Part shown: in pieces, positions 1 to 64,000 of the stretch
Position numbering within the stretch: position 1 is the first letter of the stretch
How the letters are laid out: every line of letters begins with the position of its first letter
Assembly: GCF_024223415.1 (NCBI RefSeq)
Contig: NZ_CP100500.1
DNA length: 64,000 nt
DNA from: Escherichia coli
GTDB taxonomy: Bacteria > Pseudomonadota > Gammaproteobacteria > Enterobacterales > Enterobacteriaceae
Direction: 5' to 3' (one strand)
Notes under the pieces: model-generated
What the model saw: the letters and a program-made list of their open reading frames with translations, nothing else
Databases searched by the model: none
Told to the model about the DNA's origin: nothing
Program-made: the position numbers and the translations under genes

Positions 1-8921: not shown

Positions 8922-9451
8922 TGATCTATCCCCCAACAGGCTAATGCGCTTTCCTGGTCACGACGAATAACCTGTCCATAGCAGTTATTTGAACGGATAC
9001 GGCAGTCACGCCCACCATCCTTTATCCACCAGCGAATCGCCTCGCAGGCGCCTTTTCGATCACCGGCATTAAGCCGCTTATAAAACGTCGACGGGAAACA
9101 CTTACCGGGGCCAATGTTATAGGGACAGAATGACGCAATACCCGCTTTCTGTGGTTCGGTCAGAGGTACTTTAATATTGCGCTCCACCCATGCCAGTGCC
9201 TTATCACGTTCAATAGCGTTAACCTGGTCGCATTTTTCCTTCGACAGCTTCATTCCGGGAAAAACGGGTTTTCCATCCACCATCGTGGCACCCCGACAGA
9301 TGGTCCAGATGCCGGACCCATCGCGGTATGCCGTTGTGTGGTTACCCTCTTTTTCGTCCAGAAACTGATCAAGTATCTGAGGAGCAGATGCGCCAGCACC
9401 AATCAGCGCCAGAACGGCAGCCGACAGGCCGTATCTGATTTTTGCGTTCAT
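8918..9451 (-). CDS. SAR endolysin (T4-lysozyme-like GH24 muramidase with N-terminal signal-anchor-release segment)
   Basis: 177 aa; Gly/Ala-rich N-terminal segment [16 protein letters not shown]; E-x8-D-x5-T catalytic pattern ([16 protein letters not shown]). Confidence 0.88.
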
Positions 9452-9574
9452 GTATATTTATCAGGATCTAAAGGTTTATAACCCTGGATATATCAGGTAT
9501 ATAATCCAGTACCAGCATGTCTCATAAACATACCCGTTCAGGAAAACCAAACGACAACAGATGAGGCTTCAGAA

Positions 9575-9952
9575 ATGAACAGTAAAGAAAATTTGCGCAG
9601 TAGATTTTTGCAACTAATGACAGAAAAAGTTAAATCAGCGCTACTTCCACTTATGGTGGATAATAACGAAGCAACGAGCAGCATCCTTGCAGACCCTTAC
9701 GGTAAACTCTCGCATAAAACGCTGGATATTATTATGAGTGCATTAACACCCCGTATGCTTCAACACCTGAAACAAGATATTAACGCATGGGTGAATGAAG
9801 AATTGAGCCCCCCCTGTTCATGGGACAGACATTATGCATGGCAGCAAAAAATGAGGATTTTCAATTCATTATCACTAAAGTTCAGAGAACCGAAACAGCG
9901 TCCCTTCCCTCTGGAATCAGACAAAAAACAACCTGATCCCACAGGCCCGTAA
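9575..9952 (+). CDS. Hypothetical protein (125 aa), opposite-strand moron between holin and endolysin
   Basis: ATG ORF in visibly AT-rich segment; TATAAT-like hexamer upstream (~9508); no homolog recognised. Confidence 0.5.
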   Translation: MNSKENLRSRFLQLMTEKVKSALLPLMVDNNEATSSILADPYGKLSHKTLDIIMSALTPRMLQHLKQDINAWVNEELSPPCSWDRHYAWQQKMRIFNSLSLKFREPKQRPFPLESDKKQPDPTGP

Positions 9953-10108
9953 TATTTTGAATACCGTGATTATTGATATCACAATGAAAGCTATTCCGCA
10001 CAGTTATGCCCTGCTCCCCACGGGGCATGCCTCATGAAACGTTCCGGGCGTTTCATGTTCCCGGATTTTGTTAAAAGGTATATTATCCCCTCACTCCCGG
10101 GATATTCG

Positions 10109-10381
10109 TCATATTTCTTTTGGTGCCTTTTTCGCAATCTCAGCCACAGCATGTGCCGTAGCCGGAACATTACCGGCATTAGTTCGTTCCAGAATTTCGA
10201 GCAATATGCGGGTTCGTTTTTCCTGCTCCCGTTTGTTAAGGCGATAAGTAAGAACGCCAAGAATGATACTGAACGCCACGCCGATAATAAATCCCCAATC
10301 CTGCAGTGACAGGCTGGCAAAGAACGCAACAAGTCCTGCGCTGCCGTATGCAGCGTTACTGTATCGTTCGTCCATTCTCAT
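10109..10381 (-). CDS. Holin, pinholin-like (two TMDs, first SAR-like), dual-start MRM motif
   Basis: ATG at 10381 and 10375 (MRMDE); AAYGSAGLVAFFASLSL and WGFIIGVAFSIILGVLTY hydrophobic segments; immediately upstream of lysis genes. Confidence 0.75.
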   Translation of the reverse strand: MRMDERYSNAAYGSAGLVAFFASLSLQDWGFIIGVAFSIILGVLTYRLNKREQEKRTRILLEILERTNAGNVPATAHAVAEIAKKAPKEI

Positions 10382-10796
10382 AGTCCCTCACCTCCGCCAT
10401 CCGACATTACGGACGGCAGCAAGTCAGAATCTCGTTATAAAAAAGCCGCACGAAGAGGCTGTTTGTTCAGGTATTTTATCCAGTGCGCCGTAAAACCCCG
10501 ACCTTCAGGGTGTGGAGGATGTCAACATCAATAACTGACATTCTGCCCAAAGCTCCCGAAGATTCCCTTTGCACAATTTCACTGACCGGATCTCAGCACA
10601 AGCCACAGGGAATGGTCAGTGTGACGCTCTCTGTGGCCCCTCCTGAAAAGCCCTGTGGTTTAATCGCGACGGACCTGGCGCGGATATGAAGCAGGCCGTG
10701 AGCACGAGCCTGGAAATTTAGTGCCGACTACCGGAATTGAAGTGGTGGCCTGATGGTTACAACTAAACTGTTCTGCCGACTGAGGTAAGTCGGCAC

Positions 10797-10873
10797 TGGA
10801 CCGCCACCGGGGACTCGAACCTCGCACACTCAACTTAAAGGGTTGACGCTCTTTCCTGATGAGCTAGTGGCGG
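10797..10873 (-). tRNA. tRNA, identity uncertain (anticodon loop CCUUUAA reads UUU but has non-canonical C33; Lys- or Arg-like phage tRNA, possibly decayed)
   Basis: 77-nt cloverleaf: acceptor CCGCCAC/GTGGCGG, D-stem GCTC/GAGC, anticodon stem TCAAC/GTTGA, T-loop TTCGAGT, encoded CCA; 1 nt from neighbouring tRNA. Confidence 0.55.
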
Positions 10874-10874
10874 T

Positions 10875-10950
10875 TGGTGGCCCTTGCTGGATTTGAACCA
10901 GCGACCTGGCGATTATGAGTCGCTCGCTCTCACCACTGAGCTAAAGGGCC
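10875..10950 (-). tRNA. tRNA-Ile2-like (anticodon CAU; Met/Ile-lysidine type), phage-borne
   Basis: GGCCCTTTAGCTCAGTGGTGAGAGCGAGCGACTCATAATCGCCAGGTCGCTGGTTCAAATCCAGCAAGGGCCACCA closely resembles E. coli minor tRNA-Ile (CAU); between Q and lysis genes as in Stx-phage ileZ-argN-argO clusters. Confidence 0.8.
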
Positions 10951-11070
10951 GGGCGCAGGATAATAACGTTACGAAATCAATGTTGCAAGCATTCAAAAAT
11001 CACCTGGTTAAAAATCACCCTTAGCTCCTCCACCAGCGCATTCACCATGTCTATCCGAGATAAGTGGCAC

Positions 11071-11100
11071 AAAAAAACCCGCTTGTGGGCGGGTTTTGTT
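11071..11100 (-). terminator. Candidate tR-prime (Q-antiterminated late terminator); hairpin also terminator-like on plus strand
   Basis: Minus-strand CCCGCCCACAAGCGGG hairpin followed by UUUUUUU, ~60 nt downstream of Q stop. Confidence 0.55.
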
Positions 11101-11160
11101 TGCTTTTGCCATCACGTACAAAATCGGCAAAATATCAGATTTGCATGAAATATATGCCTT

Positions 11161-11850
11161 TCAATCTACTTTTGCAACACTTTGCTTTGAAAATGCCGCC
11201 TTTTGTTTTGAACGTGTTCTCATTACAAACAATAAAGCCTCACTATCCAGTCGGTGAAAAATGTGTTTCATTGCAACCCAGTGACGAGTAAATGTTTTGG
11301 ACCAGTTTTTAGTTGTCACTCCCGCCAGTAATGCCAGCTCCTGGTATTCATAACTTTCCCCACCAAAAAGTTCTGCTTTTACTGCCTGCGCCGCCAGCCA
11401 GATTAATTTTTTCAGGCGTTCCTGCGTTTTCCCTGCAATTTTTCTGGTACCTGATTGAGTATTAAATTCATTCCACGCCCACTGTGTTATCGCGATCTGA
11501 TATTCCCAACAAATACTCCCGCTGTAACTCCACAACAACCAGGCTTTATGATGTTCTTCAAGAGACAGAACAGCCCGCCGCCACGATGATGTCGAAAACT
11601 CAACCGGGCTGACCAGGGCAATTGATGAGCCTTTCGCCAGTGATTGTTTTCCCGGGATTGGTGGATTATCCCGCGTTATCATTTTTCCAGTCACTTCATC
11701 GCGGTACCGGATTTTTTTACGCCTGTAACGCCCTGTATCAAACATGGCATTCTCCTGCCAGGCCTCAAGCTGCCCTTTTGTTGATCCACTCAAATCGGCG
11801 GTGGCAATCATGAGTTGCTGACGAACAAACTGTAAATACTGGTTATTCAT
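11161..11850 (-). CDS. Late antiterminator Q (Phage_antitermQ-type, assigned mainly by position)
   Basis: ATG at 11850 overlaps rusA stop (ATGA); sits between rusA and tR-prime/tRNAs/lysis genes; family assignment by context and approximate recall. Confidence 0.6.
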   Translation of the reverse strand: MNNQYLQFVRQQLMIATADLSGSTKGQLEAWQENAMFDTGRYRRKKIRYRDEVTGKMITRDNPPIPGKQSLAKGSSIALVSPVEFSTSSWRRAVLSLEEHHKAWLLWSYSGSICWEYQIAITQWAWNEFNTQSGTRKIAGKTQERLKKLIWLAAQAVKAELFGGESYEYQELALLAGVTTKNWSKTFTRHWVAMKHIFHRLDSEALLFVMRTRSKQKAAFSKQSVAKVD

Positions 11851-12212
11851 GCGCACTCCAGTTCTGTGATTTTTATCCCCAACCGCCCACCAGGAACAAG
11901 CTGACCGCGCACAATATTAATTTCATCAAACTGCTCGTCGTCTATGAGCAGCCCAGCATGCGTCAGTGCATCCAGTGGTGCCTTCAGGATATTGTCCAGG
12001 TCACGACGGCGCTTATCCGGTGGCTCTGCAATAATTTTTATTGCCAGCCTTCCTGACAGGTTTAATTTCAGTCGCTGCTGGCGAACAATAAGCGCCACAT
12101 CACGGCGATAACGCTCACCGGCTTTTGATACAAAATATGTGCTGCCACGACGTCGCCAGTAGGTATTCACCGTCGGCGGGTAAGGCAAAACAAATTCTAT
12201 GCGTTCAGTCAT
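11847..12212 (-). CDS. rusA: Holliday junction resolvase RusA
   Basis: 121 aa; ERIEFVLPYPPTVNTYW...RDLDNILKAPLDAL RusA signature. Confidence 0.85.
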   Translation of the reverse strand: MTERIEFVLPYPPTVNTYWRRRGSTYFVSKAGERYRRDVALIVRQQRLKLNLSGRLAIKIIAEPPDKRRRDLDNILKAPLDALTHAGLLIDDEQFDEINIVRGQLVPGGRLGIKITELECA

Positions 12213-13268
12213 TCATGCTTTCCACTTCAGGACACCCGAATTTCTCGCGTGCATTAAAAAACGAATCAGCAACAACAGCTGGCTGCCGTGTTTTTCTTCA
12301 AAATCTTTTACCCCGGCGTGCAGTTCGTTATGACATTTACGGCACAGCGGAATAACAAACAAATCATCAGCCTTTGTTCCCATCCCTCCCAGTCCATGAC
12401 CAATGATGTGATGCGGATCATCTGCCTGATTACCGCACGTCATGCATTTCTGCGTTTTTACCCAGCGCGTGTATACAGGCATCTCTTCCCGTTGTGGTTT
12501 CTGGCGCTGGAGATACTGAGCCGGTGACTCCGGATCAACGGCAATGCTGACCACCGCCTCTTCCTGTGGCGGGTTTTGCTGGTGGGCGTGAGGCAGCGGC
12601 GCAAGATTTTTTGTGCGCTGCTTCAGTATGCTGGTGGCGGTCTGCTCTCCCGGTACGATGTCGCTTTCACGGTACATTGAGCGGATTTTTTCCGCACGCA
12701 ACCCCAGCGAACGACGTAATACCGCTTCCGGTAGCGCGTCCGCCACCTGATTGCGGACCGCCCACCAGGATAATTCAGCCAGAGATAATTCACGCTCCTG
12801 CGTACCGCTTATTGCGTGACCGATGACGTCAATCATCCATGCTGACAGGTTTTGATGAGCAAGTTGCTCGAGTGATTCGGATGTCTGGTCACGCAGCTGG
12901 TTGTCGCAGTGCCAGCACAACACCATCGCGCCGGTACCGTAACGATGTATGACGATTTCACTGTGATGATAGTCACCATGAGGCCACTGGCAGGATTTGA
13001 CATGACGCAACAGCCAGTCAGACAGTGCCCCAGCGCCGCCAACAGCACGAATCACCCGATCATCGCTGAAAAATGGCAGTAATGATTTATCCTCCGCCAG
13101 CGGCTGGCGAACGGCAGGGACGACTCCGGATGGCAGGCCGCACGTACTTTTCGGTTCCGGCTCCACCAGCACTCGAGGATTGTGAAATACCGGCATGGAT
13201 TCACGACCGGGCTTAAGGACCACCAGCCCGAGTTCCGGTACCAGAACAGGTCGAAGTAATACCCGCAC
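12213..13268 (-). CDS. DUF968-like phage protein with C-terminal HNH/zinc-finger-like motif
   Basis: 351 aa (GTG start; alternative ATG at 13196); C-terminus CMTCGNQADDPHHIIGHGLGGMG...PLCRKCHNELH. Confidence 0.55.
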   Translation of the reverse strand: MRVLLRPVLVPELGLVVLKPGRESMPVFHNPRVLVEPEPKSTCGLPSGVVPAVRQPLAEDKSLLPFFSDDRVIRAVGGAGALSDWLLRHVKSCQWPHGDYHHSEIVIHRYGTGAMVLCWHCDNQLRDQTSESLEQLAHQNLSAWMIDVIGHAISGTQERELSLAELSWWAVRNQVADALPEAVLRRSLGLRAEKIRSMYRESDIVPGEQTATSILKQRTKNLAPLPHAHQQNPPQEEAVVSIAVDPESPAQYLQRQKPQREEMPVYTRWVKTQKCMTCGNQADDPHHIIGHGLGGMGTKADDLFVIPLCRKCHNELHAGVKDFEEKHGSQLLLLIRFLMHARNSGVLKWKA

Positions 13269-13269
13269 G

Positions 13270-13542
13270 TTACCTCCAGATCCGTTGCTGGAATGTGCGG
13301 GACGGACGCGGTGGGCGTTCGGAGTAAGGAAGCCTGACGGAGATTATCCAGTGACGATAATCGAGGCTGAGGGCTTTCTTAATCTCGTATCCGTGTCTGC
13401 GGTAACACTGAATCAGCCATTCGGCCTGTTCTTCAGTGCATGGAGGGTGTTGGTACCAGTCGGTTTTAAATACGCGAGAACGCCGCCCATGCCTGCTGGC
13501 ACGAACGGCATCAGAATTGTGATTTTTGGTATTGTGCGCCAT
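13270..13542 (-). CDS. Hypothetical nin-region protein (90 aa from ATG 13542)
   Basis: ORF only; ORF-track start at 13623 is TTG. Confidence 0.4.
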   Translation of the reverse strand: MAHNTKNHNSDAVRASRHGRRSRVFKTDWYQHPPCTEEQAEWLIQCYRRHGYEIKKALSLDYRHWIISVRLPYSERPPRPSRTFQQRIWR

Positions 13543-13734
13543 TTGTTTTCTCTGCTGGCGCAGCAGGTGCCAGTTGTTCAGGCTAGCGTGCAGATTGTAA
13601 ACCAGAATTCCCGGAAAAAACAAAACTCGCTCAGGCTGGTATGCTAATCATCACAGTCATGTTTGATGGGGTTAGCTCACATTGGGTGAGGGTTCACGGC
13701 GTTTTCACTAATAATTTACCGTCCCCGCTATACA

Positions 13735-14127
13735 CTACTGCCCAGTTCTAACGAAGTTTTTGAAGGAAACAACTGCCTGATAGAGGTTTGGTTGACAGCC
13801 AAACATATTATCGCAAAAAGGCTGGATGAAAATTCTTGAGGATCCATCTTCATTTGGCATTTTACTCACTTGATAAGCGAGGAGTGGACTATTTGGTGAG
13901 GGGTTATAAGTGGAAATTAGCGTGTCTGTCGCCGTTTGAATTTTCCATGCGGAATTATTAGCCAACCAGAATTGCGCGCGTTTCCAATAAAAGTCACATT
14001 GCTTTTCATCTTTACATGTTAGTGGCTTCATTGCTTCTGCTTTCAACGCAGGATCGACCTTTGCTGCACACCCTCCCAACATTACTGTTGCAATCATTAC
14101 ACCTGCAACTAAAACAAGTTTCTTCAT
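13735..14127 (-). CDS. Hypothetical outer-membrane lipoprotein (moron), 130 aa
   Basis: MKKLVLVAGVMIATVMLGGC signal with lipobox LGGC, +2 Ala; four further Cys; visibly AT-rich segment bounded by hok terminator region. Confidence 0.6.
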   Translation of the reverse strand: MKKLVLVAGVMIATVMLGGCAAKVDPALKAEAMKPLTCKDEKQCDFYWKRAQFWLANNSAWKIQTATDTLISTYNPSPNSPLLAYQVSKMPNEDGSSRIFIQPFCDNMFGCQPNLYQAVVSFKNFVRTGQ

Positions 14128-14270
14128 CTCCCTGCCCCCATCAGTAAAAGTTCGGTTCTCTGATAACTAGAGTTAATCAACGGAAAAACGCCGAAGCGGG
14201 TTAAGTGTGGGTGCATTGAGGATGCCTGACTCATCAGAGGTGGCGAGGGATTTCTCCCTCGCCTGGTCTC

Positions 14271-14426
14271 TTACTCCTCAGGTTCGTAAGCTGTGAAGAC
14301 AGCGACCTCCGTCTGGCCGGTTCGGATTCGTACCTCGCAGAGGTCTTTCCTCGTTACCAGTGCCGTCACAATGACGGTAATACAGATGACGATCAGGGCG
14401 ACTAACATCGCCTTTTGCTGCTTCAT
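14271..14426 (-). CDS. Hok/Gef-family type I toxin (HokD/RelF-like)
   Basis: 51 aa MKQQKAMLVALIVICITVIVTALVTRKDLCEVRIRTGQTEVAVFTAYEPEE matches Hok family; in-frame upstream ATG at 14483 also present. Confidence 0.8.
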   Translation of the reverse strand: MKQQKAMLVALIVICITVIVTALVTRKDLCEVRIRTGQTEVAVFTAYEPEE

Positions 14427-14637
14427 AGCCTGCTTCTCCTTGCCTTTCGGCACGTAAGAGGCTAACCTAGATTTGCCGTTCATAGATTGAGCCTCAGATT
14501 AATGTTAAGCGTCTTGCCGGACGCGTAATGTTAACTGGGGCTTTTCTCTATCTGCCTTTTGGGGTTCATGCCTGAGACAGATAGCCTCAAGCACCCGCTG
14601 CAATTCTACTTAACTCTCCTTTTCCCGCAAACCATTT
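14427..14637 (-). promoter_or_regulatory. hok mRNA leader; expected location of antisense Sok-like RNA (plus strand) and mok-like reading frame
   Basis: By analogy with hok/sok loci; GGCGAGGGA-TTTC-TCCCTCGCC hairpin just 3-prime of hok at 14233-14254; exact sok ends not determinable. Confidence 0.3.
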
Positions 14638-14721
14638 TTATCCCCAGCGGCAAATCGAATACACCACCAGCGCCACCGCCATCGCAATTCCTACCGTTGT
14701 GAATGCTTCAGGCCAGGTCAT
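14638..14721 (-). CDS. Small hydrophobic peptide (27 aa, MTWPEAFTTVGIAMAVALVVYSICRWG), translationally coupled to upstream gene
   Basis: ATG overlaps TGA of 14718-15233 gene (ATGA); single predicted TM helix; not in ORF track (under 60 aa). Confidence 0.35.
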   Translation of the reverse strand: MTWPEAFTTVGIAMAVALVVYSICRWG

Positions 14722-15233
14722 CGTAAAATATCCTCCGCGCTTATCAGTCCATTTCGTTTCAGGTAATCCATCGCCTTCTCCGGTAATTTGCAGTCCGGCT
14801 GAGCTTTTTTCAGTTGACTGACCAGTCGTTTAACCCACATTGTTAATTCGCCAACCTGATTACTGGATGCCAGTGGATTGTCGGCTTTACCCAGAATGAC
14901 AGCACAGCAGGCCTCTTTGAGCACCCAATCAACAGCATCTTTCCATGCTCCTGTTTCGACTGGTGGATTCTCACGCTTTACCTGTTCATAAAAGCGCACG
15001 GCTTTAACCAGTCCTTCTGATGTCACCGGGACTGACGGGGCAGTGAATAAGGCCTGAATCTCATAGCTCGGCCTGTCGTTGCAATCCTCTTTTGTCGGTA
15101 CATATTTCCAGTCACCAACCCACATCTTCTCCTGAAAGTCCGTAACGCCTTTTTTCACGTAGCGATATCGCCATACAACTGGTTTTGCCTGCCCTGCCGT
15201 TTCATGCCCTTCCTGATAATTAATCTCGCTCAT
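14718..15233 (-). CDS. Hypothetical protein (171 aa)
   Basis: ATG start overlaps stop of upstream small acidic ORF (ATGA); no homolog recognised. Confidence 0.55.
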   Translation of the reverse strand: MSEINYQEGHETAGQAKPVVWRYRYVKKGVTDFQEKMWVGDWKYVPTKEDCNDRPSYEIQALFTAPSVPVTSEGLVKAVRFYEQVKRENPPVETGAWKDAVDWVLKEACCAVILGKADNPLASSNQVGELTMWVKRLVSQLKKAQPDCKLPEKAMDYLKRNGLISAEDILR

Positions 15234-15406
15234 TCATCGGCCCACTCATCACAATATGCTTCGACCGGAGTTTTTCCTGCTTCGTAGTCATCACGCCAGG
15301 CTTCAGCATCAGCAGCACTTCCACCACGTAACTCTGCATAATCCATTAACAGTTCATTCCATTCTTCAAAACTGACGTTGTATTTAGTTGAACCAAAACC
15401 AGCCAT
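15230..15406 (-). CDS. Hypothetical small acidic protein (58 aa)
   Basis: ATG at 15406; MAGFGSTKYNVSFEEWNELLMDYAELRGGSAADAEAWRDDYEAGKTPVEAYCDEWADE; stop overlaps next ATG. Confidence 0.4.
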   Translation of the reverse strand: MAGFGSTKYNVSFEEWNELLMDYAELRGGSAADAEAWRDDYEAGKTPVEAYCDEWADE

Positions 15407-15581
15407 TTTGTTCTTCCTCTTCGTCTTTTATTTCGTGATATGAGTAATTGCAGTAGTTAAAGAAAATTTCTTTTGCTTCGTCATGAATTTCATCAGGTGT
15501 TGCGTCATCGTCCACTTCGAATACATCCTCAAAATCTCCACCAGCTATTCCCGTTTCAATAATTATTTTGAACTTTCGCAT
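15384..15581 (-). CDS. Hypothetical small acidic protein (65 aa)
   Basis: ATG ORF; strongly acidic; overlaps next ORF start. Confidence 0.4.
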   Translation of the reverse strand: MRKFKIIIETGIAGGDFEDVFEVDDDATPDEIHDEAKEIFFNYCNYSYHEIKDEEEEQNGWFWFN

Positions 15582-15674
15582 TTCACTACCGCCCTTTCGG
15601 GTGGCCTCCTGCTGTTCTGAGGGTGCAGAAATCCCTACGGTTAAGGATTAAATTTTTAACAGTGCTAAATTTAA

Positions 15675-16031
15675 TTATTCAGTTCTTGATTTTGCCGCCC
15701 TGCGTATCCGCGCTTTCGCGTTACGCTCAATATGAATTAGCTTTTCTATATTTTTTCGCCTTTCCCGTTCCTCCTGGCGCAAGAGCCTTACATCATCTGC
15801 CAGTCTGGTTTCTCTTTTCGCCACAGAGAGCATCCAGTCAAATGGCTCCACAACTGCACCGCAGATTTTACAGCGGACCTGACGCTCTTTTTCGTCAACC
15901 CGGACAGAGGCGTGATGACAATATGGTCTTTCCGATGGCTCATAAAGAAAATTAACCTGATTACGTGGGTCATCCTCTTTTACCGGAAATAAAACAATAT
16001 TACTTAACTCATCTTCTGGTTTTATTTCCAT
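15675..16031 (-). CDS. Hypothetical zinc-finger-like protein with basic C-terminal helix (118 aa)
   Basis: CHH...CKIC motif; C-terminal Arg/Lys-rich heptad-like segment. Confidence 0.5.
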   Translation of the reverse strand: MEIKPEDELSNIVLFPVKEDDPRNQVNFLYEPSERPYCHHASVRVDEKERQVRCKICGAVVEPFDWMLSVAKRETRLADDVRLLRQEERERRKNIEKLIHIERNAKARIRRAAKSRTE

Positions 16032-16084
16032 GCTCCTCTCCTTTGATGCGAATGCCAGCGATAATTGAAGCCTGATAGCTAATT

Positions 16085-16507
16085 TTACTCACAGCCCCCC
16101 TGATAATTTCCCTGATAAAACGCCAGCACGCGCTGCATAACTTCGCTCTTCCTGCACTCGCAACAGATTATGTTCTGACGCCTGTCGTAGCGGCGTATTT
16201 CTCCGTCTGGTAATGACCAGATAAGGTCAGGATCAACCACAACCGGTTTTTTCACCTTTGCCCTGGATAGTTTTTTGCGGGCATTTTGCCAGTCCTTACG
16301 AGCCTGTTCAGACGGGAATAACCCGTAACCAGAGTTGTATACATCACCACTGGCAACCAGCTCTCTGGCAAGAACGCTCAGCAGATATCTTGTCGCACCT
16401 GTTTTCGCTTCCTGTTGTCGTAACGTCTCGCGCGCACTCCGGCGTACCAGCTCAACAACCTGCCCTTTAATTTTTTCCCGCTCTTCTTGTGTAAATACTT
16501 TTGCCAT
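16085..16507 (-). CDS. Hypothetical nin-region protein (140 aa from ATG 16507)
   Basis: ORF-track start 16522 is TTG overlapping upstream stop; ATG 15 nt downstream. Confidence 0.5.
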   Translation of the reverse strand: MAKVFTQEEREKIKGQVVELVRRSARETLRQQEAKTGATRYLLSVLARELVASGDVYNSGYGLFPSEQARKDWQNARKKLSRAKVKKPVVVDPDLIWSLPDGEIRRYDRRQNIICCECRKSEVMQRVLAFYQGNYQGGCE

Positions 16508-16522
16508 AAGCGCCTCCGGCAA

Positions 16523-17293
16523 TCACTTTTCCGATACAACACGGCGGGAAGAATCAGTAATCTGTCGAACAATATCCCGGTGCTTGTTCAGCTCCCGCAG
16601 CGCGGCGCAGACTCGCTCCCACTTCTGAACATGATTTTTCGCCCGACGCAATTCGCGGTTTGCCATATGCAGCGATGGTAAAACCAGGTCATCCGCTCGG
16701 GTTTCAGTAAACGATGGCAACGATTGCACAATATCAGCCACAGTTTCTGTTTTAATATCTTCCTGTGTTGCAGCTTCCTGTACTGGTAACGCAACACCTG
16801 CTGGCTGAGGAAAGGCTTTACCATCAGTTTCCGCTACCGATGCAGACTCCGGCCCTGCCGGTAAGTTGTCGTCCGGCAGGAAGTAACGAAATTTACCGTT
16901 CCGATTAACGCGTGCCAGCCGCCCCGTTGCGGTTACTACCGCCAGTGTGGAAGCAACCTTGCGAGTGCTGACACCGAACTTACCCGCCAGTTCCTCACAC
17001 GTTTTAGCCCCCTCCTGACTGATAAACTCAATCATCATGTCTGCGGTAACTTTTTGTTCGACCTCCCCGGTCAGCATATCCTGTGCTTCAGATTTTACTG
17101 GTCGCTCTTCGGTTACCCGGGATTCACCTTCGCCAGCCAGAAACCAGGTGTGACCAGTTTTATCAACGACGCCATTTCTTTTGAGTTCCCACAGCTCGTT
17201 CAGCACTTCTTCACGACTGATATCAAGTCGCGCAGCCAGCTCTACCGATGTGGCTTTTCCCATCGCTTTCAGTGCGTCAAAAACAGTCTCCAT
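16523..17293 (-). CDS. Hypothetical DNA-binding protein with two winged-helix-like segments (256 aa)
   Basis: N-terminal LAARLDISREEVLNELWELKRNGVV and central ELAGKFGVSTRKVASTL helix-turn-helix-like stretches. Confidence 0.5.
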   Translation of the reverse strand: METVFDALKAMGKATSVELAARLDISREEVLNELWELKRNGVVDKTGHTWFLAGEGESRVTEERPVKSEAQDMLTGEVEQKVTADMMIEFISQEGAKTCEELAGKFGVSTRKVASTLAVVTATGRLARVNRNGKFRYFLPDDNLPAGPESASVAETDGKAFPQPAGVALPVQEAATQEDIKTETVADIVQSLPSFTETRADDLVLPSLHMANRELRRAKNHVQKWERVCAALRELNKHRDIVRQITDSSRRVVSEK

Positions 17294-17325
17294 AAATTTC
17301 CTCCCGGTAAAAATTACTTCTCAAC

Positions 17326-17991
17326 TCAGACAAAACCAGCCGCTTTCCGGCGTTCATACTCCTGTTTCAGCAACTCAATTGGCGTTGGTCCCGACGGGCG
17401 TTTGGGGGCCGCCAGTTGTCGCCGGACTGGCGGAACGCTGAGGCCCATACCAACATGCTTTGACCATTTCGTCAGTTGCCGTTCTGCAAACCGTTTTAAC
17501 TCCCCTTCGGTCATCTGGCGTTCAATCCCCTTTGAACGCATCTCGAGGCATATGTGATACAGCACAGGCTGAGACCACGGGTATTTATCGCTTCCGTCGT
17601 ATCGCCAGGACTCATTGCGCCAGCGTCGGTACTCCTCCATCACAGCCCCCACCGTCAGACCGAATGGATTGGCCCCGCTTTCCGGAATCAGTGCCACAAA
17701 CTCAGCCAGGTCAGGAGGCCATGTTTCACCCGCCCGGCAGCGGTCCATGCACTGGCGGCAGACCTGCCGGATTTGCTGCTCAGTCATCGCGCCAATCTGT
17801 GCAATCCAGAGCTTCGAAGGTGCGGCCCCGTTCTTCCGGGTCCAGCGGTCCGAATAAACCTCCCCCATGAGTTCCCACAGCTTCCAGGCTGTTTCCGTCG
17901 CTGATAAATCCGTTTTCACGTTCCCACTGCTCACGTGCTGCCCGAATTTCCTGAACTGCCCGTGATGCGGTGCCACCTGGTGCTGCTGCAT
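17326..17991 (-). CDS. Replication protein P-like (helicase loader); start uncertain (ATG 17991, 17868 or 17787)
   Basis: C-terminal two-thirds resemble lambda P as recalled (YPWSQPVLYHICLEM vs YPWKSNAHYWLVTNL; ELKRFAERQL vs ELRRKAADEL); 17787 start overlaps O-like stop. Confidence 0.6.
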   Translation of the reverse strand: MQQHQVAPHHGQFRKFGQHVSSGNVKTDLSATETAWKLWELMGEVYSDRWTRKNGAAPSKLWIAQIGAMTEQQIRQVCRQCMDRCRAGETWPPDLAEFVALIPESGANPFGLTVGAVMEEYRRWRNESWRYDGSDKYPWSQPVLYHICLEMRSKGIERQMTEGELKRFAERQLTKWSKHVGMGLSVPPVRRQLAAPKRPSGPTPIELLKQEYERRKAAGFV

Positions 17992-18790
17992 GGTTCACCC
18001 CCTTGCTGACTGGTTTAACCTGCGCCCTGACGTGATTTACGTGACGGGCGAATTTCTGCTCCCACTGAACCTGTGTGAACACTTTCCCCTCCGCCATCCA
18101 GTAATCCCGGAAGGCGGCAAGTTCAGCAGGTGTAAATTCCGGTTCCGGCAAAGCCGCTCCCCACAACGCAGCCCGCCGTCGAAAATCCAGCGACGGATGC
18201 CAGCCATCGGCCATCGGAAATTTCCCGATGGGTTCACTCAGGCCATCCGGAAATTCAGGTTCCGCCACCTGCAACGGCGTACCGTTCGGTTCACTGGTCG
18301 GAGCACTCTCGCGCACGCGCGCGTTATGTGTGGGGTTTAATTCTTTATCTGTATCTTTATTAGTTGCCTTTGTGTTTGCGTCATGTTCAAACACCACACC
18401 AACATTTGTTTGAACACCTGTTAAATCTCTCTCTTGTTTTGTTTGAACATCTGCTTCCTTTCTGCTTCTTCTGGCCTGAACAGATGCTTTTCCGGCGGCT
18501 GATTTTTTGGTTAATTTTTCCCTGACTGATGCCAGATCTTCCTCAATCCGAAGATGCACCCATTCATCGCCGTTATCGTGAAAAAACTCCCGCAAGGATG
18601 GCTCCACATCAGCCCATCGCTCATTAGTCAGACGGGCAATTTTTGCCAGCCTGTTTTTAGGTATTGGCTTTCCTGTTTGCCAGTAATTGAACATCAGCAA
18701 CAAATACGCACCGTGCTCCTCTGCTGATAAATGCATGGTGTCAGCCAGGTAATCAGCGATGTACAGTTGCATGTATGGTAATGCGGCCAT
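17780..18790 (-). CDS. Replication initiator, DUF1376/YdaU-like (lambda O analogue) with internal iteron origin
   Basis: 336 aa; LMFNYWQTGKPIP N-terminal domain; iterons and AT-rich tract inside the coding region of a hydrophilic linker. Confidence 0.6.
   Translation of the reverse strand: MAALPYMQLYIADYLADTMHLSAEEHGAYLLLMFNYWQTGKPIPKNRLAKIARLTNERWADVEPSLREFFHDNGDEWVHLRIEEDLASVREKLTKKSAAGKASVQARRSRKEADVQTKQERDLTGVQTNVGVVFEHDANTKATNKDTDKELNPTHNARVRESAPTSEPNGTPLQVAEPEFPDGLSEPIGKFPMADGWHPSLDFRRRAALWGAALPEPEFTPAELAAFRDYWMAEGKVFTQVQWEQKFARHVNHVRAQVKPVSKGVNHAAAPGGTASRAVQEIRAAREQWERENGFISDGNSLEAVGTHGGGLFGPLDPEERGRTFEALDCTDWRDD
18384..18483. repeat. Origin-like iterons TGTTTGAACA (18407-18416, 18440-18449), inverted copy TGTTCAAACA (18384-18393), partial copy (18476-18483); adjacent AT-rich tract ~18335-18365
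   Basis: Exact 10-mer repeats read directly; arrangement mirrors lambda ori inside O. Confidence 0.5.
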
Positions 18791-18860
18791 AATTGCCTCT
18801 TCTGATACCGAATTCCTTAATCACGTACTACCGAAAGCGATCCGGTATAACTATTGCCAG

Positions 18861-19286
18861 TCAGTGCATCACCACAGCATTACCCGCCGGGCCACCACGA
18901 TTCATCTGATTGAAACCGGCGATTGCCACTGCGATAAAATCATCAGCGTCTCTCACCAGCCGTTCTCGTGTCTCCAGCAGCTCCCTGAAATAGGCTGAGC
19001 TGTGGCTACGCATTCTGGCCACCAGCAAAGGCGGCATTGCCTTTTCGATCGCTGGTAGTAACGCCTGAATTTTTTCAACCGCATCAGGGGTGTCTTTCTC
19101 CACCCAGCGGAAAATTTTCTGGGTATTACGGGCCAGGGCTTCCGGATGGCTGTCGTCATACAGTTCCGGGAACGTCATACCCAGCTCAAAATAAGCCCGG
19201 GTTATTTCAGCTGCCGGAACTTTTTCGCCATCCGGACGCGCCCAGGCATTCATCGCCATGCGGATGTGTTCATGCTTGATTTTCAT
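18861..19286 (-). CDS. YdaT-like protein (Rac-type, function unclear)
   Basis: 141 aa immediately downstream of cro-like gene, overlapping its stop; size and position as Rac ydaT. Confidence 0.45.
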   Translation of the reverse strand: MKIKHEHIRMAMNAWARPDGEKVPAAEITRAYFELGMTFPELYDDSHPEALARNTQKIFRWVEKDTPDAVEKIQALLPAIEKAMPPLLVARMRSHSSAYFRELLETRERLVRDADDFIAVAIAGFNQMNRGGPAGNAVVMH

Positions 19287-19551
19287 GAATCAAGCTCCTA
19301 GTAAGTGGTTGTGTTAACGTTTTGGTATCTTCCAGCTCGGGCCAAATATTCATCCAATCAAAAGGCCTTAGTTGCTGACGTGTAACTTCACCATTACTGG
19401 CTCGCTCAATAAGGACACATAACGATGCCCCTAACATTTGACCTTTACTCAATGCCTTTCTTAGATAACCGATGCTAGTACCACACTCACATGCAAACAT
19501 ACGCTGTTCATCTGACGAAAGAGAATTGAGAAATATTCTTAATTCTTCCAT
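19270..19551 (-). CDS. Cro-like / YdaS-like HTH regulator
   Basis: 93 aa; ACECGTSIGYLRKALS helix-turn-helix; divergent from repressor across operator region. Confidence 0.65.
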   Translation of the reverse strand: MEELRIFLNSLSSDEQRMFACECGTSIGYLRKALSKGQMLGASLCVLIERASNGEVTRQQLRPFDWMNIWPELEDTKTLTQPLTRSLIHENQA

Positions 19552-19581
19552 AGCTACTCCTTAGTAAACACAGCAAAAGAA

Positions 19582-19617
19582 TACCCACAGGTAAACAAAA
19601 GTCAATACCCTTGGGTT
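19582..19617. promoter_or_regulatory. Operator pair (OR-like): TACCCACAGGTA (19582-19593) and TACCCTTGGGTT (19606-19617) between divergent cro-like and repressor genes
   Basis: Palindromic TACCC-N2-GGGTA-type 12-mers 24 bp apart; same motif recurs downstream of repressor. Confidence 0.5.
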
Positions 19618-19652
19618 GTTTACCTTGCGGTAATCGCATCTATTATTTACCT

Positions 19653-20072
19653 ATGGACAAATATGAATTTAGACGACAACAACTCATCAAAATTCGTGAT
19701 GAGAAATGCGATGGTAAAGCGGTTAACGTGGCCAGAAAGATCGGTCGCGAGCCTTCTTATGTATCAAGAATGTTGTACCCAGAGGGGAAAAAAGGAAAAA
19801 AACGGATCGCTGATGATATGGTGGAGATTATAGAAGAGTCCTTTGGGTTACCCCGGGGATGGATGGATGGTATCGTTTCATCATCAACGAACACAGCCTC
19901 CAATTATGAAACAAGGGTTCTAACGCCACGACAACGTATTTTTTTAGATCTCTTAGACGAACTGCCTGAAAGTGAAGCGGATAACTTATTAAAAACTCTT
20001 GAAGAGAAAAAACAGTATTACAATATGATCTACGAAGAAATCCGTAAAAAGAAAGCACAAAACGCATCATAA
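19653..20072 (+). CDS. Prophage repressor (CI/RacR-like HTH)
   Basis: ATG at 19653 (MDKYEFRR); HTH AVNVARKIGREPSYVSRM; divergent to cro-like gene. Confidence 0.7.
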   Translation: MDKYEFRRQQLIKIRDEKCDGKAVNVARKIGREPSYVSRMLYPEGKKGKKRIADDMVEIIEESFGLPRGWMDGIVSSSTNTASNYETRVLTPRQRIFLDLLDELPESEADNLLKTLEEKKQYYNMIYEEIRKKKAQNAS

Positions 20073-20115
20073 CTCACCAAACAACCAGTCACCAGTTAAG
20101 ATACATCAAAAAAAT

Positions 20116-20152
20116 TACCCATGGGTATTTACTTCTTGGATACCCATGGGTA
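20116..20152. promoter_or_regulatory. Second operator pair: two perfect TACCCATGGGTA palindromes (20116-20127, 20141-20152) just 3-prime of repressor gene
   Basis: Exact 12-bp palindromes 25 bp apart, same consensus as OR-like pair. Confidence 0.45.
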
Positions 20153-20474
20153 TCCTTTCTTTCATACCAACCCACCCCGCCCCACAGAACGCAGGGCAAT
20201 ACTTCGAGTTACCAGGCAGTGGTCAGGGGTTAAGTAGCCAGCCCGAGGCGTATGAACATGACGGCAGGGTTTAACTTTAACTATGCAGCAGGTTTTTGTT
20301 CCGCTACCCCGGCGTTAAGGGGAAACAGAGGATTTCTCAGTGGGCGAAGTCAAACATCAGAATGGAAGGCATCCCGGGATCGGCAAAGAAGCAGCAATGG
20401 CGCTTTATATTGACATCAGCGCCATTGCCGGACAGGTAAGAATTATCAGAGCGGTAACTAAGCGGTATGTGCCT

Positions 20475-20675
20475 TTACTTCAGAAAGGCTCCGGTGATTA
20501 CACCGAAGATATTGTCAACGATTTCCTCATCGAATTGCGAGGACTCATCTTCAGTTACAAGGTGACCACAATTTTTGCAGATGGCTCCCGCGAAACTGTC
20601 AGAGCCCTGCGGCTTAAAGGATGTGTCGAAGACTTCGCCACCACATTCTGGGCAAGAAAACTTGATTGTATTCAT
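20475..20675 (-). CDS. Hypothetical zinc-ribbon protein (66 aa; CPEC...CKNC); strand assignment ambiguous
   Basis: CxxC-x23-CxxC pattern; competing 118-aa plus-strand ORF 20340-20696. Confidence 0.4.
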   Translation of the reverse strand: MNTIKFSCPECGGEVFDTSFKPQGSDSFAGAICKNCGHLVTEDESSQFDEEIVDNIFGVITGAFLK

Positions 20676-21484
20676 AACCAATTTCCTCTCGGGTAACAGA
20701 CCCCTCAGAGGATACCACCTCGCCTGACGTGGTTAAAAGCAGGCACACAACACGAAAGCGCACGGCGAGGTAGCTGGTTCATATATAGCCTGTCGTTAAA
20801 TTTTCGTCGACCGTGCGCTTCCGGTTGTGGCACTCCGCGAAATGGCGCGGCGGTAAGCATGGCGGGGTTCCCTTCCCCTTGAGGACACCGGGTTGTCAGG
20901 TTGACCATGCGCCTGAGTGACAACCCCGCTGCAACGCCCTCTGTTATCAATTTTCTGGTGACGTTTGGCGGTATCAGTTTTACTCCGTGACTGCTCTGCC
21001 GCCCTTTTTAAAGTGAATTTTGTGATGTGGTGAATGCGGCTCAGCGCACGCGGAACAGTTAAAACCAAAAACAGAGTTATGGGTGGATTCTCTGTATCCG
21101 GCGTTAATTGTTAACTGGTTAACGTCACCTGGAGGCACCTGGCACCGCATCAACAAAGTTCACTTCGGTGATGAAAGGTAAGAGAAAATGTTGAATGTAG
21201 CTATTGAAAACCAGTACGGGTGGAATTATAGTGCACCTGCACCTCATAAAACGGGTGCCGGGCGTGGAAACCCGAAAGTTACTCGAGCGCATAACCGCGC
21301 CGAAGCGGTTTTTTTATGCGTAATGCACAGCCACATTCAGATAATGGTGGGGCGTGCAGGGCAGCTGCAAGGCTGGCCGGGTTCTCGAGTGACCGGTATT
21401 TCCACCCCTGTACGTCTCGCCACCCTTATGGTCGTGGAAAGCCTCGGTGGTGAGTTAATTAACTTAACACTTGAGGATGCCATC

Positions 21485-22036
21485 ATGGCTACTACCCTTA
21501 CCCTTTCTCACCCTGACGTAACCATTGAAAATGGTCGCGCTGTCACTACGTCTATTGCGATCGCAGAATTCTTCGGCAAGCAGCATCACCATGTTGTTCA
21601 AAAAATAGAGGCCCTCGAATGTTCTGAACGCTTTTTAACCAGCAACTTTTCGCGGGTTAAATTCGAGCACCGTGGCAATACCTACAATGCCTACCAAATC
21701 ACCAAAAACGGCTTCGTTTTCCTGGTGATGGGCTTCACGGGCAAAAAGGCCGCTGCATTCAAGGAAGCCTACATTGCCGAGTTCGACCGCATGGAGGAAG
21801 AACTGCGCCGGAATAACACCACACCCGCTGACAAAATAATCCCGGGTGATGGCCGCACCCTGGTTATCCGCTTCGACGAACACGGCTACATCAAATTCAC
21901 CGAAACCGTTCCTGATGGCGCACTGGTCTGTACTCTGGATACTTTCCGTTTTTATCTGGAAAAGCAGGGATGGACTCTCATAAACCGGGGCGCAATTAAA
22001 AATATGACCGTCGAGCAGTTGCTGAGTATTAAATAG
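21485..22036 (+). CDS. Phage regulatory protein Rha family
   Basis: VTTSIAIAEFFGKQHHHVVQKIEAL...NAYQITKNGFVFLVMGFTGKKAAAFKEAYIAEFDRME Rha-domain signature; GAGGA 8 nt upstream of ATG 21485. Confidence 0.75.
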   Translation: MATTLTLSHPDVTIENGRAVTTSIAIAEFFGKQHHHVVQKIEALECSERFLTSNFSRVKFEHRGNTYNAYQITKNGFVFLVMGFTGKKAAAFKEAYIAEFDRMEEELRRNNTTPADKIIPGDGRTLVIRFDEHGYIKFTETVPDGALVCTLDTFRFYLEKQGWTLINRGAIKNMTVEQLLSIK

Positions 22037-22081
22037 TTTTCTGGAATTTCCTTCATATCACAAATTATTAAGGAGATTATT

Positions 22082-22303
22082 ATGATTGCTCATCACTTCG
22101 GAACCGATGAAATACCACGCCAGTGCGTCACTCCCGGCGATTACGTTATTTACGAAGGCCGGACATATGTTGCATCGGCAAACAATATCGAAAAGCAAAA
22201 ACTTTATATCCGTGATTTCACTACAAAAACATGCATTACTGACCGCATGATTAAAGTCTTCCTCGATCGTGATGGTTTACCTGTAAAGGCGGAGGCATGG
22301 TGA
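22082..22303 (+). CDS. Hypothetical protein (73 aa)
   Basis: ATG with strong AAGGAG RBS. Confidence 0.55.
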
Positions 22304-22422
22304 GCTGTAATAAATAACTGACCCAATACGACATTCAGCTTAATAAATACATAAGGGTCGATTCTTATATGCCAGCAATGGCAGGGATTCGCACAACCTT
22401 AAAACAGCAATGAGGTTTATCA

Positions 22423-24876
22423 ATGAGCACTGATAAAGAAACTTTTGCGCTATATTGCGAAGCTAAAAATGACAAAGTCAGAAAACGCCTTGGGATTAAA
22501 GGTGGTTTTTACTGGACTACAGCAAAAAAATTATCTGTTGCCATCTCCCGCTGCATTACCGCAATGGATGATAACGATTATGATGAAGACGACTTTAAAA
22601 AACCTGTTCGCGTCCATTTGCCCGTTGTTGATGACCTTCCACCGGAAGGCGTGTTTGATACCGAATTCTGTAACCGGTATGAAAAAGGCGGCGAAGATGG
22701 CATCACAATGATATTTATCGCGCCTCCGCCATCCGCGCAGGACAAACCAGCCAGCACTGACAACACCAATGTTAATGGCGAAGACATGACTGAGATTGAG
22801 GAGAATATGCTTCTGCCGGTTTCAGGTCAGATTCTGCCTGTTCGCTGGCTGGCGCAACACGGCGGCGAAAAACCAGTAACGCACGTTTCGCGGGATGAAC
22901 TGCGCTCATTACATAACGCACAGGAAGAAAAACTTCCCGCCGTTACCGCGCTGGCCATCTCAAATAAAGCAGCGCAACTCGAACCGCTGGAGATTCGGGA
23001 TTTGTACAAACTGGTGCGGGACACTGACAAAGTTTTTCCCGCCCCCGTAAATTCAGACCTGGGACTGATGACCTCCTTCATCGAAGCATACCTAGACGCT
23101 GACTACACTGATCGTGGTCTGCTTACAAAAGAGTGGATGAAAGGAAATCGTGTTTCTCGCATCAGTCGCACACCATCCGGCGCTAACGCTGGCGGCGGTA
23201 TTCTTACCGATCGCGGCGAAGGTTTTGTGCATGATAATGCGTCAATGGCATTCGATGTTGCTACAGGAAAACTGGCTCGTTCGATGGATGTGGATATTTA
23301 CAACATGCATCCTTCACATACCAGACGTGTTAACGAAATTATCGCAGAAAATGATCCCTGTTTCTCCGTCTTCCTTAAGGCTTTTCTGAACATGCCAGGC
23401 GGGATGGATTATTCCCGCGCCATCGTGGTTGCCTCCGTGAAAGAAGCACCGGTTGGTATAGAGGCTATGCCCCACCGCGTCACCGAATACCTGAATAAAG
23501 TGCTGACCGAAACCGATCATGCCAACCCTGATCCGGAAATCGTGGATATTGCCTGCGGTCGTTCCTCTGCCCCAATGCCGCAGCGTGTAACAGAAGAAGG
23601 AAAACAGGATGATGAAGAAAAACCGCAACCGTCTGGCGCAATGGCAGATGAACAGCCAACGACTGAAACAGTGGAACCGGATACAACTGAACATCATCCG
23701 GACACGCAGCCGCTGGATGCTCAGCCGCAGGTGAATTCTGTTGATGCGAAATATCAGAAACTGCGGGCAGAACTCCATGAATCCCGGAAAAACATTCCGC
23801 CCCAAAATCCTGTCGACGAAGACAAGTTGCTGGCAACCTCTGGCGGAGAATTTGCTGAAGGGATTAGCGACCCGAATGATCCGAAATGGGTGAAGGGGAT
23901 TGAAACCCGCGATTCTGTGAACCAGAATCAGCAAGAAACGGAACAGAACGACCAGAAAGCGGAACAAAACAGCCCAAATGTGCAACGAAAAGAGCCAAAA
24001 GCGAAACAATCCGAACCAGTAGCGCAACAGGAACCGGAAAAAGTCTGCACCGTCTGCGGTCAGAGCGGTGTCGACAACTGTCCTGATTGTGGCGTGGTGA
24101 TGGGCGACGCAACATACCAGGAAATGTTCGATGAAGAGAATCAGCCTGAAGTTCAGGAAAATGATCCAGAGGAAATGGAAGGCTCTGCGCATCAGAACAA
24201 GGAGAACTCTGGCGGCAATCAGCATCATGCCAGCGATAGTGAAACTGGCGAGACGGCAAATCCCTTAATTAAGATAACCAGTCATCACAAATATAAGTCC
24301 ACAAGCAAAACGTGGTATCACCTGATGATCGACCTTGAAACAATGGGAACCAACACCAATGCACCCATAGTAGTTATTGGTGCGGTTTTCTTCGACCCGG
24401 AAACAGGGGAAATCGGGCCGGTATTTTATATCGTTATCAGCCTGACTGACGCAATGAATACAGGGGCTGTTCCTGATGGTGGCACCATCGAATGGTGGCT
24501 GAAGCAGTCCAGCGAAGCCAGAGCTGCCATTTTAACTGACCAGGTAAAAATGAAAGATGCCCTTTTGCGTTTTCGGGAATTCGTCAATGAACACTCTGAT
24601 GAAAAATTCGTTCAGGTGTGGGGTAATGGCGCAACGTTCGATAACGCAATTTTGCGCACCTCATACGAACGTCTGGACATCCCCTGTCCGTGGCATTACA
24701 GCAACGATCGTGATGTACGCACAATCGTTGAGATGGGGAAAATCACAGACTTCAATGCCAGAAGCGTAATTCCATTCGAAGGCGTGCGCCATAATGCTCT
24801 GGATGACGCTCTTCACCAGGCAAAATACGTAACAGCCGCTATACAAAAACTGATCCCGAATCAGGCTGATTTTTAA
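22423..24876 (+). CDS. Exonuclease: RecE-like N-terminal region fused to DnaQ-like DEDDh 3-5 exonuclease C-terminal domain
   Basis: 817 aa; N-terminal ~590 aa resemble Rac RecE as recalled ([78 protein letters not shown]); C-terminal motifs [27 protein letters not shown]. Confidence 0.8.
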
Positions 24877-24940
24877 TGTTCAACCCCGGTCGTCGCCCAC
24901 CGGCTATAGTGGCGGCGACCATGATTAGCGAACGACGCTC

Positions 24941-25189
24941 ATGGCAAGACTTATTCTGCTCACTGAGTGGGCAAAAGAGGAATTCAGTGAACCGGTCCCT
25001 ACTCCGGGTACGTTAAGTAAATACGCTAAAGCCGGAATGATATTTCCTCTCCCCAAAAAAGTAGGAAGGCACTGGCGAGTGGATCCACGCGCTCGCTTTG
25101 TCGGAATGGTAAACAAGCCGGAGGTGATCGCCACAGATCACCCTGCTTTGAAGAGGATACTGGAAGATGGCGCGCCCGCGAAAATATAA
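24941..25189 (+). CDS. xis: Excisionase (lambda Xis-like)
   Basis: 82 aa directly upstream of and overlapping int; LTEWAKE...RHWRV resembles lambda Xis. Confidence 0.7.
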   Translation: MARLILLTEWAKEEFSEPVPTPGTLSKYAKAGMIFPLPKKVGRHWRVDPRARFVGMVNKPEVIATDHPALKRILEDGAPAKI

Positions 25190-26297
25190 AACCGATGTTC
25201 CGGGTTTATCTCCGTATTTTGACAAAAGAAATAACAAAGTTTACTGGCGTTACAGGCATCCCATCACAGGTAAAAATCATGGACTCGGCAGTATTGACCA
25301 GAAACTGGCGGAAACCATTGCAGCAGAAGCGAACAGCCGTCTTGCCAGACAACAAATGGAGCAAATTCTCAGTCTGCAGGAGAAAATTATTAGTGATACC
25401 GGCGGCGCATCAACCGTTTCCATTTTTCTGAATAATTACAGAAAAATTCAACAGGAAAGATATGAGAACGGAGAGATCAAACTCAGCACGCTGAAGCAAA
25501 AAGCGGCTCCTCTCAGGGTGTTTGATGAACGTTTTGGAGCCAGGCCGCTAGATGCCATAACCGTAAAAGATGTGGTATCGGTGCTGGAAGAATACAAGGC
25601 AAAGGGACATAACAGAATGGGACAAATTTTCAGGAAGGTATTGATCGATGTTTTCCGGGAGGCTCAACAAACGGGTGATGTTCCGCCAGGCTTTAACCCG
25701 GCTGAATCGGCAAAAAAACCGCAAGTGCGGATATCAAGACAGCGACTGACTTTTGATGAGTGGATGATGATTTATAACGCAGCGGAAAAGGATGGTTACT
25801 TTTTACAGCGCGGCATGCTGCTGGCACTGATGACGGGCCAGCGTCTTTCGGATATTTGCAAAATGCAGTTTTCGGATATCCGGGATGGTTACCTTCATGT
25901 CGAACAGCAAAAAACAGGAGCCCGGATAGCCATTCCTCTGGCTCTGCGTTGCGACAAATTAAATCTTACCCTGGGTGACGTGGTGTCATCCTGTCGTGAT
26001 TACATCCTTAGTCCGTGGTTATTGCACCATCATCACGCTAAGGGGATGGGTAAGCGCGGCGGGATGGTTAAACCAGCAACATTAACAGTCGCATTTAAAA
26101 AAGCCCGGGATTCTGTGGATTACAACTGGCGTGCTAATGGCACGCCACCCTCTTTCCATGAGCAAAGATCTTTATCAGAACGATTGTTCAGAGAACAGGG
26201 AATTGATACCAAAATTTTGCTGGGCCATTCGAATCAAAAAATGACCGATATTTACAACGACGCACGCGGTAAAGAGTGGAAAAAACTGGTTATTTGA
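25167..26297 (+). CDS. int: Tyrosine integrase (lambda Int family)
   Basis: 376 aa; C-terminus LLGHSNQKMTDIYNDARGKEWKKLVI parallels lambda Int LLGHKSDTMASQYRDDRGREWDKIEIK (catalytic Tyr). Confidence 0.9.
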   Translation: MARPRKYKTDVPGLSPYFDKRNNKVYWRYRHPITGKNHGLGSIDQKLAETIAAEANSRLARQQMEQILSLQEKIISDTGGASTVSIFLNNYRKIQQERYENGEIKLSTLKQKAAPLRVFDERFGARPLDAITVKDVVSVLEEYKAKGHNRMGQIFRKVLIDVFREAQQTGDVPPGFNPAESAKKPQVRISRQRLTFDEWMMIYNAAEKDGYFLQRGMLLALMTGQRLSDICKMQFSDIRDGYLHVEQQKTGARIAIPLALRCDKLNLTLGDVVSSCRDYILSPWLLHHHHAKGMGKRGGMVKPATLTVAFKKARDSVDYNWRANGTPPSFHEQRSLSERLFREQGIDTKILLGHSNQKMTDIYNDARGKEWKKLVI

Positions 26298-26302
26298 TAA
26301 CC

Positions 26303-26338
26303 AGTTTTGCAGAAGAGTTTTGCAGAGGTTTTGCAGAG
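26303..26338. repeat. Three direct repeats of GTTTTGCAGA (12-13 bp period) between int stop and ompW stop; candidate Int arm-type sites
   Basis: AGTTTTGCAGAAGAGTTTTGCAGAGGTTTTGCAGAG read directly. Confidence 0.35.
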
Positions 26339-26342
26339 AAAA

Positions 26343-26981
26343 TTAGAAGCGGTATCCGGCAGAGAACATAAACACCCACGGATCCAGTCGTACCGCGTCT
26401 TTCACGGGGGTTCCATTAAATTTATAGCTGGCGGTGGTGTCGATATCCATGTACCACACTGACATATTAACCAACCAGTCACGGTTAATCAGATAATCAA
26501 CCCCCACCTGCCCGGCAGCTCCCCAGGAATCTTTCAGACTGAGATCGGAAAGCCCCGCCTCTTTGCCATGATCGTTAAATCCATTATCAAAGAAGGTGGT
26601 GTAGTTAATACCTGCCCCAACATAAGGACGGAATTTGCTGCTGGCATCACCAAAATACCACTGCGCCATCAGTGTTGGCGGCAGATGATGAACGGTTGCA
26701 ATATCGCCGGTCGCCCGGGTGCCGATTTTATGGCGGAACGGCGTCGCTGCCAGTAATTCCACACCAATGTTGTCGGTCGCCATATAAGTAAACGTCAGGC
26801 CCAGTTGAGTGTTATTGGTCACGCTGAATCCACCCAGACTTCCTAACGTACCACCAGCACCTTCTGTAGGACGTACGGTTGCAGAACCTGCACGCATAAA
26901 AAATTCTCCTGCTTCATGCGCAAAGGCACTGCCAGAGAGAAGTGTTGTTACTGCCAAAGCCGCCACTGTTAACTTTTTCAT
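26343..26981 (-). CDS. ompW: Outer membrane protein W
   Basis: 212 aa with signal peptide MKKLTVAALAVTTLLSGSAFA; matches OmpW. Confidence 0.95.
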   Translation of the reverse strand: MKKLTVAALAVTTLLSGSAFAHEAGEFFMRAGSATVRPTEGAGGTLGSLGGFSVTNNTQLGLTFTYMATDNIGVELLAATPFRHKIGTRATGDIATVHHLPPTLMAQWYFGDASSKFRPYVGAGINYTTFFDNGFNDHGKEAGLSDLSLKDSWGAAGQVGVDYLINRDWLVNMSVWYMDIDTTASYKFNGTPVKDAVRLDPWVFMFSAGYRF

Positions 26982-27337
26982 ATCCGCTCCGTCGTTATGG
27001 TTATAAAAACGTGACGAATATACCTACATTGGAGTAACAAATGATCCTACATAGATCACATTACATATGATAATTCACCCTTTATTGATCTGGATTAATT
27101 TAGAAGTTGCATTGAGAATCCTGGTTAACGTGATTTAAATCAATTTTTAAATATTTTCGCTACGCAAATATTAACTTGTTCGCCACTTGCCGCGGTTTGC
27201 CCACGCCTGAAGGCCAGCAATTACCTCCGCTTTACAAAGATATGCTTTTCCATACAAGACCTGATGCTGCCACCCGAGGCTTAACCAGGGTACAATTGCC
27301 CGCTAATTAACACCTGCATAAAACTCAAGGAGAGTGC

Positions 27338-28081
27338 ATGTCTATCACGGCGCAGTCCGTATACCGTGACACCGGAAATTTCTTCCGTAATCAATTTATG
27401 ACCATTCTGTTGGTATCGTTGCTATGTGCGTTTATCACAGTGGTGTTAGGGCATGTTTTCTCACCCAGTGATGTACAGCTTGCGCAGCTCAATGACGGCG
27501 TGCCCGTTAGCGGCAGTAGTGGGTTGTTCGACCTGGTTCAGAATATGTCACCGGAACAGCAACAAATTTTGCTGCAGGCTTCAGCGGCGTCCACTTTTTC
27601 AGGATTAATCGGTAACGCCATTCTCGCCGGAGGCGTAATATTAATTATCCAGCTGGTGTCTGCGGGTCAGAGAGTCAGTGCGCTGCGAGCTATTGGTGCC
27701 AGTGCGCCGATATTGCCAAAGTTATTTATTCTGATTTTTCTGACTACCCTTTTAGTACAGATTGGCATCATGCTAGTGGTCGTTCCGGGAATTATCATGG
27801 CTATTTTACTGGCCCTGGCACCGGTGATGTTGGTACAGGACAAAATGGGCATTTTTGCCTCGATGCGTAGCAGTATGCGGCTGACTTGGGCGAATATGCG
27901 TCTGGTGGCACCCGCAGTACTGAGCTGGTTGCTGGCAAAAACACTGTTGCTGCTTTTTGCCTCTTCTTTTGCCGCATTAACCCCGGAAATTGGTGCCGTA
28001 CTGGCGAACACCTTGAGCAACCTGATTTCAGCCGTATTGCTCATCTATCTGTTCCGTCTGTATATGTTGATTCGCCAATAA
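27338..28081 (+). CDS. yciC: UPF0259 inner membrane protein YciC
   Basis: 247 aa polytopic membrane protein; conserved position next to yciB. Confidence 0.9.
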
Positions 28082-28110
28082 CCTTAAGCATTTGATTACG
28101 GAATCGTAAA

Positions 28111-28650
28111 ATGAAGCAGTTTCTTGATTTTTTACCGCTGGTTGTCTTTTTCGCGTTTTACAAGATTTATGACATCTATGCGGCTACTGCGGCGCTGATC
28201 GTCGCCACGGCGATTGTGCTTATATATAGCTGGGTTCGCTTTCGTAAGGTTGAGAAGATGGCCCTGATCACTTTTGTTCTGGTGGTCGTCTTCGGTGGCT
28301 TGACGCTGTTCTTCCACAATGATGAGTTTATAAAATGGAAGGTTACAGTCATTTATGCTCTGTTTGCGGGAGCCCTGTTAGTCAGCCAATGGGTGATGAA
28401 AAAGCCGCTAATTCAGCGGATGCTGGGTAAAGAACTCACGCTGCCGCAACCGGTATGGTCGAAGCTGAATCTGGCCTGGGCTGTTTTCTTTATCCTTTGC
28501 GGTCTGGCAAACATCTACATCGCATTCTGGCTGCCGCAAAATATTTGGGTCAACTTTAAAGTCTTTGGCCTGACCGCCCTTACCTTAATCTTCACATTGT
28601 TAAGCGGTATCTATATCTACCGCCACATGCCGCAGGAAGATAAATCCTAA
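28111..28650 (+). CDS. yciB: Inner membrane septation-associated protein YciB (IspZ)
   Basis: 179 aa; conserved synteny. Confidence 0.9.
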
Positions 28651-28754
28651 CCAGACTGCCAGTCCTTCGGGGCTGGCGCTGTATCTCCTCTGTTCTCCTC
28701 AGGAAAATCATAGTAGCATCGCGCCTGTGATTTTCCTTTTAAGTCGGTTTTACC

Positions 28755-29153
28755 ATGTCTACAACACATAACGTCCCTCAGGGCGATCTTGTTTTACGTA
28801 CTTTAGCCATGCCCGCCGATACCAATGCCAATGGTGACATCTTTGGTGGTTGGTTAATGTCACAAATGGATATTGGCGGCGCTATTCTGGCGAAAGAAAT
28901 TGCCCACGGTCGCGTAGTGACTGTGCGGGTTGAAGGAATGACTTTCTTACGGCCGGTTGCGGTCGGCGATGTGGTGTGCTGCTATGCACGCTGTGTCCAG
29001 AAAGGGACGACATCGGTCAGCATTAATATTGAAGTGTGGGTGAAAAAAGTAGCGTCTGAACCAATCGGGCAACGCTATAAAGCGACAGAAGCATTATTTA
29101 AGTATGTCGCGGTTGATCCTGAAGGAAAACCTCGCGCCTTACCTGTTGAGTAA
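28755..29153 (+). CDS. yciA: Acyl-CoA thioesterase YciA
   Basis: 132 aa hotdog-fold thioesterase. Confidence 0.9.
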   Translation: MSTTHNVPQGDLVLRTLAMPADTNANGDIFGGWLMSQMDIGGAILAKEIAHGRVVTVRVEGMTFLRPVAVGDVVCCYARCVQKGTTSVSINIEVWVKKVASEPIGQRYKATEALFKYVAVDPEGKPRALPVE

Positions 29154-29192
29154 TAATCAAAAGCCTCCGGTCGGAGGCTTTTGACTTTCTGC

Positions 29193-29912
29193 TTACTGAA
29201 TTTCGGTGGTGCCGTTAATTTTAAACAGGATATTCACCACAATCCCACTGCCTGGCTTACCCGGCTCATAACGCCATCTGCGCATCGCATTTTTCACCTC
29301 ACGCTCAAACATGTTCGCAGGTTTAGCTGAGAGGATTTGCACGTTATCCACGCGACCATCCGGCGTGACATCAAATTTAACTTTAACCTGCCCTTCAATG
29401 CGCAATGCCTGTGCCCGTGCCGGATACTGCGGCTGATTACGGCTTAATGCGCGTGGTCCTGAAGCCACACTGGTAACCGGCTTGCTGGTCGCAGCCGTTG
29501 CCGTACTTGATGTCGGGCGTGCCGGTGCCGTATTTTCAAACGGTGATGCCGGACGCGACTCTACGGGTTTGACATCGCGTTTTGGCTGTTCCTGTACCTT
29601 TTTCACCGGCTTCGGTTTTGGCTTAGGTTTCGGCTTCGGCTTTTCAATGACCACCGGAGCTTCTTTTGGCGGTTCGGGGATCGGCTCAGGTTCCGGTTCT
29701 GGCTTTACCACCGGCTCCGGTGGCGGCTGAACGGCTTGTGGCGGTTCGAGATCAGCAGGCGCAACCATCGTGACAGAAATTGGCTGCGCAGGCGCAGGTA
29801 GTTCAATAACCTGATGTACCGAGGTATAGAGCAGACCCGCCACAACAGCACCATGAATGCAGACCGAAAGTAACGTCGGCCAGGGGAAGCGGCGAGGTAA
29901 ATCAAGGGTCAT
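29193..29912 (-). CDS. tonB: TonB energy transducer
   Basis: 239 aa from ATG 29912 ([11 protein letters not shown]); (EP)n/(KP)n proline-rich spacer; C-terminal domain. Confidence 0.95.
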
Positions 29913-30135
29913 TGAAGTCATAATCATTTCAGTAGAAAAACCAGGTCTCGATTTTAAATGCAAATAGCAATCATATTCAATAAGGCAAGACGATCAGGAT
30001 CAGTGAAAATGTCATTTTTGGCGTAATTGACCTTACTTTACGCATGGTCTTAACAAAGACATCATCTTTCCGTTGCAGATCTTCGCCCTTTCAAATAACG
30101 TACTTTACAACTTTCCCGAACAAGGAGTTGTGCCC

Positions 30136-30432
30136 GTGTTGTATGTTATTTACGCTCAAGACAAAGCTGATAGCCTCGAAAAACGCCTTTCCGTTCGTCC
30201 GGCACATTTAGCACGTTTACAGTTACTGCATGATGAAGGTCGTTTGTTGACAGCTGGTCCAATGCCAGCGGTAGACAGTAACGATCCAGGGGCTGCGGGA
30301 TTTACTGGCTCAACCGTTATTGCTGAATTTGAATCGCTGGAAGCAGCTCAGGCCTGGGCCGATGCTGACCCGTACGTAGCGGCAGGTGTCTATGAACACG
30401 TTTCAGTGAAACCATTTAAGAAAGTGTTCTGA
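30136..30432 (+). CDS. yciI: YciI-like protein
   Basis: GTG at 30136 with AAGGAG 8 nt upstream; 98 aa. Confidence 0.8.
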
Positions 30433-30731
30433 ATAGAGATTCAATATTTAAGGGCACGGTTTTTGCAACCGTGTTCTTGTTTGGCCTTTCCTTATTGCCG
30501 GTCAGTGCATTCACCACCACAAGCAGATAATAACTTTATCTGTATTTCTTTATATGATGTGAGCATGTTCAGGAAAAATGCCCTTTCCTGACGCAGAGTT
30601 GCTCACTCAAAACCTTTGATTACTGCGGATAAAGTCATCTACTATTGTTTAACACATTCACGTGTCGCATGTATGTTCAGAAAATGTGCACGTTAAGATA
30701 ATTAAACAAAATTGTGGTTACAGAGGTATCA

Positions 30732-31985
30732 GTGAGTCACTGGGCTACATTCAAACAAACAGCAACAAATTTATGGGTGACCCTACGGCACGACATTCTC
30801 GCGCTGGCCGTCTTTTTAAATGGATTGCTTATTTTTAAAACAATCTATGGTATGTCGGTCAATTTGCTTGATATTTTCCATATCAAAGCATTTTCAGAGT
30901 TGGATCTCTCCTTGCTGGCAAACGCCCCACTATTTATGCTCGGCGTCTTTCTTGTCCTGAACTCCATTGGCTTACTGTTCCGGGCAAAGCTCGCATGGGC
31001 AATCAGTATCATTTTGTTGTTGATAGCGCTAATTTACACCCTGCATTTTTATCCCTGGCTGAAATTTAGTATTGGATTTTGCATTTTTACGCTGGTGTTT
31101 TTGCTGATACTGCGCAAAGACTTCTCCCACAGTAGCGCCGCAGCCGGGACAATTTTTGCATTTATTAGTTTCACGACATTACTGTTTTACTCAACCTACG
31201 GTGCGCTTTATTTAAGCGAAGGTTTTAATCCGCGAATAGAAAGTTTGATGACCGCGTTCTATTTTTCGATAGAAACCATGTCAACCGTCGGCTATGGCGA
31301 TATTGTCCCTGTTTCTGAATCAGCACGATTGTTCACTATTTCGGTCATTATTTCCGGCATTACCGTTTTTGCCACATCTATGACCTCAATTTTTGGTCCG
31401 CTTATCCGCGGGGGATTCAACAAACTTGTAAAAGGAAACAATCATACAATGCATCGTAAAGATCATTTTATTGTTTGCGGACATTCGATTCTCGCCATCA
31501 ATACGATCCTGCAACTGAATCAACGCGGACAAAACGTAACGGTTATCAGCAACTTGCCTGAAGATGATATCAAGCAACTTGAGCAACGCTTAGGCGATAA
31601 CGCTGATGTTATCCCCGGTGACAGTAATGACAGTTCAGTATTAAAGAAAGCGGGAATCGATCGTTGCCGGGCCATTCTGGCGCTGAGTGATAACGATGCA
31701 GATAACGCGTTTGTTGTACTCTCGGCAAAAGATATGAGCAGTGATGTCAAAACAGTTCTCGCCGTCAGTGATAGCAAAAACCTGAATAAGATTAAGATGG
31801 TACATCCGGATATCATTCTCTCACCGCAACTGTTTGGCAGCGAAATTCTGGCGCGAGTTTTAAATGGTGAAGAGATTAATAATGATATGCTCGTTTCAAT
31901 GTTGTTGAACTCAGGTCATGGTATTTTCAGCGATAACGATGAACAAGAAACGAAAGCTGACAGTAAAGAATCGGCGCAAAAATAG
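30732..31985 (+). CDS. kch: Voltage-gated potassium channel Kch
   Basis: GTG start (MSHWATFKQ); TVGYGD selectivity filter; RCK domain. Confidence 0.9.
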   Translation: MSHWATFKQTATNLWVTLRHDILALAVFLNGLLIFKTIYGMSVNLLDIFHIKAFSELDLSLLANAPLFMLGVFLVLNSIGLLFRAKLAWAISIILLLIALIYTLHFYPWLKFSIGFCIFTLVFLLILRKDFSHSSAAAGTIFAFISFTTLLFYSTYGALYLSEGFNPRIESLMTAFYFSIETMSTVGYGDIVPVSESARLFTISVIISGITVFATSMTSIFGPLIRGGFNKLVKGNNHTMHRKDHFIVCGHSILAINTILQLNQRGQNVTVISNLPEDDIKQLEQRLGDNADVIPGDSNDSSVLKKAGIDRCRAILALSDNDADNAFVVLSAKDMSSDVKTVLAVSDSKNLNKIKMVHPDIILSPQLFGSEILARVLNGEEINNDMLVSMLLNSGHGIFSDNDEQETKADSKESAQK

Positions 31986-32039
31986 AGTTTAAAGACGGAA
32001 GAGTAAACTTATTGGGCACCGCAATGGTGCCCAATACAT

Positions 32040-32213
32040 TTAGATATTGTAGATCGCAAACAATAACGAGTTACGCTGTTTGTTTAGAATGCACTTCCTG
32101 ATGCTGTGGATACGCATATTTCGGCGCGATTGCCCCTCAAGCCAACGCGATTTACGTCGGCTAGCCTGACGCTGCATGCGCCAGCGCCCCACTTCCGTTC
32201 TACTCCGCTTCAT
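32040..32213 (-). CDS. Small basic ORF (57 aa), possibly yciY
   Basis: ATG at 32213 (MKRSRTEVGRWRMQ...); identity from approximate recall. Confidence 0.35.
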   Translation of the reverse strand: MKRSRTEVGRWRMQRQASRRKSRWLEGQSRRNMRIHSIRKCILNKQRNSLLFAIYNI

Positions 32214-32355
32214 GTTAACTACTCTATGCAATAACAGAATGGTCATTATACCCCCGCCCCCGACGCTGACCAGTGCTTTTCCCGCGTTTTTATTTGCCAG
32301 ATGAATCCATATGCGTAAACTCATAACAATGCGCTTTCAAAAGGATTTCTAATCT

Positions 32356-34180
<1,825 letters not shown>

Positions 34181-34232
34181 ATAATCGCTTTCGGCGTGAA
34201 AAAGGGCTGACAACTGTCAGCCCTTATTGTGT

Positions 34233-35237
34233 TTAAAGCGGATCGACTTTCAGGCAAGAAACGGCGTGTCTGAAACTCCCCTCCAGAACAGGACGTGTTT
34301 TGGCGCACTCCGGACCGGCAATCGGGCAACGGGTACGGAAAACACAACCGGAAGGCGGGTTGATCGGCGACGGTAATTCCCCTTCCAGTAACTGGATGGT
34401 TTTGTTCTTCTCCAGATCCGGATCAGGTATGGGGACTGCCGACATCAATGCCCTGGTGTAAGGATGTAGTGGATTGTGGTAGACCTCATCATAGGTCCCC
34501 AGTTCTACCGCATGGCCGAGATACATCACCAACACACGATCGGAAATGTGTTTTATCACGGCCAGGTCATGAGCGATAAAAATTAATGACAATCCCATCT
34601 CACGTTGCAGCTGCTGGAGCAGGTTGACCACCTGCGCCTGAATTGACACGTCCAGCGCCGAAACCGGCTCATCGCAGATAATCAGCTTCGGTTCAAGAAT
34701 AAGAGCACGAGCAATCCCGATACGCTGGCACTGCCCACCGGAGAACTCATGCGGATAGCGGTTAATCAGGTTAGGCAATAATCCGACTTTCAGCATCATC
34801 GCCTTCACGCGCTCGCGAACTTCCTGGCGTGACATTTTCGGATGATAAGTACGTAGCGGTTCAGCGATAATCTCGCCGATGGTCATACGCGGGTTTAGCG
34901 ATGCCAACGGGTCCTGGAAAATCATCTGAATATCACTGCGAACGGCACGCCATTCATCGGGCTTCATGCCCAGCAACTCTTTACCTAACCAGGCAACATG
35001 ACCGTCGGTCGCTTTAACCAGGCCAATGATGGCGCGAGCAAAGGTGGACTTACCGCATCCCGATTCCCCTACCACACCTAATGTTTCCCCTTCATACAGG
35101 CGAAGCGTGACACCATCTACGGCTTTGAGAGTTTTCGGCGGTTGCCAGAACCACTGTTTGCCATCTTTGATTTCAAAGTGCACTTTCAGATCGGCGATTT
35201 CGAGGAGGACTTTTCTTCCTTCGGTTACAGCATTCAT
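34233..35237 (-). CDS. oppF: Oligopeptide ABC transporter ATP-binding protein OppF
   Basis: 334 aa; Walker A GESGCGKST. Confidence 0.95.
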   Translation of the reverse strand: MNAVTEGRKVLLEIADLKVHFEIKDGKQWFWQPPKTLKAVDGVTLRLYEGETLGVVGESGCGKSTFARAIIGLVKATDGHVAWLGKELLGMKPDEWRAVRSDIQMIFQDPLASLNPRMTIGEIIAEPLRTYHPKMSRQEVRERVKAMMLKVGLLPNLINRYPHEFSGGQCQRIGIARALILEPKLIICDEPVSALDVSIQAQVVNLLQQLQREMGLSLIFIAHDLAVIKHISDRVLVMYLGHAVELGTYDEVYHNPLHPYTRALMSAVPIPDPDLEKNKTIQLLEGELPSPINPPSGCVFRTRCPIAGPECAKTRPVLEGSFRHAVSCLKVDPL

Positions 35238-36247
35238 AACAGTTCCTCCACCGGTTTAAAGCAAGCACGCAGACGGCCAGGCGTAAACTCTTCCAGCGGC
35301 GGTGCGCTACTACAAATTTCCATCGCATGCGGACAACGTGGCTGGAACGGGCAACCTTTCGGTAATCGCAGCAAGTTTGGCGGATTACCCGGGATGGTCA
35401 ACATTGTTTCACCTTCCGCATCAAGACGCGGCACCGCGTTGAGCAAACCGATAGAATAAGGATGAACGGGTTGATAAAAGACATCGCGCGCATTGCCATA
35501 TTCCATCGTGCGCCCGGCGTACATTACCAGCACTTTGTCGCAGATCCCCGCCACCACGCCAAGATCGTGGGTGATCATAATGATGGCGGTATTAAATTCC
35601 CGCTTCAGTTCATTTAATAGCGTCATGATCTGCGCCTGTACGGTGACGTCCAGCGCAGTAGTGGGTTCATCCGCAATCAGCAGCTTAGGCCGACATAGCA
35701 ATGCCATCGCAATCATGACTCGCTGACGCATGCCGCCAGAAAATTCGTGCGGGTACATTTTCATACGTTTACGCGCTTCCGGCATTTTTACCGCATCGAG
35801 CATCCGCACCGACTCTTCAAACGCCTCAGCTTTGCTCATGTTCTTATGCAGCATCAGCACTTCCATCAACTGCTCACCGACGCGCATATAGGGATTCAAC
35901 GAAGTCATTGGGTCCTGAAAAATCATTGAGATTTGTTCAGCGCGCAGTTTATTGAGTTCACGCTCTGGCAAATTGAGGATTTCACGCCCATTGAAGGTTG
36001 CCGATCCGCCAATGCGTCCGTTGGCAGCCAACAGGCCCATCAACGCAAATGCAGTTTGCGATTTACCCGAACCAGACTCACCTACAATGCCCAGCGTTTC
36101 TCCGGCACGTAGGGAAAAATTTAAATCATTGACCGCCGTGACGTCGCCGTCCGGGGTACTAAAGGTGACACGCAAATCTTTCACGTTCAGCAGTGCGTCA
36201 GCCTGTTGTTGTGCGAGCGGCACAGTTGCAGTTTCAATTACGCTCAT
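35234..36247 (-). CDS. oppD: Oligopeptide ABC transporter ATP-binding protein OppD
   Basis: 337 aa; Walker A GESGSGKSQ. Confidence 0.95.
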   Translation of the reverse strand: MSVIETATVPLAQQQADALLNVKDLRVTFSTPDGDVTAVNDLNFSLRAGETLGIVGESGSGKSQTAFALMGLLAANGRIGGSATFNGREILNLPERELNKLRAEQISMIFQDPMTSLNPYMRVGEQLMEVLMLHKNMSKAEAFEESVRMLDAVKMPEARKRMKMYPHEFSGGMRQRVMIAMALLCRPKLLIADEPTTALDVTVQAQIMTLLNELKREFNTAIIMITHDLGVVAGICDKVLVMYAGRTMEYGNARDVFYQPVHPYSIGLLNAVPRLDAEGETMLTIPGNPPNLLRLPKGCPFQPRCPHAMEICSSAPPLEEFTPGRLRACFKPVEELL

Positions 36248-36258
36248 GGCTGCACTCC

Positions 36259-37167
36259 TTAACGATCTTTCGGGTCGAGGGCATCACGCAAGCCATCGCC
36301 GATAAAGTTGAAACAAAACAGCGTCACCACGAGGAATCCCGCTGGGAACAACAGTAACCATGGAGAGACTTCCATCGAGTTCGCGCCATCACTCAGCAAT
36401 GCCCCCCAGCTGCTTAACGGCTCTTGCGTACCCAACCCCAGGAAGCTAAGGAAAGATTCAAAGAGGATCATGCTGGGCACCAGTAGCGATGCGTAGACCA
36501 CCACCACACCGAGTACGTTCGGCACAATGTGGCGAATAACAATGCCCGGCGTCGATACACCGCCAACTTGTGCCGCCTCAATAAACTCTTTGCGCTTCAG
36601 ACTCAGGGTTTGCCCACGCACAATACGAGCCATATCCAGCCAGGAAACCATGCCTATCGCCACGAAAATCAGCAGGATGTTTTGGCCGAAAAAGGTCACC
36701 AGCAAAATGACGAAGAACATGAATGGGAAGGAGTTGAGGATTTCCAGCAGACGCATCATTACCGAATCCACCTTACCGCCCAGATAACCGGAAAGCGAAC
36801 CATAAAGTGTCCCGACGACCACTGCCACCAGTGCCGCAGCAACACCGACCATGAGTGAGATACGCCCGCCAATCGCAACGCGCACAAGCAGGTCGCGACC
36901 GGATGAGTCAGTACCAAAGTAGTGACCGGACTCCATATCCGGGGCGCTGGACATCATCGCCCAGTCAGTATCGTCATAGGCAAACTGCGAAAGCATCGGT
37001 GCCAGGATTACAAATAACGCGATCAGCACCAGCACTATCAGACTGGCAACCGCCGCACGGTTATGCATAAAACGTCGACGTGCGTCCTGCCACAAGCTGC
37101 GCCCTTCGACCTCCAGCTTTTCACTGAAATTTTCCAGCGTCTCGCTGTTTTTCTTACTTAACATCAT
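36259..37167 (-). CDS. oppC: Oligopeptide ABC transporter permease OppC
   Basis: 302 aa permease. Confidence 0.95.
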   Translation of the reverse strand: MMLSKKNSETLENFSEKLEVEGRSLWQDARRRFMHNRAAVASLIVLVLIALFVILAPMLSQFAYDDTDWAMMSSAPDMESGHYFGTDSSGRDLLVRVAIGGRISLMVGVAAALVAVVVGTLYGSLSGYLGGKVDSVMMRLLEILNSFPFMFFVILLVTFFGQNILLIFVAIGMVSWLDMARIVRGQTLSLKRKEFIEAAQVGGVSTPGIVIRHIVPNVLGVVVVYASLLVPSMILFESFLSFLGLGTQEPLSSWGALLSDGANSMEVSPWLLLFPAGFLVVTLFCFNFIGDGLRDALDPKDR

Positions 37168-37181
37168 CGCGAGCTCCAGTA

Positions 37182-38102
37182 TCAGTAACGGATTTTCGGG
37201 TCGATAACCGCATATAGCACATCGACAATGGCATTAAACAAAATGGTTAAAGCACCAACCAGGATGGTCAGGCTTAACACTAAGGAATAGTCACGGTTCA
37301 ATGCGCCATTAACGAACAGTTGTCCAATCCCCGGCAAACCATAAATGGTTTCGATAACCATAGAACCGGTAATAATGCCGACAAATGCGGGGCCCATATA
37401 AGAGAGCACGGGTAACAGAGCAGGTTTTAATGCGTGACGTAAAATGATCCGCCGCATAGGTAACCCTTTCGCCCGGGCAGTACGAATAAAATTGGAGTGT
37501 AATACTTCAATCATAGAGCCACGGGTAATACGCGCAATACTGGCGATATAGGCGAGTGACAACGCCACCATTGGCAATATCATGAATTTAAGCGCCCCAC
37601 CATTCCAGCCACCGCCCGGCAGCCAATGCAAAATGATCGCAAATATCATGACTAATAATGGCGCAACCACAAAACTGGGGATAACAACCCCGGTCATTGC
37701 CAGCCCCATCACGGTATAGTCCCATTTGGTGTTTTGTTTTAATGCGGCAATAACGCCAGCACTAACACCCAGTATTACCGCAAGGAAAAATGCTGCGGCT
37801 CCCAGTTTGGCAGAAACGGGAAAACTGGATGCAACCAGGTCATTGACCGAATAATCTTTATATTTAAACGATGGACCGAAATCGCCATGCGCCAGTTGTT
37901 TCAGGTAGCTGAAATACTGTGTCATGATCGGATCATTAAGATGATATTTCGCTTCGATATTGGCCATTACTTCCGGTGGTAAAGTACGTTCGCCGGTAAA
38001 AGGGCTTCCCGGCGCGAGGCGCATCATAAAGAACGAAATAGTAATAAGAATAAATAGCGTCGGAATCGCTTCCAGACAGCGACGTAGAATAAATTTTAAC
38101 AT
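37182..38102 (-). CDS. oppB: Oligopeptide ABC transporter permease OppB
   Basis: 306 aa permease. Confidence 0.95.
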   Translation of the reverse strand: MLKFILRRCLEAIPTLFILITISFFMMRLAPGSPFTGERTLPPEVMANIEAKYHLNDPIMTQYFSYLKQLAHGDFGPSFKYKDYSVNDLVASSFPVSAKLGAAAFFLAVILGVSAGVIAALKQNTKWDYTVMGLAMTGVVIPSFVVAPLLVMIFAIILHWLPGGGWNGGALKFMILPMVALSLAYIASIARITRGSMIEVLHSNFIRTARAKGLPMRRIILRHALKPALLPVLSYMGPAFVGIITGSMVIETIYGLPGIGQLFVNGALNRDYSLVLSLTILVGALTILFNAIVDVLYAVIDPKIRY

Positions 38103-38187
38103 TGCCCTACCTTCTGGCCTGTGCCTTCTGTAATGCGATAAAAATCAGACACCGTGGAGCAGGACACTCCTGCCCCACGTATTGCCA

Positions 38188-39819
38188 TTAGTGCTTCACA
38201 ATGTACATATTTCGGGTGTAGGTATTATCCAGCGGATCTTTGCCGGTATAACCACCAACCCACGGTTTCACCAGACGCGCATTCACGTAGTAATAAACAG
38301 GAACAATGGCCGAATCCTTATCCAGCTGTTGTTCTGCTTTAGTGTACAGAGCTGTGCGCTGCGCCTCGTCAGTCACTTTCAGCGTTTCCGCCATAATGCT
38401 GTCAAAGGCCGGGCTCTTATAATGCGCGGTATTCATCGAGCTGTTCGAAAGCATGGTGTTGAGGAAGGAAGTTGGTTCGTTGTAGTCAGCACACCAGCCT
38501 GCACGGGCCACATCATAAGTACCCTGGTGACGGGTGTCGAGGAACGTTTTCCACTCCTGGTTAACCAGTTTGACGTTTACACCAATGTTTTTCTTCCACA
38601 ATGAAGAGGCAGCAATCGCCAGCTTTTTATGCAGATCGGAGGTGTTATACAGCAGGTTGATGGTCAACGGTTTGTCTGCGGTATAACCCGCTTCAGCCAG
38701 CAGTTTTTTCGCTTCTTCGTTACGTTTTTCCTGGCTCCAGCCAAACCATTCCGGCTGAGTCAATTTTGCGCCATCAGTATACGGTGGAGTGTAACCATAG
38801 GCGGGCATGTCGCCCTGCGCTTTCACTTTATTAACAATGATATCGCGGTCCATACCTAGTTTCAGTGCGGTACGCACACGCACATCGTTGAATGGCGGTT
38901 TCTGGTTGTTAATTTCGTAATAGTAAGTGCACAGGTATGGATCAACGTGAACTTCGTCCGGGATCTCTTTTTTCAGCTTCTGGAACAATTCGATCGGCAT
39001 GTTGTTATACGTCATGTCGATTTCACCACTACGGTAGCGGTTGACATCGGTAACTTCAGAAGCAATAGGCAAATAGGTTACCTGGTTAATAACGGTTTTC
39101 GCGTTGTTCCAGTAGGTCGGGCTGCGTTCAAGAACGATTCGTTCGTTTACGACCCAATCTTTTAAGGTATAGGCACCGTTGGTGACGATATTACCAGGCT
39201 GGGTCCATTTTTCGCCGAATTTCTCGATAGCGGCTTTTGGCACCGGTGAAGTTGATGGGTGAACAAGTAATTTATAGAAGTACGGAACGGGTTCACTTAA
39301 GGTGACTTCTAATGTGTGATCATCAATAGCTTTCACGCCGAGATCGGTAATCGGTTTTTTCCCTTCAAGAATTTCATCAATACCGGCGATATGCCCATAT
39401 TGCAGATAACTGGCATACGGAGAAGCAGTGTTCGGATCAACAGAACGTTGCCAGCTATACACAAAGTCTTGTGCTGTGACTGGCGTGCCATCAGACCATT
39501 TCGCATCTTTACGCAAATGGAAGGTCCAGACTTTCGCGTCTTTATTATCCCAGGATTCAGCGACGCCAGGTGCTGGATGACCGTCAAGATCGCTGACCAG
39601 TAAGCCTTCAAACAGGTCTCGGCTGATATTAGACTCCGGAACACCTTCAATTTTGTGCGGATCTAATGACTGAACTTCTGAACCATTGTTACGTACCAGC
39701 GTTTGTTTTTCCGCCAGTGTGACGCCTGCGGGTACATCAGCTGCCAGCGCGACATTCCCTGCCATTAGCGCAGCCAGAACGCCAGCTGCTACTAAACTTC
39801 TCTTGGTGATGTTGGTCAT
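38188..39819 (-). CDS. oppA: Periplasmic oligopeptide-binding protein OppA
   Basis: 543 aa from ATG 39819 (MTNITKRSLVAAGVLAALMAGNVALA). Confidence 0.95.
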   Translation of the reverse strand: MTNITKRSLVAAGVLAALMAGNVALAADVPAGVTLAEKQTLVRNNGSEVQSLDPHKIEGVPESNISRDLFEGLLVSDLDGHPAPGVAESWDNKDAKVWTFHLRKDAKWSDGTPVTAQDFVYSWQRSVDPNTASPYASYLQYGHIAGIDEILEGKKPITDLGVKAIDDHTLEVTLSEPVPYFYKLLVHPSTSPVPKAAIEKFGEKWTQPGNIVTNGAYTLKDWVVNERIVLERSPTYWNNAKTVINQVTYLPIASEVTDVNRYRSGEIDMTYNNMPIELFQKLKKEIPDEVHVDPYLCTYYYEINNQKPPFNDVRVRTALKLGMDRDIIVNKVKAQGDMPAYGYTPPYTDGAKLTQPEWFGWSQEKRNEEAKKLLAEAGYTADKPLTINLLYNTSDLHKKLAIAASSLWKKNIGVNVKLVNQEWKTFLDTRHQGTYDVARAGWCADYNEPTSFLNTMLSNSSMNTAHYKSPAFDSIMAETLKVTDEAQRTALYTKAEQQLDKDSAIVPVYYYVNARLVKPWVGGYTGKDPLDNTYTRNMYIVKH

Positions 39820-40556
39820 TGTTTTTTGGACTCCCTCATTATAATTACTGGTATTAACCAGCATGTGTAATCCCGGATTGGGACCCTGCACAGGCTCGGA
39901 GACTTTCTGCTGTCAGGTTACTTTATCGTTACGGATTGCTATCACCGACTTTATTTATTCTGGTGATTCAGACGATCACCTTATGTCGATTCGTACTGTG
40001 TCTCCCCTGTCGAGACACATTATTCTTTCACGACGCTCTTTAATTGTTAATTATTCTCATTACCAATAAAGAATCGCCTGGCGGTTGCCCGGAAAGTACC
40101 AAATGCGCTTCTTACTCGCCAATACATTTTGCAAAATTGTTAAGCAATTCTCTTTTATTGACCGTATCAGAATCTATAGCTTGCATCCATGTCTTAACAA
40201 ACATCTTTAAATTCAATCAAATAGAGATTTGTTAAGCATGTCTATCTTTTCTGATTACAGTTCCAGTAGTGAAATGCACAATAATTTAACAATTGATTAT
40301 TATTTAGCACTTTCCTCTACCAAAGGCAGTGGAATTACTAATATCATTTCAATTATTCTTCAGCAAGCCCAGGATTATGATGTGGCGAAAATAACATGAT
40401 GGTGAGGAGAAGCAGTTAAGGAAATCCTTATAACTAACTGTAATTTGAGAAGAATATTTTTACCTATTCCTTTTGCTTTTGATAACTGCGCGGGAACAAA
40501 GTAAAAATAATGACGAAGTAAACGGAGCATGGCAGCTCCGTTTCATTTGAAAGGAA

Positions 40557-41204
40557 TTAATTAAGCAGGCCGGGGAAAATCCCCTTAATACCAGTAACGA
40601 TAAATTCAATCCCCAATGCCATCAGCAATAGCCCCATAATACGCGTAATCACGTTGATGCCGGTCTGGCGTAAAACCCGTACCAGCCACGGTGCCATGCG
40701 GAACAATCCCCAACAACATAAAGCGAACAATGCAATAGCCACAAAGAAACCAAACAGATAGCTAATGCTGTGATAACGCGTACCCCAGACGATGGTAGAA
40801 CTGATCGCCCCTGGCCCCGCCATCAACGGCAACGCCAGTGGCACCACACCAATGCTTTCACGTACCGCGGTTTCTGATTTTTCTTGCTTGTTCTGTTTAT
40901 CCTCTCCAAGCTTGCCGCTGATCATCGACATCGCTATCGTCACCACCAGGATGCCCCCGGCGATACGGAACGAATCAATTGATATACCAAAAAGTTGTAG
41001 AATCGTGTCGCCGAGAAAAAGCGAGATCCACAAGATAATGGCCACAGACAGGTTGGCTGTAAGGTTAGTTTTGTTTCGCGCTGCCGCTGTCTGATAACTG
41101 GTCATGCTGATAAAGACGGGAATAATCCCTACCGGGTTGACCAGCGCAAATAACCCGATGAAAAATTTGAAGTAAACGGGAAAATCAAAAAGGGTCTGAA
41201 TCAC
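40557..41204 (-). CDS. ychE: MarC-family membrane protein YchE
   Basis: 215 aa, GTG start; polytopic. Confidence 0.85.
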   Translation of the reverse strand: MIQTLFDFPVYFKFFIGLFALVNPVGIIPVFISMTSYQTAAARNKTNLTANLSVAIILWISLFLGDTILQLFGISIDSFRIAGGILVVTIAMSMISGKLGEDKQNKQEKSETAVRESIGVVPLALPLMAGPGAISSTIVWGTRYHSISYLFGFFVAIALFALCCWGLFRMAPWLVRVLRQTGINVITRIMGLLLMALGIEFIVTGIKGIFPGLLN

Positions 41205-41680
41205 GGTTAGCTCCGAAGCAAAAGCCGGATAATGTTAGCCATAAATAAGGTTGAAAAGACGCGCTGACAATACGCCTTTTGACAGCATTTTTCACCTCCT
41301 AACTACTTAAAATTGCTATCATTCGTTATTGTTATCTAGTTGTGCAAAACATGCTAATGTAGCCACCAAATCATACTACAATTTATTAACTGTTAGCTAT
41401 AATGGCGAAAAGCGATGCTGAAAGGTGTCAGCTTTGCAAAAATTTGATTTGGATCACGTAATCAGTACCCAGAAGTGAGTAATCTTGCTTACGCCACCTG
41501 GAAGTGACGCATTAGAGATAATAACTCTAATGTTTAAACTCTTTTAGTAAATCACAGTGAGTGTGAGCGCGAGTAAGCTTTTGATTTTCATCGGTTAAGC
41601 AAATCATCACCGCACTGACTATACTCTCGTATTCGAGCAGATGATTTACTAAAAAAGTTTAACATTATCAGGAGAGCATT

Positions 41681-44356
41681 ATGGCTGTTACTAATGTCGC
41701 TGAACTTAACGCACTCGTAGAGCGTGTAAAAAAAGCCCAGCGTGAATATGCCAGTTTCACTCAAGAGCAAGTAGACAAAATCTTCCGCGCCGCCGCTCTG
41801 GCTGCTGCAGATGCTCGAATCCCACTCGCGAAAATGGCCGTTGCCGAATCCGGCATGGGTATCGTCGAAGATAAAGTGATCAAAAACCACTTTGCTTCTG
41901 AATATATCTACAACGCCTATAAAGATGAAAAAACCTGTGGTGTTCTGTCTGAAGACGACACTTTTGGTACCATCACTATCGCTGAACCAATCGGTATTAT
42001 TTGCGGTATCGTTCCGACCACTAACCCGACTTCAACTGCTATCTTCAAATCGCTGATCAGCCTGAAGACCCGTAACGCCATTATCTTCTCCCCGCACCCG
42101 CGTGCAAAAGATGCCACCAACAAAGCGGCTGATATCGTTCTGCAGGCTGCTATCGCTGCCGGTGCTCCGAAAGATCTGATCGGCTGGATCGATCAACCTT
42201 CTGTTGAACTGTCTAACGCACTGATGCACCACCCAGACATCAACCTGATCCTCGCGACTGGTGGTCCGGGCATGGTTAAAGCCGCATACAGCTCCGGTAA
42301 ACCAGCTATCGGTGTAGGCGCGGGTAACACTCCAGTTGTTATTGATGAAACTGCTGATATCAAACGTGCAGTTGCATCTGTACTGATGTCCAAAACCTTC
42401 GACAACGGCGTAATCTGTGCTTCTGAACAGTCTGTTGTTGTTGTTGACTCTGTTTATGACGCAGTACGTGAACGTTTCGCAACCCACGGCGGCTATCTAT
42501 TGCAGGGTAAAGAGCTGAAAGCTGTTCAGGACGTTATCCTGAAAAACGGTGCGCTGAACGCGGCTATCGTAGGTCAGCCAGCCTATAAAATTGCTGAACT
42601 GGCAGGCTTCTCTGTACCAGAAAACACCAAGATTCTGATCGGTGAAGTGACCGTTGTTGATGAAAGCGAACCGTTCGCACATGAAAAACTGTCCCCGACT
42701 CTGGCAATGTACCGCGCTAAAGATTTCGAAGACGCGGTAGAAAAAGCAGAGAAACTGGTTGCTATGGGTGGTATCGGTCATACCTCTTGCCTGTACACTG
42801 ACCAGGATAACCAACCGGCTCGCGTTTCTTACTTCGGTCAGAAAATGAAAACGGCTCGTATCCTGATTAACACCCCGGCTTCTCAGGGTGGTATCGGTGA
42901 CCTGTATAACTTCAAACTCGCACCTTCCCTGACTCTGGGTTGTGGTTCCTGGGGTGGTAACTCCATCTCTGAAAACGTTGGTCCGAAACACCTGATCAAC
43001 AAGAAAACCGTTGCTAAGCGAGCTGAAAACATGTTGTGGCACAAACTTCCGAAATCTATCTACTTCCGCCGTGGCTCCCTGCCAATCGCGCTGGATGAAG
43101 TGATTACTGATGGCCACAAACGTGCGCTCATCGTGACTGACCGCTTCCTGTTCAACAATGGTTATGCTGATCAGATCACTTCCGTACTGAAAGCAGCAGG
43201 CGTTGAAACTGAAGTCTTCTTCGAAGTAGAAGCGGACCCGACCCTGAGCATCGTTCGTAAAGGTGCAGAACTGGCAAACTCCTTCAAACCAGACGTGATT
43301 ATCGCGCTGGGTGGTGGTTCCCCGATGGACGCCGCGAAGATCATGTGGGTTATGTACGAACATCCGGAAACTCACTTCGAAGAGCTGGCGCTGCGCTTTA
43401 TGGATATCCGTAAACGTATCTACAAGTTCCCGAAAATGGGCGTGAAAGCGAAAATGATTGCTGTCACCACTACTTCTGGTACAGGTTCTGAAGTCACTCC
43501 GTTTGCGGTTGTAACTGACGACGCTACTGGTCAGAAATACCCGCTGGCGGACTATGCGCTGACCCCGGATATGGCGATTGTCGACGCCAACCTGGTTATG
43601 GACATGCCGAAGTCCCTGTGTGCTTTCGGTGGTCTGGACGCAGTAACTCACGCCATGGAAGCTTATGTTTCTGTACTGGCATCTGAGTTCTCTGATGGTC
43701 AGGCTCTGCAGGCACTGAAACTGCTGAAAGAATATCTGCCAGCGTCCTACCACGAAGGGTCTAAAAATCCGGTAGCGCGTGAACGTGTTCACAGTGCAGC
43801 GACTATCGCGGGTATCGCGTTTGCGAACGCCTTCCTGGGTGTATGTCACTCAATGGCGCACAAACTGGGTTCCCAGTTCCATATTCCGCACGGTCTGGCA
43901 AACGCCCTGCTGATTTGTAACGTTATTCGCTACAATGCGAACGACAACCCGACCAAGCAGACTGCATTCAGCCAGTATGACCGTCCGCAGGCTCGCCGTC
44001 GTTATGCTGAAATTGCCGACCACCTGGGTCTGAGCGCACCGGGCGACCGTACTGCTGCTAAGATCGAGAAACTGCTGGCATGGCTGGAAACGCTGAAGGC
44101 TGAACTGGGTATTCCGAAATCTATCCGTGAAGCTGGCGTTCAGGAAGCAGACTTCCTGGCGAACGTGGATAAACTGTCTGAAGATGCATTCGATGACCAG
44201 TGCACTGGCGCTAACCCGCGTTACCCGCTGATCTCCGAGCTGAAACAGATTCTGCTGGATACCTACTACGGTCGTGATTATGTAGAAGGTGAAACTGCAG
44301 CGAAAAAAGAAGCCGCTCCGGCTAAAGCTGAGAAAAAAGCGAAAAAATCCGCTTAA
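41681..44356 (+). CDS. adhE: Bifunctional aldehyde/alcohol dehydrogenase AdhE
   Basis: 891 aa; [26 protein letters not shown]. Confidence 0.97.
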
Positions 44357-44382
44357 TCAGTAGCGCTGTCTGGCAACATAAA

Positions 44383-44408
44383 CGGCCCCTTCTGGGGCCG
44401 TTTTTTTG
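44383..44408 (+). terminator. adhE rho-independent terminator
   Basis: CGGCCCC-TTCT-GGGGCCG hairpin followed by TTTTTTT. Confidence 0.65.
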
Positions 44409-44656
44409 TTTACCCAAAGTAACTTTTCCATAAACCGACAGCATTAGCCTTCATCATATTTGCGACGATGTATAACGCCTAAACACAGGGATAGTGTACT
44501 TTACAGGTCACAAGTCAACGTCGGTGCTTAAGAGCCCTGTGAGGCGTATAGCGGCGTTAAAAACTGCCGAGAAGGGTGTATAGCCCGGAAGAAGTGCGTA
44601 AAACGAACTGACAGGATAAAAGTGCCCTGCTCACCCTGTCAGTAAAGAAATTCTTA

Positions 44657-45274
44657 TTAATCGTGGCGATGCCTTTCCTGAATAGCCGTTAATGAGCCGA
44701 CTTGTAACGCCTCTTTATAGTGTTTACGGCATACAGAAACGTATCGTTCATTACCACCAATAACCACCTGCTCACCTTCGTTATAAGGTCTGCCTGCTTG
44801 ATCAAGACGCAGCACCATGCTTGCTTTACGGCCACAAAAACAGATGGTTTTTAATTCAACCAGTTTGTCGGACCATGCCAGTAAGTATTGGCTGCCAATA
44901 AATAATTCACCTCGAAAATCGGTACGTAAACCATAACAAAGTACGGGTATATCGAGTTGATCGACAACCTCCGATAATTCATATACTTGTTGTCTGGTTA
45001 AAAACTGGCATTCATCAACCAGTACGCAATGAATTGCCTGCTGTTCATGTTCCGCACGAATCTCATCAAATAATGATGAATTTTGGTTAAATAATTTTGC
45101 AGGCGATGACAAACCTATACGCGAACTGACTTTCCCGGCACCAAAGCGATCATCAATTTCTGCCGTATATACGACAGTGCGCATGCCGCGTTCCTGGTAA
45201 TTGTATGAAGATTGCAACAATGCTGTAGACTTACCCGCATTCATTGCGGAATAGTAGAAATATAGCTGTGCCAT
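44657..45274 (-). CDS. tdk: Thymidine kinase
   Basis: 205 aa; [20 protein letters not shown]. Confidence 0.95.
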
Positions 45275-45877
45275 CAGCCACAGGCCCTCAATGATATGAA
45301 ATAAAGTTGGCTGGAGTTTATCATAATTCGTCAGTTTTTCAGCTCAACAGTATGCACAGAAGTGGTATATGCGTTCTCCCTTACGAAGCCTTGCATAATC
45401 CTTCTGAGCTATCATTACAACTGCCTCGCTTGTTATAAGCGGGTAAATGACTGCTGGTAACTATTCACAATCTTTAACCTGTTGCGCAAGTAATAGCCCT
45501 CTGTTGACCTCCAGGAGATAGTGCAATACTAAGTCCCTGCTCTTATTGCGACTGTTCTACTTTTCATCATTCGCTTAATAGGGAATTCTCGTAAACACGA
45601 CTAATACAGAAGACTGAAAGGTCGTCAGCCTACGATAATCTCCCCATAAAATGTGACATGAATCAGGAAGTTTTAACCTCACGTGCTGCGAAATCATCGG
45701 TACAAATAGGGCTATATGCCGCGTCTTTTCTGGCTAATTTTATGAAAAGATATTTATTGGCGGCACAAAATAAAGAACAATTTTGAATTCCTTACATTCC
45801 TGGCTATTGCACAACTGAATTTAAGGCTCTATTATTACCTCAACAAACCACCCCAATATAAGTTTGAGATTACTACA

Positions 45878-46291
45878 ATGAGCGAAGCACTTAAAATTCT
45901 GAACAACATCCGTACTCTTCGTGCGCAGGCAAGAGAATGTACACTTGAAACGCTGGAAGAAATGCTGGAAAAATTAGAAGTTGTTGTTAACGAACGTCGC
46001 GAAGAAGAAAGCGCGGCTGCTGCTGAAGTTGAAGAGCGCACTCGTAAACTGCAGCAATATCGCGAAATGCTGATCGCTGACGGTATTGACCCGAACGAGC
46101 TGCTGAATAGCCTTGCCGCCGTTAAATCTGGCACCAAAGCTAAACGTGCTCAGCGTCCGGCAAAATATAGCTACGTTGACGAAAACGGCGAAACTAAAAC
46201 CTGGACTGGCCAGGGCCGTACTCCAGCTGTAATCAAAAAAGCAATGGATGAGCAAGGTAAATCCCTCGACGATTTCCTGATCAAGCAATAA
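45878..46291 (+). CDS. hns: Nucleoid protein H-NS
   Basis: 137 aa; [20 protein letters not shown]. Confidence 0.97.
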
Positions 46292-46315
46292 TCTTTTGTA
46301 GATTGCACTTGCTTA

Positions 46316-46343
46316 AAATCCCGCCATCGGCGGGATTTTTTAT
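46316..46343 (+). terminator. hns rho-independent terminator
   Basis: AAATCCCGCC-ATC-GGCGGGATTT hairpin followed by T-run. Confidence 0.65.
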
Positions 46344-46434
46344 TGTCCGGTTTAAGACAATTTAATAAGAATAAGCTATAAAAAAACGGCGTCGATTGCT
46401 CAACGCCGTTTCGTGGATAACACCGATACGGATG

Positions 46435-47343
46435 TTACTTCTTAATGCCCATCTCTTCTTCAAGCCAGGCTTTAAATTCCGTGCCAAGGGTGTTATGACG
46501 AATACCGTATTCAACGAAGGCCTGCATGTAACCTAATTTATTACCGCAGTCATGGCTCTTCCCTTTCATATGATAGGCTTCAACCGTTTCTTTTTCGATT
46601 AGCATATCAATTGCGTCGGTGAGCTGAATTTCATCACCAGCTCCCGGAGGGGTTTTTGCCAGCAACGGCCAAATATCCGCACTAAGTACGTAACGACCCA
46701 CAATAGCGAGATTAGACGGCGCAACATCCGCTTTTGGTTTTTCAACCACGCCAACCATCGGTACGCTTTCACCCGGCGCTAATTCAACGCCTTTGCAATC
46801 CACAACGCCATATGCGGTCACATCAGCAACCGGTTCAACCATGATCTGGCTATGACCCGTTTCATCGAAGCGGCGGATCATCTCTGCCAGGTTATCCTGT
46901 GACAAATCGGATTCATATTCATCCAGAATAACGTCAGGCAAAATAACAGCCACAGGTTCATCACCCACTACCGGGTGAGCACACAATACAGCGTGTCCCA
47001 GGCCTTTCGCCAGCCCTTGACGAACTTGCATAATAGTCACGTGCGGCGGACAAATAGACTGCACTTCATCAAGCAGTTGACGTTTTACACGTTTTTCCAG
47101 CATTGCTTCCAGTTCGAAACTGGTATCAAAGTGGTTTTCAATAGAGTTTTTAGATGAGTGTGTAACCAGCACAATTTCAGTAATGCCAGCCGCAATACAT
47201 TCATTCACGACGTATTGAATTAATGGCTTATCGACAAGTGGCAGCATCTCTTTCGGGATGGCTTTCGTCGCCGGCAACATCCTGGTTCCTAATCCCGCAA
47301 CGGGGATAACGGCTTTTTTGACTTTCGTATTAATGGCAGCCAT
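46435..47343 (-). CDS. galU: UTP-glucose-1-phosphate uridylyltransferase GalU
   Basis: 302 aa; [33 protein letters not shown]. Confidence 0.95.
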
Positions 47344-47544
47344 TTAAATTCTCCTGGACTGTTCGTGTTTTGAACGTGTTCATATTTCTGTATCGCATCC
47401 CAGTATATCAGCACCCCGGAGGGGCTAAGTTCTGAAAAGGATGCGAGTTAGCATAATTAAGACAATTACTTATACGAATGGCGACGATAGTACCACCAGC
47501 CGACATTAGCTGGTAATGCAAATTTAGCCCGCGTTATCGTTTGC

Positions 47545-48558
47545 TCATTCTGCAGACAACATCAAGCGCAGCCGACCACCGGTTCCCCATATTTGGCATT
47601 GCCAGGCATCGCATCGCTGGCTCAATTGATTCAAATAAGCGTTACCTAAAGTGCCTAACGGAACACCATTACTGATTTGCACCTGGTGTTCGCCGGTATT
47701 TAACGTCGCATTCAGACCCGCAGAAACCAGAATGAGATTTTTCAGTTCGCGATGATAATAGCCAACTAATAGCGGAAACTGCCCCGGCAGATTGGCCTGA
47801 CGGAGTAAATGGTTTACCTGCTTCAATAACGCGCCCAACTCTGGCAACCATTGATTTTGGTGTGCAAGCTGTTCCTGTAATAATCCGTTAAACAATGCGC
47901 GTAATAACAAGGCAGCAAGTACGCCATTATGTCCAGCTCGGGTGACATCAAGGCAATAAAATGCCAGATCGTTTTCCGAAAGTGCGGCAATATCAAGCAC
48001 CAGGCCGGGTTTGTCCGCGGCAACCAATTGACGATAATTAACCCGGCATTGGGAAATCACCTGCTGAACTGGCGGTTGTAGTTCCTGTAATAATTTCGCC
48101 GCTGCAGCAGGGTTATCAACCATTGCATCCCAGTCGCGAAAAAGCCTTTCCTCTTCCTCAACGCGGGAATTAAACATGCTGGGATAGAGACAGGCAAAAA
48201 CCATCTCGCGCAAGCGATTCAGATCTTTAACCGGTTTCAGCAAAACATCTTCAACGCCCAGACGTAACGCTTTGGCAATATCTGCCATATTTTCAGTGGC
48301 AGATATCACCAGAACTGGTGTCTGGTCACCTCTGTTGCGTATATGTTCCAGCAGTTTAAGCCCGTTCATTCGTGGCATCGCGATATCACATATCATCAGG
48401 TCTGGAGTGAAACCTCCCAGCAACTCAAGGGCATCCACCCCATCAGCCGCCAGTACCGTTGTCGCTCCCAATGAGGAAAACCACGAATCCAGAAGCGAGC
48501 GAAATACCTGCTCATCTTCAACAATGAGAATCTGTTTTCCGACCAATGGCTGCGTCAT
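47545..48558 (-). CDS. rssB: RpoS-degradation adaptor / response regulator RssB
   Basis: 337 aa; receiver domain; conserved synteny with rssA. Confidence 0.95.
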   Translation of the reverse strand: MTQPLVGKQILIVEDEQVFRSLLDSWFSSLGATTVLAADGVDALELLGGFTPDLMICDIAMPRMNGLKLLEHIRNRGDQTPVLVISATENMADIAKALRLGVEDVLLKPVKDLNRLREMVFACLYPSMFNSRVEEEERLFRDWDAMVDNPAAAAKLLQELQPPVQQVISQCRVNYRQLVAADKPGLVLDIAALSENDLAFYCLDVTRAGHNGVLAALLLRALFNGLLQEQLAHQNQWLPELGALLKQVNHLLRQANLPGQFPLLVGYYHRELKNLILVSAGLNATLNTGEHQVQISNGVPLGTLGNAYLNQLSQRCDAWQCQIWGTGGRLRLMLSAE

Positions 48559-48649
48559 GTTCTCTCCCCTGACTGGCTTTACTCAATAGTGGCATGCTAT
48601 TGCCACCTGCGCCTGTCAGAATTAACTTAAGTGTAGATAAAAATTCTGG

Positions 48650-49555
48650 TCAAATGTTGGTGCGTACCAACGGCAAAAGTTCGTCCATTTTCTTTTCCAC
48701 TGCCAGCTGCCCGGCCGCAATGGCAGCGTGCGCGCGATGGAAATCAAGCGTAGATATTTGCGGGCAAACAGGTTGAATCAGAATATCGGGCGGATCACCT
48801 GCCATGCGGTTCCTTTTAAGGCGGTTCTCCAGCACCTGGATAGAAGTGGTCATAATCTCTGTTGCCGTTGGTGCTGTCACCGCCCGACGTGTCGTTATGC
48901 TGCCTAACCTTTCTTTCAGACGCGCATGCCACGGCAGAGAATCACCATTCTCGCTATTTTCTTCACTGACATTAAAGGAGAGCAAATCTTGTTGCATCAA
49001 ATGAGCATCGTGCTGCAGGTCGACCGCTATCACAATATCAGCACCCAATGCACGCGTGAGCGAAATAGGAATTGGGTTAACGACTGCCCCATCAACCAGC
49101 CAGTAGCCGTTATGCGCAACGGGTGCCATGAGTCCTGGAATACTGCATGATGCGCGAATAGCAAGATGGAGATCGCCTTCAGTAAACCATAATTCACGCC
49201 CAGTACTTAAATTGGTGGCAACAGCCGCGAAGCGACGGGAACAATTTTCGATCTCTGTTTCCGGCATTATTTCGCGGTATTGATTGAAGACACGCTCGCC
49301 GCGCAGTAACCCACCGCGCTGCCAGGAGAGATCCATCAGGCGTAAAACATCCCAATAACTGAAAGAGGTTACCCAATCTTCCAGCGCAGATAATCGATCG
49401 CATGCATAGGCCGCGCCCACCAGCGAACCAATTGAACATCCTGCAACGATATCAATTTCAATACCCACTTTTTTTAGCGCATTAATAACGCCAATATGCG
49501 ACCAACCTCTCGCCGCGCCAGATCCTAGCGCCAGCCCTATTTTTATCTTTCTCAT
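48650..49555 (-). CDS. rssA: Patatin-like phospholipase RssA
   Basis: 301 aa from ATG 49555 (MRKIKIGLALGSGAARGW). Confidence 0.9.
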   Translation of the reverse strand: MRKIKIGLALGSGAARGWSHIGVINALKKVGIEIDIVAGCSIGSLVGAAYACDRLSALEDWVTSFSYWDVLRLMDLSWQRGGLLRGERVFNQYREIMPETEIENCSRRFAAVATNLSTGRELWFTEGDLHLAIRASCSIPGLMAPVAHNGYWLVDGAVVNPIPISLTRALGADIVIAVDLQHDAHLMQQDLLSFNVSEENSENGDSLPWHARLKERLGSITTRRAVTAPTATEIMTTSIQVLENRLKRNRMAGDPPDILIQPVCPQISTLDFHRAHAAIAAGQLAVEKKMDELLPLVRTNI

Positions 49556-49667
49556 TATTCCCGCAAGATTCCCCTGGAATGCAATCGTAGCCACATCGCT
49601 ACTGCTCGGTTAACATAGTGCTACTCAGGCGGTTAATACGCCGTTATTGTTTCCAGGGAGATTATTT

Positions 49668-50126
49668 GTGTCTCAGCTTTGTCCCTGTGGTAGTGCTGTC
49701 GAGTATAGCCTATGTTGCCACCCTTATGTGTCTGGTGAAAAGGTTGCACCTGATCCAGAACATCTCATGCGTTCGCGTTACTGCGCTTTTGTGATGCAAG
49801 ACGCAGATTATTTAATAAAGACCTGGCATCCATCTTGTGGAGCAGCGGCGTTACGTGCCGAATTGATTGCCGGATTTGCGCATACTGAATGGTTGGGATT
49901 GACCGTATTTGAACATTGTTGGCAGGACGCCGACAATATCGGATTTGTCAGTTTTGTTGCTCGATTTACCGAAGGTGGCAAAACAGGTGCAATAATTGAA
50001 CGTTCGCGATTTTTGAAAGAAAACGGTCAATGGTACTATATTGACGGTACACGTCCGCAGTTTGGCCGCAACGATCCCTGCCCTTGTGGTTCAGGTAAAA
50101 AATTTAAAAAGTGCTGCGGCCAATAA
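49668..50126 (+). CDS. ychJ: YchJ (SEC-C motif protein)
   Basis: GTG at 49668 with GGGAG RBS; CPCGSG...KKCCG motifs at both ends. Confidence 0.85.
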
Positions 50127-50175
50127 TGGTTGACGGTACGGTTTAGCAAACACTCTCAACAAGGTTTTTCCAGCA

Positions 50176-51018
50176 ATGCATTCACTCCAACGTAAAGTTT
50201 TGCGTACTATTTGTCCGGACCAAAAAGGTCTGATCGCACGTATTACCAATATTTGCTACAAGCACGAGTTAAATATCGTACAGAACAATGAATTTGTTGA
50301 TCACCGTACCGGGCGCTTTTTTATGCGCACGGAACTGGAAGGGATTTTTAATGATTCCACCCTGCTGGCGGATCTCGATAGCGCATTGCCAGAAGGCTCC
50401 GTGCGTGAGCTGAATCCTGCCGGTCGTCGCCGGATAGTGATTCTGGTCACTAAAGAAGCGCATTGCCTTGGCGATTTGTTGATGAAAGCCAATTATGGCG
50501 GCCTGGATGTCGAAATCGCGGCAGTGATTGGTAACCACGATACTTTACGTTCTCTGGTTGAGCGTTTTGATATACCGTTTGAGCTGGTAAGCCATGAAGG
50601 GTTAAGCCGCAACGAGCACGATCAAAAGATGGCGGATGCCATTGATGCTTATCAACCTGACTACGTGGTGCTGGCGAAGTATATGCGGGTATTAACACCG
50701 GAATTTGTGTCACGCTTCCCGAATAAGATCATCAATATTCACCATTCCTTCCTGCCAGCGTTTATCGGCGCACGTCCTTATCACCAGGCCTATGAACGTG
50801 GCGTGAAGATTATTGGCGCAACCGCTCACTATGTGAATGACAATCTGGACGAAGGCCCAATCATCATGCAGGACGTTATTCATGTCGATCATACCTACAC
50901 AGCTGAAGATATGATGCGCGCAGGTCGTGACGTCGAGAAAAACGTCTTAAGTCGTGCGCTTTACAAAGTACTGGCGCAGCGCGTCTTTGTTTACGGTAAT
51001 CGGACGATTATTCTTTAA
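50176..51018 (+). CDS. purU: Formyltetrahydrofolate deformylase PurU
   Basis: 280 aa; ACT domain plus formyltransferase domain. Confidence 0.95.
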   Translation: MHSLQRKVLRTICPDQKGLIARITNICYKHELNIVQNNEFVDHRTGRFFMRTELEGIFNDSTLLADLDSALPEGSVRELNPAGRRRIVILVTKEAHCLGDLLMKANYGGLDVEIAAVIGNHDTLRSLVERFDIPFELVSHEGLSRNEHDQKMADAIDAYQPDYVVLAKYMRVLTPEFVSRFPNKIINIHHSFLPAFIGARPYHQAYERGVKIIGATAHYVNDNLDEGPIIMQDVIHVDHTYTAEDMMRAGRDVEKNVLSRALYKVLAQRVFVYGNRTIIL

Positions 51019-51099
51019 TCGCCAGCAAAAATAACTGGTTACCTTTAATCCGTTACGGATGAAAATTACGCAACCAGTTCATTTTTCTCAACGTAACAC

Positions 51100-51127
51100 T
51101 TTACAGCGGCGCGTCATTTGATATGAT
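51100..51127 (+). promoter_or_regulatory. tyrT promoter (-35 TTTACA 51100-51105, -10 TATGAT 51122-51127, GC-rich discriminator)
   Basis: TTTACAGCGGCGCGTCATTTGATATGATGCGCCCCGCTTCCCGATAAGGG matches classic tyrT promoter. Confidence 0.75.
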
Positions 51128-51177
51128 GCGCCCCGCTTCCCGATAAGGGAGCAGGCCAGTAAAAAGCATTACCCCGT

Positions 51178-51262
<85 letters not shown>

Positions 51263-51318
51263 TCACTTTTCAAAAGTCCCTGAACTCTCAAGCGAATCCG
51301 CAATTAAATATTCTGCCC

Positions 51319-51420
51319 ATGCGGGGAAGGATGAGAAGCTTCGACCAAGGTTCGACTCGAGCGCCAGCGAGAGAGCGTTGCCGCAGGCAACGACCCGAAG
51401 GGCGAAGCGCGCAGCGCTGA
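51319..51420 (+). CDS. tpr: Protamine-like protein Tpr (33 aa, Arg-rich) in tyrT 3-prime repeat region
   Basis: [33 protein letters not shown]; location downstream of tyrT. Confidence 0.45.
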
Positions 51421-51422
51421 GT

Positions 51423-51441
51423 AATCCTTCCCCCACCACCA
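51423..51441 (+). repeat. Repeat of tRNA-Tyr 3-prime end (AATCCTTCCCCCACCACCA)
   Basis: Identical to last 19 nt of the tRNA at 51244-51262. Confidence 0.6.
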
Positions 51442-51581
51442 TCGCTTCCTGAAATAATCAAAACATGTTACTCCGAGCTAATTTTGCCCGATGGCACCAC
51501 GTTTACCGGACCTACAATATCCTCCCCTGTAGGTCGGATAAGCGAAGCGCATCCGACAACTCACCCCGCACCGTGCCCATA

Positions 51582-51606
51582 AAAAAACCCCGCCGAAGCA
51601 GGGTCT
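51582..51606 (-). terminator. narGHJI operon terminator
   Basis: Minus-strand GACCCUGCUUCGGCGGGG hairpin followed by UUUUUUU just past narI stop. Confidence 0.6.
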
Positions 51607-51624
51607 ATGTGAACTAAAATTCGC

Positions 51625-52302
51625 TTAGTGACGAGCGCGCACCAGCTGGTACTTACGTGTCAGATACTCCACCGGTACGCTCCAGATGTGTACCAGACGC
51701 GAGAACGGGAACAGCAGGAATAACGTCATCCCCAGCACCAGGTGTAGACGGAAGATAAACGCCACACCATCGAGGTGTTGAGAAGCGCCACCGTGGAAGG
51801 TCACCACCGACTGCGCCCAGCCAACCAGTTTCATCATCTCGCTACCGTCCATATGCTGAGCGGAGAATGGAATGGTCAGCAGGCCCAGCGCGCACTGGAT
51901 AACGAGCAGCGACAGGATCAGGATATCCGCTCCGGTAGTGGTTGCACGCACGCGTGGGCTGAACAGACGACGCTTCAGCAACAGCACGCCGCCAATCAGA
52001 CACAGCACACCGCTGGCACCACCAGCAAACATCGCCATTTTCTGTTTCACTTCAATCGGCAGCCAGGCTTCATACATCCAGTGCGGCGTCAGCATACCGA
52101 AGAAGTGACCAACAAAAATCCCCAGAATACCGATATGGAACAGGTTCGACGCCAGGTTCATCCCTTTGCGATCCAGCATCTGGCTGGACGCCGCGCGCCA
52201 GGTGTACTGCCCGTAGTCATAACGCAGCCAGCTACCAATCAGGAAGACCGCCCCGGCTATGTACGGGTAGATATCAAAGAAGAACATATTCAGGAATTGC
52301 AT
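51625..52302 (-). CDS. narI: Respiratory nitrate reductase gamma subunit
   Basis: 225 aa heme-b membrane subunit; operon order. Confidence 0.95.
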
Positions 52303-53012
52303 TAGTGCTGTCCTCCGGTGGTGATATTCAGATATTGCGGCGCGACGGCACCGGCAAAGCGACGCTGATGAGCAGTGATTGCTGAATCACCGCAGCCTTT
52401 GTCAGCAAAGAATTTAACCTGCTCTTCTTCCCAGACAGCATCCAGCGCCTGCGGCGTATCGTCGCGCGCTTCGTCGGCAATTTTTTCCGCCACTTTGTCG
52501 CTGTCGATAGCGGTATTCGCCAGTTTCATCAGCAGATCAAACAGCACGGCATAACGGCTTTCACGCTGTTGCAGACGCGCGCTCAGCAATGCCAGAATCG
52601 GCGCGATATCTTTCAAACCTTCCACGGCTTCGCTTTGCGGTAGCTGCGCCAGGTACTCCAGATACAGCGGCAGATGGTCCGGCAATTCGCGGCTGTTTAA
52701 CTGCAAGCCGTGCTGCTCGTACTGCGCCAGCAGGTCCACCATCGCCTGGCCGCGGTCGCGGGATTCGCCGTGCACATGTTCAAACAGCAACAGTGACGTG
52801 GCGCGGCCACGGTCGAACAGTTCGCTGTACTGCGCCTGGGCATCGAGCGGATCCATCGTCGTTAAATCGCGCAGGAAAATGCCCAGCGCATGGGCATCCT
52901 CTTTTGGCAGATTTTTCGACGCGGCAATCGCCTCAAACATCTCTTGTTGATGCTGCCATAAGGCAGCATCCGGATATTCAAGGAGACGCGATACAATCAC
53001 GAGTTCGATCAT
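52302..53012 (-). CDS. narJ: Nitrate reductase chaperone NarJ
   Basis: 236 aa; operon order. Confidence 0.95.
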
Positions 53013-54547
53013 GGATGCGGCTCCGTTTTGCTGGTCACATCGATGGCATCGATACGACGGCTGTTGAACAGATTGAATTTGGTATCTGAACCGTGGCAGC
53101 CATCACCAAAGGTAAAGCCGCAGCCATTTTTCTCCGGGAAGGCTTCCCGTGCCAGTTCACGATGACTACTCGGCACCACAAAGCGATCTTCGTAGTTAGC
53201 AATCGCCAGATAACGGTACATCTCCTGTGCCTGGGCTTCGGTCAGACCGACCTCTTCCAGCGCACGGGTATCCACTTTCCCGTCAACGGTTTCAGCACGT
53301 TTGTAATGACGCATCGCCAGCATACGTTTCAGCGCGCGCAGTACCGGTTTGGTATCACCGGCGGTCAGCAGATTCGCCAGATACTGTACCGGAATACGCA
53401 GGCTTTCGACGTCTGGCAGAATGCCGTTGCTACCCAGCTCACCCGCGTCTGCTGCAGACTGAATCGGAGACAGAGGCGGCACGTACCAGACCATCGGCAG
53501 TGTGCGATATTCTGGATGCAGCGGCAGCGCCAGTTTCCATTCCATTGCCATTTTATAAACCGGCGACTGCTGTGCAGCTTCAATAACGCTCAGCGGAATA
53601 CCGTCTTTAATCGCCTGCTCGATGACTTTCGGATCGTTCGGATCGAGGAACACGTCCAGCTGACGCTGGTAAAGATCTTTCTCGTTCTCGGTGCTGGCTG
53701 CACGTTCAATAGCGTCGGCATCGTACAACAGCACGCCGAGATAACGGATACGACCGACACAGGTTTCTGAGCACACGGTCGGCTGACCCGCTTCAATACG
53801 CGGATAGCAGAAGATGCACTTCTCAGACTTACCGCTCTTCCAGTTGAAGTAGATTTTTTTGTACGGGCATCCGGTGATGCACATACGCCAGCCACGGCAT
53901 TTATCCTGGTCGATCAGGACGATGCCATCTTCTTCACGCTTGTAAATCGCACCGCTCGGGCAGGTCGCCACACATGCCGGGTTCAGGCAGTGTTCGCACA
54001 GGCGCGGCAAATACATCATGAAGGTGTTTTCGAACTGGCTATACATCGCCTTCTGGATGTTGTCGAAGTTCTTGTCTTTCGCCAGTTTGTCAAACTCACC
54101 GCCCAGGTCATCTTCCCAGTTCGGCCCTTTTTCGATTTTCGCCATCCGTTCCCCGGTAATCAGCGAACGCGGACGGGCAATCGGCTGCGATTTGCTGCCT
54201 TCCGGCGCGGTATGCAGGTTCTGATAGTCAAAATCGAACGGCTCGTAATAATCGTCGATCCCCGGCAAATGCGGGTTAGCAAAGATTTTACCCAGCAGCA
54301 TGGCTCGGTTACCCATGCGCGGTTGCAGTTTGCCATTGATTTTACGGATCCAGCCGCCTTTGTATTTTTCCTGGTTTTCCCAGTCAGTCGGGAAGCCCTG
54401 GCCCGGCTTGGTTTCCACGTTGTTGAACCACGCGTATTCCACGCCTTCACGGCTGGTCCAGACGTTTTTACAGGTAACTGAACAGGTGTGGCAGCCGATG
54501 CACTTATCGAGATTCAGCACCATGCCGACTTGTGAACGAATTTTCAT
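53009..54547 (-). CDS. narH: Respiratory nitrate reductase beta subunit (Fe-S)
   Basis: 512 aa; multiple Cys ferredoxin clusters. Confidence 0.95.
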   Translation of the reverse strand: MKIRSQVGMVLNLDKCIGCHTCSVTCKNVWTSREGVEYAWFNNVETKPGQGFPTDWENQEKYKGGWIRKINGKLQPRMGNRAMLLGKIFANPHLPGIDDYYEPFDFDYQNLHTAPEGSKSQPIARPRSLITGERMAKIEKGPNWEDDLGGEFDKLAKDKNFDNIQKAMYSQFENTFMMYLPRLCEHCLNPACVATCPSGAIYKREEDGIVLIDQDKCRGWRMCITGCPYKKIYFNWKSGKSEKCIFCYPRIEAGQPTVCSETCVGRIRYLGVLLYDADAIERAASTENEKDLYQRQLDVFLDPNDPKVIEQAIKDGIPLSVIEAAQQSPVYKMAMEWKLALPLHPEYRTLPMVWYVPPLSPIQSAADAGELGSNGILPDVESLRIPVQYLANLLTAGDTKPVLRALKRMLAMRHYKRAETVDGKVDTRALEEVGLTEAQAQEMYRYLAIANYEDRFVVPSSHRELAREAFPEKNGCGFTFGDGCHGSDTKFNLFNSRRIDAIDVTSKTEPHP

Positions 54548-57500
54548 TTTACGCTCTCCTGTACCTGGTCATTGCCTTCGCCATCTAACCAGTCAATGTT
54601 CTTCATCTTACGCACCACAACAAACTCATCGCGGTTAGAACCTACGGTGCCGTAGTAGTTAAAGCCGTATGCCAGATGGGCATAGCCGCCGATCATATGC
54701 GTCGGTTTCGGCGTGATACGGGTGACCGAGTTATGGATACCACCACGCTGTTGGGTAATTTCCGAACCAGGCAGGTTTACGATACGTTCCTGCGCGTGGT
54801 ACATCATGGTCATCCCTGCCGGAACACGCTGGCTGACAACCGCACGGGCAGTCAGAGCACCGTTGCTGTTGAAGACTTCAATCCAGTCGTTATCGGCAAT
54901 ACCCAGATCTTTGGCATCGGCTTCACTCAGCCAGACCACCGGACCACCGCGACCTAAAGTCAGCATCAGGAGGTTGTCGCTGTAGGTGGAGTGGATACCC
55001 CACTTCTGGTGCGGCGTCAGGAAGTTGAGCGCTTTTTCCGGGTTGCCGTTGGATTTCTGGCCTATCACTTCTTTCACCGAACGGGTGTCGATCGGCGGAC
55101 GATAAACCAGCAGGCTTTCACCGAAATCACGCATCCACTGGTGATCCTGATACAGTTGCTGACGACCAGAGAGCGTACGCCATGGGATCAGCTCGTGAAC
55201 GTTGGTGTAACCGGCGTTGTAAGAAACGTGTTCATCTTCCAGACCAGACCAGGTCGGGCTGGAGATAATTTTGCGCGGCTGTGCCTGAATATCGCGGAAG
55301 CGGATCTTCTCATCTTCTTTATTCAGCGCCAGATGCGTATGGTCACGACCGGTAAATTCGCTCAGGGCAGCCCAGGCTTTCACGGCTACCTGACCGTTGG
55401 TTTCCGGTGCCAGTGTCAGGATCATCTCTGCCGCATCAATTGCGGTGTTCAGCATCGGCTGGCCTTTCGCCGGACCTTCCGCTTTGGTGTAGTTGAGCTT
55501 ACGCAGCAGATCCATCTCGCTCTGGGTGTTCCAGGCAATCCCTTTACCGCCGTTACCGATTTTCTCCATCAGCGGGCCGATAGAGGTAAAGCGTTCGTAA
55601 GTTGCCGGATAATCGCGCTCTACGACCATAATGTGCGGTGCAGTTTTGCCTGGGATCAGGTCGCATTCGCCTTTTTTCCAGTCTTTCACATCCAGCGGCT
55701 GCGCCAGTTCAGCGGCAGAGTCGTGCTGGATAGGCAGCGTGACGATGTCGGTTTCTTTACCCAGATGGCCGACGCACACTTCGGAGAATTTCTTCGCGAT
55801 GGCTTTGTAGATTTCCCAGTCGCTTTTCGCTTCCCAGGCCGGATCGACTGCCGCAGACAGCGGGTGAATAAACGGATGCATATCCGAAGTATTCATGTCG
55901 TCTTTTTCGTACCAGGTCGCCGTCGGCAAAATGATGTCGGAATAGAGACAGGTGCTCGACAGACGGAAGTCCAGCGTAACCACCAGATCCAGCTTGCCTT
56001 CCAGACCATTATCCTGCCAGTCCACTTCTTCCGGCTTCACGCCGCCCTGCTGCCCCAGATCTTTACCCTGGATACCGTGCTCCGTCCCCAGCAGGTACTT
56101 GAGCATAAACTCATGACCTTTACCGGAAGAACCGAGCAGGTTAGAACGCCAGATGAACAGGTTGCGCGGGTGGTTTTTACCGTTTTCTGGTTGTTCTGCC
56201 GCAAAACGGATGGAACCCTCTTTCAGGGATTTCACCGTATAGTCCACCGGATTCATCCCGGCTTTTTCCGCTTCGCCAGCGATAGTCAGCGGGTTAGTGC
56301 CTAACTGCGGTGCAGACGGCAGCCAGCCCATGCGTTCTGCACGGACGTTAAAGTCGATCAGGTGTCCGGTATAACGGGATTTATCCGCCATCGGCGACAG
56401 CAACTCTTCCGCCGTGACGGTTTCATAACGCCACTGGCTGGAGTGGTTATAGAAATAAGAAGTGCTGTTCATGTGACGCGCCGGACGCTGCCAGTCAAGG
56501 GCAAACGCCAGCGGCTGCCAGCCGGTTTGCGGACGCAGTTTTTCCTGACCTACATAGTGCGCCCAGCCGCCCCCGCTCTGACCGACACAGCCGCAGAAAA
56601 TCAGCATGTTGATCAGACCACGATAGTTCATATCGAGGTGATACCAGTGGTTCAGCCCCGCACCGACGATAATCATCGAACGACCGTGCGTTTTATCAGC
56701 GTTATCGGCAAATTCACGGGCGATGCGAATAATCTGGCTGCGAGAAACGCCGGTAATCTGCTCGGCCCAGGCCGGGGTATAAGCTTTCACATCGTCATAG
56801 CTGGTTGCACAGTTAACGTCGTTCAGGCCACGTTCCAGACCGTAGTTTGCCAGCGTCAGATCATAAACGGTGGTCACCAGGGCGGTGCTGCCATCAGCCA
56901 GTTGCAGGCGTTTCACCGGCAGTTTGTGCAGCAGCACGTTTTCCAGTTCCACTTTGTTGAAGTGTTCCGTGCCGTCGCCACCAAAGTACGGGAAGCCTAC
57001 CTCAGCGATCTCATCCTGGCTACCCAGCAGGCTCAGTTGCAGCTCGGTTTCTTCGCCAGTTTTGCCGTCGCGCTGCTCAAGATTCCATTTGCCCTTCTCG
57101 CCCCAGCGGAAGCCAATAGAACCGTTCGGCGCAACCATTTCGCCATTGGTATTAAAGGCGACAGTTTTCCATTCCGGATTGTTTTCCTGGCCTAGCGCAT
57201 CAACCAGATCAGCAGCGCGCAGCATACGACCTGCAGCGTAGTAACCGTCGCGTTCTTCCAGCATCACCAGCATCGGCATGTCGGTGTAGCGACGCACATA
57301 GTCGGCGAAATACTGGCTTGGGTTGTCGAGGTGGAATTCACGCAGCATTACGTGGCCCATCGCCAGCGCCATTGCCGCATCGGTGCCCTGTTTCGGTGCC
57401 AGCCACAGATCGCACAGTTTGGCGATTTCAGCGTAGTCTGGTGTGACGGCAACAGTTTTGGTGCCTTTGTAACGCACTTCAGTAAAGAAGTGAGCATCCG

Positions 57501-58287
57501 GGGTACGCGTCTGCGGCACGTTTGAACCCCAGGCGATGATGTAGCTGGAGTTGTACCAGTCAGCAGATTCCGGTACGTCAGTTTGCTCGCCCCAGGTTTG
57601 CGGAGACGCAGGAGGCAGGTCGCAGTACCAGTCGTAGAAGCTTAAGCAAGTACCGCCAATCAGCGAGAGATAGCGTGCACCCGATGCGTAAGAAACCATC
57701 GACATTGCCGGAATTGGCGAGAAACCAGCAACACGGTCCGGGCCGTAGTTTTTGATAGTGTAAACGTTAGATGCGGCGATCAGTTCGTTCACCTCCTGCC
57801 AGGAAGAACGAACAAAACCACCGCGTCCACGCGCCTGCTTAAAGCTTTTCGCTTTATCGGCGTCTTCAATGATAGAAGCCCATGCCTCAACCGGATCGCT
57901 ATGCAGCGCCTTCGCTTCACGCCACATTTTCATCAGGCGTTTGCGCATCATCGGGTATTTCAGGCGGTTGGCACTGTAAAGATACCAGGAGTAGCTGGCA
58001 CCGCGCGGGCAGCCGCGAGGTTCATGGTTTGGCAGATCCGGACGGGTACGCGGATAGTCAGTCTGCTGGGTTTCCCAGGTGACCAGACCGTTTTTGACGT
58101 AGATTTTCCAGCTGCAGGAGCCGGTGCAGTTTACCCCGTGGGTAGAGCGGACGATTTTGTCATGCTGCCAACGCTGGCGATATCCATCCTCCCAGTCACG
58201 GTTGGTATTGAGAAGCTGGCCATGCCCATCGGCAAAGGTTTCACCCTTCTGTTTGAAGTAGCGAAACCGGTCCAGGAATTTACTCAT
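54544..58287 (-). CDS. narG: Respiratory nitrate reductase alpha subunit (Mo-bisMGD)
   Basis: 1247 aa; MSKFLDRFRYFKQKGETFADGHGQ. Confidence 0.97.
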   Translation of the reverse strand: MSKFLDRFRYFKQKGETFADGHGQLLNTNRDWEDGYRQRWQHDKIVRSTHGVNCTGSCSWKIYVKNGLVTWETQQTDYPRTRPDLPNHEPRGCPRGASYSWYLYSANRLKYPMMRKRLMKMWREAKALHSDPVEAWASIIEDADKAKSFKQARGRGGFVRSSWQEVNELIAASNVYTIKNYGPDRVAGFSPIPAMSMVSYASGARYLSLIGGTCLSFYDWYCDLPPASPQTWGEQTDVPESADWYNSSYIIAWGSNVPQTRTPDAHFFTEVRYKGTKTVAVTPDYAEIAKLCDLWLAPKQGTDAAMALAMGHVMLREFHLDNPSQYFADYVRRYTDMPMLVMLEERDGYYAAGRMLRAADLVDALGQENNPEWKTVAFNTNGEMVAPNGSIGFRWGEKGKWNLEQRDGKTGEETELQLSLLGSQDEIAEVGFPYFGGDGTEHFNKVELENVLLHKLPVKRLQLADGSTALVTTVYDLTLANYGLERGLNDVNCATSYDDVKAYTPAWAEQITGVSRSQIIRIAREFADNADKTHGRSMIIVGAGLNHWYHLDMNYRGLINMLIFCGCVGQSGGGWAHYVGQEKLRPQTGWQPLAFALDWQRPARHMNSTSYFYNHSSQWRYETVTAEELLSPMADKSRYTGHLIDFNVRAERMGWLPSAPQLGTNPLTIAGEAEKAGMNPVDYTVKSLKEGSIRFAAEQPENGKNHPRNLFIWRSNLLGSSGKGHEFMLKYLLGTEHGIQGKDLGQQGGVKPEEVDWQDNGLEGKLDLVVTLDFRLSSTCLYSDIILPTATWYEKDDMNTSDMHPFIHPLSAAVDPAWEAKSDWEIYKAIAKKFSEVCVGHLGKETDIVTLPIQHDSAAELAQPLDVKDWKKGECDLIPGKTAPHIMVVERDYPATYERFTSIGPLMEKIGNGGKGIAWNTQSEMDLLRKLNYTKAEGPAKGQPMLNTAIDAAEMILTLAPETNGQVAVKAWAALSEFTGRDHTHLALNKEDEKIRFRDIQAQPRKIISSPTWSGLEDEHVSYNAGYTNVHELIPWRTLSGRQQLYQDHQWMRDFGESLLVYRPPIDTRSVKEVIGQKSNGNPEKALNFLTPHQKWGIHSTYSDNLLMLTLGRGGPVVWLSEADAKDLGIADNDWIEVFNSNGALTARAVVSQRVPAGMTMMYHAQERIVNLPGSEITQQRGGIHNSVTRITPKPTHMIGGYAHLAYGFNYYGTVGSNRDEFVVVRKMKNIDWLDGEGNDQVQESVK

Positions 58288-58679
58288 CGGTTTTCTCCTG
58301 TGGGAGCCTGTCGGCCCTCTGATAAATCGACATTGCTAATGTTTAAGGGCAAGGTAACGCTCTGAAACAGCGTGGGAATTGATAACGATCAAGAGTGATG
58401 GGGATGAAAAATAAAGTAAATTCCTAAGATACCCCTTTAGGATAATTAACAGTTACAGCATAACATGCTGTAAATTAAGACATTTTATACCTGTAGCTAT
58501 TTAAACTATTAAGATTTTTATGCAAATGGGTATTAAGGAGTATTCCCCATGGGTAACATATTAATGGCTCTTAATGAAATCCGGCGAAATAAGCTATATA
58601 ACATTAGTATGTTGTAACTAAATAACGTATAAAAAAAGCGCGACATCATGCCGCGCAAAGGATAATCAAATATTAAGAT

Positions 58680-60071
58680 TTATTTTTTAGAATGCCGACC
58701 ATATACCGCCCAGGTAATCACTACGCAGGCGATATAGAAAATCAAAAATACTTTCATTGCGCCGACTGGCGAACCCGTTAATGCCAGCGAGCTACCGAAC
58801 GCTTTCGGGATAAAGAAGCCACCAATCGCGCCAATCGCAGAGATGAAACCCAACGCCGCCGCCGTGTCGGTTGCCGCTTCACGCATCGCACGTTCGTCAG
58901 ACCCCCCTTCTGCTTTCACGCGATCCATTGTCAGTTTACGGAAGATCACTGAAATCATCTGGAAAGTGGAACCACTACCCAGCCCAGCTGTCAGGAACAG
59001 CGCCAGGAAGACCGCGAAGAACGCCATGAAGCTTCCGCCCTGCCCGTCAGTCGGTAAGGTCAGGAACAGCAGGCCGCTGAAAATCGCCATCAGAATAAAG
59101 TTCACCAGCGTGACACGAGTTCCGCCCAGACGGTCAGATAATGCACCACCTGCAGAACGCGCCAGCGCACCAATAAACGGCCCGAAGAAAGCGTATTGCA
59201 GAATCTGAACATCCGGGAACTGCGTTTTTGACAGCATCGCAAAGCCCGCGGAGAAGCCGATAAAGGAGCCGAAGGTTGCCAGATACAGCAGGCTCATAAT
59301 CCACAGATGACCCCGTTTGAGTACCGGCAACTGCTCCTTGATGGAGGCTTTCGAGGTAGCAAGATCGTTCATGCCAAACCACGCCGCAATGGTGAAGATG
59401 GCAAGGAACGGCACCCATATCCAGGACGCATTCGCCAGATACAGCTCAGTCCCATCCGGCTGTTTGACGCCCTGGCTACCAAATACTGCGAAAATCGACA
59501 GTGATACCACCAGCGGAGCAACCAACTGCATGACGCTGACGCCCATGTTGCCCAGACCACCATTCAGACCCAGCGCGCCACCCTGCTTCTGTTTCGGAAA
59601 GAAGAAGCTGATGTTTGCCATACTGGAAGCGAAGTTCGCGCCAGCAAAGCCGCACAGCAGAGAGATGATGATGAAGACGCTATAAGGCGTGGAGGTATCC
59701 TGCACGGCAAAACCCAGCCAGACACAAGGAATAATCAGAATACCGGTGCTGAACGCAGTCCAGCGACGACCACCGAAGATAGGAACCATAAAGGAGTATG
59801 GAACACGTAATAACGCGCCAGAAACCGAAGGCAGCGCAGTCAACATAAATAGCTGATCGGTCGTAAAATTAAAACCGACTTTCGGTAAGTTCACCGCAAC
59901 AGCGCTGAACAACATCCATACGCAAAACGCCAGCAGCAGACAGGGAACGGAAATCCACAGGTTGCGGCTGGCAATACGTTGACCGCGTTGTTGCCAGAAC
60001 GCAGGATCTTCCGGTCGCCAATCTGTAATGACAGCTCCAGTAGCCCTTTCGGGGGCGGATGAGTGACTCAT
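58680..60071 (-). CDS. narK: Nitrate/nitrite transporter NarK
   Basis: 463 aa from ATG 60071 (MSHSSAPERATGAV); MFS transporter. Confidence 0.95.
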   Translation of the reverse strand: MSHSSAPERATGAVITDWRPEDPAFWQQRGQRIASRNLWISVPCLLLAFCVWMLFSAVAVNLPKVGFNFTTDQLFMLTALPSVSGALLRVPYSFMVPIFGGRRWTAFSTGILIIPCVWLGFAVQDTSTPYSVFIIISLLCGFAGANFASSMANISFFFPKQKQGGALGLNGGLGNMGVSVMQLVAPLVVSLSIFAVFGSQGVKQPDGTELYLANASWIWVPFLAIFTIAAWFGMNDLATSKASIKEQLPVLKRGHLWIMSLLYLATFGSFIGFSAGFAMLSKTQFPDVQILQYAFFGPFIGALARSAGGALSDRLGGTRVTLVNFILMAIFSGLLFLTLPTDGQGGSFMAFFAVFLALFLTAGLGSGSTFQMISVIFRKLTMDRVKAEGGSDERAMREAATDTAAALGFISAIGAIGGFFIPKAFGSSLALTGSPVGAMKVFLIFYIACVVITWAVYGRHSKK

Positions 60072-60409
60072 AGACACCTCTGATACTCGTTTCGATGTCT
60101 GCCACCTTAGTGTCTGTAGCTAAAGGCAATTTGATGTAAATCAAACGATAAGATAACTTTATCTATCATTGATATTTATCATTACCCATAGTGAGTACAG
60201 TGATTTCATAAAAATTATGAGATTTTTCACGGTGCTGTAGAATCCCTACCCTTACCGATGTAAAGCGACTAACCACACGGCAAATAAGGAGTAACTCTTT
60301 CCGGGTATGGGTATACTTCAGCCAATAGCCGAGAATACTGCCATTCCAGAATGTATCGTCACATTCATTAAGGTTATTGCTCATTTAAAGCCTGAAGGAA
60401 GAGGTTTAC

Positions 60410-62206
60410 ATGCTTAAACGTTGTCTCTCTCCGCTCACCCTGGTTAATCAGGTTGCGCTTATTGTGTTGCTTTCTACTGCTATTGGACTGGCAGGGATGG
60501 CGGTTTCTGGCTGGCTGGTGCAAGGCGTTCAGGGCAGCGCCCATGCGATCAACAAAGCGGGATCGCTGCGCATGCAAAGTTACCGTCTGTTGGCAGCAGT
60601 GCCATTAAGCGAGAAAGACAAGCCCTTAATTAAAGAGATGGAACAAACGGCATTTAGCGCCGAGTTGACTCGAGCAGCAGAACGAGACGGACAACTGGCG
60701 CAATTACAGGGTTTACAAGATTACTGGCGTAATGAACTGATCCCTGCGCTGATGCGGGCACAAAACCGAGAAACGGTATCAGCGGATGTCAGCCAGTTTG
60801 TTGCCGGGCTTGATCAGCTGGTATCTGGTTTTGACCGCACCACGGAAATGCGTATTGAGACAGTGGTACTGGTCCATCGGGTAATGGCGGTATTTATGGC
60901 ACTTTTACTGGTGTTCACTATTATCTGGTTGCGGGTGCGACTGCTACAACCGTGGCGGCAACTGCTGGCAATGGCGAGTGCCGTCAGCCATCGCGATTTT
61001 ACCCAACGCGCAAACATCAGCGGGCGCAACGAAATGGCGATGCTTGGAACTGCGTTGAACAATATGTCTGCAGAACTGGCCGAAAGTTATGCCGTACTTG
61101 AGCAGCGGGTTCAGGAGAAAACCGCCGGGCTGGAGCATAAAAATCAGATCCTCTCTTTTTTATGGCAGGCTAACCGCCGTTTGCATTCCCGCGCCCCGCT
61201 GTGTGAACGCCTGTCACCTGTACTCAACGGCTTACAGAATTTAACCCTGCTACGTGATATCGAACTGCGGGTGTATGACACTGATGATGAAGAGAATCAT
61301 CAGGAGTTTACCTGCCAGCCAGATATGACTTGTGATGATAAAGGCTGCCAGCTCTGCCCGCGCGGCGTATTACCCGTTGGTGATCGCGGCACGACCCTGA
61401 AGTGGCGGCTGGCTGACTCTCATACGCAGTACGGTATTTTGCTGGCGACTCTGCCGCAGGGGCGTCATCTTAGCCATGATCAACAACAACTGGTGGATAC
61501 CCTGGTTGAACAACTCACCGCCACGCTGGCGCTGGATCGCCATCAGGAACGTCAGCAACAGTTGATCGTGATGGAAGAGCGTGCCACCATTGCGCGCGAA
61601 CTGCATGATTCTATTGCCCAATCTCTCTCTTGCATGAAGATGCAGGTGAGTTGTTTACAGATGCAGGGCGATGCGCTGCCAGAAAGCAGCCGCGAACTGT
61701 TAAGTCAGATCCGTAACGAACTGAATGCATCCTGGGCGCAGTTGCGTGAATTGCTCACCACATTCCGCTTGCAGCTCACCGAGCCTGGATTACGTCCGGC
61801 GCTGGAGGCGAGTTGCGAAGAGTACAGCGCCAAATTTGGCTTCCCGGTGAAGCTGGATTATCAATTGCCGCCTCGTCTGGTGCCTTCGCATCAGGCAATC
61901 CACTTGTTGCAAATTGCCCGTGAGGCATTAAGTAACGCCCTCAAACATTCGCAAGCGAGTGAAGTCGTGGTGACGGTGGCGCAAAACGATAATCAGGTCA
62001 AACTGACCGTCCAGGATAACGGCTGCGGCGTGCCTGAAAATGCCATCCGCAGCAATCACTACGGCATGATAATAATGCGCGACCGTGCGCAAAGTTTACG
62101 AGGCGATTGCCGCGTCCGCCGTCGTGAATCAGGTGGCACCGAAGTGGTGGTCACCTTTATTCCCGAAAAAACTTTCACAGACGTCCAAGGAGATACCCAT
62201 GAGTAA
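60410..62206 (+). CDS. narX: Nitrate/nitrite sensor histidine kinase NarX
   Basis: 598 aa; HAMP and HisKA_3 ([10 protein letters not shown]) domains. Confidence 0.95.
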
Positions 62207-62849
62207 TCAGGAACCGGCTACTATCCTGCTGATTGACGATCACCCGATGCTGCGAACTGGCGTAAAACAGCTTATCAGTATGGCACCAGATATCACCGTG
62301 GTTGGCGAAGCGAGTAATGGCGAACAGGGTATTGAACTGGCGGAGTCTCTTGATCCCGATCTGATCCTGTTAGATCTCAATATGCCCGGCATGAACGGTC
62401 TGGAAACGCTGGATAAACTGCGCGAAAAGTCCCTCTCAGGGCGCATTGTGGTATTCAGCGTCTCTAACCATGAAGAAGATGTGGTCACCGCACTGAAACG
62501 CGGCGCGGATGGCTATCTGTTAAAAGATATGGAACCGGAAGATCTGCTGAAAGCATTGCATCAGGCAGCTGCTGGCGAAATGGTATTAAGCGAAGCATTA
62601 ACGCCTGTTCTGGCCGCCAGCTTGCGCGCTAACCGTGCCACGACTGAGCGCGATGTTAACCAGTTAACCCCACGCGAGCGCGATATTCTCAAGCTGATTG
62701 CCCAGGGTTTGCCGAACAAGATGATTGCCCGCCGCCTGGACATCACCGAAAGCACAGTAAAAGTGCACGTCAAGCACATGCTGAAGAAAATGAAGCTCAA
62801 GTCTCGCGTGGAAGCAGCGGTATGGGTGCATCAGGAGCGCATTTTCTGA
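62199..62849 (+). CDS. narL: Nitrate/nitrite response regulator NarL
   Basis: 216 aa from ATG 62199 ([19 protein letters not shown]); overlaps narX stop. Confidence 0.95.

Positions 62850-64000: not shown

Follow-up and report, generated by a model that had tools for sequence, protein, structure and literature searches.

An opposite-strand gene of an uncharacterised prophage family between the holin and endolysin genes of a lambda-like Escherichia coli prophage

Morons of the lambda bor and Iss type are expressed in the lysogen, lie on the strand opposite to the late operon and sit beside the lysis cassette. Bor and Iss are exported lipoproteins whose genes are located after Rz, and both lysogen expression and a phenotype have been proven for them. 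Other small proteins act on lysis itself, among them the T4 antiholins RIII and RI and P1 LydB, which are cytoplasmic or periplasmic lysis regulators encoded by genes co-oriented with lysis or early genes. Here we describe a small gene that is likewise found in a lysis region and antisense to the late operon, and compare it with these systems.

The window, by which we mean the whole 64-kb stretch of DNA that was analysed, holds a lambda-like E. coli prophage whose late genes run along the minus strand in the order Q, two tRNAs, holin, a 657-base gap, endolysin, Rz with embedded Rz1, and terminase. E. coli GF4 has the same gap (9452-10108) without a single difference and matches the surrounding 10.7 kb at ~97% identity. 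A sequence-only reading of this DNA had placed a 125-aa plus-strand ORF at 9575-9952, between the holin and the endolysin; the ORF is present in the ORF list as described, and PHROG and Pfam matches confirmed a holin at 10109-10381 and a lysozyme at 8918-9451, both on the minus strand. It is the sole long ORF in the holin-endolysin gap, and no minus-strand frame in the ORF list stays open across its region. The ORF diverges from the endolysin gene, the two start codons lying 123 nt apart, and converges on the holin gene. The features of the region are:

8454-8936, minus strand: Rz i-spanin (Pfam Phage_lysis, E = 6e-31)
8495-8701, minus strand: Rz1 ORF, embedded in Rz (ORF list)
8918-9451, minus strand: endolysin R, 177 aa, lysozyme-type (Pfam Phage_lysozyme, E = 1.4e-24)
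9452-9493, no strand assigned: R-proximal leader, common to phages without the ORF, its end forming the left boundary of the cassette
9494-9886, plus strand: ORF cassette proper, comprising the 5' region and the conserved 104-codon core, defined by homology limits and a GC content of 0.40
9500-9505, plus strand: TATAAT, candidate -10 element 69 nt upstream of the ATG, read from the sequence
9563-9566, plus strand: GAGG, Shine-Dalgarno-like, 8 nt before the ATG, read from the sequence
9575-9952, plus strand: ORF of 125 aa, with the PHROG 1853 core in residues 1-104 and a read-through tail, predicted to be disordered, in residues 105-125
9808-9814, plus strand: C7 homopolymer in codons S78-C81 of the ORF, prone to frameshifts
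9887-10108, no strand assigned: 222-bp spacer from the family stop position to the holin stop, with the tail codons and two hairpins
10005-10057, plus strand: two adjacent stem-loops, at 10005-10029 (9 bp) and 10033-10057 (11 bp), then UUCCCGGAUUUUGUU (folds of both strands)
10109-10381, minus strand: holin, 90 aa, with two hydrophobic segments, converging on the ORF (phrog_1350 'holin', E = 3.1e-29)
11161-11856, minus strand: Q antiterminator, assigned from the gene order along the late operon

The holin is of class II, with Pfam Phage_holin_2_3 and 2_1 matches below cut-off, and the N-terminus of the endolysin is Gly/Ala-rich and hydrophobic, of the signal-anchor-release (SAR) type. Three further minus-strand regions of the window were noted in passing. 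Two tRNA genes lie at 10797-10950, between Q and the holin, one of them Lys-UUU and the second with a CAU anticodon that ARAGORN assigns to Met and PGAP to Ile; in the relative CP033635 the first of the two is annotated as Arg. Just downstream of Q, 11068-11152 gave weak, sub-threshold Rfam matches to isrK/isrJ-like sRNAs and to leader and terminator models, which would agree with the region of the short pR'-tR' transcript in lambdoid phages. Between Rz and terminase lies a 126-aa ORF (7495-7875) that combines a TonB C-terminal domain (Pfam E = 3.8e-13) with a signal resembling that of lipoproteins (LSALAVGC); the same place is taken by bor/iss or ylcI in other relatives, and this ORF is probably another cargo gene.

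The protein encoded at 9575-9952 had been considered to lack any recognisable homolog, which is not the case. It matches PHROG 1853 (E = 4.8e-41), with residues 1-102 aligning to positions 57-158 of the 159 in the profile, and has many relatives annotated as hypothetical proteins. PHROG 1853 is an uncharacterised family of ~104-aa, all-helical proteins, with neither signal peptide nor membrane segment, that no source names, and we found no published study, expression data or phenotype data on the gene in the literature. Among 5426 complete E. coli genomes, the exact window segment is present in 19 and a ~80% DNA-identical version in 673, the homology of the latter covering window positions 9464-9885 only. 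The O157:H7 member carries the older annotation 'unknown protein encoded within prophage CP-933O' (EDL933), whilst distant members at 45-48% identity are gp06 of Stx2-converting phage 86 (YP_794053) and a gene of Stx2a phages; WP_000138558.1 also belongs to the family, and at 37-42% identity a profile search recovered members from Salmonella enterica. When 1.84 billion representatives were searched exhaustively with HMMER, only 12 clusters were returned. By these searches, the family is small and confined to enterobacterial prophages, lambda-like and carried by Escherichia and Salmonella. The ORF is a real small protein gene and, as it is also found in Shiga-toxin and other lambda-like prophages, an ordinary accessory ('moron'-type) one.

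Length alone makes the ORF only modestly unusual: 69 of 5000 dinucleotide-shuffled versions of the segment contain an ORF of at least 125 aa (p ~0.014). Across six lineages at 45-80% identity it retains a length of 104-106 codons, with endings of ...KFR or ...NR, and pairwise dN/dS is 0.15-0.40 where dS is unsaturated. Differences between the window and O157 number 8, 13 and 29 at codon positions 1, 2 and 3, and all 13 residues that are invariant in the family alignment are kept in the window copy. The C-terminus is normal in 84 of 88 loci, the others being frameshifted near the 3' end (n = 3) or starting late (n = 1). The conserved length and the dN/dS values exclude a chance ORF and, on comparative evidence, identify a genuine translated gene under purifying selection. 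A conserved RNA element in place of a gene was also rejected, given the third-position substitutions, and Rfam covariance models gave no match to 9452-10108 at E up to 1.

The window copy differs from the rest of the family at its 3' end. Where the family has a TAA stop codon, the window has GAA at 9887-9889 (AGA TAA in loci L006 and L007, AGA GAA in the window; DNA alignment including O157), and read-through adds 21 codons before a new TAA at 9950-9952. The alignment thereby identifies the window copy as a stop-loss allele, TAA to GAA at 9887. PGAP annotates 9617-9886 as a pseudogene, 'incomplete; missing C-terminus', because the family stop codon is lost and translation runs on. A truncated pseudogene, in which part of the conserved protein is lost, was rejected, since the full 104-residue core aligns and the differences are the lost stop and the tail. 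The identical 125-aa protein occurs on ~470 contigs and a one-residue variant on ~490. At the C7 run, two of the five complete-genome copies that were read back (CP127316 and OY754357) have C6 instead, which cuts the ORF to 92 aa; five of seven copies of this allele read back, the window included, are intact. The same run is the site of the frameshift in database variants P0004 and P0005, and frameshifts in database variants also occur at an A-run near 9847. The C6 alleles could have arisen from slippage or from assembly error. Of the complete E. coli genomes, only the 19 with the full segment contain the sequence beyond the family stop position, 9887-10108, which has no match in the phage collection, and the homology of the holin's relatives begins exactly at 10109.

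An AF2 model of the 125-aa protein (pLDDT 78.7) consists of five helices and a disordered tail, with pLDDT of 82-89 per ten-residue block over core residues 11-100 and ~55 in the tail; the protein is predicted to be a cytoplasmic five-helix bundle. No signal peptide, membrane segment or catalytic motif was found in it, and for this reason its most likely mode of action is binding to some cytoplasmic partner. Pfam and NCBIfam gave no matches, PADLOC defence models gave 0 families at E up to 0.1, a PDB sequence search gave no meaningful match and structure comparison no informative fold match. Homology to 'lysis' entries was likewise absent from Pfam, NCBIfam and PHROG, and the protein resembles none of the known antiholins or lysis regulators.

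The AT-richness attributed to the segment was borne out, GC content being 0.40 over 9494-9886 against 0.52 in R, 0.48 in the holin gene and 0.50 in the whole window. Homology with R-bearing phages that lack the ORF ends at 9491-9493, which sets the cassette at ~9494-9886, and on the right, homology with relatives ends at the family stop codon position. The expression signals proposed for this cassette fared less evenly. The TATAAT-like hexamer upstream of the ORF is an exact TATAAT (9500-9505), but its best -35 is TTTATA at a 19-nt spacer, a poor match, and a consensus promoter scan calls no plus-strand sigma-70 site in the window or in four relatives; the hexamer is kept in the window, O157 and L006 lineages and absent from L007 and Stx2-86. 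GAGG or GAAG stands at the same upstream place in several lineages. Downstream, the proposed hairpin is represented by two stem-loops, yet the consensus scan calls neither 10005-10029 nor 10033-10057 as a plus-strand terminator, the U-tract is broken and the fold energy lies only 1.7 sd below shuffles (z-score -1.7). Among the relatives scanned, a terminator-like site follows the ORF only in L007.

A different upstream element was observed in relatives. Some 55-75 nt ahead of the ATG, the Stx2-86 and Salmonella lineages share a hairpin that is strictly conserved, TCAGCCCGCCAGTG...CACTGGCGTT, the fuller form of which is TCAGCCCG(C/T)CAGTG-loop-CACTGGCGTT (L003 3897-3925, L004, L066, L098 ~3925-3955 and L095/L096). 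It is invariant where the proteins are only 30-50% identical, and hence better conserved than the coding sequence; it is missing from the window, O157 and L006 lineages, the window lineage having TATAAT instead. In Stx2-86 and Salmonella, two unrelated upstream sequences each put a -10-like hexamer ~7 nt before the hairpin, a placement that hints at, and would be compatible with, a transcript starting at the hairpin in these lineages. The hairpin may serve as a stem-loop at the 5' end of the mRNA, as a terminator or as a binding site.

In every informative E. coli locus, the ORF adjoins the same endolysin type on the opposite strand and starts 104-128 nt from the R start. Its other neighbour varies, being either one of three holin types directly, or a single late-strand gene that encodes DUF1327, a phrog_1085 C-terminal domain or both, followed by the holin. 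The gene with the phrog_1085 C-terminal domain, which is often fused behind DUF1327, is referred to below as Y. Across E. coli lineages R is 87-97% identical, compared with 45-78% for the ORF, and R is equally similar in phages without the ORF; there is therefore no sign that the ORF and the endolysin co-evolve, and this possibility was ruled out.

We surveyed the slot beside R in the 74 IMG/VR viral contigs whose R genes come closest to that of the window (at least 95% identity). In 51 of them nothing occupies it and the preceding late gene runs straight into R; the other 23 carry an unrelated antisense ORF there, phrog_2411 (90 aa; n = 21) or phrog_2572 (n = 2). Examples are the 90-aa phrog_2411 ORF at L088 1301-1573 (phage Chlobot CDS0006) and the 86-aa phrog_2572 ORF at L089 3139-3399 (phage PhiR12_1 XSB41614). 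An R-proximal leader of ~45 nt is common to loci with phrog_1853, phrog_2411 or phrog_2572 antisense ORFs. The latter two thus share the slot, orientation and leader of the window ORF and are of similar size (86-90 aa), but have no sequence or profile similarity to it (hhalign probability <1%), and their proteins are acidic whereas, by residue count, that of the window ORF is slightly basic. The premise that holin and endolysin genes (S and R) are normally contiguous is true of Stx1 phage AP005153, one of the 933W-like Stx phages, but does not hold generally, as a filled S-R gap is common in lambdoid phages: in many, the gap is taken by a DUF1327/phrog_1085 gene, by an antisense ORF of one of three unrelated types, or by the two together. 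The contents of the 74 contigs, together with the contiguous S and R of 933W-like phages, show that the slot is a recurrent, optional site for small opposite-strand genes. This fits the structural definition of a moron, and it makes an occupied S-R gap nothing out of the ordinary.

Lysogen-expressed cargo, acting in exclusion, anti-defence or lysis timing, had been proposed from the placement of the ORF. No defence-system, Pfam, NCBIfam or structural match pointed to any of these roles, but the structural part of the proposal stands: the ORF forms a discrete, AT-rich, opposite-strand cassette that is present in some phages and absent from others in which the flanking genes are adjacent, although it is no orphan, as homologs exist. 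Genes that flank the ORF elsewhere adjoin one another without it (S-R in AP005153; Y-R in phage Stx2_95 and in 28 of 77 loci with Y; the empty slot in 51 of 74), and its base composition is distinct. It is also independent of the lysis genes, as indicated by its divergence relative to R and by the three holin types that flank it. We therefore find the moron label reasonable, and regard the ORF with moderate confidence as a moron-like accessory gene of a catalogued, unstudied family. Under this reading, a weak sigma-70 promoter belonging to the cassette (TATAAT, 9500-9505) would drive the ORF whilst the late operon is silent, either in the lysogen or early after infection; once the prophage is induced, Q-dependent late transcription converging on the ORF would silence it. 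Its product would bind another macromolecule in the cytoplasm, not act as a catalyst, and would serve the prophage state, through host modulation or phage-phage conflict, and not form part of the lysis machinery. Against the moron reading stand the scans, which called neither a plus-strand sigma-70 promoter nor a canonical plus-strand terminator, the homology and fold searches, which gave the proposed function no support, the PGAP pseudogene call on the window allele, the frameshifts at C7 in some copies and the missing TATAAT in two lineages; moreover, its constant placement inside lysis cassettes could reflect a lysis-linked role instead.

In such a role, expression of the endolysin or holin would be lowered or postponed by the protein, or by its mRNA, which is complementary along its whole length to the spacer between S and R in the late transcript; the means could be convergent transcription, cleavage of an RNA duplex or binding to a lysis protein, with the effect that lysogens are shielded from leaky late transcription or that lysis time is tuned. 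In keeping with this, all loci examined place the family in the lysis region and antisense to the late operon, close to the R start in E. coli (104-128 nt) and adjoining the holin in Salmonella, and two unrelated antisense ORFs take the same place and orientation behind the same ~45-nt leader. Selection, however, acts on the protein sequence and not merely on the RNA, the ORF does not co-vary with R and is flanked by three different holin types, and it bears no likeness to known antiholins or lysis regulators. In 69% of the loci whose R genes are closest, moreover, the slot holds nothing, so the ORF is dispensable for lysis. We consider a lysis-delaying function unlikely, though less so than the alternatives below.

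A second alternative concerns Y. The phrog_1085 C-terminal domain has no Pfam family, carries the motifs RIGRCMGYLQVAAEIE and DNPPFK..GW..PG..YLKGRI, and was observed alone or fused behind DUF1327, often tail to tail with the ORF family (L098 4338-4895, L095 1710-2264, L006 5424-6092, L004 4327-4968 and L003 4292-5098). K-12 YdfR, a DUF1327 protein whose gene occupies the slot in other prophages and is absent from the window, is reported to bind RNase E and to co-purify with RNA (2026 paper, PMC13232886). The ORF may ancestrally have stood tail to tail with Y as its regulator or antidote, the partner having since been lost in the window. In Salmonella and metagenome relatives, the pair is found upstream of the holin instead of in the S-R gap, with the ORF tail to tail with a Y of 184-185 aa, and in the O157 lineage (L005 5431-5685, E. 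coli O157:H7 FRIK2455) the spacer beside an intact ORF contains a decayed DUF1327 start (MNKQYELVVK, then a stop) and a remnant of the phrog_1085 C-terminal domain (tblastn E = 1.6e-5); it was these two arrangements that suggested a cognate pair. Y also abuts or overlaps the 3' end of the ORF in Stx2-86, LC567842 and L006, and the ORF comes directly after Y in 46 of the 77 informative Y loci. Nevertheless, R follows 40-46 nt after Y with no ORF in 28 of the 77, phage Stx2_95 being a clean example, most loci have the ORF without Y, and linked DNA would give adjacency anyway; the AF2 model of Y (pLDDT 54) is too poor for complex prediction. An obligate, toxin/immunity-like pairing was rejected on the same 28 loci and on the occurrence of the ORF without Y in the window, L007 and O157. 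A remnant of a phrog_1085 gene was also looked for in the window spacer, and none was detectable. We judge the lost-partner explanation to be quite improbable.

The slot upstream of the SAR-endolysin gene might, more ambitiously, be dedicated to antisense genes of at least three unrelated families with one common leader, forming a hitherto undescribed, polymorphic layer that gates lysis or neutralises the DUF1327/phrog_1085 late proteins and of which the ORF would be one allele, a proposition that we regard as more doubtful still. That the window allele is a non-functional pseudogene kept only because the prophage is young is highly improbable: the PGAP call, the lost stop codon, the C6 frameshift alleles and the rarity of the exact segment (19 of 5426 genomes) speak for it, but 104 of 104 core residues align with all invariant positions kept, the extension is modelled as disordered and could leave the fold unharmed, and the 125-aa protein recurs, identical or with one residue changed, on hundreds of contigs, with most copies read back intact.

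Overall, the ORF adds a slightly aberrant new member to a prophage family that is catalogued but unstudied, and is a well-behaved hypothetical gene that holds no surprise. About one complete E. coli genome in eight carries PHROG 1853, O157:H7 among them, as do Stx2 phages, yet nobody has studied the family. If the gene is expressed in lysogens, it would add one more prophage cargo gene to pathogenic and poultry E. coli; if it affects lysis, the timing of phage and Shiga-toxin release could change.

Set against the described systems, the window ORF is closest to its own family, sharing 45-80% identity with other PHROG 1853 members and, with those of E. coli, the antisense orientation and the position at the endolysin start. 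It departs from them in having lost the family stop codon and gained 21 residues, in adjoining a holin of the phrog_1350 type and in having no DUF1327/phrog_1085 gene alongside. T4 RIII and RI and P1 LydB are comparable as small proteins encoded near lysis genes, and like them the ORF product could set lysis timing, but they have no homology to it and its three flanking holin types show no holin specificity. The bor and Iss morons, copies of which are present in relatives' loci, are comparable in arrangement: the ORF too is antisense to late transcription, in the lysis region, variably present and of differing base composition. Unlike Bor and Iss, its protein has no signal peptide and no sequence relation to theirs, the gene is positioned between S and R rather than after Rz, and its expression in the lysogen is at the level of a candidate.

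Follow-up and report, generated by a model that had tools for sequence, protein, structure and literature searches.

What occupies the slot between the late antiterminator gene and the lysis genes of this lambdoid Escherichia coli prophage, and which of the genes found there could still work? In the window, as we call the whole 64,000-nucleotide stretch of DNA analysed here, this slot holds three abutting tRNA-sized units, all on the minus strand, as the initial annotation had already described. The spacers are minimal, with 1 nt between units 1 and 2 and 2 nt (GT) between units 2 and 3. Judged from their sequences, the three units very likely go back to ileZ, to a tRNA of the argN lineage and to a copy of the host gene thrU, respectively. 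Our best explanation for the cassette as a whole, which we consider evenly balanced between right and wrong, is that it combines a functional ileZ with a second unit switched to lysine and a dead thrU relic.

We began from the gene context. Directly upstream of the cassette lies the late antiterminator Q gene (positions 11161 to 11856, minus strand; Pfam PF06323, Phage_antiter_Q, E=1.4e-90), whose counterpart in strain Ch1 is annotated as antitermination protein Q. The 501-bp cassette region (window 10600-11100) is identical between the window and Ch1. Outside the cassette the two prophages are 96-99% identical in blocks and some modules have been replaced, so the window cannot be equated with the Ch1 prophage throughout; it is from this similar prophage that we judge ompW to adjoin the prophage of the window. 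Just past Q, a consensus scan found a pR'-like promoter (TTGCAA-17-TATATT, 11149 to 11177, minus strand), whose activity we infer from the layout of lambdoid late operons. Sequence reading and a hairpin scan then place a tR'-like intrinsic terminator, ACCCGC..GCGGGT followed by a run of seven T, at 11068 to 11097 on the same strand. This terminator also shows a weak, sub-threshold Rfam resemblance to the 3' ends of isrK and isrJ. A second, putative promoter-like element (TTGCAA-17-TATTAT, 10960 to 10988, minus strand; also from a scan) ends about 10 nt before ileZ, and both of its hexamers are retained in five of five compared arrays, including that of strain ECCNB12-2, where the surroundings have diverged. 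On the other side of the cassette, the first gene of the lysis region is a 90-aa open reading frame (10109 to 10381, minus strand) that is holin-like by sub-threshold Pfam matches to PF16080 (E=1.3e-4) and PF04971, and Pfam identifies lysozyme and Rz further downstream. The slot downstream of the cassette contains no toxin gene, in agreement with the initial annotation. The locus is thus the late-region tRNA cassette of a lambdoid prophage next to ompW, and cassettes of this kind are known. Transcription would come both from pR', by read-through that depends on Q, and from the conserved promoter-like element of the cassette itself, and RNase P cuts at each 5' end would separate the units.

The best-known cassette of this type, ileZ-argN-argO, is reportedly that of the 933W-type Stx phages, described by Schmidt et al. 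in 1997 and Plunkett et al. in 1999. For a direct comparison we used the Stx2a phage Stx2a_F349, which carries ileZ-argN-argO-stx2AB in the homologous slot. The Stx-phage cassette sits at the same position, past Q and tR' and before the lysis genes, so that the slot had been recognized correctly from the letters; it also begins with ileZ (76/76 nucleotides identical to unit 1), preceded by the same promoter-like element, and shares spacers of 1-2 nt, encoded CCA ends and an argN homologous to unit 2 (84% identity). The two cassettes differ in the remaining respects: the Stx-phage argN has the anticodon UCG whereas unit 2 has UUU together with C33, its third unit is argO (Arg UCU) whereas that of the window is dead and derived from thrU, and it is followed by the stx genes, which the window lacks.

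Unit 1 (10875 to 10950, minus strand; anticodon CAU, encoded CCA) is, by its sequence, a functional ileZ of the tRNA-Ile2 type. ARAGORN recognizes a tRNA with anticodon CAT, the score under the Rfam tRNA model (RF00005) is 72.5 bits where 29 are required, and the identical sequence is labelled tRNA-Ile by PGAP; the tRNA-Ile2-like gene that had been proposed here was therefore read correctly. The body that bears the CAU anticodon is of the Ile2 type and not of the Met type, and the sequence has the C4-G69 and C5-G68 pairs, which we take to be TilS determinants. TilS would convert C34 to lysidine, and unit 1 would then decode the rare AUA codon, which is used 2-3 times more in the prophage (Ch1 counts) than in host genes. 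Of all units in the array, unit 1 varies least (pi = 0.0009).

Unit 2 (10797 to 10873, minus strand) likewise passes the thresholds of ARAGORN, which calls tRNA-Lys (ttt), of the Rfam tRNA model (44.4 bits, cut-off 29) and of PGAP; the statement that only the first unit is canonical thus undersells it. The other features reported for this unit (a start 1 nt after unit 1, a good cloverleaf, an encoded CCA and a CCUUUAA loop with C33) are all present. Twenty of its 21 cloverleaf pairs are standard, the sole exception being A51.C63 in the T stem (A52.C64 in linear numbering), and it retains U8, G18G19 and the TTCGA T-loop. The anticodon loop reads C32 C33 U34 U35 U36 A37 A38. In a canonical tRNA position 33 is U, the U-turn nucleotide, which unit 2 has lost with C33. 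At the discriminator position it has U73.

Alignments place the origin of unit 2 among arginine tRNAs, in line with the earlier suggestion of a mutated Arg tRNA. It matches argN(UCG) at 65/77 positions (84%), the Arg(UCU) allele of strain ECCNB12-2 at 69/77 (90%) and chromosomal Arg(UCU) tRNAs of other gammaproteobacteria at 61/77; identity to the host tRNA-Lys gene lysT is 47/79 (59%), and by sequence the body is unrelated to host tRNA-Lys. The best reading of these alignments is a tRNA of the argN lineage, built on an Arg(UCU) scaffold, with a switched anticodon; its loop reads CCUUUAA where Arg(UCU) alleles that share its TCAAC/GTTGA stem keep CUUCUAA. Across 43 argN-family alleles, 96.3% of pair cells are standard and four pairs are altered on both sides. 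We considered these compensatory changes as a sign of selection on the Lys allele and discounted them: because an Arg(UCU) allele already carries the TCAAC/GTTGA stem, the stem changes predate the anticodon switch and are therefore uninformative on selection after it. A laboratory parallel is the work of Saks, Sampson and Abelson, who in 1998 reportedly converted E. coli tRNA-Arg(UCU) into a working tRNA-Thr(UGU). In both cases a scaffold of the Arg(UCU) type moves to another identity of the NNU/ANN family (UCU, UGU, UUU) through its middle anticodon base; unit 2 differs in that its switch is natural, leads to lysine and is accompanied by U33C, and its function after the switch is putative.

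Could the cassette instead be a decaying ileZ-argN-argO array, with unit 2 a degenerate argN and unit 3 a degenerate argO? This was the initial view, and it draws on the slot being the same as in Stx phages and on the argN lineage of unit 2. Unit 3 (10719 to 10794, minus strand) speaks against it. This unit matches host thrU (tRNA-Thr UGU) at 61/76 positions, with 15 substitutions, and argO at only 48/78; it aligns loosely to argO because argO and thrU are themselves 71% identical. It retains the TGT triplet and the exact acceptor strands of thrU, GCCGACT/AGTCGGC, while its CCA has become CTA. The pairing GTGCCGA/TCGGCAC that had been reported for the unit does exist but is displaced by 2 nt from the thrU register, so that the unit spans 10719-10794 and not 10721-10796. 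In related arrays, moreover, an intermediate (strain M19) and intact thrU-glyT genes stand at the same position, and two loci keep the host thrU-tyrU spacer. Descent of unit 3 from argO is ruled out by these alignments, and we regard the array of decaying argN and argO as barely credible. The comparison with Stx-phage genes holds for units 1 and 2, which match ileZ and argN, and fails for unit 3.

The thrU copy is, judged from its sequence, a dead relic with no tRNA function. Seven of its 21 cloverleaf pairs are non-standard, compared with one in thrU (six additional broken pairs), and the energy of the cloverleaf is -8.2 kcal/mol versus -24.8 for thrU. Searched alone, unit 3 reaches 19.8 bits with the Rfam model, below the cut-off of 29; ARAGORN, which calls units 1 and 2, makes no call here at default settings and a wrong one when its threshold is lowered to 80%. 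The substitution G53C destroys the T arm, and A17C together with T20C turns the D-loop into a second copy of AGTCGGC. The resulting 7-bp hairpin, GCCGACU/AGUCGGC, is a rival of the acceptor stem and prevails in the predicted fold; the two substitutions may have arisen by quasi-palindrome correction.

Related arrays show where the thrU copy came from. The commonest array around the Lys allele is ileZ-Lys-Thr(UGU)-Gly(UCC), found at 94 of 122 IMG/VR loci, and its Thr and Gly genes match thrU and glyT of E. coli K-12 at 100% identity, with tyrU and the spacers gone. In arrays of this type (e.g., strain CFS3313) ileZ and unit 2 are identical to those of the window; the Thr and Gly genes are intact host copies, whereas in the window thrU has 15 substitutions and no more than a remnant of one half of glyT is left. 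Homologues of thrU, both intact and intermediate, occupy the syntenic position in relatives, and strain M19 combines a thrU copy bearing three of the substitutions of the window with a nearly intact glyT. At two loci (L087 and L088) thrU is still followed by the host spacer TCAAGTCC and the 5' half of tyrU, and this shows that the host operon was captured as DNA. An RNA-mediated retro-copy had come to mind from the mature-length-only segments found in most arrays, and is rejected since these two loci retain the host spacer and half of tyrU. Past unit 3, the 41 nt at 10675 to 10715 (minus strand) tentatively derive from the 3' half of a glyT copy; relatives have glyT at the syntenic position. 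About 26 of the 41 aligned positions match by eye, and a G-to-A change is common to this stretch and the M19 copy; a global shuffle test is marginal (163 of 5,000 shuffles score as high) and a local alignment is not significant (247 of 1,000).

A relic may nevertheless be put to use, and we weighed whether the acceptor/T minihelix of unit 3 directs an RNase P cut 2 nt past unit 2 and so frees the 3' end of that unit. All 15 substitutions lie outside positions 1-9 and 58-74, a region that includes both acceptor strands and the 3' strand of the T stem (P=0.0008 for this region, which was chosen post hoc; 0.03 for the acceptor stem alone), and the spacer between the two units is only 2 nt. There is also an analogue: in the phage T5 record, the tRNA cluster contains tRNA-like stable RNAs (rna1, rna2 and rna3) that are annotated with no known function. 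Like unit 3, these are degenerate tRNA-sized units, set among real tRNA genes, and they accumulate as stable RNAs whereas unit 3 is known from its sequence. Against such a signal, the local hairpin created by A17C and T20C competes with the acceptor stem, the T arm is destroyed, and recombination tracts explain the intact ends equally well. The unit 3 module recurs in 19 of 5,426 E. coli genomes and is essentially invariant; being this rare and uniform, it does not allow selection on unit 3 to be assessed. The Lys allele lies upstream of the module in three of these 19 carriers, and an Arg tRNA is annotated upstream in 15 of the other 16; the one such case examined has the anticodon UCU. We consider a processing role improbable. 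Whatever unit 2 does, unit 3 should not be read as argO.

With units 1 and 3 placed, the question of function comes down to unit 2. It is not a decay product private to this prophage, since it occurs as a fixed allele in 797 of 5,426 complete E. coli genomes (15%); it is also found in at least 120 IMG/VR contigs and in phage GenBank records. Its carriers include the phages Evi, vB_EcoM-606R7 and PPompW and the lysogenic strains Ch1, GF4 and 24A16CRGN010. PGAP/RefSeq annotates the 100% and 98.7% alleles as tRNA-Lys. A scan of 100,044 species-representative genomes with a degenerate pattern did not find the Lys allele; this pattern was too generic and mostly matched chromosomal Arg(UCU) tRNAs in many phyla. 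The same scan showed the scaffold of unit 2 to be Arg-type. Every Lys-type copy seen has C33 and UUU, whereas position 32 varies; IMG/VR contains no version of unit 2 with U33. Searches of the accessible literature on ileZ/argN and on lambdoid tRNA-Lys returned nothing relevant, and as far as that literature shows the Lys/C33 allele is an undescribed variant.

Such a spread does not by itself demand a function. A strong rival to a working tRNA, though one we still hold at well under even, is that unit 2 is non-functional or barely functional, its argN-lineage loop damaged by U33C and C35U, and that it has spread only by linkage to the strongly selected ileZ and its promoter. Within the same arrays the diversity of unit 2 (pi 0.022) exceeds that of ileZ about 24-fold and resembles that of the promoter/leader region (pi 0.0175); this 40-nt region served as the neutral reference because the flanking regions are mosaic and had to be dropped. 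Two of the three major alleles carry lesions, either U8C or a 1-nt deletion in the D stem, and these common alleles are left unannotated by PGAP. The argN slot appears prone to decay in general, with 34 of 104 ileZ-anchored arrays lacking a tRNA call at this position, and the Lys-type copies may all share one ancestor, in which case the fixation of C33 and UUU needs no selection. On the other side, the commonest allele, which is that of the window, has an intact cloverleaf and all nucleotides of the tertiary interactions, and unit 2 is very widespread, phage GenBank records included. In addition, a second UUU anticodon arose independently in the neighbouring thrU copy by G35U, in one lineage (five loci), which hints at a demand for this anticodon.

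What would a tRNA with this anticodon do? C35 is an identity element for ArgRS, as are U35 and the UUU anticodon for LysRS, and LysRS prefers an A73 discriminator, where unit 2 has U73. By the anticodon rules unit 2 should have moved from Arg to Lys: with C35 lost, UUU should abolish recognition by ArgRS and confer recognition by LysRS, and the unit is probably charged with lysine. For decoding, the t6A37 modification matters in tRNA-Lys(UUU). For the E. coli TsaBCDE enzymes, which form t6A37, C33 acts as an anti-determinant, as tested on a U33C initiator tRNA (PMC8887486), so that unit 2 is probably hypomodified, a point that adds to the passenger reading. Taken together, the sequence features leave the chance that unit 2 works in translation at or just short of the midpoint. 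Codon supply gives it little reason to do so. In counts taken from the Ch1 prophage rather than the window, the codons ATA, AGA, AGG and CGG are enriched 2-5 times relative to the host and Lys codons only about 1.3 times; supply of rare codons fits ileZ and the Arg units and fails to explain unit 2.

A different use is suggested by the anticodon nucleases of phage defence. Unit 2 has the same UUU anticodon as host tRNA-Lys(UUU), the tRNA that AriB and PrrC chiefly attack and that P2-OLD also accepts as a substrate; that UUU is the exact anticodon of these targets also counts against mere drift. The AriB nuclease of PARIS cleaves tRNA-Lys at U36AAUC|A41, and the change U39A abolishes cleavage (PMC12409363, PMC11464382). 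[quoted passage not shown] Unit 2 reads U36AAGUU41 at the AriB site and lacks U39-C40|A41, has CAA/UUG at positions 28-30 and 40-42 with no CNG, and presents C33 at the PrrC junction. Since it is without the PARIS and P2-OLD cut sites, unit 2 may be a nuclease-insensitive backup for tRNA-Lys, and on sequence grounds this is plausible. As work from 2024-2025 has shown, virulent phages escape tRNA-cutting nucleases through variant tRNAs: with Lys(UUU) tRNAs of phage origin, cells or an infecting phage are rescued from AriB and PrrC170, and phage Lys and Thr rescue tRNAs act against AriB, PrrC170 and P2-OLD (PMC12445682, PMC11555353).

The closest known case is the tRNA-Lys(UUU) of T5, which neutralises PARIS (PMC11464382, PMC12409363) and has the anticodon of unit 2. 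Positions 39-41 read UCA in host tRNA-Lys, ACC in T5 and GUU in unit 2. The T5 tRNA has a Lys-type body and U33, in contrast to the Arg-type body, C33 and U73 of unit 2; T5 is a virulent phage whereas unit 2 is carried by a temperate lambdoid prophage; and resistance and rescue have been demonstrated for T5, while the likeness of unit 2 is one of sequence. If the parallel holds, the foreign body of unit 2 and C33 at the PrrC cut site would let it escape PARIS AriB, P2-OLD and PrrC, and lambda-like phages could then finish late translation in hosts with P2/P4-borne defences.

Several observations temper this scenario. The PARIS-resistant tRNA-Lys of T5 retains U33, so C33 lies outside the known recipe for resistance, and the idea that C33 is a general trait of resistant phage tRNA-Lys was rejected on this ground. 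The thrU copy captured in relatives is identical to the host tRNA that is sensitive to OLD and AriB, and Govande et al. observed little or no protection from host tRNA-ThrU. From its sequence, an anti-defence role for unit 2 of whatever form is possible but doubtful, and the specific proposal that lambdoid phages built an adaptive, nuclease-proof tRNA-Lys(UUU) by an anticodon switch on an Arg scaffold is a little more doubtful still. The drifting passenger remains the strong rival that it was because of C33, U73, the A.C mismatch in the T stem, the diversity of unit 2, the lesioned alleles, the U33 of T5 and the sensitivity of thrU.

Finally, unit 2 might act without decoding at all: as a mimic of the tRNA-Lys anticodon loop that resists cleavage, it would titrate PrrC and other anticodon nucleases. 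It does present a Lys-like loop on a foreign stem, C33 would hurt decoding and not necessarily binding, and Belukhina et al. raise non-productive complexes between viral tRNA and the immune effector as one possibility. There is, however, no precedent with data; phage tRNA-Thr6 failed to protect host tRNA-ThrU from depletion by P2-OLD (Govande et al.), and AriB seems to depend on contacts beyond the anticodon arm that are absent from unit 2. We rate such a decoy as highly improbable. The preferred explanation stays that of a functional ileZ, a Lys-switched unit 2 and a dead thrU relic; the initial annotation observed the array correctly and was only partly right in interpreting it, its errors concerning the origin of unit 3 and the status of unit 2, as the alignments and the 797 carrier genomes show.

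Lambdoid prophages thus naturally carry Lys(UUU) and Thr(UGU) genes beside ileZ. Should unit 2 prove to be nuclease-proof, it would be the natural counterpart, in a temperate phage, of the T5 anti-PARIS tRNA. If it works, it would offer a natural test case for tRNA-based counter-defence in temperate phages and an example of tRNA identity switching in the wild. Even if unit 2 is inactive, the locus and its relatives form a clean decay series, which begins with capture of a host operon, passes through intact copies and then an intermediate, and ends in a dead relic; this series shows how phage tRNA cassettes turn over.

The layout of two IMG/VR prophage contigs points to how host tRNA genes reached the cassette. 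In L087 (around position 8025, minus orientation) and L088 (around 3225), the host spacer TCAAGTCC and then the 5' half of tyrU come directly after a copy of the threonine tRNA gene thrU, an arrangement that captures the host thrU-tyrU-glyT operon in the act of entering the phage cassette. A segment of E. coli M19 (array L145, 3007-3160) represents an intermediate stage of decay. Here the thrU copy is changed only at G24A, G42T and T43C, all three of which are also found in the window's own thrU relic (unit 3), and it carries no PGAP annotation; the glyT copy that comes next has two substitutions and retains its annotation. In unit 3, two further changes (A17C and T20C; window 10775-10794, minus strand) convert the D-loop AGTAGGT to AGTCGGC, which pairs with the 5' acceptor strand as a 7-bp hairpin with no mismatch. 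This pair of changes looks like a quasi-palindrome correction event and not two random hits.

In one lineage (L008, L047, L111, L113 and L118), the thrU copy has acquired the anticodon UUU through G35U, together with A26G, and each of these arrays therefore holds two Lys(UUU) genes. Their unit 2, the argN-lineage tRNA, carries U8C and G73, and its T-stem pair is repaired to A51-U63.

Upstream of ileZ, the first tRNA of the cassette, lies a sigma-70-like element (TTGCAA-17-TATTAT; window 10960-10988, minus strand) with its 3' edge about 10 nt from the gene. Because this element precedes ileZ and both hexamers are kept in the five arrays compared, including that of strain ECCNB12-2 despite its diverged flanks, expression of the tRNA cassette may not depend on Q and might take place in the lysogen.

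Two other ORFs were found near the lysis genes. Directly past the Rz gene, a 126-aa ORF (7495-7875, minus strand) combines a TonB C-terminal domain (PF03544, E=3.8e-13) with a lipoprotein-like signal (LSALAVGC) and could encode a superinfection-exclusion or receptor-interference moron. Between the holin-like and lysozyme genes and on the strand opposite to theirs, a 125-aa ORF (9575-9952, plus strand) had no match in a Pfam search; its counterpart in strain Ch1 is annotated as a frameshifted pseudogene. Known prophage small RNAs, all Rfam matches above threshold, cluster in the early/immunity region: sok, adjoining hokD (14421-14596, minus strand), and, on the plus strand, DicF (20953-21004), isrK (21239-21315) and C4 antisense RNA (21340-21427).

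At the host tRNA-Tyr locus, the window holds a single gene (51178-51262, plus strand) followed by one RtT element (51310-51441, plus strand). Since the same locus in K-12 carries tyrT and tyrV in tandem, the duplication may have collapsed in this strain.

The argN slot, occupied by unit 2, is prone to decay generally. Within the ileZ-anchored IMG/VR sample (L146 onward), no tRNA was called at this position in 34 of 104 arrays, and some alleles are heavily scrambled whereas ileZ and argO are intact. The anticodon stem of the window's unit 2 (10829-10845, minus strand; 5' UCAAC / 3' GUUGA) is essentially that of host tRNA-Lys (5' GUUGA / 3' UCAAU) with its strands swapped. This likeness may be a coincidence; it could be relevant to stem-reading dimeric Toprim nucleases.

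What the first reader, a model, noticed from the sequence alone, without database searches (positions are those of the whole stretch)
13735..14127. AT-rich moron encoding an outer-membrane-type lipoprotein with four extra cysteines
A 130-aa ORF has a classical lipoprotein signal (lipobox LGGC, +2 Ala, so OM-sorted by the Lol rule) and four further Cys (C38, C44, C105, C111) that could form two disulfides. It lies in a visibly AT-rich segment right after the hok terminator region, so it is probably independently transcribed. Prophage lipoproteins in this kind of slot often mediate exclusion or serum resistance; no homolog recognised.
Basis: inference. Interest (0 to 1): 0.45.

Follow-up and report, generated by a model that had tools for sequence, protein, structure and literature searches.

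The report
Uncharacterised prophage outer-membrane lipoprotein cassette
A real, conserved 130-residue lipoprotein gene sits as optional cargo in an E. coli prophage; it belongs to a large unnamed family that temperate phages repeatedly place next to their repressor or their receptor-binding tail genes, so it most likely blocks entry of other phages, but this has not been tested.

Summary
Window 13735-14127 (minus strand) encodes a 130-aa lipoprotein precursor with lipobox LGGC (Cys20), Ala at +2, and Cys38, 44, 105 and 111. It lies in a 562-bp cassette of 42.7% GC, against 49-51% in the flanks.

The slot between hokD and the next gene is empty, holds rem, or holds this cassette in different E. 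coli prophages. 254 of 5426 genomes carry the cassette.

The protein has many homologues: 956 clusters at 50% identity, with all five Cys conserved. None is characterised, and there is no Pfam, NCBIfam, PDB or PADLOC match. AlphaFold gives a confident alpha+beta fold (pLDDT 94) that resembles Flpp3, BamC-N and KA1 domains only at fold level.

Of 44 phage clusters, about 12 place the gene directly after a CI-type repressor and 9 place it inside the lambda-like K-I-J tail-tip module. The closest non-E. coli relatives are in the tail-tip module. Some members carry a C-terminal PDZ domain. Paraburkholderia keeps a chromosomal copy next to gshA.

Best reading (about 0.45): a periplasm-facing outer-membrane lipoprotein that blocks phage entry, working like Cor, Llp or Rtp45 but unrelated to them.

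"Independently transcribed" is not supported. No promoter was found, and the cassette interrupts the hok terminator.

The parts
13735..14127 (-). ORF for the 130-aa lipoprotein precursor (ATG 14127-14125, stop 13737-13735)
   Evidence: Full-length match to PHROG 16082, E 1.4e-81. Annotated 'hypothetical protein' WP_039720016.1 in a 99.1% identical locus.
14068..14127 (-). Signal peptide II region: residues 1-19 plus the lipidated Cys20. The lipobox LGGC is at 14068-14079.
   Evidence: Read from the sequence. A lipobox is present in most homologues and C20 is at least 90% conserved. The weak hits to Ala_zip_lipo and Cor cover only this region.
13996..14016 (-). First Cys pair, C38-x5-C44, at the junction of strand beta1 and helix alpha1
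13795..13815 (-). Second Cys pair, C105-x5-C111, after strand beta5
14135..14139 (-). GGGGG, a Shine-Dalgarno-like run 7 nt upstream of the ATG
   Evidence: Read from the sequence; inference only
13627..14188 (-). About 562-bp cargo cassette (5' spacer, ORF, 3' spacer). It is absent from 'empty' alleles and replaced by rem in alleles like K-12 Qin.
   Evidence: GC is 42.7%.
14184..14200 (-). Truncated hok terminator: CCCGC-UUCG-GCG followed by U5. The empty allele has the full AACCCGC-UUCG-GCGGGUU hairpin.
   Evidence: The junction CCCGCTTCGGCG plus a T-run is present in 79 of 89 E. coli-type loci.
13611..13626 (-). Displaced T-tract of the original hok terminator (GUUUUGUUUUUUCC), now at the 3' edge of the cassette with no strong hairpin before it
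14271..14426 (-). hokD toxin ORF (51 aa), the upstream neighbour
14421..14596 (-). Match to the Rfam sok model RF01794, the hok/sok regulatory region
   Evidence: 112 bits, E 3.6e-26

Best explanation
[quoted passage not shown] A roughly 15-residue tether holds a compact 95-residue alpha+beta domain in the periplasm. That domain is stapled by two short disulfide-closed loops (C38-C44 and C105-C111).

I propose that it is a phage-encoded entry-blocking (superinfection-exclusion) factor. It would bind the periplasmic face of an outer-membrane receptor, or a periplasmic step of genome delivery by lambda-like tail tips. This would prevent related phages from infecting the lysogen or the infected cell, and would keep progeny from being wasted on cell debris.

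In this E. coli prophage the gene is a transplanted cassette inserted into the hok terminator. It is probably expressed by read-through from hok or from early phage transcripts.

Shown here: a real, conserved lipoprotein; the optional cassette; the family contexts; the fold. Inferred: outer-membrane location, disulfides, expression, and the exclusion function itself.
For: (1) The protein is real and under constraint. There are 956 clusters at 50% identity, 434 of them with E<=1e-10. The lipobox Cys, four further Cys and two Trp are conserved. The AF2 model has pLDDT 94.4.

(2) It must act in the envelope, given the signal peptide II, the lipobox and the absence of Asp at +2 (Lol +2 rule from established knowledge).

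(3) Distant homologues lie 15-75 bp downstream of a CI-type repressor on the same strand, divergent from the lytic operon. This holds for every phage contig looked up by protein (L006, L007, L066, L068). In the pattern-based survey, 9 clusters are confirmed by Pfam and 12 of 44 by custom HMM. This is the prophage-expressed position.

(4) Nine clusters, plus the closest non-E. coli relatives at 77-87% identity, lie inside the lambda-like K-I-J tail-tip/receptor-binding module. Known exclusion lipoproteins are encoded in or beside this kind of module. Examples are Llp next to the T5 RBP and the mEp Lpp genes in the structural cluster (PMC9586334, PMC11893012; the position of cor is from my own knowledge).

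(5) Precedent shows that small periplasm-facing outer-membrane lipoproteins block phage entry by binding the periplasmic side of FhuA or LptDE (PMC9586334, PMC12685063).

(6) The gene is optional cargo in a variable slot, present in 254 of 5426 E. coli genomes. It is also present in an induced phage, vB_EcoS-689R5.
Against: There are no functional data for any family member. In this window the gene is neither repressor- nor tail-linked, and no promoter was found. About 32 Paraburkholderia, Caballeronia and Trinickia species keep a homologue in conserved non-phage synteny after gshA, which argues that the domain has a cell-intrinsic role. The mature protein is about 110 aa with a helix-grip-like fold, unlike the roughly 60-aa Llp, Rtp45 and Cor. 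In one pair of loci, identical lipoproteins accompany J C-termini that are only 77% identical (inconclusive). About half of the surveyed clusters have uninformative contexts.
Confidence: 0.45

Rival explanations
1. It is a lysogenic-conversion factor that benefits the host rather than the phage. Like Bor/Iss or TraT, this outer-membrane lipoprotein would alter serum resistance, adhesion or envelope robustness.
For: It is an outer-membrane-type lipoprotein in a moron slot. A 99.1% identical locus lies in a prophage that separately encodes the lipoprotein Iss, showing that such cargo is common here.
Against: There is no Pfam hit to Lambda_Bor, TraT or any other family. Most family members come from environmental metagenome phages and from soil Burkholderiaceae, where serum resistance is irrelevant. 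The recurrent linkage to repressor and tail-tip genes points to a phage-centred role.
Confidence: 0.15
2. It is a periplasmic inhibitor or immunity protein against a peptidoglycan hydrolase. The target would be the NlpC/P60 tail-tip protein K of incoming phages or a lysozyme. This would be analogous to T4 Spackle, Ivy/MliC or T6SS amidase immunity lipoproteins, with the disulfide-closed loops acting as inhibitory loops.
For: Five PDZ-bearing members start 0-136 bp after a K-like NlpC/P60+JAB gene, and three of them overlap its stop codon. Other members sit between K and I or between I and J. There are two conserved C-x5-C loops.
Confidence: 0.12
3. It is a phage-borne copy of a host housekeeping envelope lipoprotein. 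Its role would be cell-intrinsic, for example in outer-membrane biogenesis, in envelope redox or in binding an OmpA-like partner. Phages would carry it as a mimic or modulator, or merely as a passenger.
For: The order gshA -> family gene <- MFS transporter is conserved in about 32 Burkholderiaceae species, sometimes with an OmpA-family gene next to it. The fold resembles the outer-membrane lipoproteins BamC-N and Flpp3. PDZ fusions are typical of envelope quality-control proteins.
Against: Outside Burkholderiaceae, every context examined is a phage or a mobile element. E. coli carries the gene only sporadically, in 4.7% of genomes and always inside a prophage.
Confidence: 0.15
4. In this prophage it is silent or decaying cargo with no current function.
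For: No promoter was detected. Frameshifted or truncated copies exist in some E. coli prophages.
Against: The ORF is intact in at least 249 genomes at 93-99% identity, and all structural residues are conserved. It is carried by an induced phage. The weakened hok terminator offers a route to expression.
Confidence: 0.05

Closest known systems
Llp (phage T5) and Rtp45 (phage Rtp) superinfection-exclusion lipoproteins
   Same: They are phage-encoded, have a lipobox signal peptide, are anchored in the inner leaflet of the outer membrane facing the periplasm, and are encoded close to receptor-binding tail genes. They block RBP binding by binding the periplasmic side of FhuA or LptDE (PMC9586334, PMC12685063). 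Many relatives of the window protein occupy the same kind of genomic position.
Cor (phi80/N15/T1; PHROG 1119)
   Same: It is a prophage outer-membrane lipoprotein that excludes FhuA-dependent phages, and it is a moron-type gene.
   Different: The PHROG 1119 match (E 0.009) covers only residues 1-44, essentially the signal peptide and tether. The mature domains are unrelated.
Tail-cluster exclusion lipoproteins Lpp021/Lpp010 of mEpimmI coliphages
   Same: These are lipoprotein genes inside the structural gene cluster of temperate coliphages. They were shown to exclude OmpA- or LamB-dependent phages (PMC11893012).
   Different: No BLAST-level similarity was found. tblastn of three diverse family members against 50,697 phage records found only two E. 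coli phages that carry this same cassette.
Bor / Iss (lambda) and TraT
   Same: They are prophage- or plasmid-encoded outer-membrane lipoproteins in accessory slots. iss is present elsewhere in a prophage that carries a 99.1% identical copy of this locus.
   Different: Pfam finds no similarity. The family's distribution in environmental phages does not fit a serum-resistance role.
Helix-grip / KA1-like lipoprotein domains: Flpp3 (DUF3568) and the BamC N-terminal domain
   Different: Sequence identity is 11-15%. Foldseek gives no hit with E<=0.001, there is no profile-sequence match, and the disulfide pairs are not shared. This is fold resemblance only, not family membership.
Glo of Vibrio phage K139
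   Same: It is a 137-aa exported protein encoded in the cI operon and annotated as involved in phage exclusion. Its size and position are analogous.
   Different: It is not homologous (hhalign probability 0.8%). It has a type I signal peptide rather than a lipobox.

Membership tests
Bacterial lipoproteins (signal peptidase II substrates) | Positively charged n-region, hydrophobic h-region, and a lipobox [LVI][ASTVIG][GAS]C within about the first 35 residues | tested here: met
   MKK-LVLVAGVMIATVM-LGGC20. The Cys is at least 90% conserved and most homologues have LSGC, LAGC or a similar box.
Bacterial lipoproteins (signal peptidase II substrates) | Actual lipidation and outer-membrane localisation (no Asp at +2 implies Lol export) | not testable with these tools
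   The +2 and +3 residues are Ala-Ala, so the rule predicts the outer membrane. Confirmation needs fractionation, globomycin or palmitate labelling.
Moron (independent accessory transcription unit in a phage genome) | Present or absent between otherwise collinear phages, with deviating base composition | tested here: met
   The slot is empty, holds rem, or holds this cassette. Cassette GC is 42.7% against 48.5-50.9% in the flanks.
Moron (independent accessory transcription unit in a phage genome) | Own promoter and own terminator | tested here: inconclusive
   No sigma-70-like site on the minus strand and no terminator-like site in 13200-14800. The cassette splits the hok terminator. Consensus scans cannot exclude weak or non-canonical promoters.
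PHROG 16082 (unknown function) | Full-length profile match | tested here: met
   E 1.4e-81, residues 1-130 against profile positions 1-130 of 130
Cor superinfection-exclusion protein (PHROG 1119) | Profile match over the mature domain | tested here: not met
   E 0.0091, residues 1-44 only
Bor/Iss, TraT, RcsF, Ivy/MliC/PliC (known small envelope lipoproteins or periplasmic inhibitors) | Pfam family match | tested here: not met
Llp / Rtp45 exclusion lipoproteins | Sequence or fold similarity to the solved structures | tested here: not met
Llp / Rtp45 / Cor-type function (entry block at an outer-membrane receptor) | Expression reduces adsorption or infection by phages that use a given receptor | not testable with these tools
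   Only positional evidence is available.
Known anti-phage defence systems (PADLOC-DB v2) | Match to any defence-system protein model | tested here: not met
   No families for the query or for three diverse relatives
DUF3568/Flpp3 and BamC-N helix-grip domains | Homology beyond fold level (significant sequence or profile match) | tested here: not met

The most novel reading that the evidence does not exclude
The protein would be the E. coli representative of a large, unrecognised third structural class of phage entry-blocking lipoproteins. The class would have a helix-grip-like domain with two disulfide loops, sometimes fused to PDZ. Instead of targeting a particular variable receptor, it would target a conserved periplasmic step of genome delivery by lambda-like K-I-J tail tips, for example ejected tail-tip or tape-measure proteins or peptidoglycan crossing. 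That would explain why one family serves phages of many hosts, and why Burkholderiaceae have fixed a copy in the chromosome as a standing defence.
Probability: 0.15. Interest if true: 0.7.

Novelty: new variant of a known kind. Interest (0 to 1): 0.47.

Why it matters
Prophage outer-membrane lipoproteins that block phage entry shape phage host range and the outcome of phage therapy. Only a few tiny families (Cor, Llp, Rtp45) are understood so far. This gene would open up a much larger, structurally distinct family with no Pfam entry. That family has about 1000 clusters at 50% identity across Enterobacteriaceae, Burkholderiaceae and many uncultured proteobacterial phages, and its genomic positions mark it as a candidate entry blocker. 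It is small, folds confidently, and can be tested in E. coli K-12 with standard phage panels. The PDZ-fused forms and the chromosomal Paraburkholderia forms offer extra handles on mechanism. As a side point, inserting cargo into the hok terminator is a neat example of a moron borrowing the transcription of a toxin-antitoxin gene.

Tried and rejected
(1) K139 Glo, an exclusion protein in the cI operon, was tested as a homologue and rejected (hhalign probability 0.8%).

(2) Two viral-contig scans were wasted on hand-typed N-runs that were one codon or one base off. They returned almost only chance hits (diagnosed). They were redone with fixed-gap syntax, verified on the window first.

A1 returned mostly near-identical E. 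coli loci.

(4) 66 of the 120 genome contigs pattern hits failed the family HMM, including repeated Xanthomonadales hits. The translated stretches are out-of-frame or low-complexity chance matches and were discarded.

(5) The afdb50 fold library was unavailable. BFVD gave nothing significant. PDB Foldseek gave no hit with E<=0.001.

(6) PADLOC gave no hit. NCBIfam gave only a signal-peptide-level hit to Ala_zip_lipo.

(7) A covariation test of lipoprotein identity against J C-terminus identity was confounded by phylogeny and by a truncated locus, so it is inconclusive.

(8) Literature searches for the accession and for tail-module or repressor-linked lipoproteins found precedents but nothing on this family.

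(9) Disulfide connectivity could not be measured because model coordinates are not exposed. Local pairing is inferred from loop-length variation within each Cys pair.

Full report
**1. Observation**

The ORF is at window 13735-14127 on the minus strand. It starts with ATG and encodes 130 aa. The N-terminus MKKLVLVAGVMIATVMLGGC has a charged n-region, a hydrophobic core and the lipobox LGGC with Cys20. Residues +2 and +3 are Ala-Ala, so the Lol rule (established knowledge) predicts outer-membrane sorting. The other cysteines are at 38, 44, 105 and 111. A GGGGG run lies 7 nt upstream of the ATG.

The ORF has 41.5% GC (GC3 37.7%). The surrounding 562-bp cassette has 42.7%, against 50.9% and 48.5% in the flanks. 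The neighbourhood is the nin/Q region of a lambdoid prophage. The order on the minus strand is hok/sok (Rfam sok at 14421-14596), the lipoprotein, a 90-aa ORF, DUF968/YdfU, RusA and the Q antiterminator.

**2. It is a real protein with many relatives**

Pfam gives nothing and NCBIfam gives only a signal-peptide-level hit. PHROGs places the protein in phrog_16082, of unknown function (E 1.4e-81). The word-indexed search found 19 relatives in E. coli, Enterobacter, Pantoea and Phytobacter, and a profile search added Serratia.

The exhaustive phmmer search against 1.84 billion cluster representatives found 956 proteins with E<=1e-3 and 434 with E<=1e-10. Most are 120-140 aa, nearly all have a lipobox, and nearly all share the spacing C-x5-C...x60...C-x5-C. 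In 15 close homologues all five Cys, W48, W54, W61 and about 30 other positions are invariant. In 117 diverse members C44 and C105 are invariant, and C20, C38, W48, W54, T73 and C111 are at least 90% conserved.

Loop length varies within each Cys pair (C-x3-C to C-x7-C, and C-x5-C to C-x9-C) while the spacing between the pairs stays fixed. I read this as two local disulfide-closed loops.

None of the 117 members has a meaningful Pfam hit. There is no sequence match in the PDB, either with the single sequence or with the profile. PADLOC also finds nothing.

**3. Fold**

AlphaFold2 with the 117-sequence alignment gives pLDDT 94.4 and pTM 0.82. The model has a signal helix, a short tether helix (residues 26-32), and then beta1, a long helix (41-58), four antiparallel strands and a C-terminal helix (115-128).

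**4. The E. coli locus is an optional cassette inserted into the hok terminator**

At least 80% of the 700-bp region is present in 249 of 5426 complete E. coli genomes, where the gene is annotated 'hypothetical protein'. With a 1.7-kb query, 254 genomes have the full arrangement. Many others have both flanks but either nothing in the slot (for example strain AGR6128) or rem (as in K-12 Qin).

Alignment puts the left junction inside the hok intrinsic terminator. Empty and rem alleles have AACCCGC-UUCG-GCGGGUU followed by UUGUUUUUU, which folds as a perfect 7-bp hairpin. In the window the sequence reads CCCGC-UUCG-GCG|UUUUUCCGUUGAUU..., and the original T-tract (GUUUUGUUUUUUCC) reappears at the far end of the cassette, at 13611-13626. 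The hairpin is not predicted to form in the cassette allele. The same junction occurs in 79 of 89 E. coli-type loci.

No sigma-70-like promoter was found on the gene's strand, and no terminator-like site was found. 'Independently transcribed' is therefore not supported. Expression by read-through from the constitutive hok promoter or from antiterminated early transcripts is the more economical reading. This is an inference and was not tested.

The same order, hok - lipoprotein - 92-aa ORF - YdfU - RusA - Q, occurs in the deposited phage vB_EcoS-689R5. The cassette therefore travels in particles.

**5. What the relatives' contexts say**

Phage contigs carrying distant homologues were looked up by exact protein. 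In every one, the gene lies immediately downstream of the repressor gene, on the same strand and divergent from the cro/cII side:
- L006: after an HTH_3 gene, 54 bp.
- L007: overlapping the upstream ORF, opposite a Phage_CII operon.
- L066/L067: after an HTH_3/HTH_19 gene, 17 bp.
- L068/L069: after a Peptidase_S24 repressor, 15 bp.

Two other look-ups landed in a phage-tail remnant (L002) and in an integrase-flanked island with an AIPR gene (L005).

To widen the sample I scanned viral contigs for the family's Cys/Trp/Thr codon pattern, after verifying it on the window. I confirmed members with an HMM built from A2. This gave 165 hits in 50 clusters at 80% identity, six of which are gene fragments.

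Pfam scans of the upstream and downstream neighbours, together with custom HMMs, gave the following for the 44 informative clusters:
- Repressor-linked: 9 clusters by Pfam and 12 by HMM have a CI-type repressor (HTH_3 and/or Peptidase_S24) directly upstream on the same strand.
- Tail-tip-linked: 9 clusters lie inside the lambda-like tail-tip module, after K (NlpC/P60+JAB), or between K and I, or between I and J.

The tail-tip group includes the closest non-E. coli relatives (L059-L062, 77-87% identical), which sit one or two genes upstream of J. Those J proteins carry FNIII-A_GpJ and Phage_Tail_Tip domains. In these loci a second, unrelated lipoprotein gene often follows.

Members placed directly after K are 226-241 aa. 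Family members of about that length (226-236 aa) were shown to carry a C-terminal PDZ domain. In L157 the order is M-L-K-[family member]-I-J.

A lipobox protein cannot be a virion component. A late-expressed envelope lipoprotein beside the receptor-binding gene, or a lysogen-expressed one behind cI, matches the pattern of known exclusion lipoproteins. These include Llp, Rtp45 and the mEp Lpp proteins (PMC9586334, PMC12685063, PMC11893012).

**6. A complication**

It was dominated by Paraburkholderia, Caballeronia and Trinickia. There the gene lies in conserved chromosomal synteny: gshA (Glu_cys_ligase) on the same strand upstream in 32 loci, an MFS transporter convergent downstream in 27, and sometimes an OmpA-family gene in between. 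The domain therefore also exists as a stable host gene. This fits either a housekeeping envelope role that phages borrowed or a domesticated phage gene. I cannot tell which.

**7. Mechanism and rivals**

Best-supported reading (about 0.45): an outer-membrane-anchored, periplasm-facing, disulfide-stabilised lipoprotein that blocks phage entry. It would do so either by binding the periplasmic face of a receptor, as Llp and Rtp45 do, or by intercepting the ejected tail-tip or tape-measure apparatus. The PDZ forms could bind C-termini of such proteins.

Rivals:
- Host-benefit conversion factor of the Bor/Iss type (0.15).
- Inhibitor of the K-type NlpC/P60 endopeptidase or of lysozymes (0.12).
- Copy of a housekeeping envelope lipoprotein (0.15).
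- Silent cargo (0.05).

A test of lipoprotein identity against J C-terminus identity was inconclusive.

**8. Comparison with known families**

The protein works most like Cor, Llp and Rtp45 in predicted topology and in the genomic logic of its relatives. It fails every membership test for those families:
- The Cor profile matches only the signal peptide region.
- It has no Pfam match, so it is not a member of the Bor/Iss, TraT, RcsF or Ivy/MliC families.
- No sequence similarity to any PDB chain was found, and Llp and Rtp45 are not among the listed fold hits.
- K139 Glo is unrelated.
- Among 50,697 deposited phage genomes, only two E. coli phages carry any family member.

No paper mentions the accession, and none of the literature searches turned up anything on this family.

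**9. Verdict**

The finding is real. The transcription claim is not supported, and no function is demonstrated.

I rate it a new variant of a known kind: an unrelated, larger structural family within the class of phage accessory lipoproteins. Interest is moderate (0.47). It would not surprise a specialist, but it is a large unnamed family with clear context signals that is easy to test experimentally.

Noticed in passing
window 14184-14200 and 13611-13626 (minus strand): The cargo cassette splits the hok intrinsic terminator. The hairpin's 3' arm is lost and the original T-tract ends up about 560 bp downstream. This may change hok mRNA 3'-end formation, including the fbi element and its processing, as well as expression of the cargo.
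   Followed up: partly
window 10797-10873 and 10875-10950 (minus strand): tRNA-Lys(ttt) and tRNA-Met(cat) genes lie just downstream of the Q antiterminator gene of the prophage.
   Followed up: no
L059 6374-6784; L060 6332-6679; L127 4195-4539; L002 8665-9009: In tail-module loci the family gene is followed by a second, unrelated lipoprotein gene of 114-136 aa. The two that were scanned (L059, L127) have no Pfam or PADLOC match. This may be a two-lipoprotein unit.
   Followed up: partly
L157 2278-2994; L206, L176, L216, L203; proteins P0050, P0076, P0108, P0138, P0142, P0150: Longer family members exist. Those of 228-236 aa that were scanned carry a C-terminal PDZ domain. The 226-241-aa members in phages sit directly after the K-like NlpC/P60+JAB tail gene, and in three cases overlap its stop codon.
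   Followed up: partly
L242-L358 (e.g. L281, L319, L278): In about 32 Paraburkholderia, Caballeronia and Trinickia species the family gene lies in conserved chromosomal synteny directly after gshA and before a convergent MFS transporter. An OmpA-family gene sometimes lies in between.
   Followed up: partly
L057 6001-6393; L221 3945-4337: Some E. coli prophages carry a frameshifted copy, split into 51-aa and 76-aa ORFs. Truncated products of 87-106 aa are common in the protein database (P0015 stands for 1137 sequences).
   Followed up: no
L066 12909-14402; L068 10996-12414: Phages that carry the family gene behind cI also encode reverse transcriptases, with a bAvd gene in L066. This suggests diversity-generating retroelements.
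   Followed up: no
L061 10710-10934: A further small lipoprotein ORF (74 aa, MRAILLMVTFFLISGC...) lies downstream of J and its accessory genes, in the classic Cor-like position.
   Followed up: no
window 13270-13542 (minus strand); L361 4190-4468: The 90-aa ORF next to the slot is annotated 'toxin to Rem' in phage vB_EcoS-689R5. rem occupies the same slot in alleles like K-12 Qin. The relationship between the two was not examined.
   Followed up: no

What the first reader, a model, noticed from the sequence alone, without database searches (positions are those of the whole stretch)
14128..14637. Hok-family type I toxin locus in the nin region
The 51-aa product is unmistakably Hok/Gef-like, but the ORF continues in frame upstream to ATG 14483, unlike the usual out-of-frame mok. 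A 9-bp-stem hairpin sits immediately 3-prime of hok (14233-14254). The antisense Sok-like RNA should be on the plus strand of the leader, but I cannot place its promoter or ends by eye.
Basis: partly seen in the sequence, partly recalled or inferred. Interest (0 to 1): 0.3.

Follow-up and report, generated by a model that had tools for sequence, protein, structure and literature searches.

The report
Intact prophage hok/mok/sok toxin–antitoxin module

Summary
The locus is real and complete. On the minus strand lie a 51-aa Hok toxin (14426-14271), its in-frame 70-codon leader ORF mok (from ATG 14483), and about 400 nt of hok mRNA starting near G14596. Pfam HOK_GEF scores 1.5e-23 and Rfam RF01794 scores 112 bits. 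The DNA is 91.6% identical to the annotated, experimentally validated mokW/hokW/sokW of phage 933W/Sp5. NCBI names the exact protein HokD, and it occurs on at least 999 contigs. I placed the antisense Sok RNA on the plus strand: -35 TTGCCT 14440-14445, -10 TAACCT 14463-14468, start G14475, end about 14545-14549. It folds as a 14-nt single-stranded 5' tail plus a terminator hairpin. All published hok mRNA elements are present: tac, fbi, ucb, mok SD, dcb and the protective 3' hairpin. The energetics match an R1 control. K-12 hokD is a truncated copy of this module. Minor extras: the Sok 5' tail is a diversity hot spot with at least 11 discrete alleles, and the window's terminator is a weakened minority allele. 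Already known; low interest.

The parts
14603..14630 (-). hok/mok promoter: -35-like TTGCGG 14630-14625 (16-nt spacer; or TTTGCG with 17), -10 TAGAAT 14608-14603
   Evidence: Read from sequence. Across at least 6 unrelated upstream contexts, conservation begins at AGTTAAG-TAGAAT, and most contexts still supply a TTGnnn 16-18 bp upstream. Too weak for the simple consensus scan. Inferred, not mapped.
14184..14596 (-). full-length hok (mok-hok) mRNA, 5' end about G14596, 3' end between about 14202 and 14184
   Evidence: The Rfam RF01794 model starts at 14596. The geometry matches R1 (398 nt). MFE -161.9 kcal/mol, z=-6.1 against shuffles. 98.4% of pair cells are kept in 54 relatives.
14585..14596 (-). 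tac (translational activator element), GGGUGCUUGAGG
   Evidence: Pairs with fbi in the full-length MFE. Invariant in relatives, pi 0.001. Pairs with ucb in the Rfam consensus structure.
14536..14542 (-). ucb / anti-SD box (AGCCCCA)
   Evidence: Pairs with the mok SD (14496-14490) in the full-length MFE. Alternative partner of tac in the Rfam model. pi 0.004.
14492..14495 (-). mok Shine-Dalgarno GAGG, 8 nt before ATG 14483
   Evidence: Sequence. Sequestered by ucb in the closed form; pairs with dcb CCUC 14461-14458 in the forced-open form.
14271..14483 (-). mok leader ORF, 70 codons, in frame with hok (MNGKSRLASYVPKGKEKQA + Hok)
   Evidence: Same 19-codon extension as mokW and R1 mok. The exact 70-aa protein is on 548 contigs.
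14458..14462 (-). dcb (downstream complementary box, GCCUC), closing the Sok-target hairpin with the mok SD
   Evidence: Rfam consensus helix. Partner of GAGG in the constrained open fold.
14436..14441 (-). hok Shine-Dalgarno AAGGAG
   Evidence: Sequence. Invariant block in all hok loci aligned.
14271..14426 (-). hok toxin gene, 51 aa (MKQQKAMLVALIVICITVIVTALVTRKDLCEVRIRTGQTEVAVFTAYEPEE)
   Evidence: Pfam HOK_GEF 1.5e-23. PHROG 251 'MokW-like host killing' 2e-32. The exact sequence is named HokD on at least 999 contigs.
14242..14263 (-). 3' stem-loop (9 bp, GAAA loop): predicted 3'-terminal protective hairpin of the processed, translatable mRNA
   Evidence: 4 of its 9 pairs show changes on both sides among relatives. 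The equivalent R1 hairpin is required for stability of Tr-hok mRNA (PMC9841398).
14209..14221 (-). fbi (fold-back inhibitory element) CCUCAAUGCACCC
   Evidence: 12 bp plus one bulge with tac in the MFE. R1 has the compensating pair set GGCGC / GCGCC.
14184..14198 (-). weakened intrinsic terminator CGC-UUCG-GCG-UUUUU
   Evidence: -3.1 kcal/mol against -13.8 for the family consensus CCCGC-UUCG-GCGGG-UUUU. Minority allele, about 8 of 56 unique relatives.
14440..14468 (+). sok promoter: -35 TTGCCT 14440-14445, 17-nt spacer, -10 TAACCT 14463-14468
   Evidence: Alignment with sokW, sokC, sokB and R1 sok. The same -10 hexamer was mutated to abolish sokW function (primers YO-421/422, PMC8621323). Not found by the consensus scan.
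14475..14549 (+). Sok antisense RNA, about 71-75 nt: 5' single-stranded tail 14475-14488, hairpin 14489-14543, U-tract 14542-14549
   Evidence: Coordinates transferred from annotated sokW (58664-58734 of AF125520) through alignment A1. Same register as K-12 sokC. Fold -29.9 kcal/mol, z=-4.9.

Best explanation
This is a complete hok/mok/sok type I toxin-antitoxin module of the hokD/hokW lineage, carried as a moron in the nin-equivalent region of a lambdoid (Qin-like) prophage in an E. coli chromosome.

Inferred mechanism, by homology with R1 hok/sok and Sp5 hokW-sokW:
1. A weak constitutive promoter (-10 TAGAAT) makes a stable mRNA of about 400 nt.
2. The 5' tac element pairs with the 3' fbi element, and ucb covers the mok Shine-Dalgarno, so the full-length RNA is neither translated nor bound by Sok.
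3. Slow 3' trimming back to the 9-bp hairpin removes fbi. Then tac can pair with ucb, and the mok SD moves into the SD/dcb target hairpin.
4. Ribosomes translating mok run over the hok SD and start codon and so allow Hok synthesis. Hok is a 51-aa inner-membrane toxin.
5. The unstable plus-strand Sok RNA of about 71 nt nucleates with its 14-nt single-stranded 5' tail on the mok start region. The duplex is cut by RNase III.
6. Toxin is therefore made only when Sok is no longer replenished, that is on prophage loss or, as shown for hokW, on SOS/prophage induction.

Shown here: sequence, ORFs, family membership, all RNA elements, their pairing potential and their conservation. Inferred: transcription, processing, toxicity and biological role.
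For: - Family matches: Pfam HOK_GEF 1.5e-23; Rfam RF01794 full length, 112 bits; PHROG 251 MokW-like.
- Homology: 91.6% DNA identity to annotated mokW/hokW/sokW of 933W and 97-98% to loci that PGAP names hokD in many E. coli. The exact proteins are catalogued.
- Closed state: the full-length MFE shows tac/fbi (12 bp) and ucb/mok-SD pairing, z=-6.1.
- Switch energetics: forcing tac/ucb costs 12.9 kcal/mol in full-length RNA but 1.7 after 3' truncation. The R1 control gives 11.6 and 3.2.
- Conservation: pairing is kept in 98.4% of cells, with 16 double-changed pairs against 1.5 in shuffles.
- Sok: promoter hexamers and start are in register with sokW, sokC and R1 sok, and the fold has a Sok-like shape, z=-4.9.
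- Experiment on the sister locus: toxicity, antitoxin activity dependent on the same -10, RNase III/Hfq dependence, and Sok loss with HokW production on induction (PMC8621323).
- Context: between the P-like replication gene and DUF968-RusA-Q.
Against: - Nothing about expression or toxicity was measured for this copy.
- The simple sigma-70 and terminator scan found no site in the region; both promoters are sub-consensus.
- The MFE of the truncated RNA does not adopt the open tac/ucb form by itself, although the R1 control does not either.
- The terminator stem is weakened by a 2-nt deletion relative to most relatives (-3.1 against -13.8 kcal/mol). The 3' end of the mRNA may therefore differ, with possible read-through into the downstream lipoprotein gene.
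- Chromosomal hok loci tested in the literature often fail to mediate post-segregational killing (stated in bioRxiv 10.1101/2025.08.07.668861).
Confidence: 0.93

Rival explanations
1. The module is structurally intact but functionally silent. On this reading it is a decaying passenger like the K-12 chromosomal hok loci, contributing nothing to prophage or host.
For: The literature reports that chromosomal hokA/B/C loci do not mediate post-segregational killing. The window's terminator is a weakened allele. Both promoters are sub-consensus.
Against: Every regulatory element is intact, and tac, ucb, the sok promoter and the hok SD are almost invariant across more than 100 prophage copies (pi 0.001-0.017), which argues for purifying selection. 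The exact protein is on at least 999 contigs. The 91.6%-identical hokW-sokW is active. K-12 shows what real decay looks like: the leader is deleted.
Confidence: 0.12
2. Same module, but its main role is lysis or induction timing for the prophage, as proposed for hokW-sokW in Sp5, rather than addiction or post-segregational killing.
For: For hokW-sokW, Sok disappears and HokW appears after mitomycin C in a RecA-dependent way, lysis starts about 40 min earlier, and phage yield is about two-fold higher with the locus (PMC8621323). The position in the early (nin) region is the same.
Against: That rests on one phage and modest effects. This copy has a different Sok tail allele, a different Hok C-terminus and a different downstream gene. 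It is not tested here.
Confidence: 0.4
3. Same module, acting chiefly as an abortive-infection or phage-exclusion device that protects the lysogen against other phages. Host transcription shut-off would deplete Sok.
For: [quoted passage not shown] PHROGs files it as a moron.
Against: The same preprint found no enrichment next to defence systems. No evidence exists for this lineage, and it is not tested here.
Confidence: 0.2

Closest known systems
hokW-mokW-sokW of Stx2 phage 933W / Sakai prophage Sp5 (AF125520; Takada et al. 2021, PMC8621323)
   Same: 91.6% DNA identity over the whole transcript. Shared features: 51-aa Hok, in-frame 70-codon Mok, identical tac, ucb and Sok body, identical sok -35/-10, a 71-nt Sok in the same register, the same upstream 27-aa ORF, and a lambdoid early-region position.
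   Different: 6 of 14 nt of the Sok 5' tail differ (Mok MNGKSR against MLNTCR). The Hok C-terminus differs (FTAYEPEE against FVDYESEK). One compensatory change in the 3' hairpin. Homology ends right after fbi, and the downstream gene differs.
hokD (relF) of the E. coli K-12 Qin cryptic prophage
   Same: 49 of 51 residues identical. Same 3' UTR, hairpin, fbi and terminator region, in the same kind of prophage (DicF nearby in both). PGAP names the window's protein HokD.
   Different: K-12 keeps homology only from about 17 nt upstream of the hok ATG. The mok start, sok gene, ucb, tac and promoter are replaced by relBE. The window carries the intact ancestral arrangement.
hok/mok/sok (parB) of plasmid R1, the archetype
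   Same: Same architecture element by element: in-frame 70-codon mok, tac/fbi, ucb/SD, SD/dcb, 3' hairpin, and a Sok of about 64-71 nt with a single-stranded 5' tail. The in-silico closed/open energetics are the same.
   Different: Takada et al. give 44% identity between R1 Hok and HokW; I did not align R1 Hok with the window's Hok. R1 is plasmid-borne with a proven post-segregational killing role. The window has a longer Sok hairpin (an insertion of about 18 nt relative to the Rfam consensus).
hokC(gef)/mokC/sokC of the E. coli chromosome
   Same: Identical tac sequence GGGTGCTTGAGG, in-frame 69-codon mokC, and sokC annotated in the same register.
   Different: A different locus (next to nhaA, not in a prophage), flanked by IS186 in K-12, with a shorter Sok hairpin. 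Its Mok N-terminus is MLNTCR, the 933W-type tail allele rather than the window's.

Membership tests
[quoted passage not shown] | Small (about 50 aa) single-helix Hok/Gef toxin | tested here: met
   Pfam PF01848 1.5e-23, covering 42 of 42 profile positions. The exact protein is named HokD.
[quoted passage not shown] | Overlapping leader ORF mok with its own SD, starting upstream of hok and reading across the hok SD and start | tested here: met
   70-codon ORF from ATG 14483 with GAGG 8 nt upstream. Same length and frame as R1 mok, mokW and mokC.
[quoted passage not shown] | cis-encoded antisense Sok RNA gene opposite the mok translation-initiation region, with its own promoter, a single-stranded 5' tail and a terminator hairpin | tested here: met
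   -35 TTGCCT, 17-nt spacer, -10 TAACCT, start G14475, all in register with sokW, sokC and R1 sok. Fold: 14-nt tail, hairpin and U-tract, z=-4.9. Sequence level only.
[quoted passage not shown] | Long-range 5'-3' tac/fbi pairing that closes the full-length mRNA | tested here: met
   12 bp plus a bulge in the MFE. At least 96% of cells are paired at each of the 12 pairs across 54 sequences (98.7% for the helix). R1 differs by compensating changes.
[quoted passage not shown] | ucb (anti-SD) sequestering the mok SD in the closed form | tested here: met
   14542-14536 pairs with 14496-14490 in the MFE. P(unpaired) of the three G residues of the SD is 0.0.
[quoted passage not shown] | Alternative tac/ucb stem and SD/dcb target hairpin after 3' processing | tested here: inconclusive
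   The Rfam model, which encodes exactly these helices, matches end to end. The energy penalty for the open form falls from 12.9 to 1.7 kcal/mol on truncation, as in R1 (11.6 to 3.2). However, the MFE itself does not switch in either RNA. Structure probing is needed.
[quoted passage not shown] | Stable stem-loop 3' of hok that becomes the 3' end of the processed mRNA | tested here: met
   9-bp GAAA hairpin at 14263-14242. 4 pairs have changes on both sides.
[quoted passage not shown] | Hok toxicity, neutralisation by Sok, RNase III cleavage of the duplex, differential RNA stability | not testable with these tools
   Shown only for the 91.6%-identical hokW-sokW (PMC8621323) and for R1 (PMC9841398).
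HokD orthologue group (NCBI naming) | Protein identity to HokD and location in a Qin-like lambdoid prophage | tested here: met
   49 of 51 residues identical to K-12 HokD, with the 3' UTR collinear. The exact sequence is named HokD. DicF lies 6.5 kb away, as in Qin.

The most novel reading that the evidence does not exclude
The 14-nt single-stranded 5' tail of Sok, which is also mok codons 2-5 and the apex of the target hairpin, may be a specificity cassette. Among otherwise near-identical prophage hok/sok modules it exists as at least 11 discrete alleles. Its nucleotide diversity is 0.28-0.35, against 0.03 in the Sok body and 0.09 in hok. The alleles could define mutually non-cross-reacting (orthogonal) toxin-antitoxin classes. 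That would let several lambdoid prophages in one cell each keep an independent addiction or induction switch, maintained by diversifying selection or cassette exchange between hok paralogues (933W shares its allele with chromosomal mokC).
Probability: 0.3. Interest if true: 0.35.

Novelty: already known. Interest (0 to 1): 0.1.

Why it matters
It matters little beyond correct annotation. The Hok toxin is already named HokD in public databases, and its sister locus hokW-sokW has been dissected experimentally. The useful outputs are practical:

- Genome annotations call only the 51-aa hok CDS. They omit mok, Sok and the RNA elements, which are placed here to the nucleotide.
- The window shows the intact form of the module that K-12 retains only as the truncated hokD/relF.
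- The discrete Sok-tail alleles and the weakened terminator allele are small leads for anyone studying cross-talk between the many hok/sok copies in polylysogenic E. coli.

Tried and rejected
1. The consensus sigma-70/terminator scan of 14050-14750 found nothing. I rejected it as evidence of absence, because both promoters and the terminator fall below its thresholds, yet they align with experimentally supported elements.
2. I expected the MFE of the 3'-truncated mRNA to flip to the open tac/ucb form. It did not: tac folds onto 14568-14577, like the published metastable hairpin, and ucb stays on the SD. The R1 positive control fails in the same way, so I used constrained energies instead.
3. 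The strand of the Rfam 'sok' hit: it is on the minus strand, and its consensus ends at the hok AUG. It therefore models the hok leader, not the Sok strand, and cannot be used to orient Sok.
4. I tested whether co-resident prophages avoid sharing a Sok-tail allele. The result was 11 different and 4 same pairs in 10 genomes, close to the roughly 18% 'same' expected by chance, with 3 of the 4 from one genome. There is no signal and little power.
5. The first set of related loci was biased to the window's allele, because MNGKSRLA was a search pattern. I replaced it with a degenerate DNA pattern for the allele census.
6. I considered that the locus might be decayed like the K-12 hok genes. I rejected that at the sequence level, because no IS, frameshift or leader deletion is present.

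Full report
**Observation.** On the minus strand the window carries a 51-aa ORF (14426-14271). The same frame stays open upstream to ATG 14483, giving 70 codons. The product matches Pfam HOK_GEF over the whole profile (E=1.5e-23, 82.6 bits, cut-off 22) and PHROG 251 'MokW-like host killing' (2e-32). The leader matches Rfam RF01794 ('sok') end to end (112.4 bits, gathering score 59, E=9.3e-25). That hit is on the minus strand and its consensus ends at the hok AUG. It therefore models the hok mRNA leader, and its helices are the tac/ucb stem and the SD/dcb hairpin. It does not model the antisense strand.

**Identity.**
- The 601 bp around the locus are 91.6% identical to phage 933W, where mokW, hokW and a 71-nt sokW are annotated.
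- The same 601 bp are 97-98% identical to loci in many E. coli chromosomes whose CDS PGAP names hokD.
- The exact 51-aa sequence is catalogued as 'type I toxin-antitoxin system toxin HokD' on at least 999 contigs. The exact 70-aa sequence is catalogued on 548 contigs.
- The window itself is E. coli. Its right-hand 24 kb (nar/adhE region) is 100% identical to several chromosomes, and the left part is a lambdoid prophage.
- On the minus strand the gene order runs from regulators and YdaT, through O-like (17780-18790), P-like (17326-17991), DUF1627, DUF977 and phrog_660, to the hok module. It continues with a lipoprotein (13735-14127), DUF968, RusA, Q (11161-11856) and tRNAs.
- DicF, isrK and C4 lie 6.5-7 kb away, as in Qin-like prophages.
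- In K-12 Qin, homology to the window begins only about 17 nt upstream of the hokD ATG, and everything 5' of that is replaced by relBE. The window therefore holds the intact form of the module that K-12 keeps as a stump.

**The 'unusual' in-frame mok.** This claim is wrong.
- In 933W, mokW (58460-58672) and hokW (58460-58615) share a stop.
- In K-12, mokC and hokC share a stop.
- In an R1-type plasmid locus with a Hok 100% identical to R1, the ATG at L005:444 opens a 70-codon frame, MSDNIRIASYRALRKEKKAM-KLPRSS..., that runs straight into Hok. [quoted passage not shown] (PMC9841398).
- Only K-12 mokB is out of frame: its start is 58 nt from the hokB start and it has a different stop.
- The window's 19-codon extension (MNGKSRLASYVPKGKEKQA) is the standard one.

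**Placing Sok.** Transferring the sokW coordinates through alignment A1 gives plus strand 14475-14545. That is the same register as K-12 sokC, with a 9-nt overlap of the mok start. In a six-locus alignment of the antisense strand, the block TTCTCCTTG-C (-35: TTGCCT, 14440-14445) and GTAAGAGGCT-A are invariant. The -10 is TAACCT (14463-14468) with a 17-nt spacer, and the start is G14475. Takada et al. abolished sokW function by changing exactly this hexamer: primers YO-421/422 change TAGGTTAG to CCGGCTCG on the mRNA strand (PMC8621323). The 71-nt RNA folds as a 14-nt single-stranded 5' tail, a long hairpin (14489-14543) and a U-tract (-29.9 kcal/mol, z=-4.9). A simple consensus scan found no promoter or terminator, because these elements are sub-consensus.

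**hok mRNA elements.**
- The hok -10 is TAGAAT (14608-14603). Among relatives with at least six unrelated upstream contexts, conservation starts precisely at AGTTAAG-TAGAAT. This puts the start at about G14596.
- In the full-length MFE (z=-6.1), tac (14596-14585) pairs with fbi (14221-14209) over 12 bp plus a bulge. Also, ucb (14542-14536) covers the mok SD (14496-14490).
- Forcing the alternative tac/ucb stem costs 12.9 kcal/mol in the full-length RNA but only 1.7 after removing the 3' end. The mok SD then pairs with dcb (CCUC, 14461-14458).
- An R1 control gives 11.6 and 3.2 kcal/mol. Like the window, its truncated MFE keeps the metastable 5' hairpin.
- These are the states described for R1 (PMC9841398).
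- Across 54 distinct sequences, 98.4% of pair cells are standard pairs. Sixteen pairs show changes on both sides, against 1.5 in shuffles and 1-5 in slid controls, and four of those 16 are in the 3' hairpin. Caveats: the relatives are close, and the structure was derived from the window.

**Mechanism (inferred by homology).** A stable, closed mRNA is slowly trimmed at the 3' end to the protective hairpin. It then opens, and mok translation permits hok translation. The short-lived Sok nucleates on the mok start region through its 5' tail and triggers RNase III cleavage. Hok is therefore made only when Sok is not replenished. For the sister locus this happens on RecA-dependent prophage induction. 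There it advances lysis by about 40 min and doubles phage release. Whether this copy serves addiction, lysis timing or phage exclusion cannot be decided here.

**Differences from relatives.**
1. *Sok-tail alleles.* Against 933W the Sok body is identical, but 6 of 14 tail nucleotides differ. An unbiased degenerate-pattern scan of viral contigs (120 loci, capped) shows at least 11 discrete alleles of this 22-nt segment: MNGKS 26, MSHKC 25, MLYTR 21, MLDTC 20, MLNTC 14, and others. Nucleotide diversity there is 0.28-0.35, against 0.03 in the Sok body, 0.087 in hok, 0.001 in tac and 0.004 in ucb. Prophages from one genome usually carry different alleles (11 pairs against 4), but that is what chance predicts.
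2. *Terminator.* The terminator after fbi is a minority allele lacking two G residues: -3.1 kcal/mol against -13.8 for the consensus.

**Verdict.** This is a known system in a known place.

Noticed in passing
window 14469-14491 (both strands); loci L087-L206: The Sok 5' tail / mok codons 2-5 segment is the diversity hot spot of the module. There are at least 11 discrete alleles in 120 viral contigs, with pi 0.28-0.35 against 0.03 for the rest of Sok. The 933W allele (MLNTC) equals that of chromosomal mokC. These are possible specificity classes. A same-genome co-occurrence test showed no departure from chance.
   Followed up: partly
window 14184-14198 (-): The intrinsic terminator after fbi carries a 2-nt deletion in its 3' arm (GGCG-UUUUU instead of GCGGG-UUUU). 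The stem falls from 7 to 3 bp (-3.1 against -13.8 kcal/mol). The same allele occurs in E. coli O177:H21 and in about 8 of 56 unique relatives. Read-through into the downstream lipoprotein gene is possible.
   Followed up: partly
window 14638-14721 (-): An unannotated 27-aa hydrophobic ORF (MTWPEAFTTVGIAMAVALVVYSICRWG). Its ATG overlaps the stop of the upstream phrog_660 gene (ATGA), and it ends about 30 nt before the hok -10. It is kept open in 52 of 190 related loci with mostly conservative substitutions, including 933W. It may be a small membrane protein, and it has no Pfam or PHROG match.
   Followed up: partly
window 14285-14288 (-), hok codon Tyr47: The Tyr47 codon UAC sits in a UACGAA context, the TadA-type A-to-I editing motif. 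A preprint (10.1101/2025.08.07.668861) says this motif recodes Tyr to Cys in hokB, with a similar phenomenon in hokC/D/E. The local fold did not show an obvious anticodon-like stem-loop.
   Followed up: partly
window 13735-14127 (-): A 130-aa predicted lipoprotein (signal MKKLVLVAGVMIATVMLGGC) lies immediately downstream of hok. It matches phrog_16082 (unknown function) and has no Pfam match. It is absent from the 933W arrangement, where a YgiW/YdeI-like gene follows hokW.
   Followed up: no
window 20953-21004, 21239-21315, 21340-21427 (+): Rfam finds DicF (76.7 bits), isrK (67.2 bits) and C4 antisense RNA (73.8 bits) clustered in the prophage immunity-proximal region. These are hallmarks of Qin-like and P4/Gifsy-like regulatory sRNA clusters.
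   Followed up: no
window 10800-10950 (-); 51178-51441 (+): Two phage-borne tRNA genes lie downstream of Q. In the host flank there is a tRNA followed by an RtT repeat element (137.5 bits), typical of the tyrT region.
   Followed up: no
window 14421-14596 (-), Rfam RF01794: The Rfam family named 'sok antitoxin' matches the hok-sense strand and its consensus ends at the hok AUG. Hits to it therefore report the hok leader, not the orientation of Sok. This is a trap for automated annotation.
   Followed up: yes
L006 (K-12 1491922-1492129): K-12 mokB is annotated out of frame with hokB (starts 58 nt apart, different stops), unlike mokC, mokW and R1 mok.
   Followed up: yes

Follow-up and report, generated by a model that had tools for sequence, protein, structure and literature searches.

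The question raised by this locus is whether a reading frame of only 27 codons, lying between a 171-codon gene and the leader of hok, encodes a protein, and if it does, whether that protein belongs with either of its neighbours. The window we analysed is a stretch of 64,000 nucleotides of Escherichia coli DNA (contig NZ_CP100500.1). We believe the frame is probably a genuine phage gene that has been overlooked, coding for a bitopic inner-membrane microprotein of 27 residues, and that it represents a previously undescribed family carried as a self-contained cassette. The argument for this has to be made from comparison between phages, and it leads to a different view of the neighbours than the one in the preliminary description of this DNA.

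The window is a Rac-like prophage. Family matches and the annotation of relatives identify replication genes, a DUF1627 protein, a Ren-like protein, the chain of genes discussed here, hok, DUF968 and RusA. We read the other large ORFs of the window as the Q, lysis and terminase genes, by order and size only. The chain lies in the region corresponding to nin, between the replication genes and Q. All four minus-strand ORFs that the preliminary description had listed (65, 58, 171 and 27 aa) are present at the positions in Table 1, and the coupling it proposed is visible as ATGA overlaps at the junctions from the 58-aa to the 171-aa gene and from the 171-aa to the 27-aa gene. It was also right that the 65-aa and 58-aa proteins are both acidic, as direct reading of their sequences shows, and that their ORFs overlap in different frames, by 23 nt. 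This overlap is peculiar to the window. Relatives have a protein of 60 aa and an 8-nt ATGGCTGA overlap; the length of 65 aa and the longer overlap found here result from a change of the DUF7167 stop codon from TGA to TGG.

The 65-aa ORF belongs to DUF7167 (PF23768, Pfam E 4e-14), which is also the name PGAP gives to its counterpart in relatives. The 58-aa protein matches PHROG 519, a family of unknown function, and has no match in Pfam. The preliminary description had allowed that the 171-aa protein might prove to be a well-known nin-region protein. It is not one: it matches PHROG 660, again of unknown function, and Pfam gives nothing even at E<=10, so it is not a member of the ead/Ea22-like family (PF13935). 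About 70 C-terminal residues of this protein form a module common to proteins annotated as ead/Ea22-like; the rest is not common to them. Its homologues are found only in E. coli and Shigella, and domain shuffling is seen among them. An AlphaFold2 model of the protein has low confidence and is unreliable (pLDDT 50, pTM 0.29), and a PDB sequence search returned only spurious matches to designed TIM barrels. PADLOC has no match for any gene of the chain.

Table 1. Features of the chain and of the adjacent hok locus, in the order of minus-strand transcription.
Feature	Position	Strand	Basis
DUF7167 protein ORF, 65 aa	15384-15581	-	
58-aa acidic protein ORF (PHROG 519)	15230-15406	-	
171-aa protein ORF (PHROG 660)	14718-15233	-	
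Shine-Dalgarno GGAGGA, 9 nt 5' of the peptide ATG	14731-14736	-	direct reading
ATGA start/stop overlap, 171-aa gene / peptide gene	14718-14721	-	
27-aa ORF MTWPEAFTTVGIAMAVALVVYSICRWG ('WPEAF' family microprotein gene)	14638-14721	-	ORF list, comparative evidence
putative hok promoter -10 element TAGAAT	14603-14608	-	direct reading, position relative to the Rfam match start
hok mRNA 5' leader / sok region	14421-14596	-	Rfam RF01794, 112 bits, E 4e-26
mok/hok reading frames (hok 14271-14426)	14271-14483	-	

By size alone the 27-aa ORF does not rise above chance, since 4.5 kb of this DNA holds 74 ORFs of at least 20 aa. Its significance comes from comparative evidence and not from its length. 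A tblastn search finds the peptide in 94 phage records at 59-100% amino acid identity. A degenerate DNA pattern applied to viral contigs finds 148 intact copies, made up of 58 DNA variants and 35 peptide variants. Every one of these 148 copies is 84 nt long, encodes 27 aa and is free of internal stops. We took the substitution statistics from codons 7-25, the codons that the search pattern leaves free. The entropy at codon positions 1, 2 and 3 is 0.48, 0.28 and 0.90, so that position 3 varies most and position 2 least. The pN/pS ratio is 0.43 in the peptide frame and 0.74 and 1.72 in the other two sense frames. Replacements are conservative in the sense frame, with a mean BLOSUM62 score of +0.53; the open antisense frame scores -0.53. 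By direct reading, the codons of the ORF in the window are mostly common ones (GCG, GTG, CTG) together with two GGA.

An unbiased set of loci can be had by anchoring on the flank. We chose 80 loci solely by the C-terminus of the upstream protein. The region is present at 37 of them and contains an intact 27-codon ORF at 35; the other two have indels in a G run at the stop codon. Disrupted copies are known as well. Phage 689R5 has a 1-nt deletion in the peptide gene, and in POCJ13 codon 3 is changed from TGG to TAG. The existence of such copies means that the gene is accessory and dispensable for at least some phages. We found no Ribo-seq or proteomic record of the peptide, and the literature and supplements searched for its sequence gave nothing relevant. 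The comparative evidence nevertheless bears out the preliminary description on its central point: this is a genuine, conserved gene for a peptide with a single transmembrane (TM) segment, missed by annotation.

The signals for translation are conserved too. A core Shine-Dalgarno (SD) sequence lies at -16 to -4 in 145 of the 148 copies, and 130 have the full GGAGG. The start is an ATGA, again in 145 of 148, and in 117 copies its TGA is the stop of an upstream ORF that is 30 codons or longer. There are also copies that begin after a gap from the upstream stop, or that share just 1 nt with it. The SD in the window sits within the final codons of the 171-aa gene. A strict consensus scan finds no promoter-like sites around the peptide ORF on either strand, and the RNA here has less structure than its shuffled controls (z = +1.9). 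We propose that the peptide gene is the last cistron of a coupled chain in this prophage, running from DUF7167 through the 58-aa and 171-aa genes to the peptide, and that the peptide would be translated through coupling or re-initiation. Since the chain lies between the replication genes and Q, the peptide should appear with the delayed-early genes after induction.

The cassette nature of the gene is clearest where phages are compared with one another. Homology between them stops exactly at the ATGA of the peptide ORF and exactly at its stop codon. Among loci with the common upstream '...NGLISxEDxLR*' module, CGATGA is followed either by the peptide ORF or immediately by unrelated DNA, and the gene is cleanly absent from 43 of the 80 loci chosen by that upstream C-terminal module. 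The upstream partners fall into at least six unrelated classes, which include the Ea22-like C-terminal module, DUF551, the '...ERMPDDRQEVNQ' class, 933W L0139-like proteins and others. The final 4-5 codons (QEVNQ*) of several classes are the peptide gene's own SD region, CAGGAGGTGAATCAATGA. What follows the stop codon is of at least seven unrelated kinds. The peptide gene may be followed by hok/sok, by a DUF4222 gene 4-5 nt on and just 5' of xis/int (in BP-4795-type phages), by parDE on the opposite strand, by one of three distinct terminator-like hairpins, or by a second small membrane ORF. The peptide ORF accounts exactly for an unannotated gap of about 85 nt in each of BP-4795, PhiR12_1 and a 97.7-kb plasmid.

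With at least six upstream classes and at least seven downstream contexts, the peptide gene is not bound to hok or to the 171-aa protein. The preliminary description had implied a functional pairing of the peptide with the 171-aa protein. This does not survive the comparison, given the unrelated upstream genes and the loci from which the peptide gene is missing. The same is true of any meaning in the position next to hok, which is one downstream neighbour among several and which also occurs without the peptide gene. Phage mosaicism has brought the peptide gene beside hok and the 171-aa gene by accident; together they do not make up a functional unit. The gene is not a phage moron either, if by this is meant a unit with its own promoter and terminator that is expressed from the prophage: the scan gives it no promoter, its start overlaps the upstream stop, and a terminator hairpin lies directly 3' of it in only some contexts.

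The hok leader and sok are a neighbouring module, outside the peptide cassette. As first described, the peptide ORF does lie just 5' of the leader; its stop codon (14638-14640) is 41 nt upstream and precedes the -35 region. The 5' end of the hok mRNA should be at about 14596, since the Rfam match starts there. The strict consensus scan does not call the TAGAAT that we read as the -10 element. When the window is compared with a hok locus that has no peptide gene, homology begins only at about this element. The adjacent mok/hok ORF did return a family match when PHROG, NCBIfam and Pfam were searched. In an Rfam search of 13500-16200 at E<=1, the only RNA family is hok's own sok.

The peptide has more distant relatives. 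A profile built from 21 variants and run against 1.84 billion representative proteins (E<=1e-3) finds 134 diverged representatives of 25-50 aa. Their consensus is [0-15 aa]-x-W-P-(E/D/Q)-A-F-x-x-V-G-x-A-x-A-x-A-x-x-x-(W/Y)-A-x-x-(K/R)-(Y/W)-G. Those members whose contigs can be read are on viral or phage-like contigs of 32-66% GC, in early or replication regions, where they sit in arrays of small ORFs on the same strand and mostly overlap the upstream stop. Genes beside them have matches in phage SSB, sliding-clamp and DNA-binding families. A tblastn search with three diverged members against the phage collection gave nothing. Pfam, NCBIfam, PHROG and PADLOC have no family for the peptide or its relatives. 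The family is best filed as a new and uncharacterised one among a known kind, the phage-encoded membrane microproteins.

The gene is common in E. coli. Of 5426 complete genomes, 1633 (about 30%) carry the 84-nt ORF, with 3108 copies in all, up to 7 in a genome and 163 on plasmids. Its carriers include the Shiga-toxin phages 933W, VT1/VT2-Sakai and BP-4795. PGAP did not call the gene in the records checked, and the ORF is unannotated in the reference records of 933W, BP-4795, VT1-Sakai, ArgO145 and POCJ13. A few GenBank entries from E. coli, Shigella, E. albertii and Salmonella carry it as 'hypothetical protein' or 'bacteriophage protein'. A scan of genome contigs for the SD plus the motif gave 26 matches of which only 2 are real, the rest being due to chance. 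One of the two is in Escherichia sp. MOD1, and the other is on a 369-bp contig labelled Acinetobacter, which is probably a contaminant.

What the peptide might do has to be argued from its residues. The mean Kyte-Doolittle value over residues 6-24 is 2.2. In the wide family the net charge is -1.2 on the N side and +0.8 on the C side, and 94% of members have a K or R no more than 6 residues past the TM segment. W3 and G11 never vary, and P4 and A6 hardly do. The small residues line up in two neighbouring stripes, G11/A15/S22 and A6/A13/A17. By the positive-inside rule, with an acidic N side and K/R after the TM segment, the peptide is predicted to insert in the inner membrane with its N-terminus out and its C-terminus in. 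This would place W3 and W26 at the two membrane interfaces. We suggest that it acts by packing the small-residue face against another TM helix. The partner would most likely be a host inner-membrane protein whose activity is modulated, the alternative being self-association. The residue pattern is the sole basis for choosing between partner binding and self-assembly, and we lean toward a host partner tentatively, giving it somewhat less than half of the total probability. No conserved neighbouring gene points to a partner encoded by the phage. A broader and rather doubtful reading is that the WPEAF microproteins are pan-phage early factors that dock their Gly/Ala face on one conserved machine of the host inner membrane, or on defence effectors. 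Examples of targets under such docking are division, FtsH, Sec/YidC and respiration, or defence effectors that act on the membrane.

The alternatives to a separate protein product can be weighed against the same comparisons. It could be argued that the ORF has no functional product and that the DNA or RNA itself matters, as an upstream element of the hok promoter, as a spacer, or through translation in cis that affects polarity or coupling. Chance often produces ORFs of this size, this one ends a few nucleotides short of the hok -35 region, and it is absent from the 43 loci already mentioned that have the same upstream module. But the same peptide is found with at least seven unrelated downstream sequences and at least six upstream genes, the substitution pattern is of the protein type, the amino acid motif survives DNA divergence from 32 to 66% GC, and an RNA structure signal is absent. 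We regard this explanation as very unlikely. The idea that the ORF is a C-terminal TM tail, which -1 ribosomal frameshifting or fusion would join to the upstream proteins to yield isoforms anchored in the membrane, does have the geometry in its favour, because at the ATGA overlap the peptide is read in the -1 frame of the upstream gene, and in-frame fusion products can be found in databases (for example P0034, P0139, P0141 and P0142). Such entries are rare, however, and look derived from indels. None of the 59 different contexts has a canonical X_XXY_YYZ slippery heptamer within 45 nt, an SD and ATG dedicated to the peptide are conserved, and the copies that stand apart from the upstream stop, or overlap it by 1 nt, do not fit. 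We reject this reading on the missing heptamer and the conserved SD and ATG, and consider it extremely improbable. Coding on the opposite strand is the remaining alternative, with the antisense frame open across the region. It is free of stops in 58 of 58 variants and has a pN/pS of 0.39. This is close to the sense value, as expected when the wobble positions of the two frames coincide, so pN/pS alone cannot fix the coding strand. Against this reading, no start codon is consistently present in the antisense frame, whose extent shifts with each flanking context; in the window its first start codon is inside the region, at 14699. Its replacements are non-conservative, as given above, and the boundaries of the module match the sense start and stop. 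We therefore reject antisense coding, which we find hardly credible.

A more serious rival accepts the peptide and changes its action. It could be a small membrane-damaging toxin, or an exclusion or abortive factor, that self-assembles and depolarises or permeabilises the inner membrane, much as type I toxins or viroporins do. The preliminary description had named small membrane toxins as one parallel and membrane-targeting regulators as another. Its short length and strong hydrophobicity speak for a toxin, and its small-residue face is like a glycine zipper and would suit self-association. It adjoins a slot for toxin-antitoxin modules, hok here and parDE elsewhere. It has been kept across phages of very different GC, which would fit an action on the lipid bilayer that is independent of any target. 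The restraints expected of a toxin are what is missing. Antisense RNA was not found, sok being the sole Rfam family in 13500-16200, neither strand has a promoter-like site, and the mRNA has no structured leader, being less structured than its shuffled controls. Having a strong SD and being coupled to early genes, the peptide should be expressed without restraint, which counts against a toxin, and up to 7 copies are tolerated in one genome. NCBIfam, Pfam and PADLOC give no match, and hhalign finds no relation to Ldr and TisB sequences. We consider a toxin unlikely.

A modulating effect of the peptide on a host membrane protein, or on the integrity of the membrane, during induction would make it relevant to prophage induction, the timing of lysis or exclusion in pathogenic E. 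coli. If the docking reading is true, the family would be a new class of host-takeover or anti-defence microprotein, missed by annotation because of its small size. The gene is not surprising in kind. It is a well-defined and easily tested target carried by prophages of major pathogenic E. coli, and a gene carried by about 30% of complete E. coli genomes has no entry in Pfam, NCBIfam, PHROGs or PADLOC. The N-terminal motif and the invariant glycine offer a clear handle for mutagenesis, and the natural variant with a stop at codon 3 is a model for a knockout that spares the upstream gene. It is important to realize that the mosaic junctions of phages, together with unannotated gaps, can expose microprotein genes, and this gene is a clean example.

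Several known systems invite comparison. The peptide is not a holin: its gene is in an early, nin-type region about 5 kb from the presumed lysis ORFs at 8454-9451 (assigned by order and size), and where a holin has a charged C-terminal tail the peptide has only C-R-W-G. The type I toxins (Hok/Gef, Ldr, TisB, Ibs, ShoB) are, like the peptide, small, hydrophobic, directed to the inner membrane and encoded by prophages, and here the peptide gene is beside hok itself. At 27 aa and a Kyte-Doolittle mean of 2.2 it has the general form of such a toxin. It lacks the regulatory features that define them. No cognate antisense or nearby small RNA is found in 13500-16200, where Rfam gives only the sok of hok, and the flanks of the ORF differ between contexts. 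In place of its own promoter and a restraining mRNA structure it has an unstructured local RNA (z = +1.9), a strong SD and upstream coupling, with SD and ATGA both found in 145 of 148 copies. No Hok/Gef profile in PHROG, NCBIfam or Pfam matches the peptide or the family alignment.

The lambdoid 'ea' and nin accessory genes (ead/Ea22-like, DUF551, DUF7167, EaA) occupy the same niche, in the distal pL operon near xis/int or in a nin-type region. They share with the peptide gene the behaviour of mosaic cassettes and a tight translational coupling. Their products are soluble, have 60-350 aa and are annotated, whereas the peptide is a membrane protein of 27 aa that is unannotated in the records checked.

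Small single-TM regulators of membrane proteins include AcrZ, MgtS, KdpF and CydX of E. coli, SidA of Caulobacter and gp56 of phage SPO1. Regulators of the AcrZ/SidA type are 25-50 aa long, consist of one TM helix with essentially no soluble domain, are often missed by annotation, and act through helix-helix contacts with a larger inner-membrane protein. The peptide fits this description in size and topology, with a single TM helix, no more than 50 aa and no soluble domain. It has no sequence relation to AcrZ, MgtS, KdpF, CydX, SidA or gp56; its best NCBIfam match is to KdpF (TIGR02115), at 14.7 bits against a cut-off of 26.85, so it is not a member of that family. Its gene also differs from theirs in being phage-borne and coupled to early accessory genes, and not part of the operon of a partner. 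In its mode of working, the peptide probably resembles modulators of the AcrZ/MgtS/KdpF/SidA type.

Unrelated genes lying upstream of the peptide gene, both at loci L084-L087 and at the upstream junctions on viral contigs, have identical last 4-5 codons, ...QEVNQ*. These ends are the same because those codons are also the SD region of the peptide gene, CAGGAGGTGAATCAATGA. The C-termini of the neighbours are overprinted by the 5' edge of the peptide cassette.

The start of the gene chain in the window differs from the usual form by a single base. With TGG in place of TGA, the DUF7167 gene has lost the stop codon at which it usually ends, so its protein is 65 aa rather than 60 and its overlap with the 58-aa gene is 23 nt rather than 8. 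Through the same base, residue 2 of the 58-aa protein goes from D to G.

Some forms of the peptide differ in length (proteins P0020, P0083 and P0102; loci L010 and L021): in some a GCGATG unit is expanded, giving AMAMAMAM, and in others the G-run that spans the stop codon has indels which lengthen the C-terminus. These differences could mark slippage-prone sites, or they could be sequencing errors.

The peptide ORF is also found in 163 copies on E. coli plasmids of ~90-100 kb, inside ea-type gene arrays, and these plasmids may be phage-plasmids. An E. coli-type copy with exactly the sequence found in Escherichia sp. MOD1-EC7003 lies on a 369-bp contig labelled Acinetobacter idrijaensis (JQCU01000559.1), which is probably a contaminant in that assembly.

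We observed that the site directly 3' of the peptide gene acts like a variable toxin-antitoxin slot. It is filled by hok/sok in the window and by opposite-strand parDE in E. coli O103:H2 12009 and phage ArgO145; in Rac phage 442/2 the slot has hok but there is no peptide gene. One group of viral-contig copies sharing the same flanking sequence, 'TGGGGGTAA|AAACGTTCGCCGGGATT...AAGGAGGGAATATGTCGGATG', has an unannotated second small membrane ORF, MSDDISLAMEGALVVIVVVGVYCLVVLLMERLGN, ~35 nt after the peptide gene and with a strong SD. Databases also contain proteins in which the two are fused by read-through (P0081 and P0087).

Positions of the features discussed
Feature	Location	Strand	Remark
Identical upstream gene ends	L084-L087, ~1480-1504		
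DUF7167 stop change	window 15384-15406	-	
Peptide ORF, plasmid example	L246 (NZ_CP013030.1, 97.7-kb plasmid) 2501-2584		
Slot 3' of peptide gene	window 14271-14640	-	hok/sok
Slot 3' of peptide gene	L245 1201-1971		
Slot 3' of peptide gene	L248 801-1520		
130-aa ORF 3' of hok	window 13735-14127	-	PHROG 16082 match, function unknown

The 130-aa ORF has a lipobox-like N-terminus (…VMLGGC), and its match to a Cor-like exclusion family is weak, at E 0.009. A lipoprotein moron is a possible identity for it.

What the first reader, a model, noticed from the sequence alone, without database searches (positions are those of the whole stretch)
17780..17991. Long out-of-frame overlap between the O-like and P-like genes
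The P-like ORF opens at ATG 17991, 212 nt before the O-like stop at 17780, and similarity to lambda P seems to extend into the overlap. Alternative P starts are ATG 17868 and ATG 17787; the latter overlaps the O-like stop in the usual coupling arrangement. Either the two genes share a dual-coded segment or one of them carries a frameshift or non-genuine extension.
Basis: seen in the sequence. Interest (0 to 1): 0.3.

Follow-up and report, generated by a model that had tools for sequence, protein, structure and literature searches.

The report
Replication genes sharing 212 bases
In this E. coli prophage the helicase-loader gene (a relative of lambda P) most likely starts 212 bases inside the preceding replication-initiator gene, so both proteins are read from the same DNA in two frames; the arrangement is conserved across many enterobacterial prophages, and current reference annotation cuts the loader short.

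Summary
On the minus strand a 336-aa ORF (18790-17780) and a 221-aa ORF (17991-17326) overlap by 212 nt in different frames.

The upstream gene is not a lambda O homologue. It is a DUF1376 plus DnaT-domain initiator. The downstream gene is a lambda P-type helicase loader.

Comparison with 88 close and 17 diverse loci supports a real overlap with the loader starting at ATG 17991:
- This ATG and a strong Shine-Dalgarno sequence 4-8 nt upstream are kept in all 17 diverse lineages, although the initiator-frame amino acids there vary.
- Loader residues 42-68 show loader-frame codon periodicity and about 62% identity.
- Codon 69, the RefSeq start, is CTG or TTG in 7 of 17 lineages.
- AlphaFold puts Met42 inside a confident helix, and the whole model aligns with full-length lambda P.

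The initiator frame is also maintained. It shows its own periodicity over a conserved helix, and stop-creating T is absent at 61 risk sites, against 28.5% T elsewhere.

Each frame's ordered part lies opposite the other's disordered part. Frameshift error and programmed frameshifting are unlikely. Translation was not measured. This is a modest finding and an annotation correction.

The parts
17780..18790 (-). Replication initiator gene, 336 aa. DUF1376 domain at residues 5-87 (18530-18778). DnaT DNA-binding domain at residues 191-257 (18020-18220).
   Evidence: ORF. Pfam DUF1376 E 6e-26 and DnaT E 2e-17. NCBIfam DnaT partial match. No similarity to lambda O. RefSeq name 'DUF1376 domain-containing protein'.
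17326..17991 (-). Lambda P-type helicase loader gene in its full 221-aa form, starting at ATG 17991.
   Evidence: ORF. Pfam Phage_lambda_P 54 bits. phrog_109 covers residues 19-220. AlphaFold pLDDT 79. Foldseek best hit is lambda P chain 9oa1_Z, 215 columns, E 3e-7.
17996..18004 (-). Shine-Dalgarno sequence AAGGGGGUG for the 17991 start. It lies inside the initiator gene, where it reads Lys-Gly-Val.
   Evidence: Sequence. Predicted anti-SD duplex of -11.8 kcal/mol here and -7.1 to -11.8 in all 17 lineages. The GAGG/GGAGG string is kept while the initiator-frame residues vary among GG, RG, EV, KGV and GD.
17989..17991 (-). Met1 start codon of the loader (proposed true start).
   Evidence: An ATG is present at the homologous site in 17 of 17 diverse lineages. 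The initiator-frame codon supplying 'AT' is always NAT (His, Asn, Tyr or Asp), against a background T3 of 0.475.
17780..17991 (-). The 212-nt two-frame overlap.
17915..17965 (-). Initiator-dominated part of the overlap. It encodes the initiator helix SRAVQEIRAAREQWERE (residues 276-292) and, in the other frame, loader residues about 9-26, which are predicted disordered.
   Evidence: For SRAVQEIRAAREQ (residues 276-288), the part scored, nucleotide divergence is 0.34/0.34/0.61 at initiator codon positions 1/2/3. Initiator-frame identity is 0.455, against loader-frame 0.22-0.27. The helix is predicted with pLDDT up to 86. Loader residues 1-26 have pLDDT below 50.
17783..17919 (-). Loader-dominated part of the overlap. 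It encodes loader helices 25-46, 48-54 and 60-67, which correspond to lambda P domain II. In the other frame it encodes the initiator's disordered acidic C-terminal tail (residues about 293-336).
   Evidence: Divergence at loader codon positions 1/2/3 for residues 42-68 is 0.29/0.23/0.53, as in the non-overlapped part. Loader pLDDT is 83-89. The tail has pLDDT 31-38. The initiator frame is kept open: 0 T at 61 risk sites against 125 of 438 elsewhere.
17866..17868 (-). Met42 ATG. It is an alternative start used in many 180-aa annotations and a possible second initiation site.
   Evidence: Met is present in all 19 aligned loci but lies inside predicted helix 25-46. The Shine-Dalgarno strength is variable, -3.4 to -9.8 kcal/mol. 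In L009 the initiator stop overlaps this ATG as ATGGGTGA.
17785..17787 (-). Met69 ATG within ATGACTGA. This is the start used by RefSeq for E. coli (153 aa) and is probably not the main start.
   Evidence: RefSeq annotation. The codon is CTG or TTG in 7 of 17 lineages and the upstream Shine-Dalgarno is weak, -3 to -6 kcal/mol.

Best explanation
The replication module encodes two proteins from one early-operon message. The first is an initiator with a DUF1376 domain, a DnaT-like DNA-binding domain, and a C-terminal helix followed by an acidic tail. The second is a lambda P-type loader for the host DnaB helicase.

The loader gene starts at ATG 17991, inside the initiator gene and in its +1 frame. 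It uses its own Shine-Dalgarno sequence (18004-17996), which the initiator frame reads as Lys-Gly-Val. The next 212 nt are translated in both frames.

The constraint is partitioned along the overlap:
- The upstream part (about 17915-17965) is shaped by the initiator's conserved helix. There it also supplies most of the loader's disordered N-terminal segment, which corresponds to the domain I 'lasso' of lambda P.
- The downstream part (17783-17919) is shaped by the loader's domain II helices. There it also supplies the initiator's disordered acidic tail, whose reading frame is kept free of stops.

Shown here: both ORFs, their conservation, the conserved start signals, the frame-specific substitution patterns, the stop avoidance, and the fold.

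Inferred, not shown:
- That both products are actually made from these starts.
- That the initiator's overlap-encoded C-terminus is the part that contacts the loader. This would explain why it always travels with the loader gene while the rest of the initiator is swapped.
- That ribosome traffic on the initiator frame influences loader initiation.
For: Start signals. An ATG at the Met1 site and a GGAGGT-like Shine-Dalgarno sequence 4-8 nt upstream are present in all 17 diverse lineages (50-75% identity) within an otherwise variable linker. Predicted duplex energies are -7.1 to -11.8 kcal/mol. The nucleotide string is kept while the initiator-frame amino acids change, and the codon holding 'AT' is NAT in 17 of 17.

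Loader frame coding upstream of Met69. Residues 42-68 show 62% identity, the same as the core. Codon-position divergence is 0.29/0.23/0.53 against 0.31/0.22/0.60 in the non-overlapped part. Polymorphism in close E. coli loci concentrates at loader third positions. Codon 69 is not a start codon in 7 of 17 lineages.

Fold. Residues 1-26 are disordered, helix 25-46 spans Met42, and helices 48-54 and 60-67 precede Met69. Foldseek aligns 215 columns with full-length lambda P. The lambda P domains are I 1-29, II about 30-119, III 120-192 and IV 193-233 (PMC12661323).

Initiator frame. It shows its own periodicity, 0.34/0.34/0.61, over the conserved helix. Its tail avoids stops: 0 of 61 risk codons end in T, against 125 of 438 in the non-overlapped part. 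Simulated chance of staying open is 0.11-0.36 per sequence, yet 15 of 17 are open. A control gave 143 stops observed against 141.5 expected. L009, whose initiator ends early, does carry T at two such sites.

Stability. 87 of 88 close loci are intact, and all indels in the overlap are multiples of three. Overlaps of 113-224 nt occur behind initiators with DUF1376, HTH_36, Phage_rep_O or no recognised N-terminal domain.
Against: - No expression data were available. Nothing shows which start is used.
- Loader residues 2-36 are poorly conserved (22-27% identity) and evolve with the initiator's periodicity, so they carry no sign of selection on the loader protein itself.
- The loader frame staying open from Met1 to Met42 is only moderately unlikely by chance (0.3-0.78 per sequence).
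- Met42 is present in every aligned locus, has a good Shine-Dalgarno sequence in some lineages, and sits on the initiator stop in L009. It could be the main start or a second one.
- Across the diverse set, synonymous divergence at loader third positions in the overlap equals that outside it (0.526 vs 0.545). The tail's amino-acid sequence is therefore barely constrained beyond staying open.
- Lineages are not independent, so the simple probabilities overstate significance.
- NCBI's pipeline prefers the 153-aa or 180-aa forms.
Confidence: 0.68

Rival explanations
1. The loader starts at Met42 (ATG 17868, 180 aa). The real overlap is then 89 nt, and the open frame upstream to 17991 is not translated as loader.
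For: Met42 is present in every aligned locus. Sequence conservation in the loader frame begins only at about residue 37. In L009 the initiator stop overlaps this ATG in a coupling arrangement, ATGGGTGA. PGAP uses this start in Citrobacter, Klebsiella, Brenneria and Pectobacterium, and for 391 contigs carrying this exact protein. Some lineages have a -9.6 to -9.8 kcal/mol Shine-Dalgarno sequence here.
Against: It leaves unexplained the nucleotide-level conservation of a strong Shine-Dalgarno sequence plus ATG at Met1 in 17 of 17 lineages. In most lineages the Shine-Dalgarno at Met42 is weak, including -4.2 kcal/mol in this window. Met42 lies in the middle of a confident predicted helix, and Trp37 and Trp40 upstream of it are conserved. 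The 221-aa form is collinear with lambda P from end to end.
Confidence: 0.2
2. The RefSeq model is right. The loader starts at Met69 (ATG 17787, 153 aa), coupled to the initiator stop by ATGACTGA, and the upstream open frame is a non-genuine extension.
For: RefSeq/PGAP annotates it this way in E. coli, as does the Rac-SA53 phage record. The ATGACTGA arrangement is the classical coupling pattern. It is the commonest annotation of this exact protein, at 951 contigs.
Against: Codon 69 is CTG or TTG in 7 of 17 lineages and has a weak Shine-Dalgarno sequence. Residues 42-68 have loader-frame periodicity and 62% identity. In L009 this segment is not overlapped at all and is still conserved. A 153-aa protein would lack domain I and roughly half of the domain II equivalent.
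Confidence: 0.05
3. The overlap is an artefact or a decay product: a sequencing frameshift, or a pseudogene in a defective prophage.
For: One of 88 close loci (L013) has a premature stop in the loader. Sporadic fused or truncated proteins exist in databases (P0058, P0015).
Against: The same two-frame arrangement is found in 87 of 88 close loci and across at least ten genera. P0058 is an internal deletion, not a frameshift. Both frames show purifying selection.
Confidence: 0.02
4. A programmed +1 ribosomal frameshift within the overlap produces an initiator-loader fusion protein, in addition to or instead of separate initiation.
For: The loader frame is +1 relative to the initiator frame. PHROG 15931, a 482-position profile, matches both proteins in series. 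An internal Shine-Dalgarno-like element can stimulate +1 shifting, as in prfB (own knowledge).
Against: A Shine-Dalgarno sequence at the correct spacing before a conserved ATG is explained most simply as an initiation site. There is no Rfam match. RNA folding around the site is unremarkable, z = -0.67. The overlap length and sequence vary widely. No conserved shift-prone site was noticed in the start-region sequences, though none was searched for systematically.
Confidence: 0.03

Closest known systems
Phage lambda O-P replication module
   Same: The gene order is the same: an initiator followed by a DnaB helicase loader in the early rightward operon. The loader is a true lambda P homologue by Pfam, by fold, and by collinearity over about 215 of 221 residues. 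As with lambda O, where the C-terminal domain binds P (own knowledge), the initiator's C-terminal part stays with the loader while other parts are exchanged.
   Different: Lambda O and P overlap by 4 nt (ATGA), whereas here the overlap is 212 nt. The initiator in this window is not an O homologue. In lambda the whole N-terminal part of P is encoded downstream of the O stop.
DopC-DopE pair and its phage ancestors (Brezellec et al. 2017, PMC5509034)
   Same: An initiator-like protein carrying a DnaT C-terminal domain (HTH_36 + DnaT_C) is followed by a PF06992 P-like protein. Locus L103 here has exactly the HTH_36 + DnaT architecture.
   Different: That paper does not mention a gene overlap (0 occurrences of the word). 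DopCE is proposed there as a domesticated chromosomal system, whereas this one is in a prophage.
Escherichia phage Rac-SA53 ydaU/ydaV (KU052037) and RefSeq 'DUF1376 domain-containing protein / replication protein P' pairs
   Same: They carry the same genes at 94-99.5% nucleotide identity.
   Different: They are annotated with an 8-nt overlap and a 153-aa loader. Other public records give the identical DNA a 180-aa or 221-aa loader.
Known long same-strand gene overlaps in phages, such as phiX174 overlapping genes and lambda Rz/Rz1 (own knowledge; reviews PMC8227390 and PMC6195259 listed)
   Same: Two proteins are read out of phase from one strand. One frame dominates the constraint locally, and the other product is disordered there.
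   Different: This is a partial, tail-to-head overlap between two interacting replication proteins, and the dominant frame switches midway. It is not one gene nested inside another.

Membership tests
Lambda P-type helicase loader (Pfam PF06992, PHROG 109) | Sequence match to the family profile above the curated threshold | tested here: met
   PF06992 scores 54 bits against a cutoff of 26, over residues 60-188. phrog_109 E 4e-59 over residues 19-220.
Lambda P-type helicase loader (Pfam PF06992, PHROG 109) | Fold and domain order of lambda P: N-terminal lasso, domain II, domain III, C-terminal lasso | tested here: met
   AlphaFold model with pLDDT 79. Foldseek best hits are lambda P chains 9oa1_Z/Y/V, E 3e-7, 215 columns, TM 0.50. 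Domain limits come from PMC12661323.
Lambda P-type helicase loader (Pfam PF06992, PHROG 109) | Binds and loads host DnaB | not testable with these tools
   Requires biochemistry.
Lambda O-type initiator (Pfam Phage_rep_O PF04492) | Phage_rep_O N-terminal domain or overall similarity to lambda O | tested here: not met
   The window protein has no PF04492 hit. BLASTP against lambda O finds nothing, best E 0.25 over 6 residues. A related locus, L102, does have PF04492 in front of the same loader cassette.
DUF1376/DnaT-domain phage initiator ('primosomal protein', YdaU-like) | DUF1376 domain and DnaT DNA-binding domain | tested here: met
   PF07120 E 6e-26 and PF17948 E 2e-17. phrog_3992 'primosomal protein' E 2e-111 over the full length.
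DUF1376/DnaT-domain phage initiator ('primosomal protein', YdaU-like) | Origin with repeats inside or next to the initiator gene | tested here: inconclusive
   Three copies of TGTTCAAACA and a dip in GC content to 0.35 lie at 18350-18450. Their conservation and any binding were not tested.
Genuine same-strand overlapping gene pair (dual coding) | Both frames stay open across divergent relatives more often than chance allows | tested here: met
   Initiator frame: 0 of 61 risk codons end in T against 28.5% elsewhere, 15 of 17 are open where about 0.2 each is expected, and the control is calibrated. Loader frame: 17 of 17 are open at 0.3-0.78 each, which is weaker evidence.
Genuine same-strand overlapping gene pair (dual coding) | The downstream gene has its own conserved translation start signals inside the upstream gene | tested here: met
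   The Shine-Dalgarno sequence and ATG are conserved at nucleotide level in 17 of 17 lineages.
Genuine same-strand overlapping gene pair (dual coding) | Purifying selection on each product within the overlap | tested here: met
   The selection is partitioned. Initiator periodicity is seen over the helix block and loader periodicity over residues 42-68. No segment shows clear simultaneous amino-acid constraint on both frames.
Genuine same-strand overlapping gene pair (dual coding) | Both products shown to be translated from the overlap | not testable with these tools
   Requires ribosome profiling, proteomics or reporter fusions.
Programmed ribosomal frameshift site | Conserved shift site with a stimulatory element | tested here: inconclusive
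   No Rfam match and no unusual RNA structure, z = -0.67. No conserved shift-prone site was noticed in the start-region sequences, but +1 sites have no universal motif and no systematic scan was run.

The most novel reading that the evidence does not exclude
The overlap may be a two-way overprinted interaction cassette. The loader gene would carry, in its alternative frame, the peptide (a helix plus an acidic tail) through which any initiator recruits that loader. An origin-binding domain that recombines in frame just upstream of the loader's ribosome-binding site would then automatically gain a matched loader-docking C-terminus. Ribosomes translating the initiator frame across the loader's start site would also set the initiator-to-loader ratio.
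Probability: 0.2. Interest if true: 0.55.

Novelty: new member of a known kind. Interest (0 to 1): 0.38.

Why it matters
Long out-of-frame overlaps are routinely suppressed by bacterial annotation pipelines. Here the same DNA is given a 153-aa, 180-aa or 221-aa loader in different public records. The commonest version, which RefSeq uses for E. coli, removes the equivalent of lambda P domain I and about half of domain II. Anyone cloning or modelling this loader from that annotation would work with a truncated protein.

Biologically, the locus is a clean and widespread case in which constraint switches from one frame to the other midway through an overlap. It also suggests why the initiator's C-terminus and the loader are inherited as one unit in mosaic prophages. 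The module is common: 1,908 of 5,426 complete E. coli genomes match part of it and 195 match most of it. Its relatives include Stx-phage-associated prophages.

Tried and rejected
- **Direct sequence test of lambda P similarity in the overlap.** BLASTP and hhalign with a profile lacking lambda P align only the domain III region. The hmmsearch alignment is circular, because lambda P was in the profile, so it is not used as evidence.
- **Reduced synonymous divergence in the overlap.** This would signal constraint on both frames, but the diverse set shows none (0.526 vs 0.545). The threefold lower diversity in the close set may reflect mosaic recombination and is not relied on.
- **G enrichment at loader third positions as a coding signal for the initiator frame.** It is significant when pooled. 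However, it also appears in L009, which lacks the tail, so it reflects Trp, Met and Lys content. Rejected.
- **Resemblance of the initiator tail to the lambda O tail** (...LDCTDWRDD vs ...LDLTNTDWIYGVDL). The tail motif is dictated by the loader's conserved WIAQIG, and Trp alternates with Arg among lineages. Probably coincidence.
- **AlphaFold of initiator tail + Gly-Ser linker + loader**. It predicts a confident helix and a disordered tail. The tool returns no contacts, so binding could not be assessed.
- **Database fusion proteins as evidence of frameshifting.** P0058 is an internal deletion.
- **Literature searches** for this overlap or for DUF1376 together with P. Nothing describes it.
- **Rfam scan and RNA folding around the start**. 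Nothing found.

Full report
**What is there.** The genes lie on the minus strand. A 336-aa ORF runs from 18790 to 17780, and a 221-aa ORF runs from 17991 to 17326. They share 212 nt (17780-17991). The downstream frame is the upstream frame +1. In-frame ATGs lie at 17991 (Met1), 17868 (Met42) and 17787 (Met69). ATG 17787 sits in ATGACTGA across the upstream stop.

**What the genes are.**
- The upstream protein has a DUF1376 domain (residues 5-87) and a DnaT DNA-binding domain (residues 191-257). It matches the PHROG 'primosomal protein' family over its full length. It has no detectable similarity to lambda O, so it is 'O-like' only by position.
- The downstream protein is a lambda P-type helicase loader. 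Pfam PF06992 covers residues 60-188, and phrog_109 'P-like helicase loader' covers residues 19-220.
- The neighbours are typical of the early region of a lambdoid or Rac-like prophage: a YdaT-family gene upstream and DUF1627 downstream.

**How it is annotated elsewhere.**
- RefSeq E. coli genomes with 90.5-99.5% identical DNA, and phage Rac-SA53, annotate a 153-aa loader from Met69 with an 8-nt overlap.
- In other genera PGAP annotates 179-181-aa loaders from the Met42 equivalent. Other records hold 215-223-aa forms.
- For exactly this window's sequence, all three lengths exist in public records: 221 aa on 38 contigs, 180 aa on 391 and 153 aa on 951.

**Not an artefact.** I collected 80 close viral loci, 17 diverse genome loci and several genomic contexts. 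Of 88 close loci, 87 keep both ORFs with a 212-nt or 209-nt overlap, the difference being one in-frame codon. One locus has a premature stop in the loader. In 17 diverse lineages (50-75% loader identity, at least ten genera) the two genes overlap by 113-224 nt.

**The loader frame is coding upstream of Met69.**
- Residues 37-68 (W..W..MGEIYS.RWT.KNGA.PS.LWIAQIG) are conserved in the loader frame. Mean identity for residues 42-68 is 0.62, the same as the core.
- Nucleotide divergence by loader codon position is 0.29/0.23/0.53 there, against 0.31/0.22/0.60 downstream of the overlap.
- In close E. coli loci, polymorphism in this segment concentrates at loader third positions (0.61 per site, against 0.14 and 0.17).
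- In the Symbiopectobacterium locus L009 the initiator stops 5 nt after the Met42 ATG. The Met42-to-Met69 segment is not overlapped there, yet it is still conserved.
- Codon 69 is CTG or TTG in 7 of 17 lineages and has no Shine-Dalgarno sequence.

**Met1 is the best-supported start.**
- Every one of the 17 lineages has an ATG at the homologous site, preceded at 4-8 nt by GGAGGT or a close variant. The surrounding linker sequence is highly variable.
- Predicted anti-Shine-Dalgarno duplexes are -7.1 to -11.8 kcal/mol at Met1 in all 17. They are -3.4 to -9.8 at Met42 and -3 to -6 at position 69.
- In the initiator frame the Shine-Dalgarno string is read as Gly-Gly, Arg-Gly, Glu-Val, Lys-Gly-Val or Gly-Asp. 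The nucleotides are kept, not the amino acids.
- The codon supplying 'AT' of the ATG is always NAT (His, Asn, Tyr or Asp), against a background third-position T of 0.475.
- AlphaFold with 77 sequences (pLDDT 79) predicts residues 1-26 as disordered, a helix at 25-46 running through Met42, and further helices at 48-54 and 60-67.
- The best structural match is full-length lambda P bound to DnaB (9oa1 chain Z), with 215 aligned columns and E 3e-7.
- Published lambda P domains are I (1-29, a lasso disordered in solution), II (about 30-119), III (120-192) and IV (193-233) (PMC12661323). The 221-aa form matches that layout. A 153-aa form would lack domain I and about half of domain II.
- Sequence-only comparison with lambda P does not itself reach into the overlap.

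**The initiator frame is also maintained.**
- Over the conserved helix, scored on SRAVQEIRAAREQ (initiator residues 276-288, part of the SRAVQEIRAAREQWERE helix at 17915-17965), divergence is 0.34/0.34/0.61 at initiator codon positions 1/2/3. The initiator frame sets the constraint there. Identity over a slightly wider block that includes this helix is 0.455 in the initiator frame, against 0.22-0.27 for loader residues 2-36.
- Downstream, the initiator tail lies opposite loader domain II. There, loader third positions diverge as fast as outside the overlap (0.526 vs 0.545), so the tail's amino-acid sequence is mostly dictated by the loader.
- The tail's reading frame is nevertheless protected. 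Codons that would create a stop in the initiator frame by ending in T number 61 across the tail-bearing lineages, and none ends in T. The rate in the non-overlapped part is 125 of 438.
- Simulated synonymous recoding keeps the frame open with probability 0.11-0.36 per sequence, yet 15 of 17 are open.
- The same simulation reproduces the stop count in the non-overlapped part (143 observed, 141.5 expected).
- L009, whose initiator ends early, carries T at two of these sites.
- In a fused AlphaFold model the initiator helix is confident (pLDDT up to 86) and the tail is disordered (pLDDT 31-38).

**Picture.** Each frame's ordered segment lies opposite the other's disordered segment, and the dominant frame switches at about 17915-17919.

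The body of the initiator is mosaic across lineages. Its N-terminal domain is DUF1376, HTH_36, Phage_rep_O or unrecognised, and the DnaT domain may be present or absent. Similarity between lineages resumes at the loader's Shine-Dalgarno sequence. The last 36-76 initiator residues therefore travel with the loader gene.

I infer, but have not shown, that this C-terminus is the loader-docking part of the initiator. [quoted passage not shown]

**Rivals.**
- A Met42 start, alone or in addition to Met1, cannot be excluded (confidence 0.2).
- A Met69 start is unlikely (0.05).
- A sequencing artefact or pseudogene is very unlikely (0.02).
- A programmed +1 frameshift has no specific support (0.03). 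There is no Rfam hit, no unusual RNA structure, and a database 'fusion' is an internal deletion.

**Known or new.** The P-like loader, DnaT-domain initiators and their pairing are known (PMC5509034). Long out-of-phase overlaps are a known kind in phages. I found no description of this particular overlap, and annotation is inconsistent.

I rate it a new member of a known kind with modest interest. Its main value is as an annotation correction and a tidy example of partitioned dual coding. The chief limitation is that translation from either frame was not observed, and the lineages compared are not statistically independent.

Noticed in passing
window 18350-18450: Inside the initiator gene, between the DUF1376 and DnaT domains, GC content drops to 0.35. 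The 10-mer TGTTCAAACA occurs three times there (18384-18393, inverted at 18407-18416, and within 18435-18450). This resembles an origin with iterons embedded in the initiator gene, as in lambda ori within O.
   Followed up: partly
window 17326-17991, with public records for the same sequence: The identical loader DNA is annotated with three different starts in public databases: 221 aa (38 contigs), 180 aa (391 contigs) and 153 aa (951 contigs). RefSeq E. coli records use the shortest form.
   Followed up: yes
L102, L103, L009, L010, L106 (initiator genes upstream of the loader): The same loader cassette sits behind initiators with quite different N-terminal domains: Phage_rep_O, HTH_36, DUF1376 or none recognised. 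The DnaT domain may be present or absent. The mosaic junction falls at the loader's ribosome-binding site.
   Followed up: partly
L013 (IMGVR_UViG_2671180296_000011), loader codon 52: This is the only one of 88 close loci with a premature stop in the loader frame (...NRWT*). It may be a decaying prophage or a sequencing error.
   Followed up: no
L001 (phage Rac-SA53) 2466-3536: The initiator is annotated 20 codons longer at its N-terminus (MLFVLIVSHRAASYGAIMAALPYMQ...) than the MAALPYMQ start used in RefSeq and present in this window. That start is probably over-extended.
   Followed up: no
PHROG 15931; protein P0058; protein cluster: A 482-position PHROG profile matches the initiator and the loader in series. 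A 90% identity cluster also lumps the two unrelated proteins together. Both suggest that fused or mis-called initiator-loader proteins exist in databases. The one fusion inspected (P0058) is an internal deletion joining ...AALPE to SGANPFG....
   Followed up: partly
window 16523-17293 and 18861-19286: The flanking genes are a DUF1627 protein with several weak helix-turn-helix matches (downstream) and a YdaT-toxin-family protein (upstream). The 3' neighbour differs between otherwise near-identical prophages: L003 has DUF977 directly after the loader, while L004 has DUF1627 and then DUF977.
   Followed up: no
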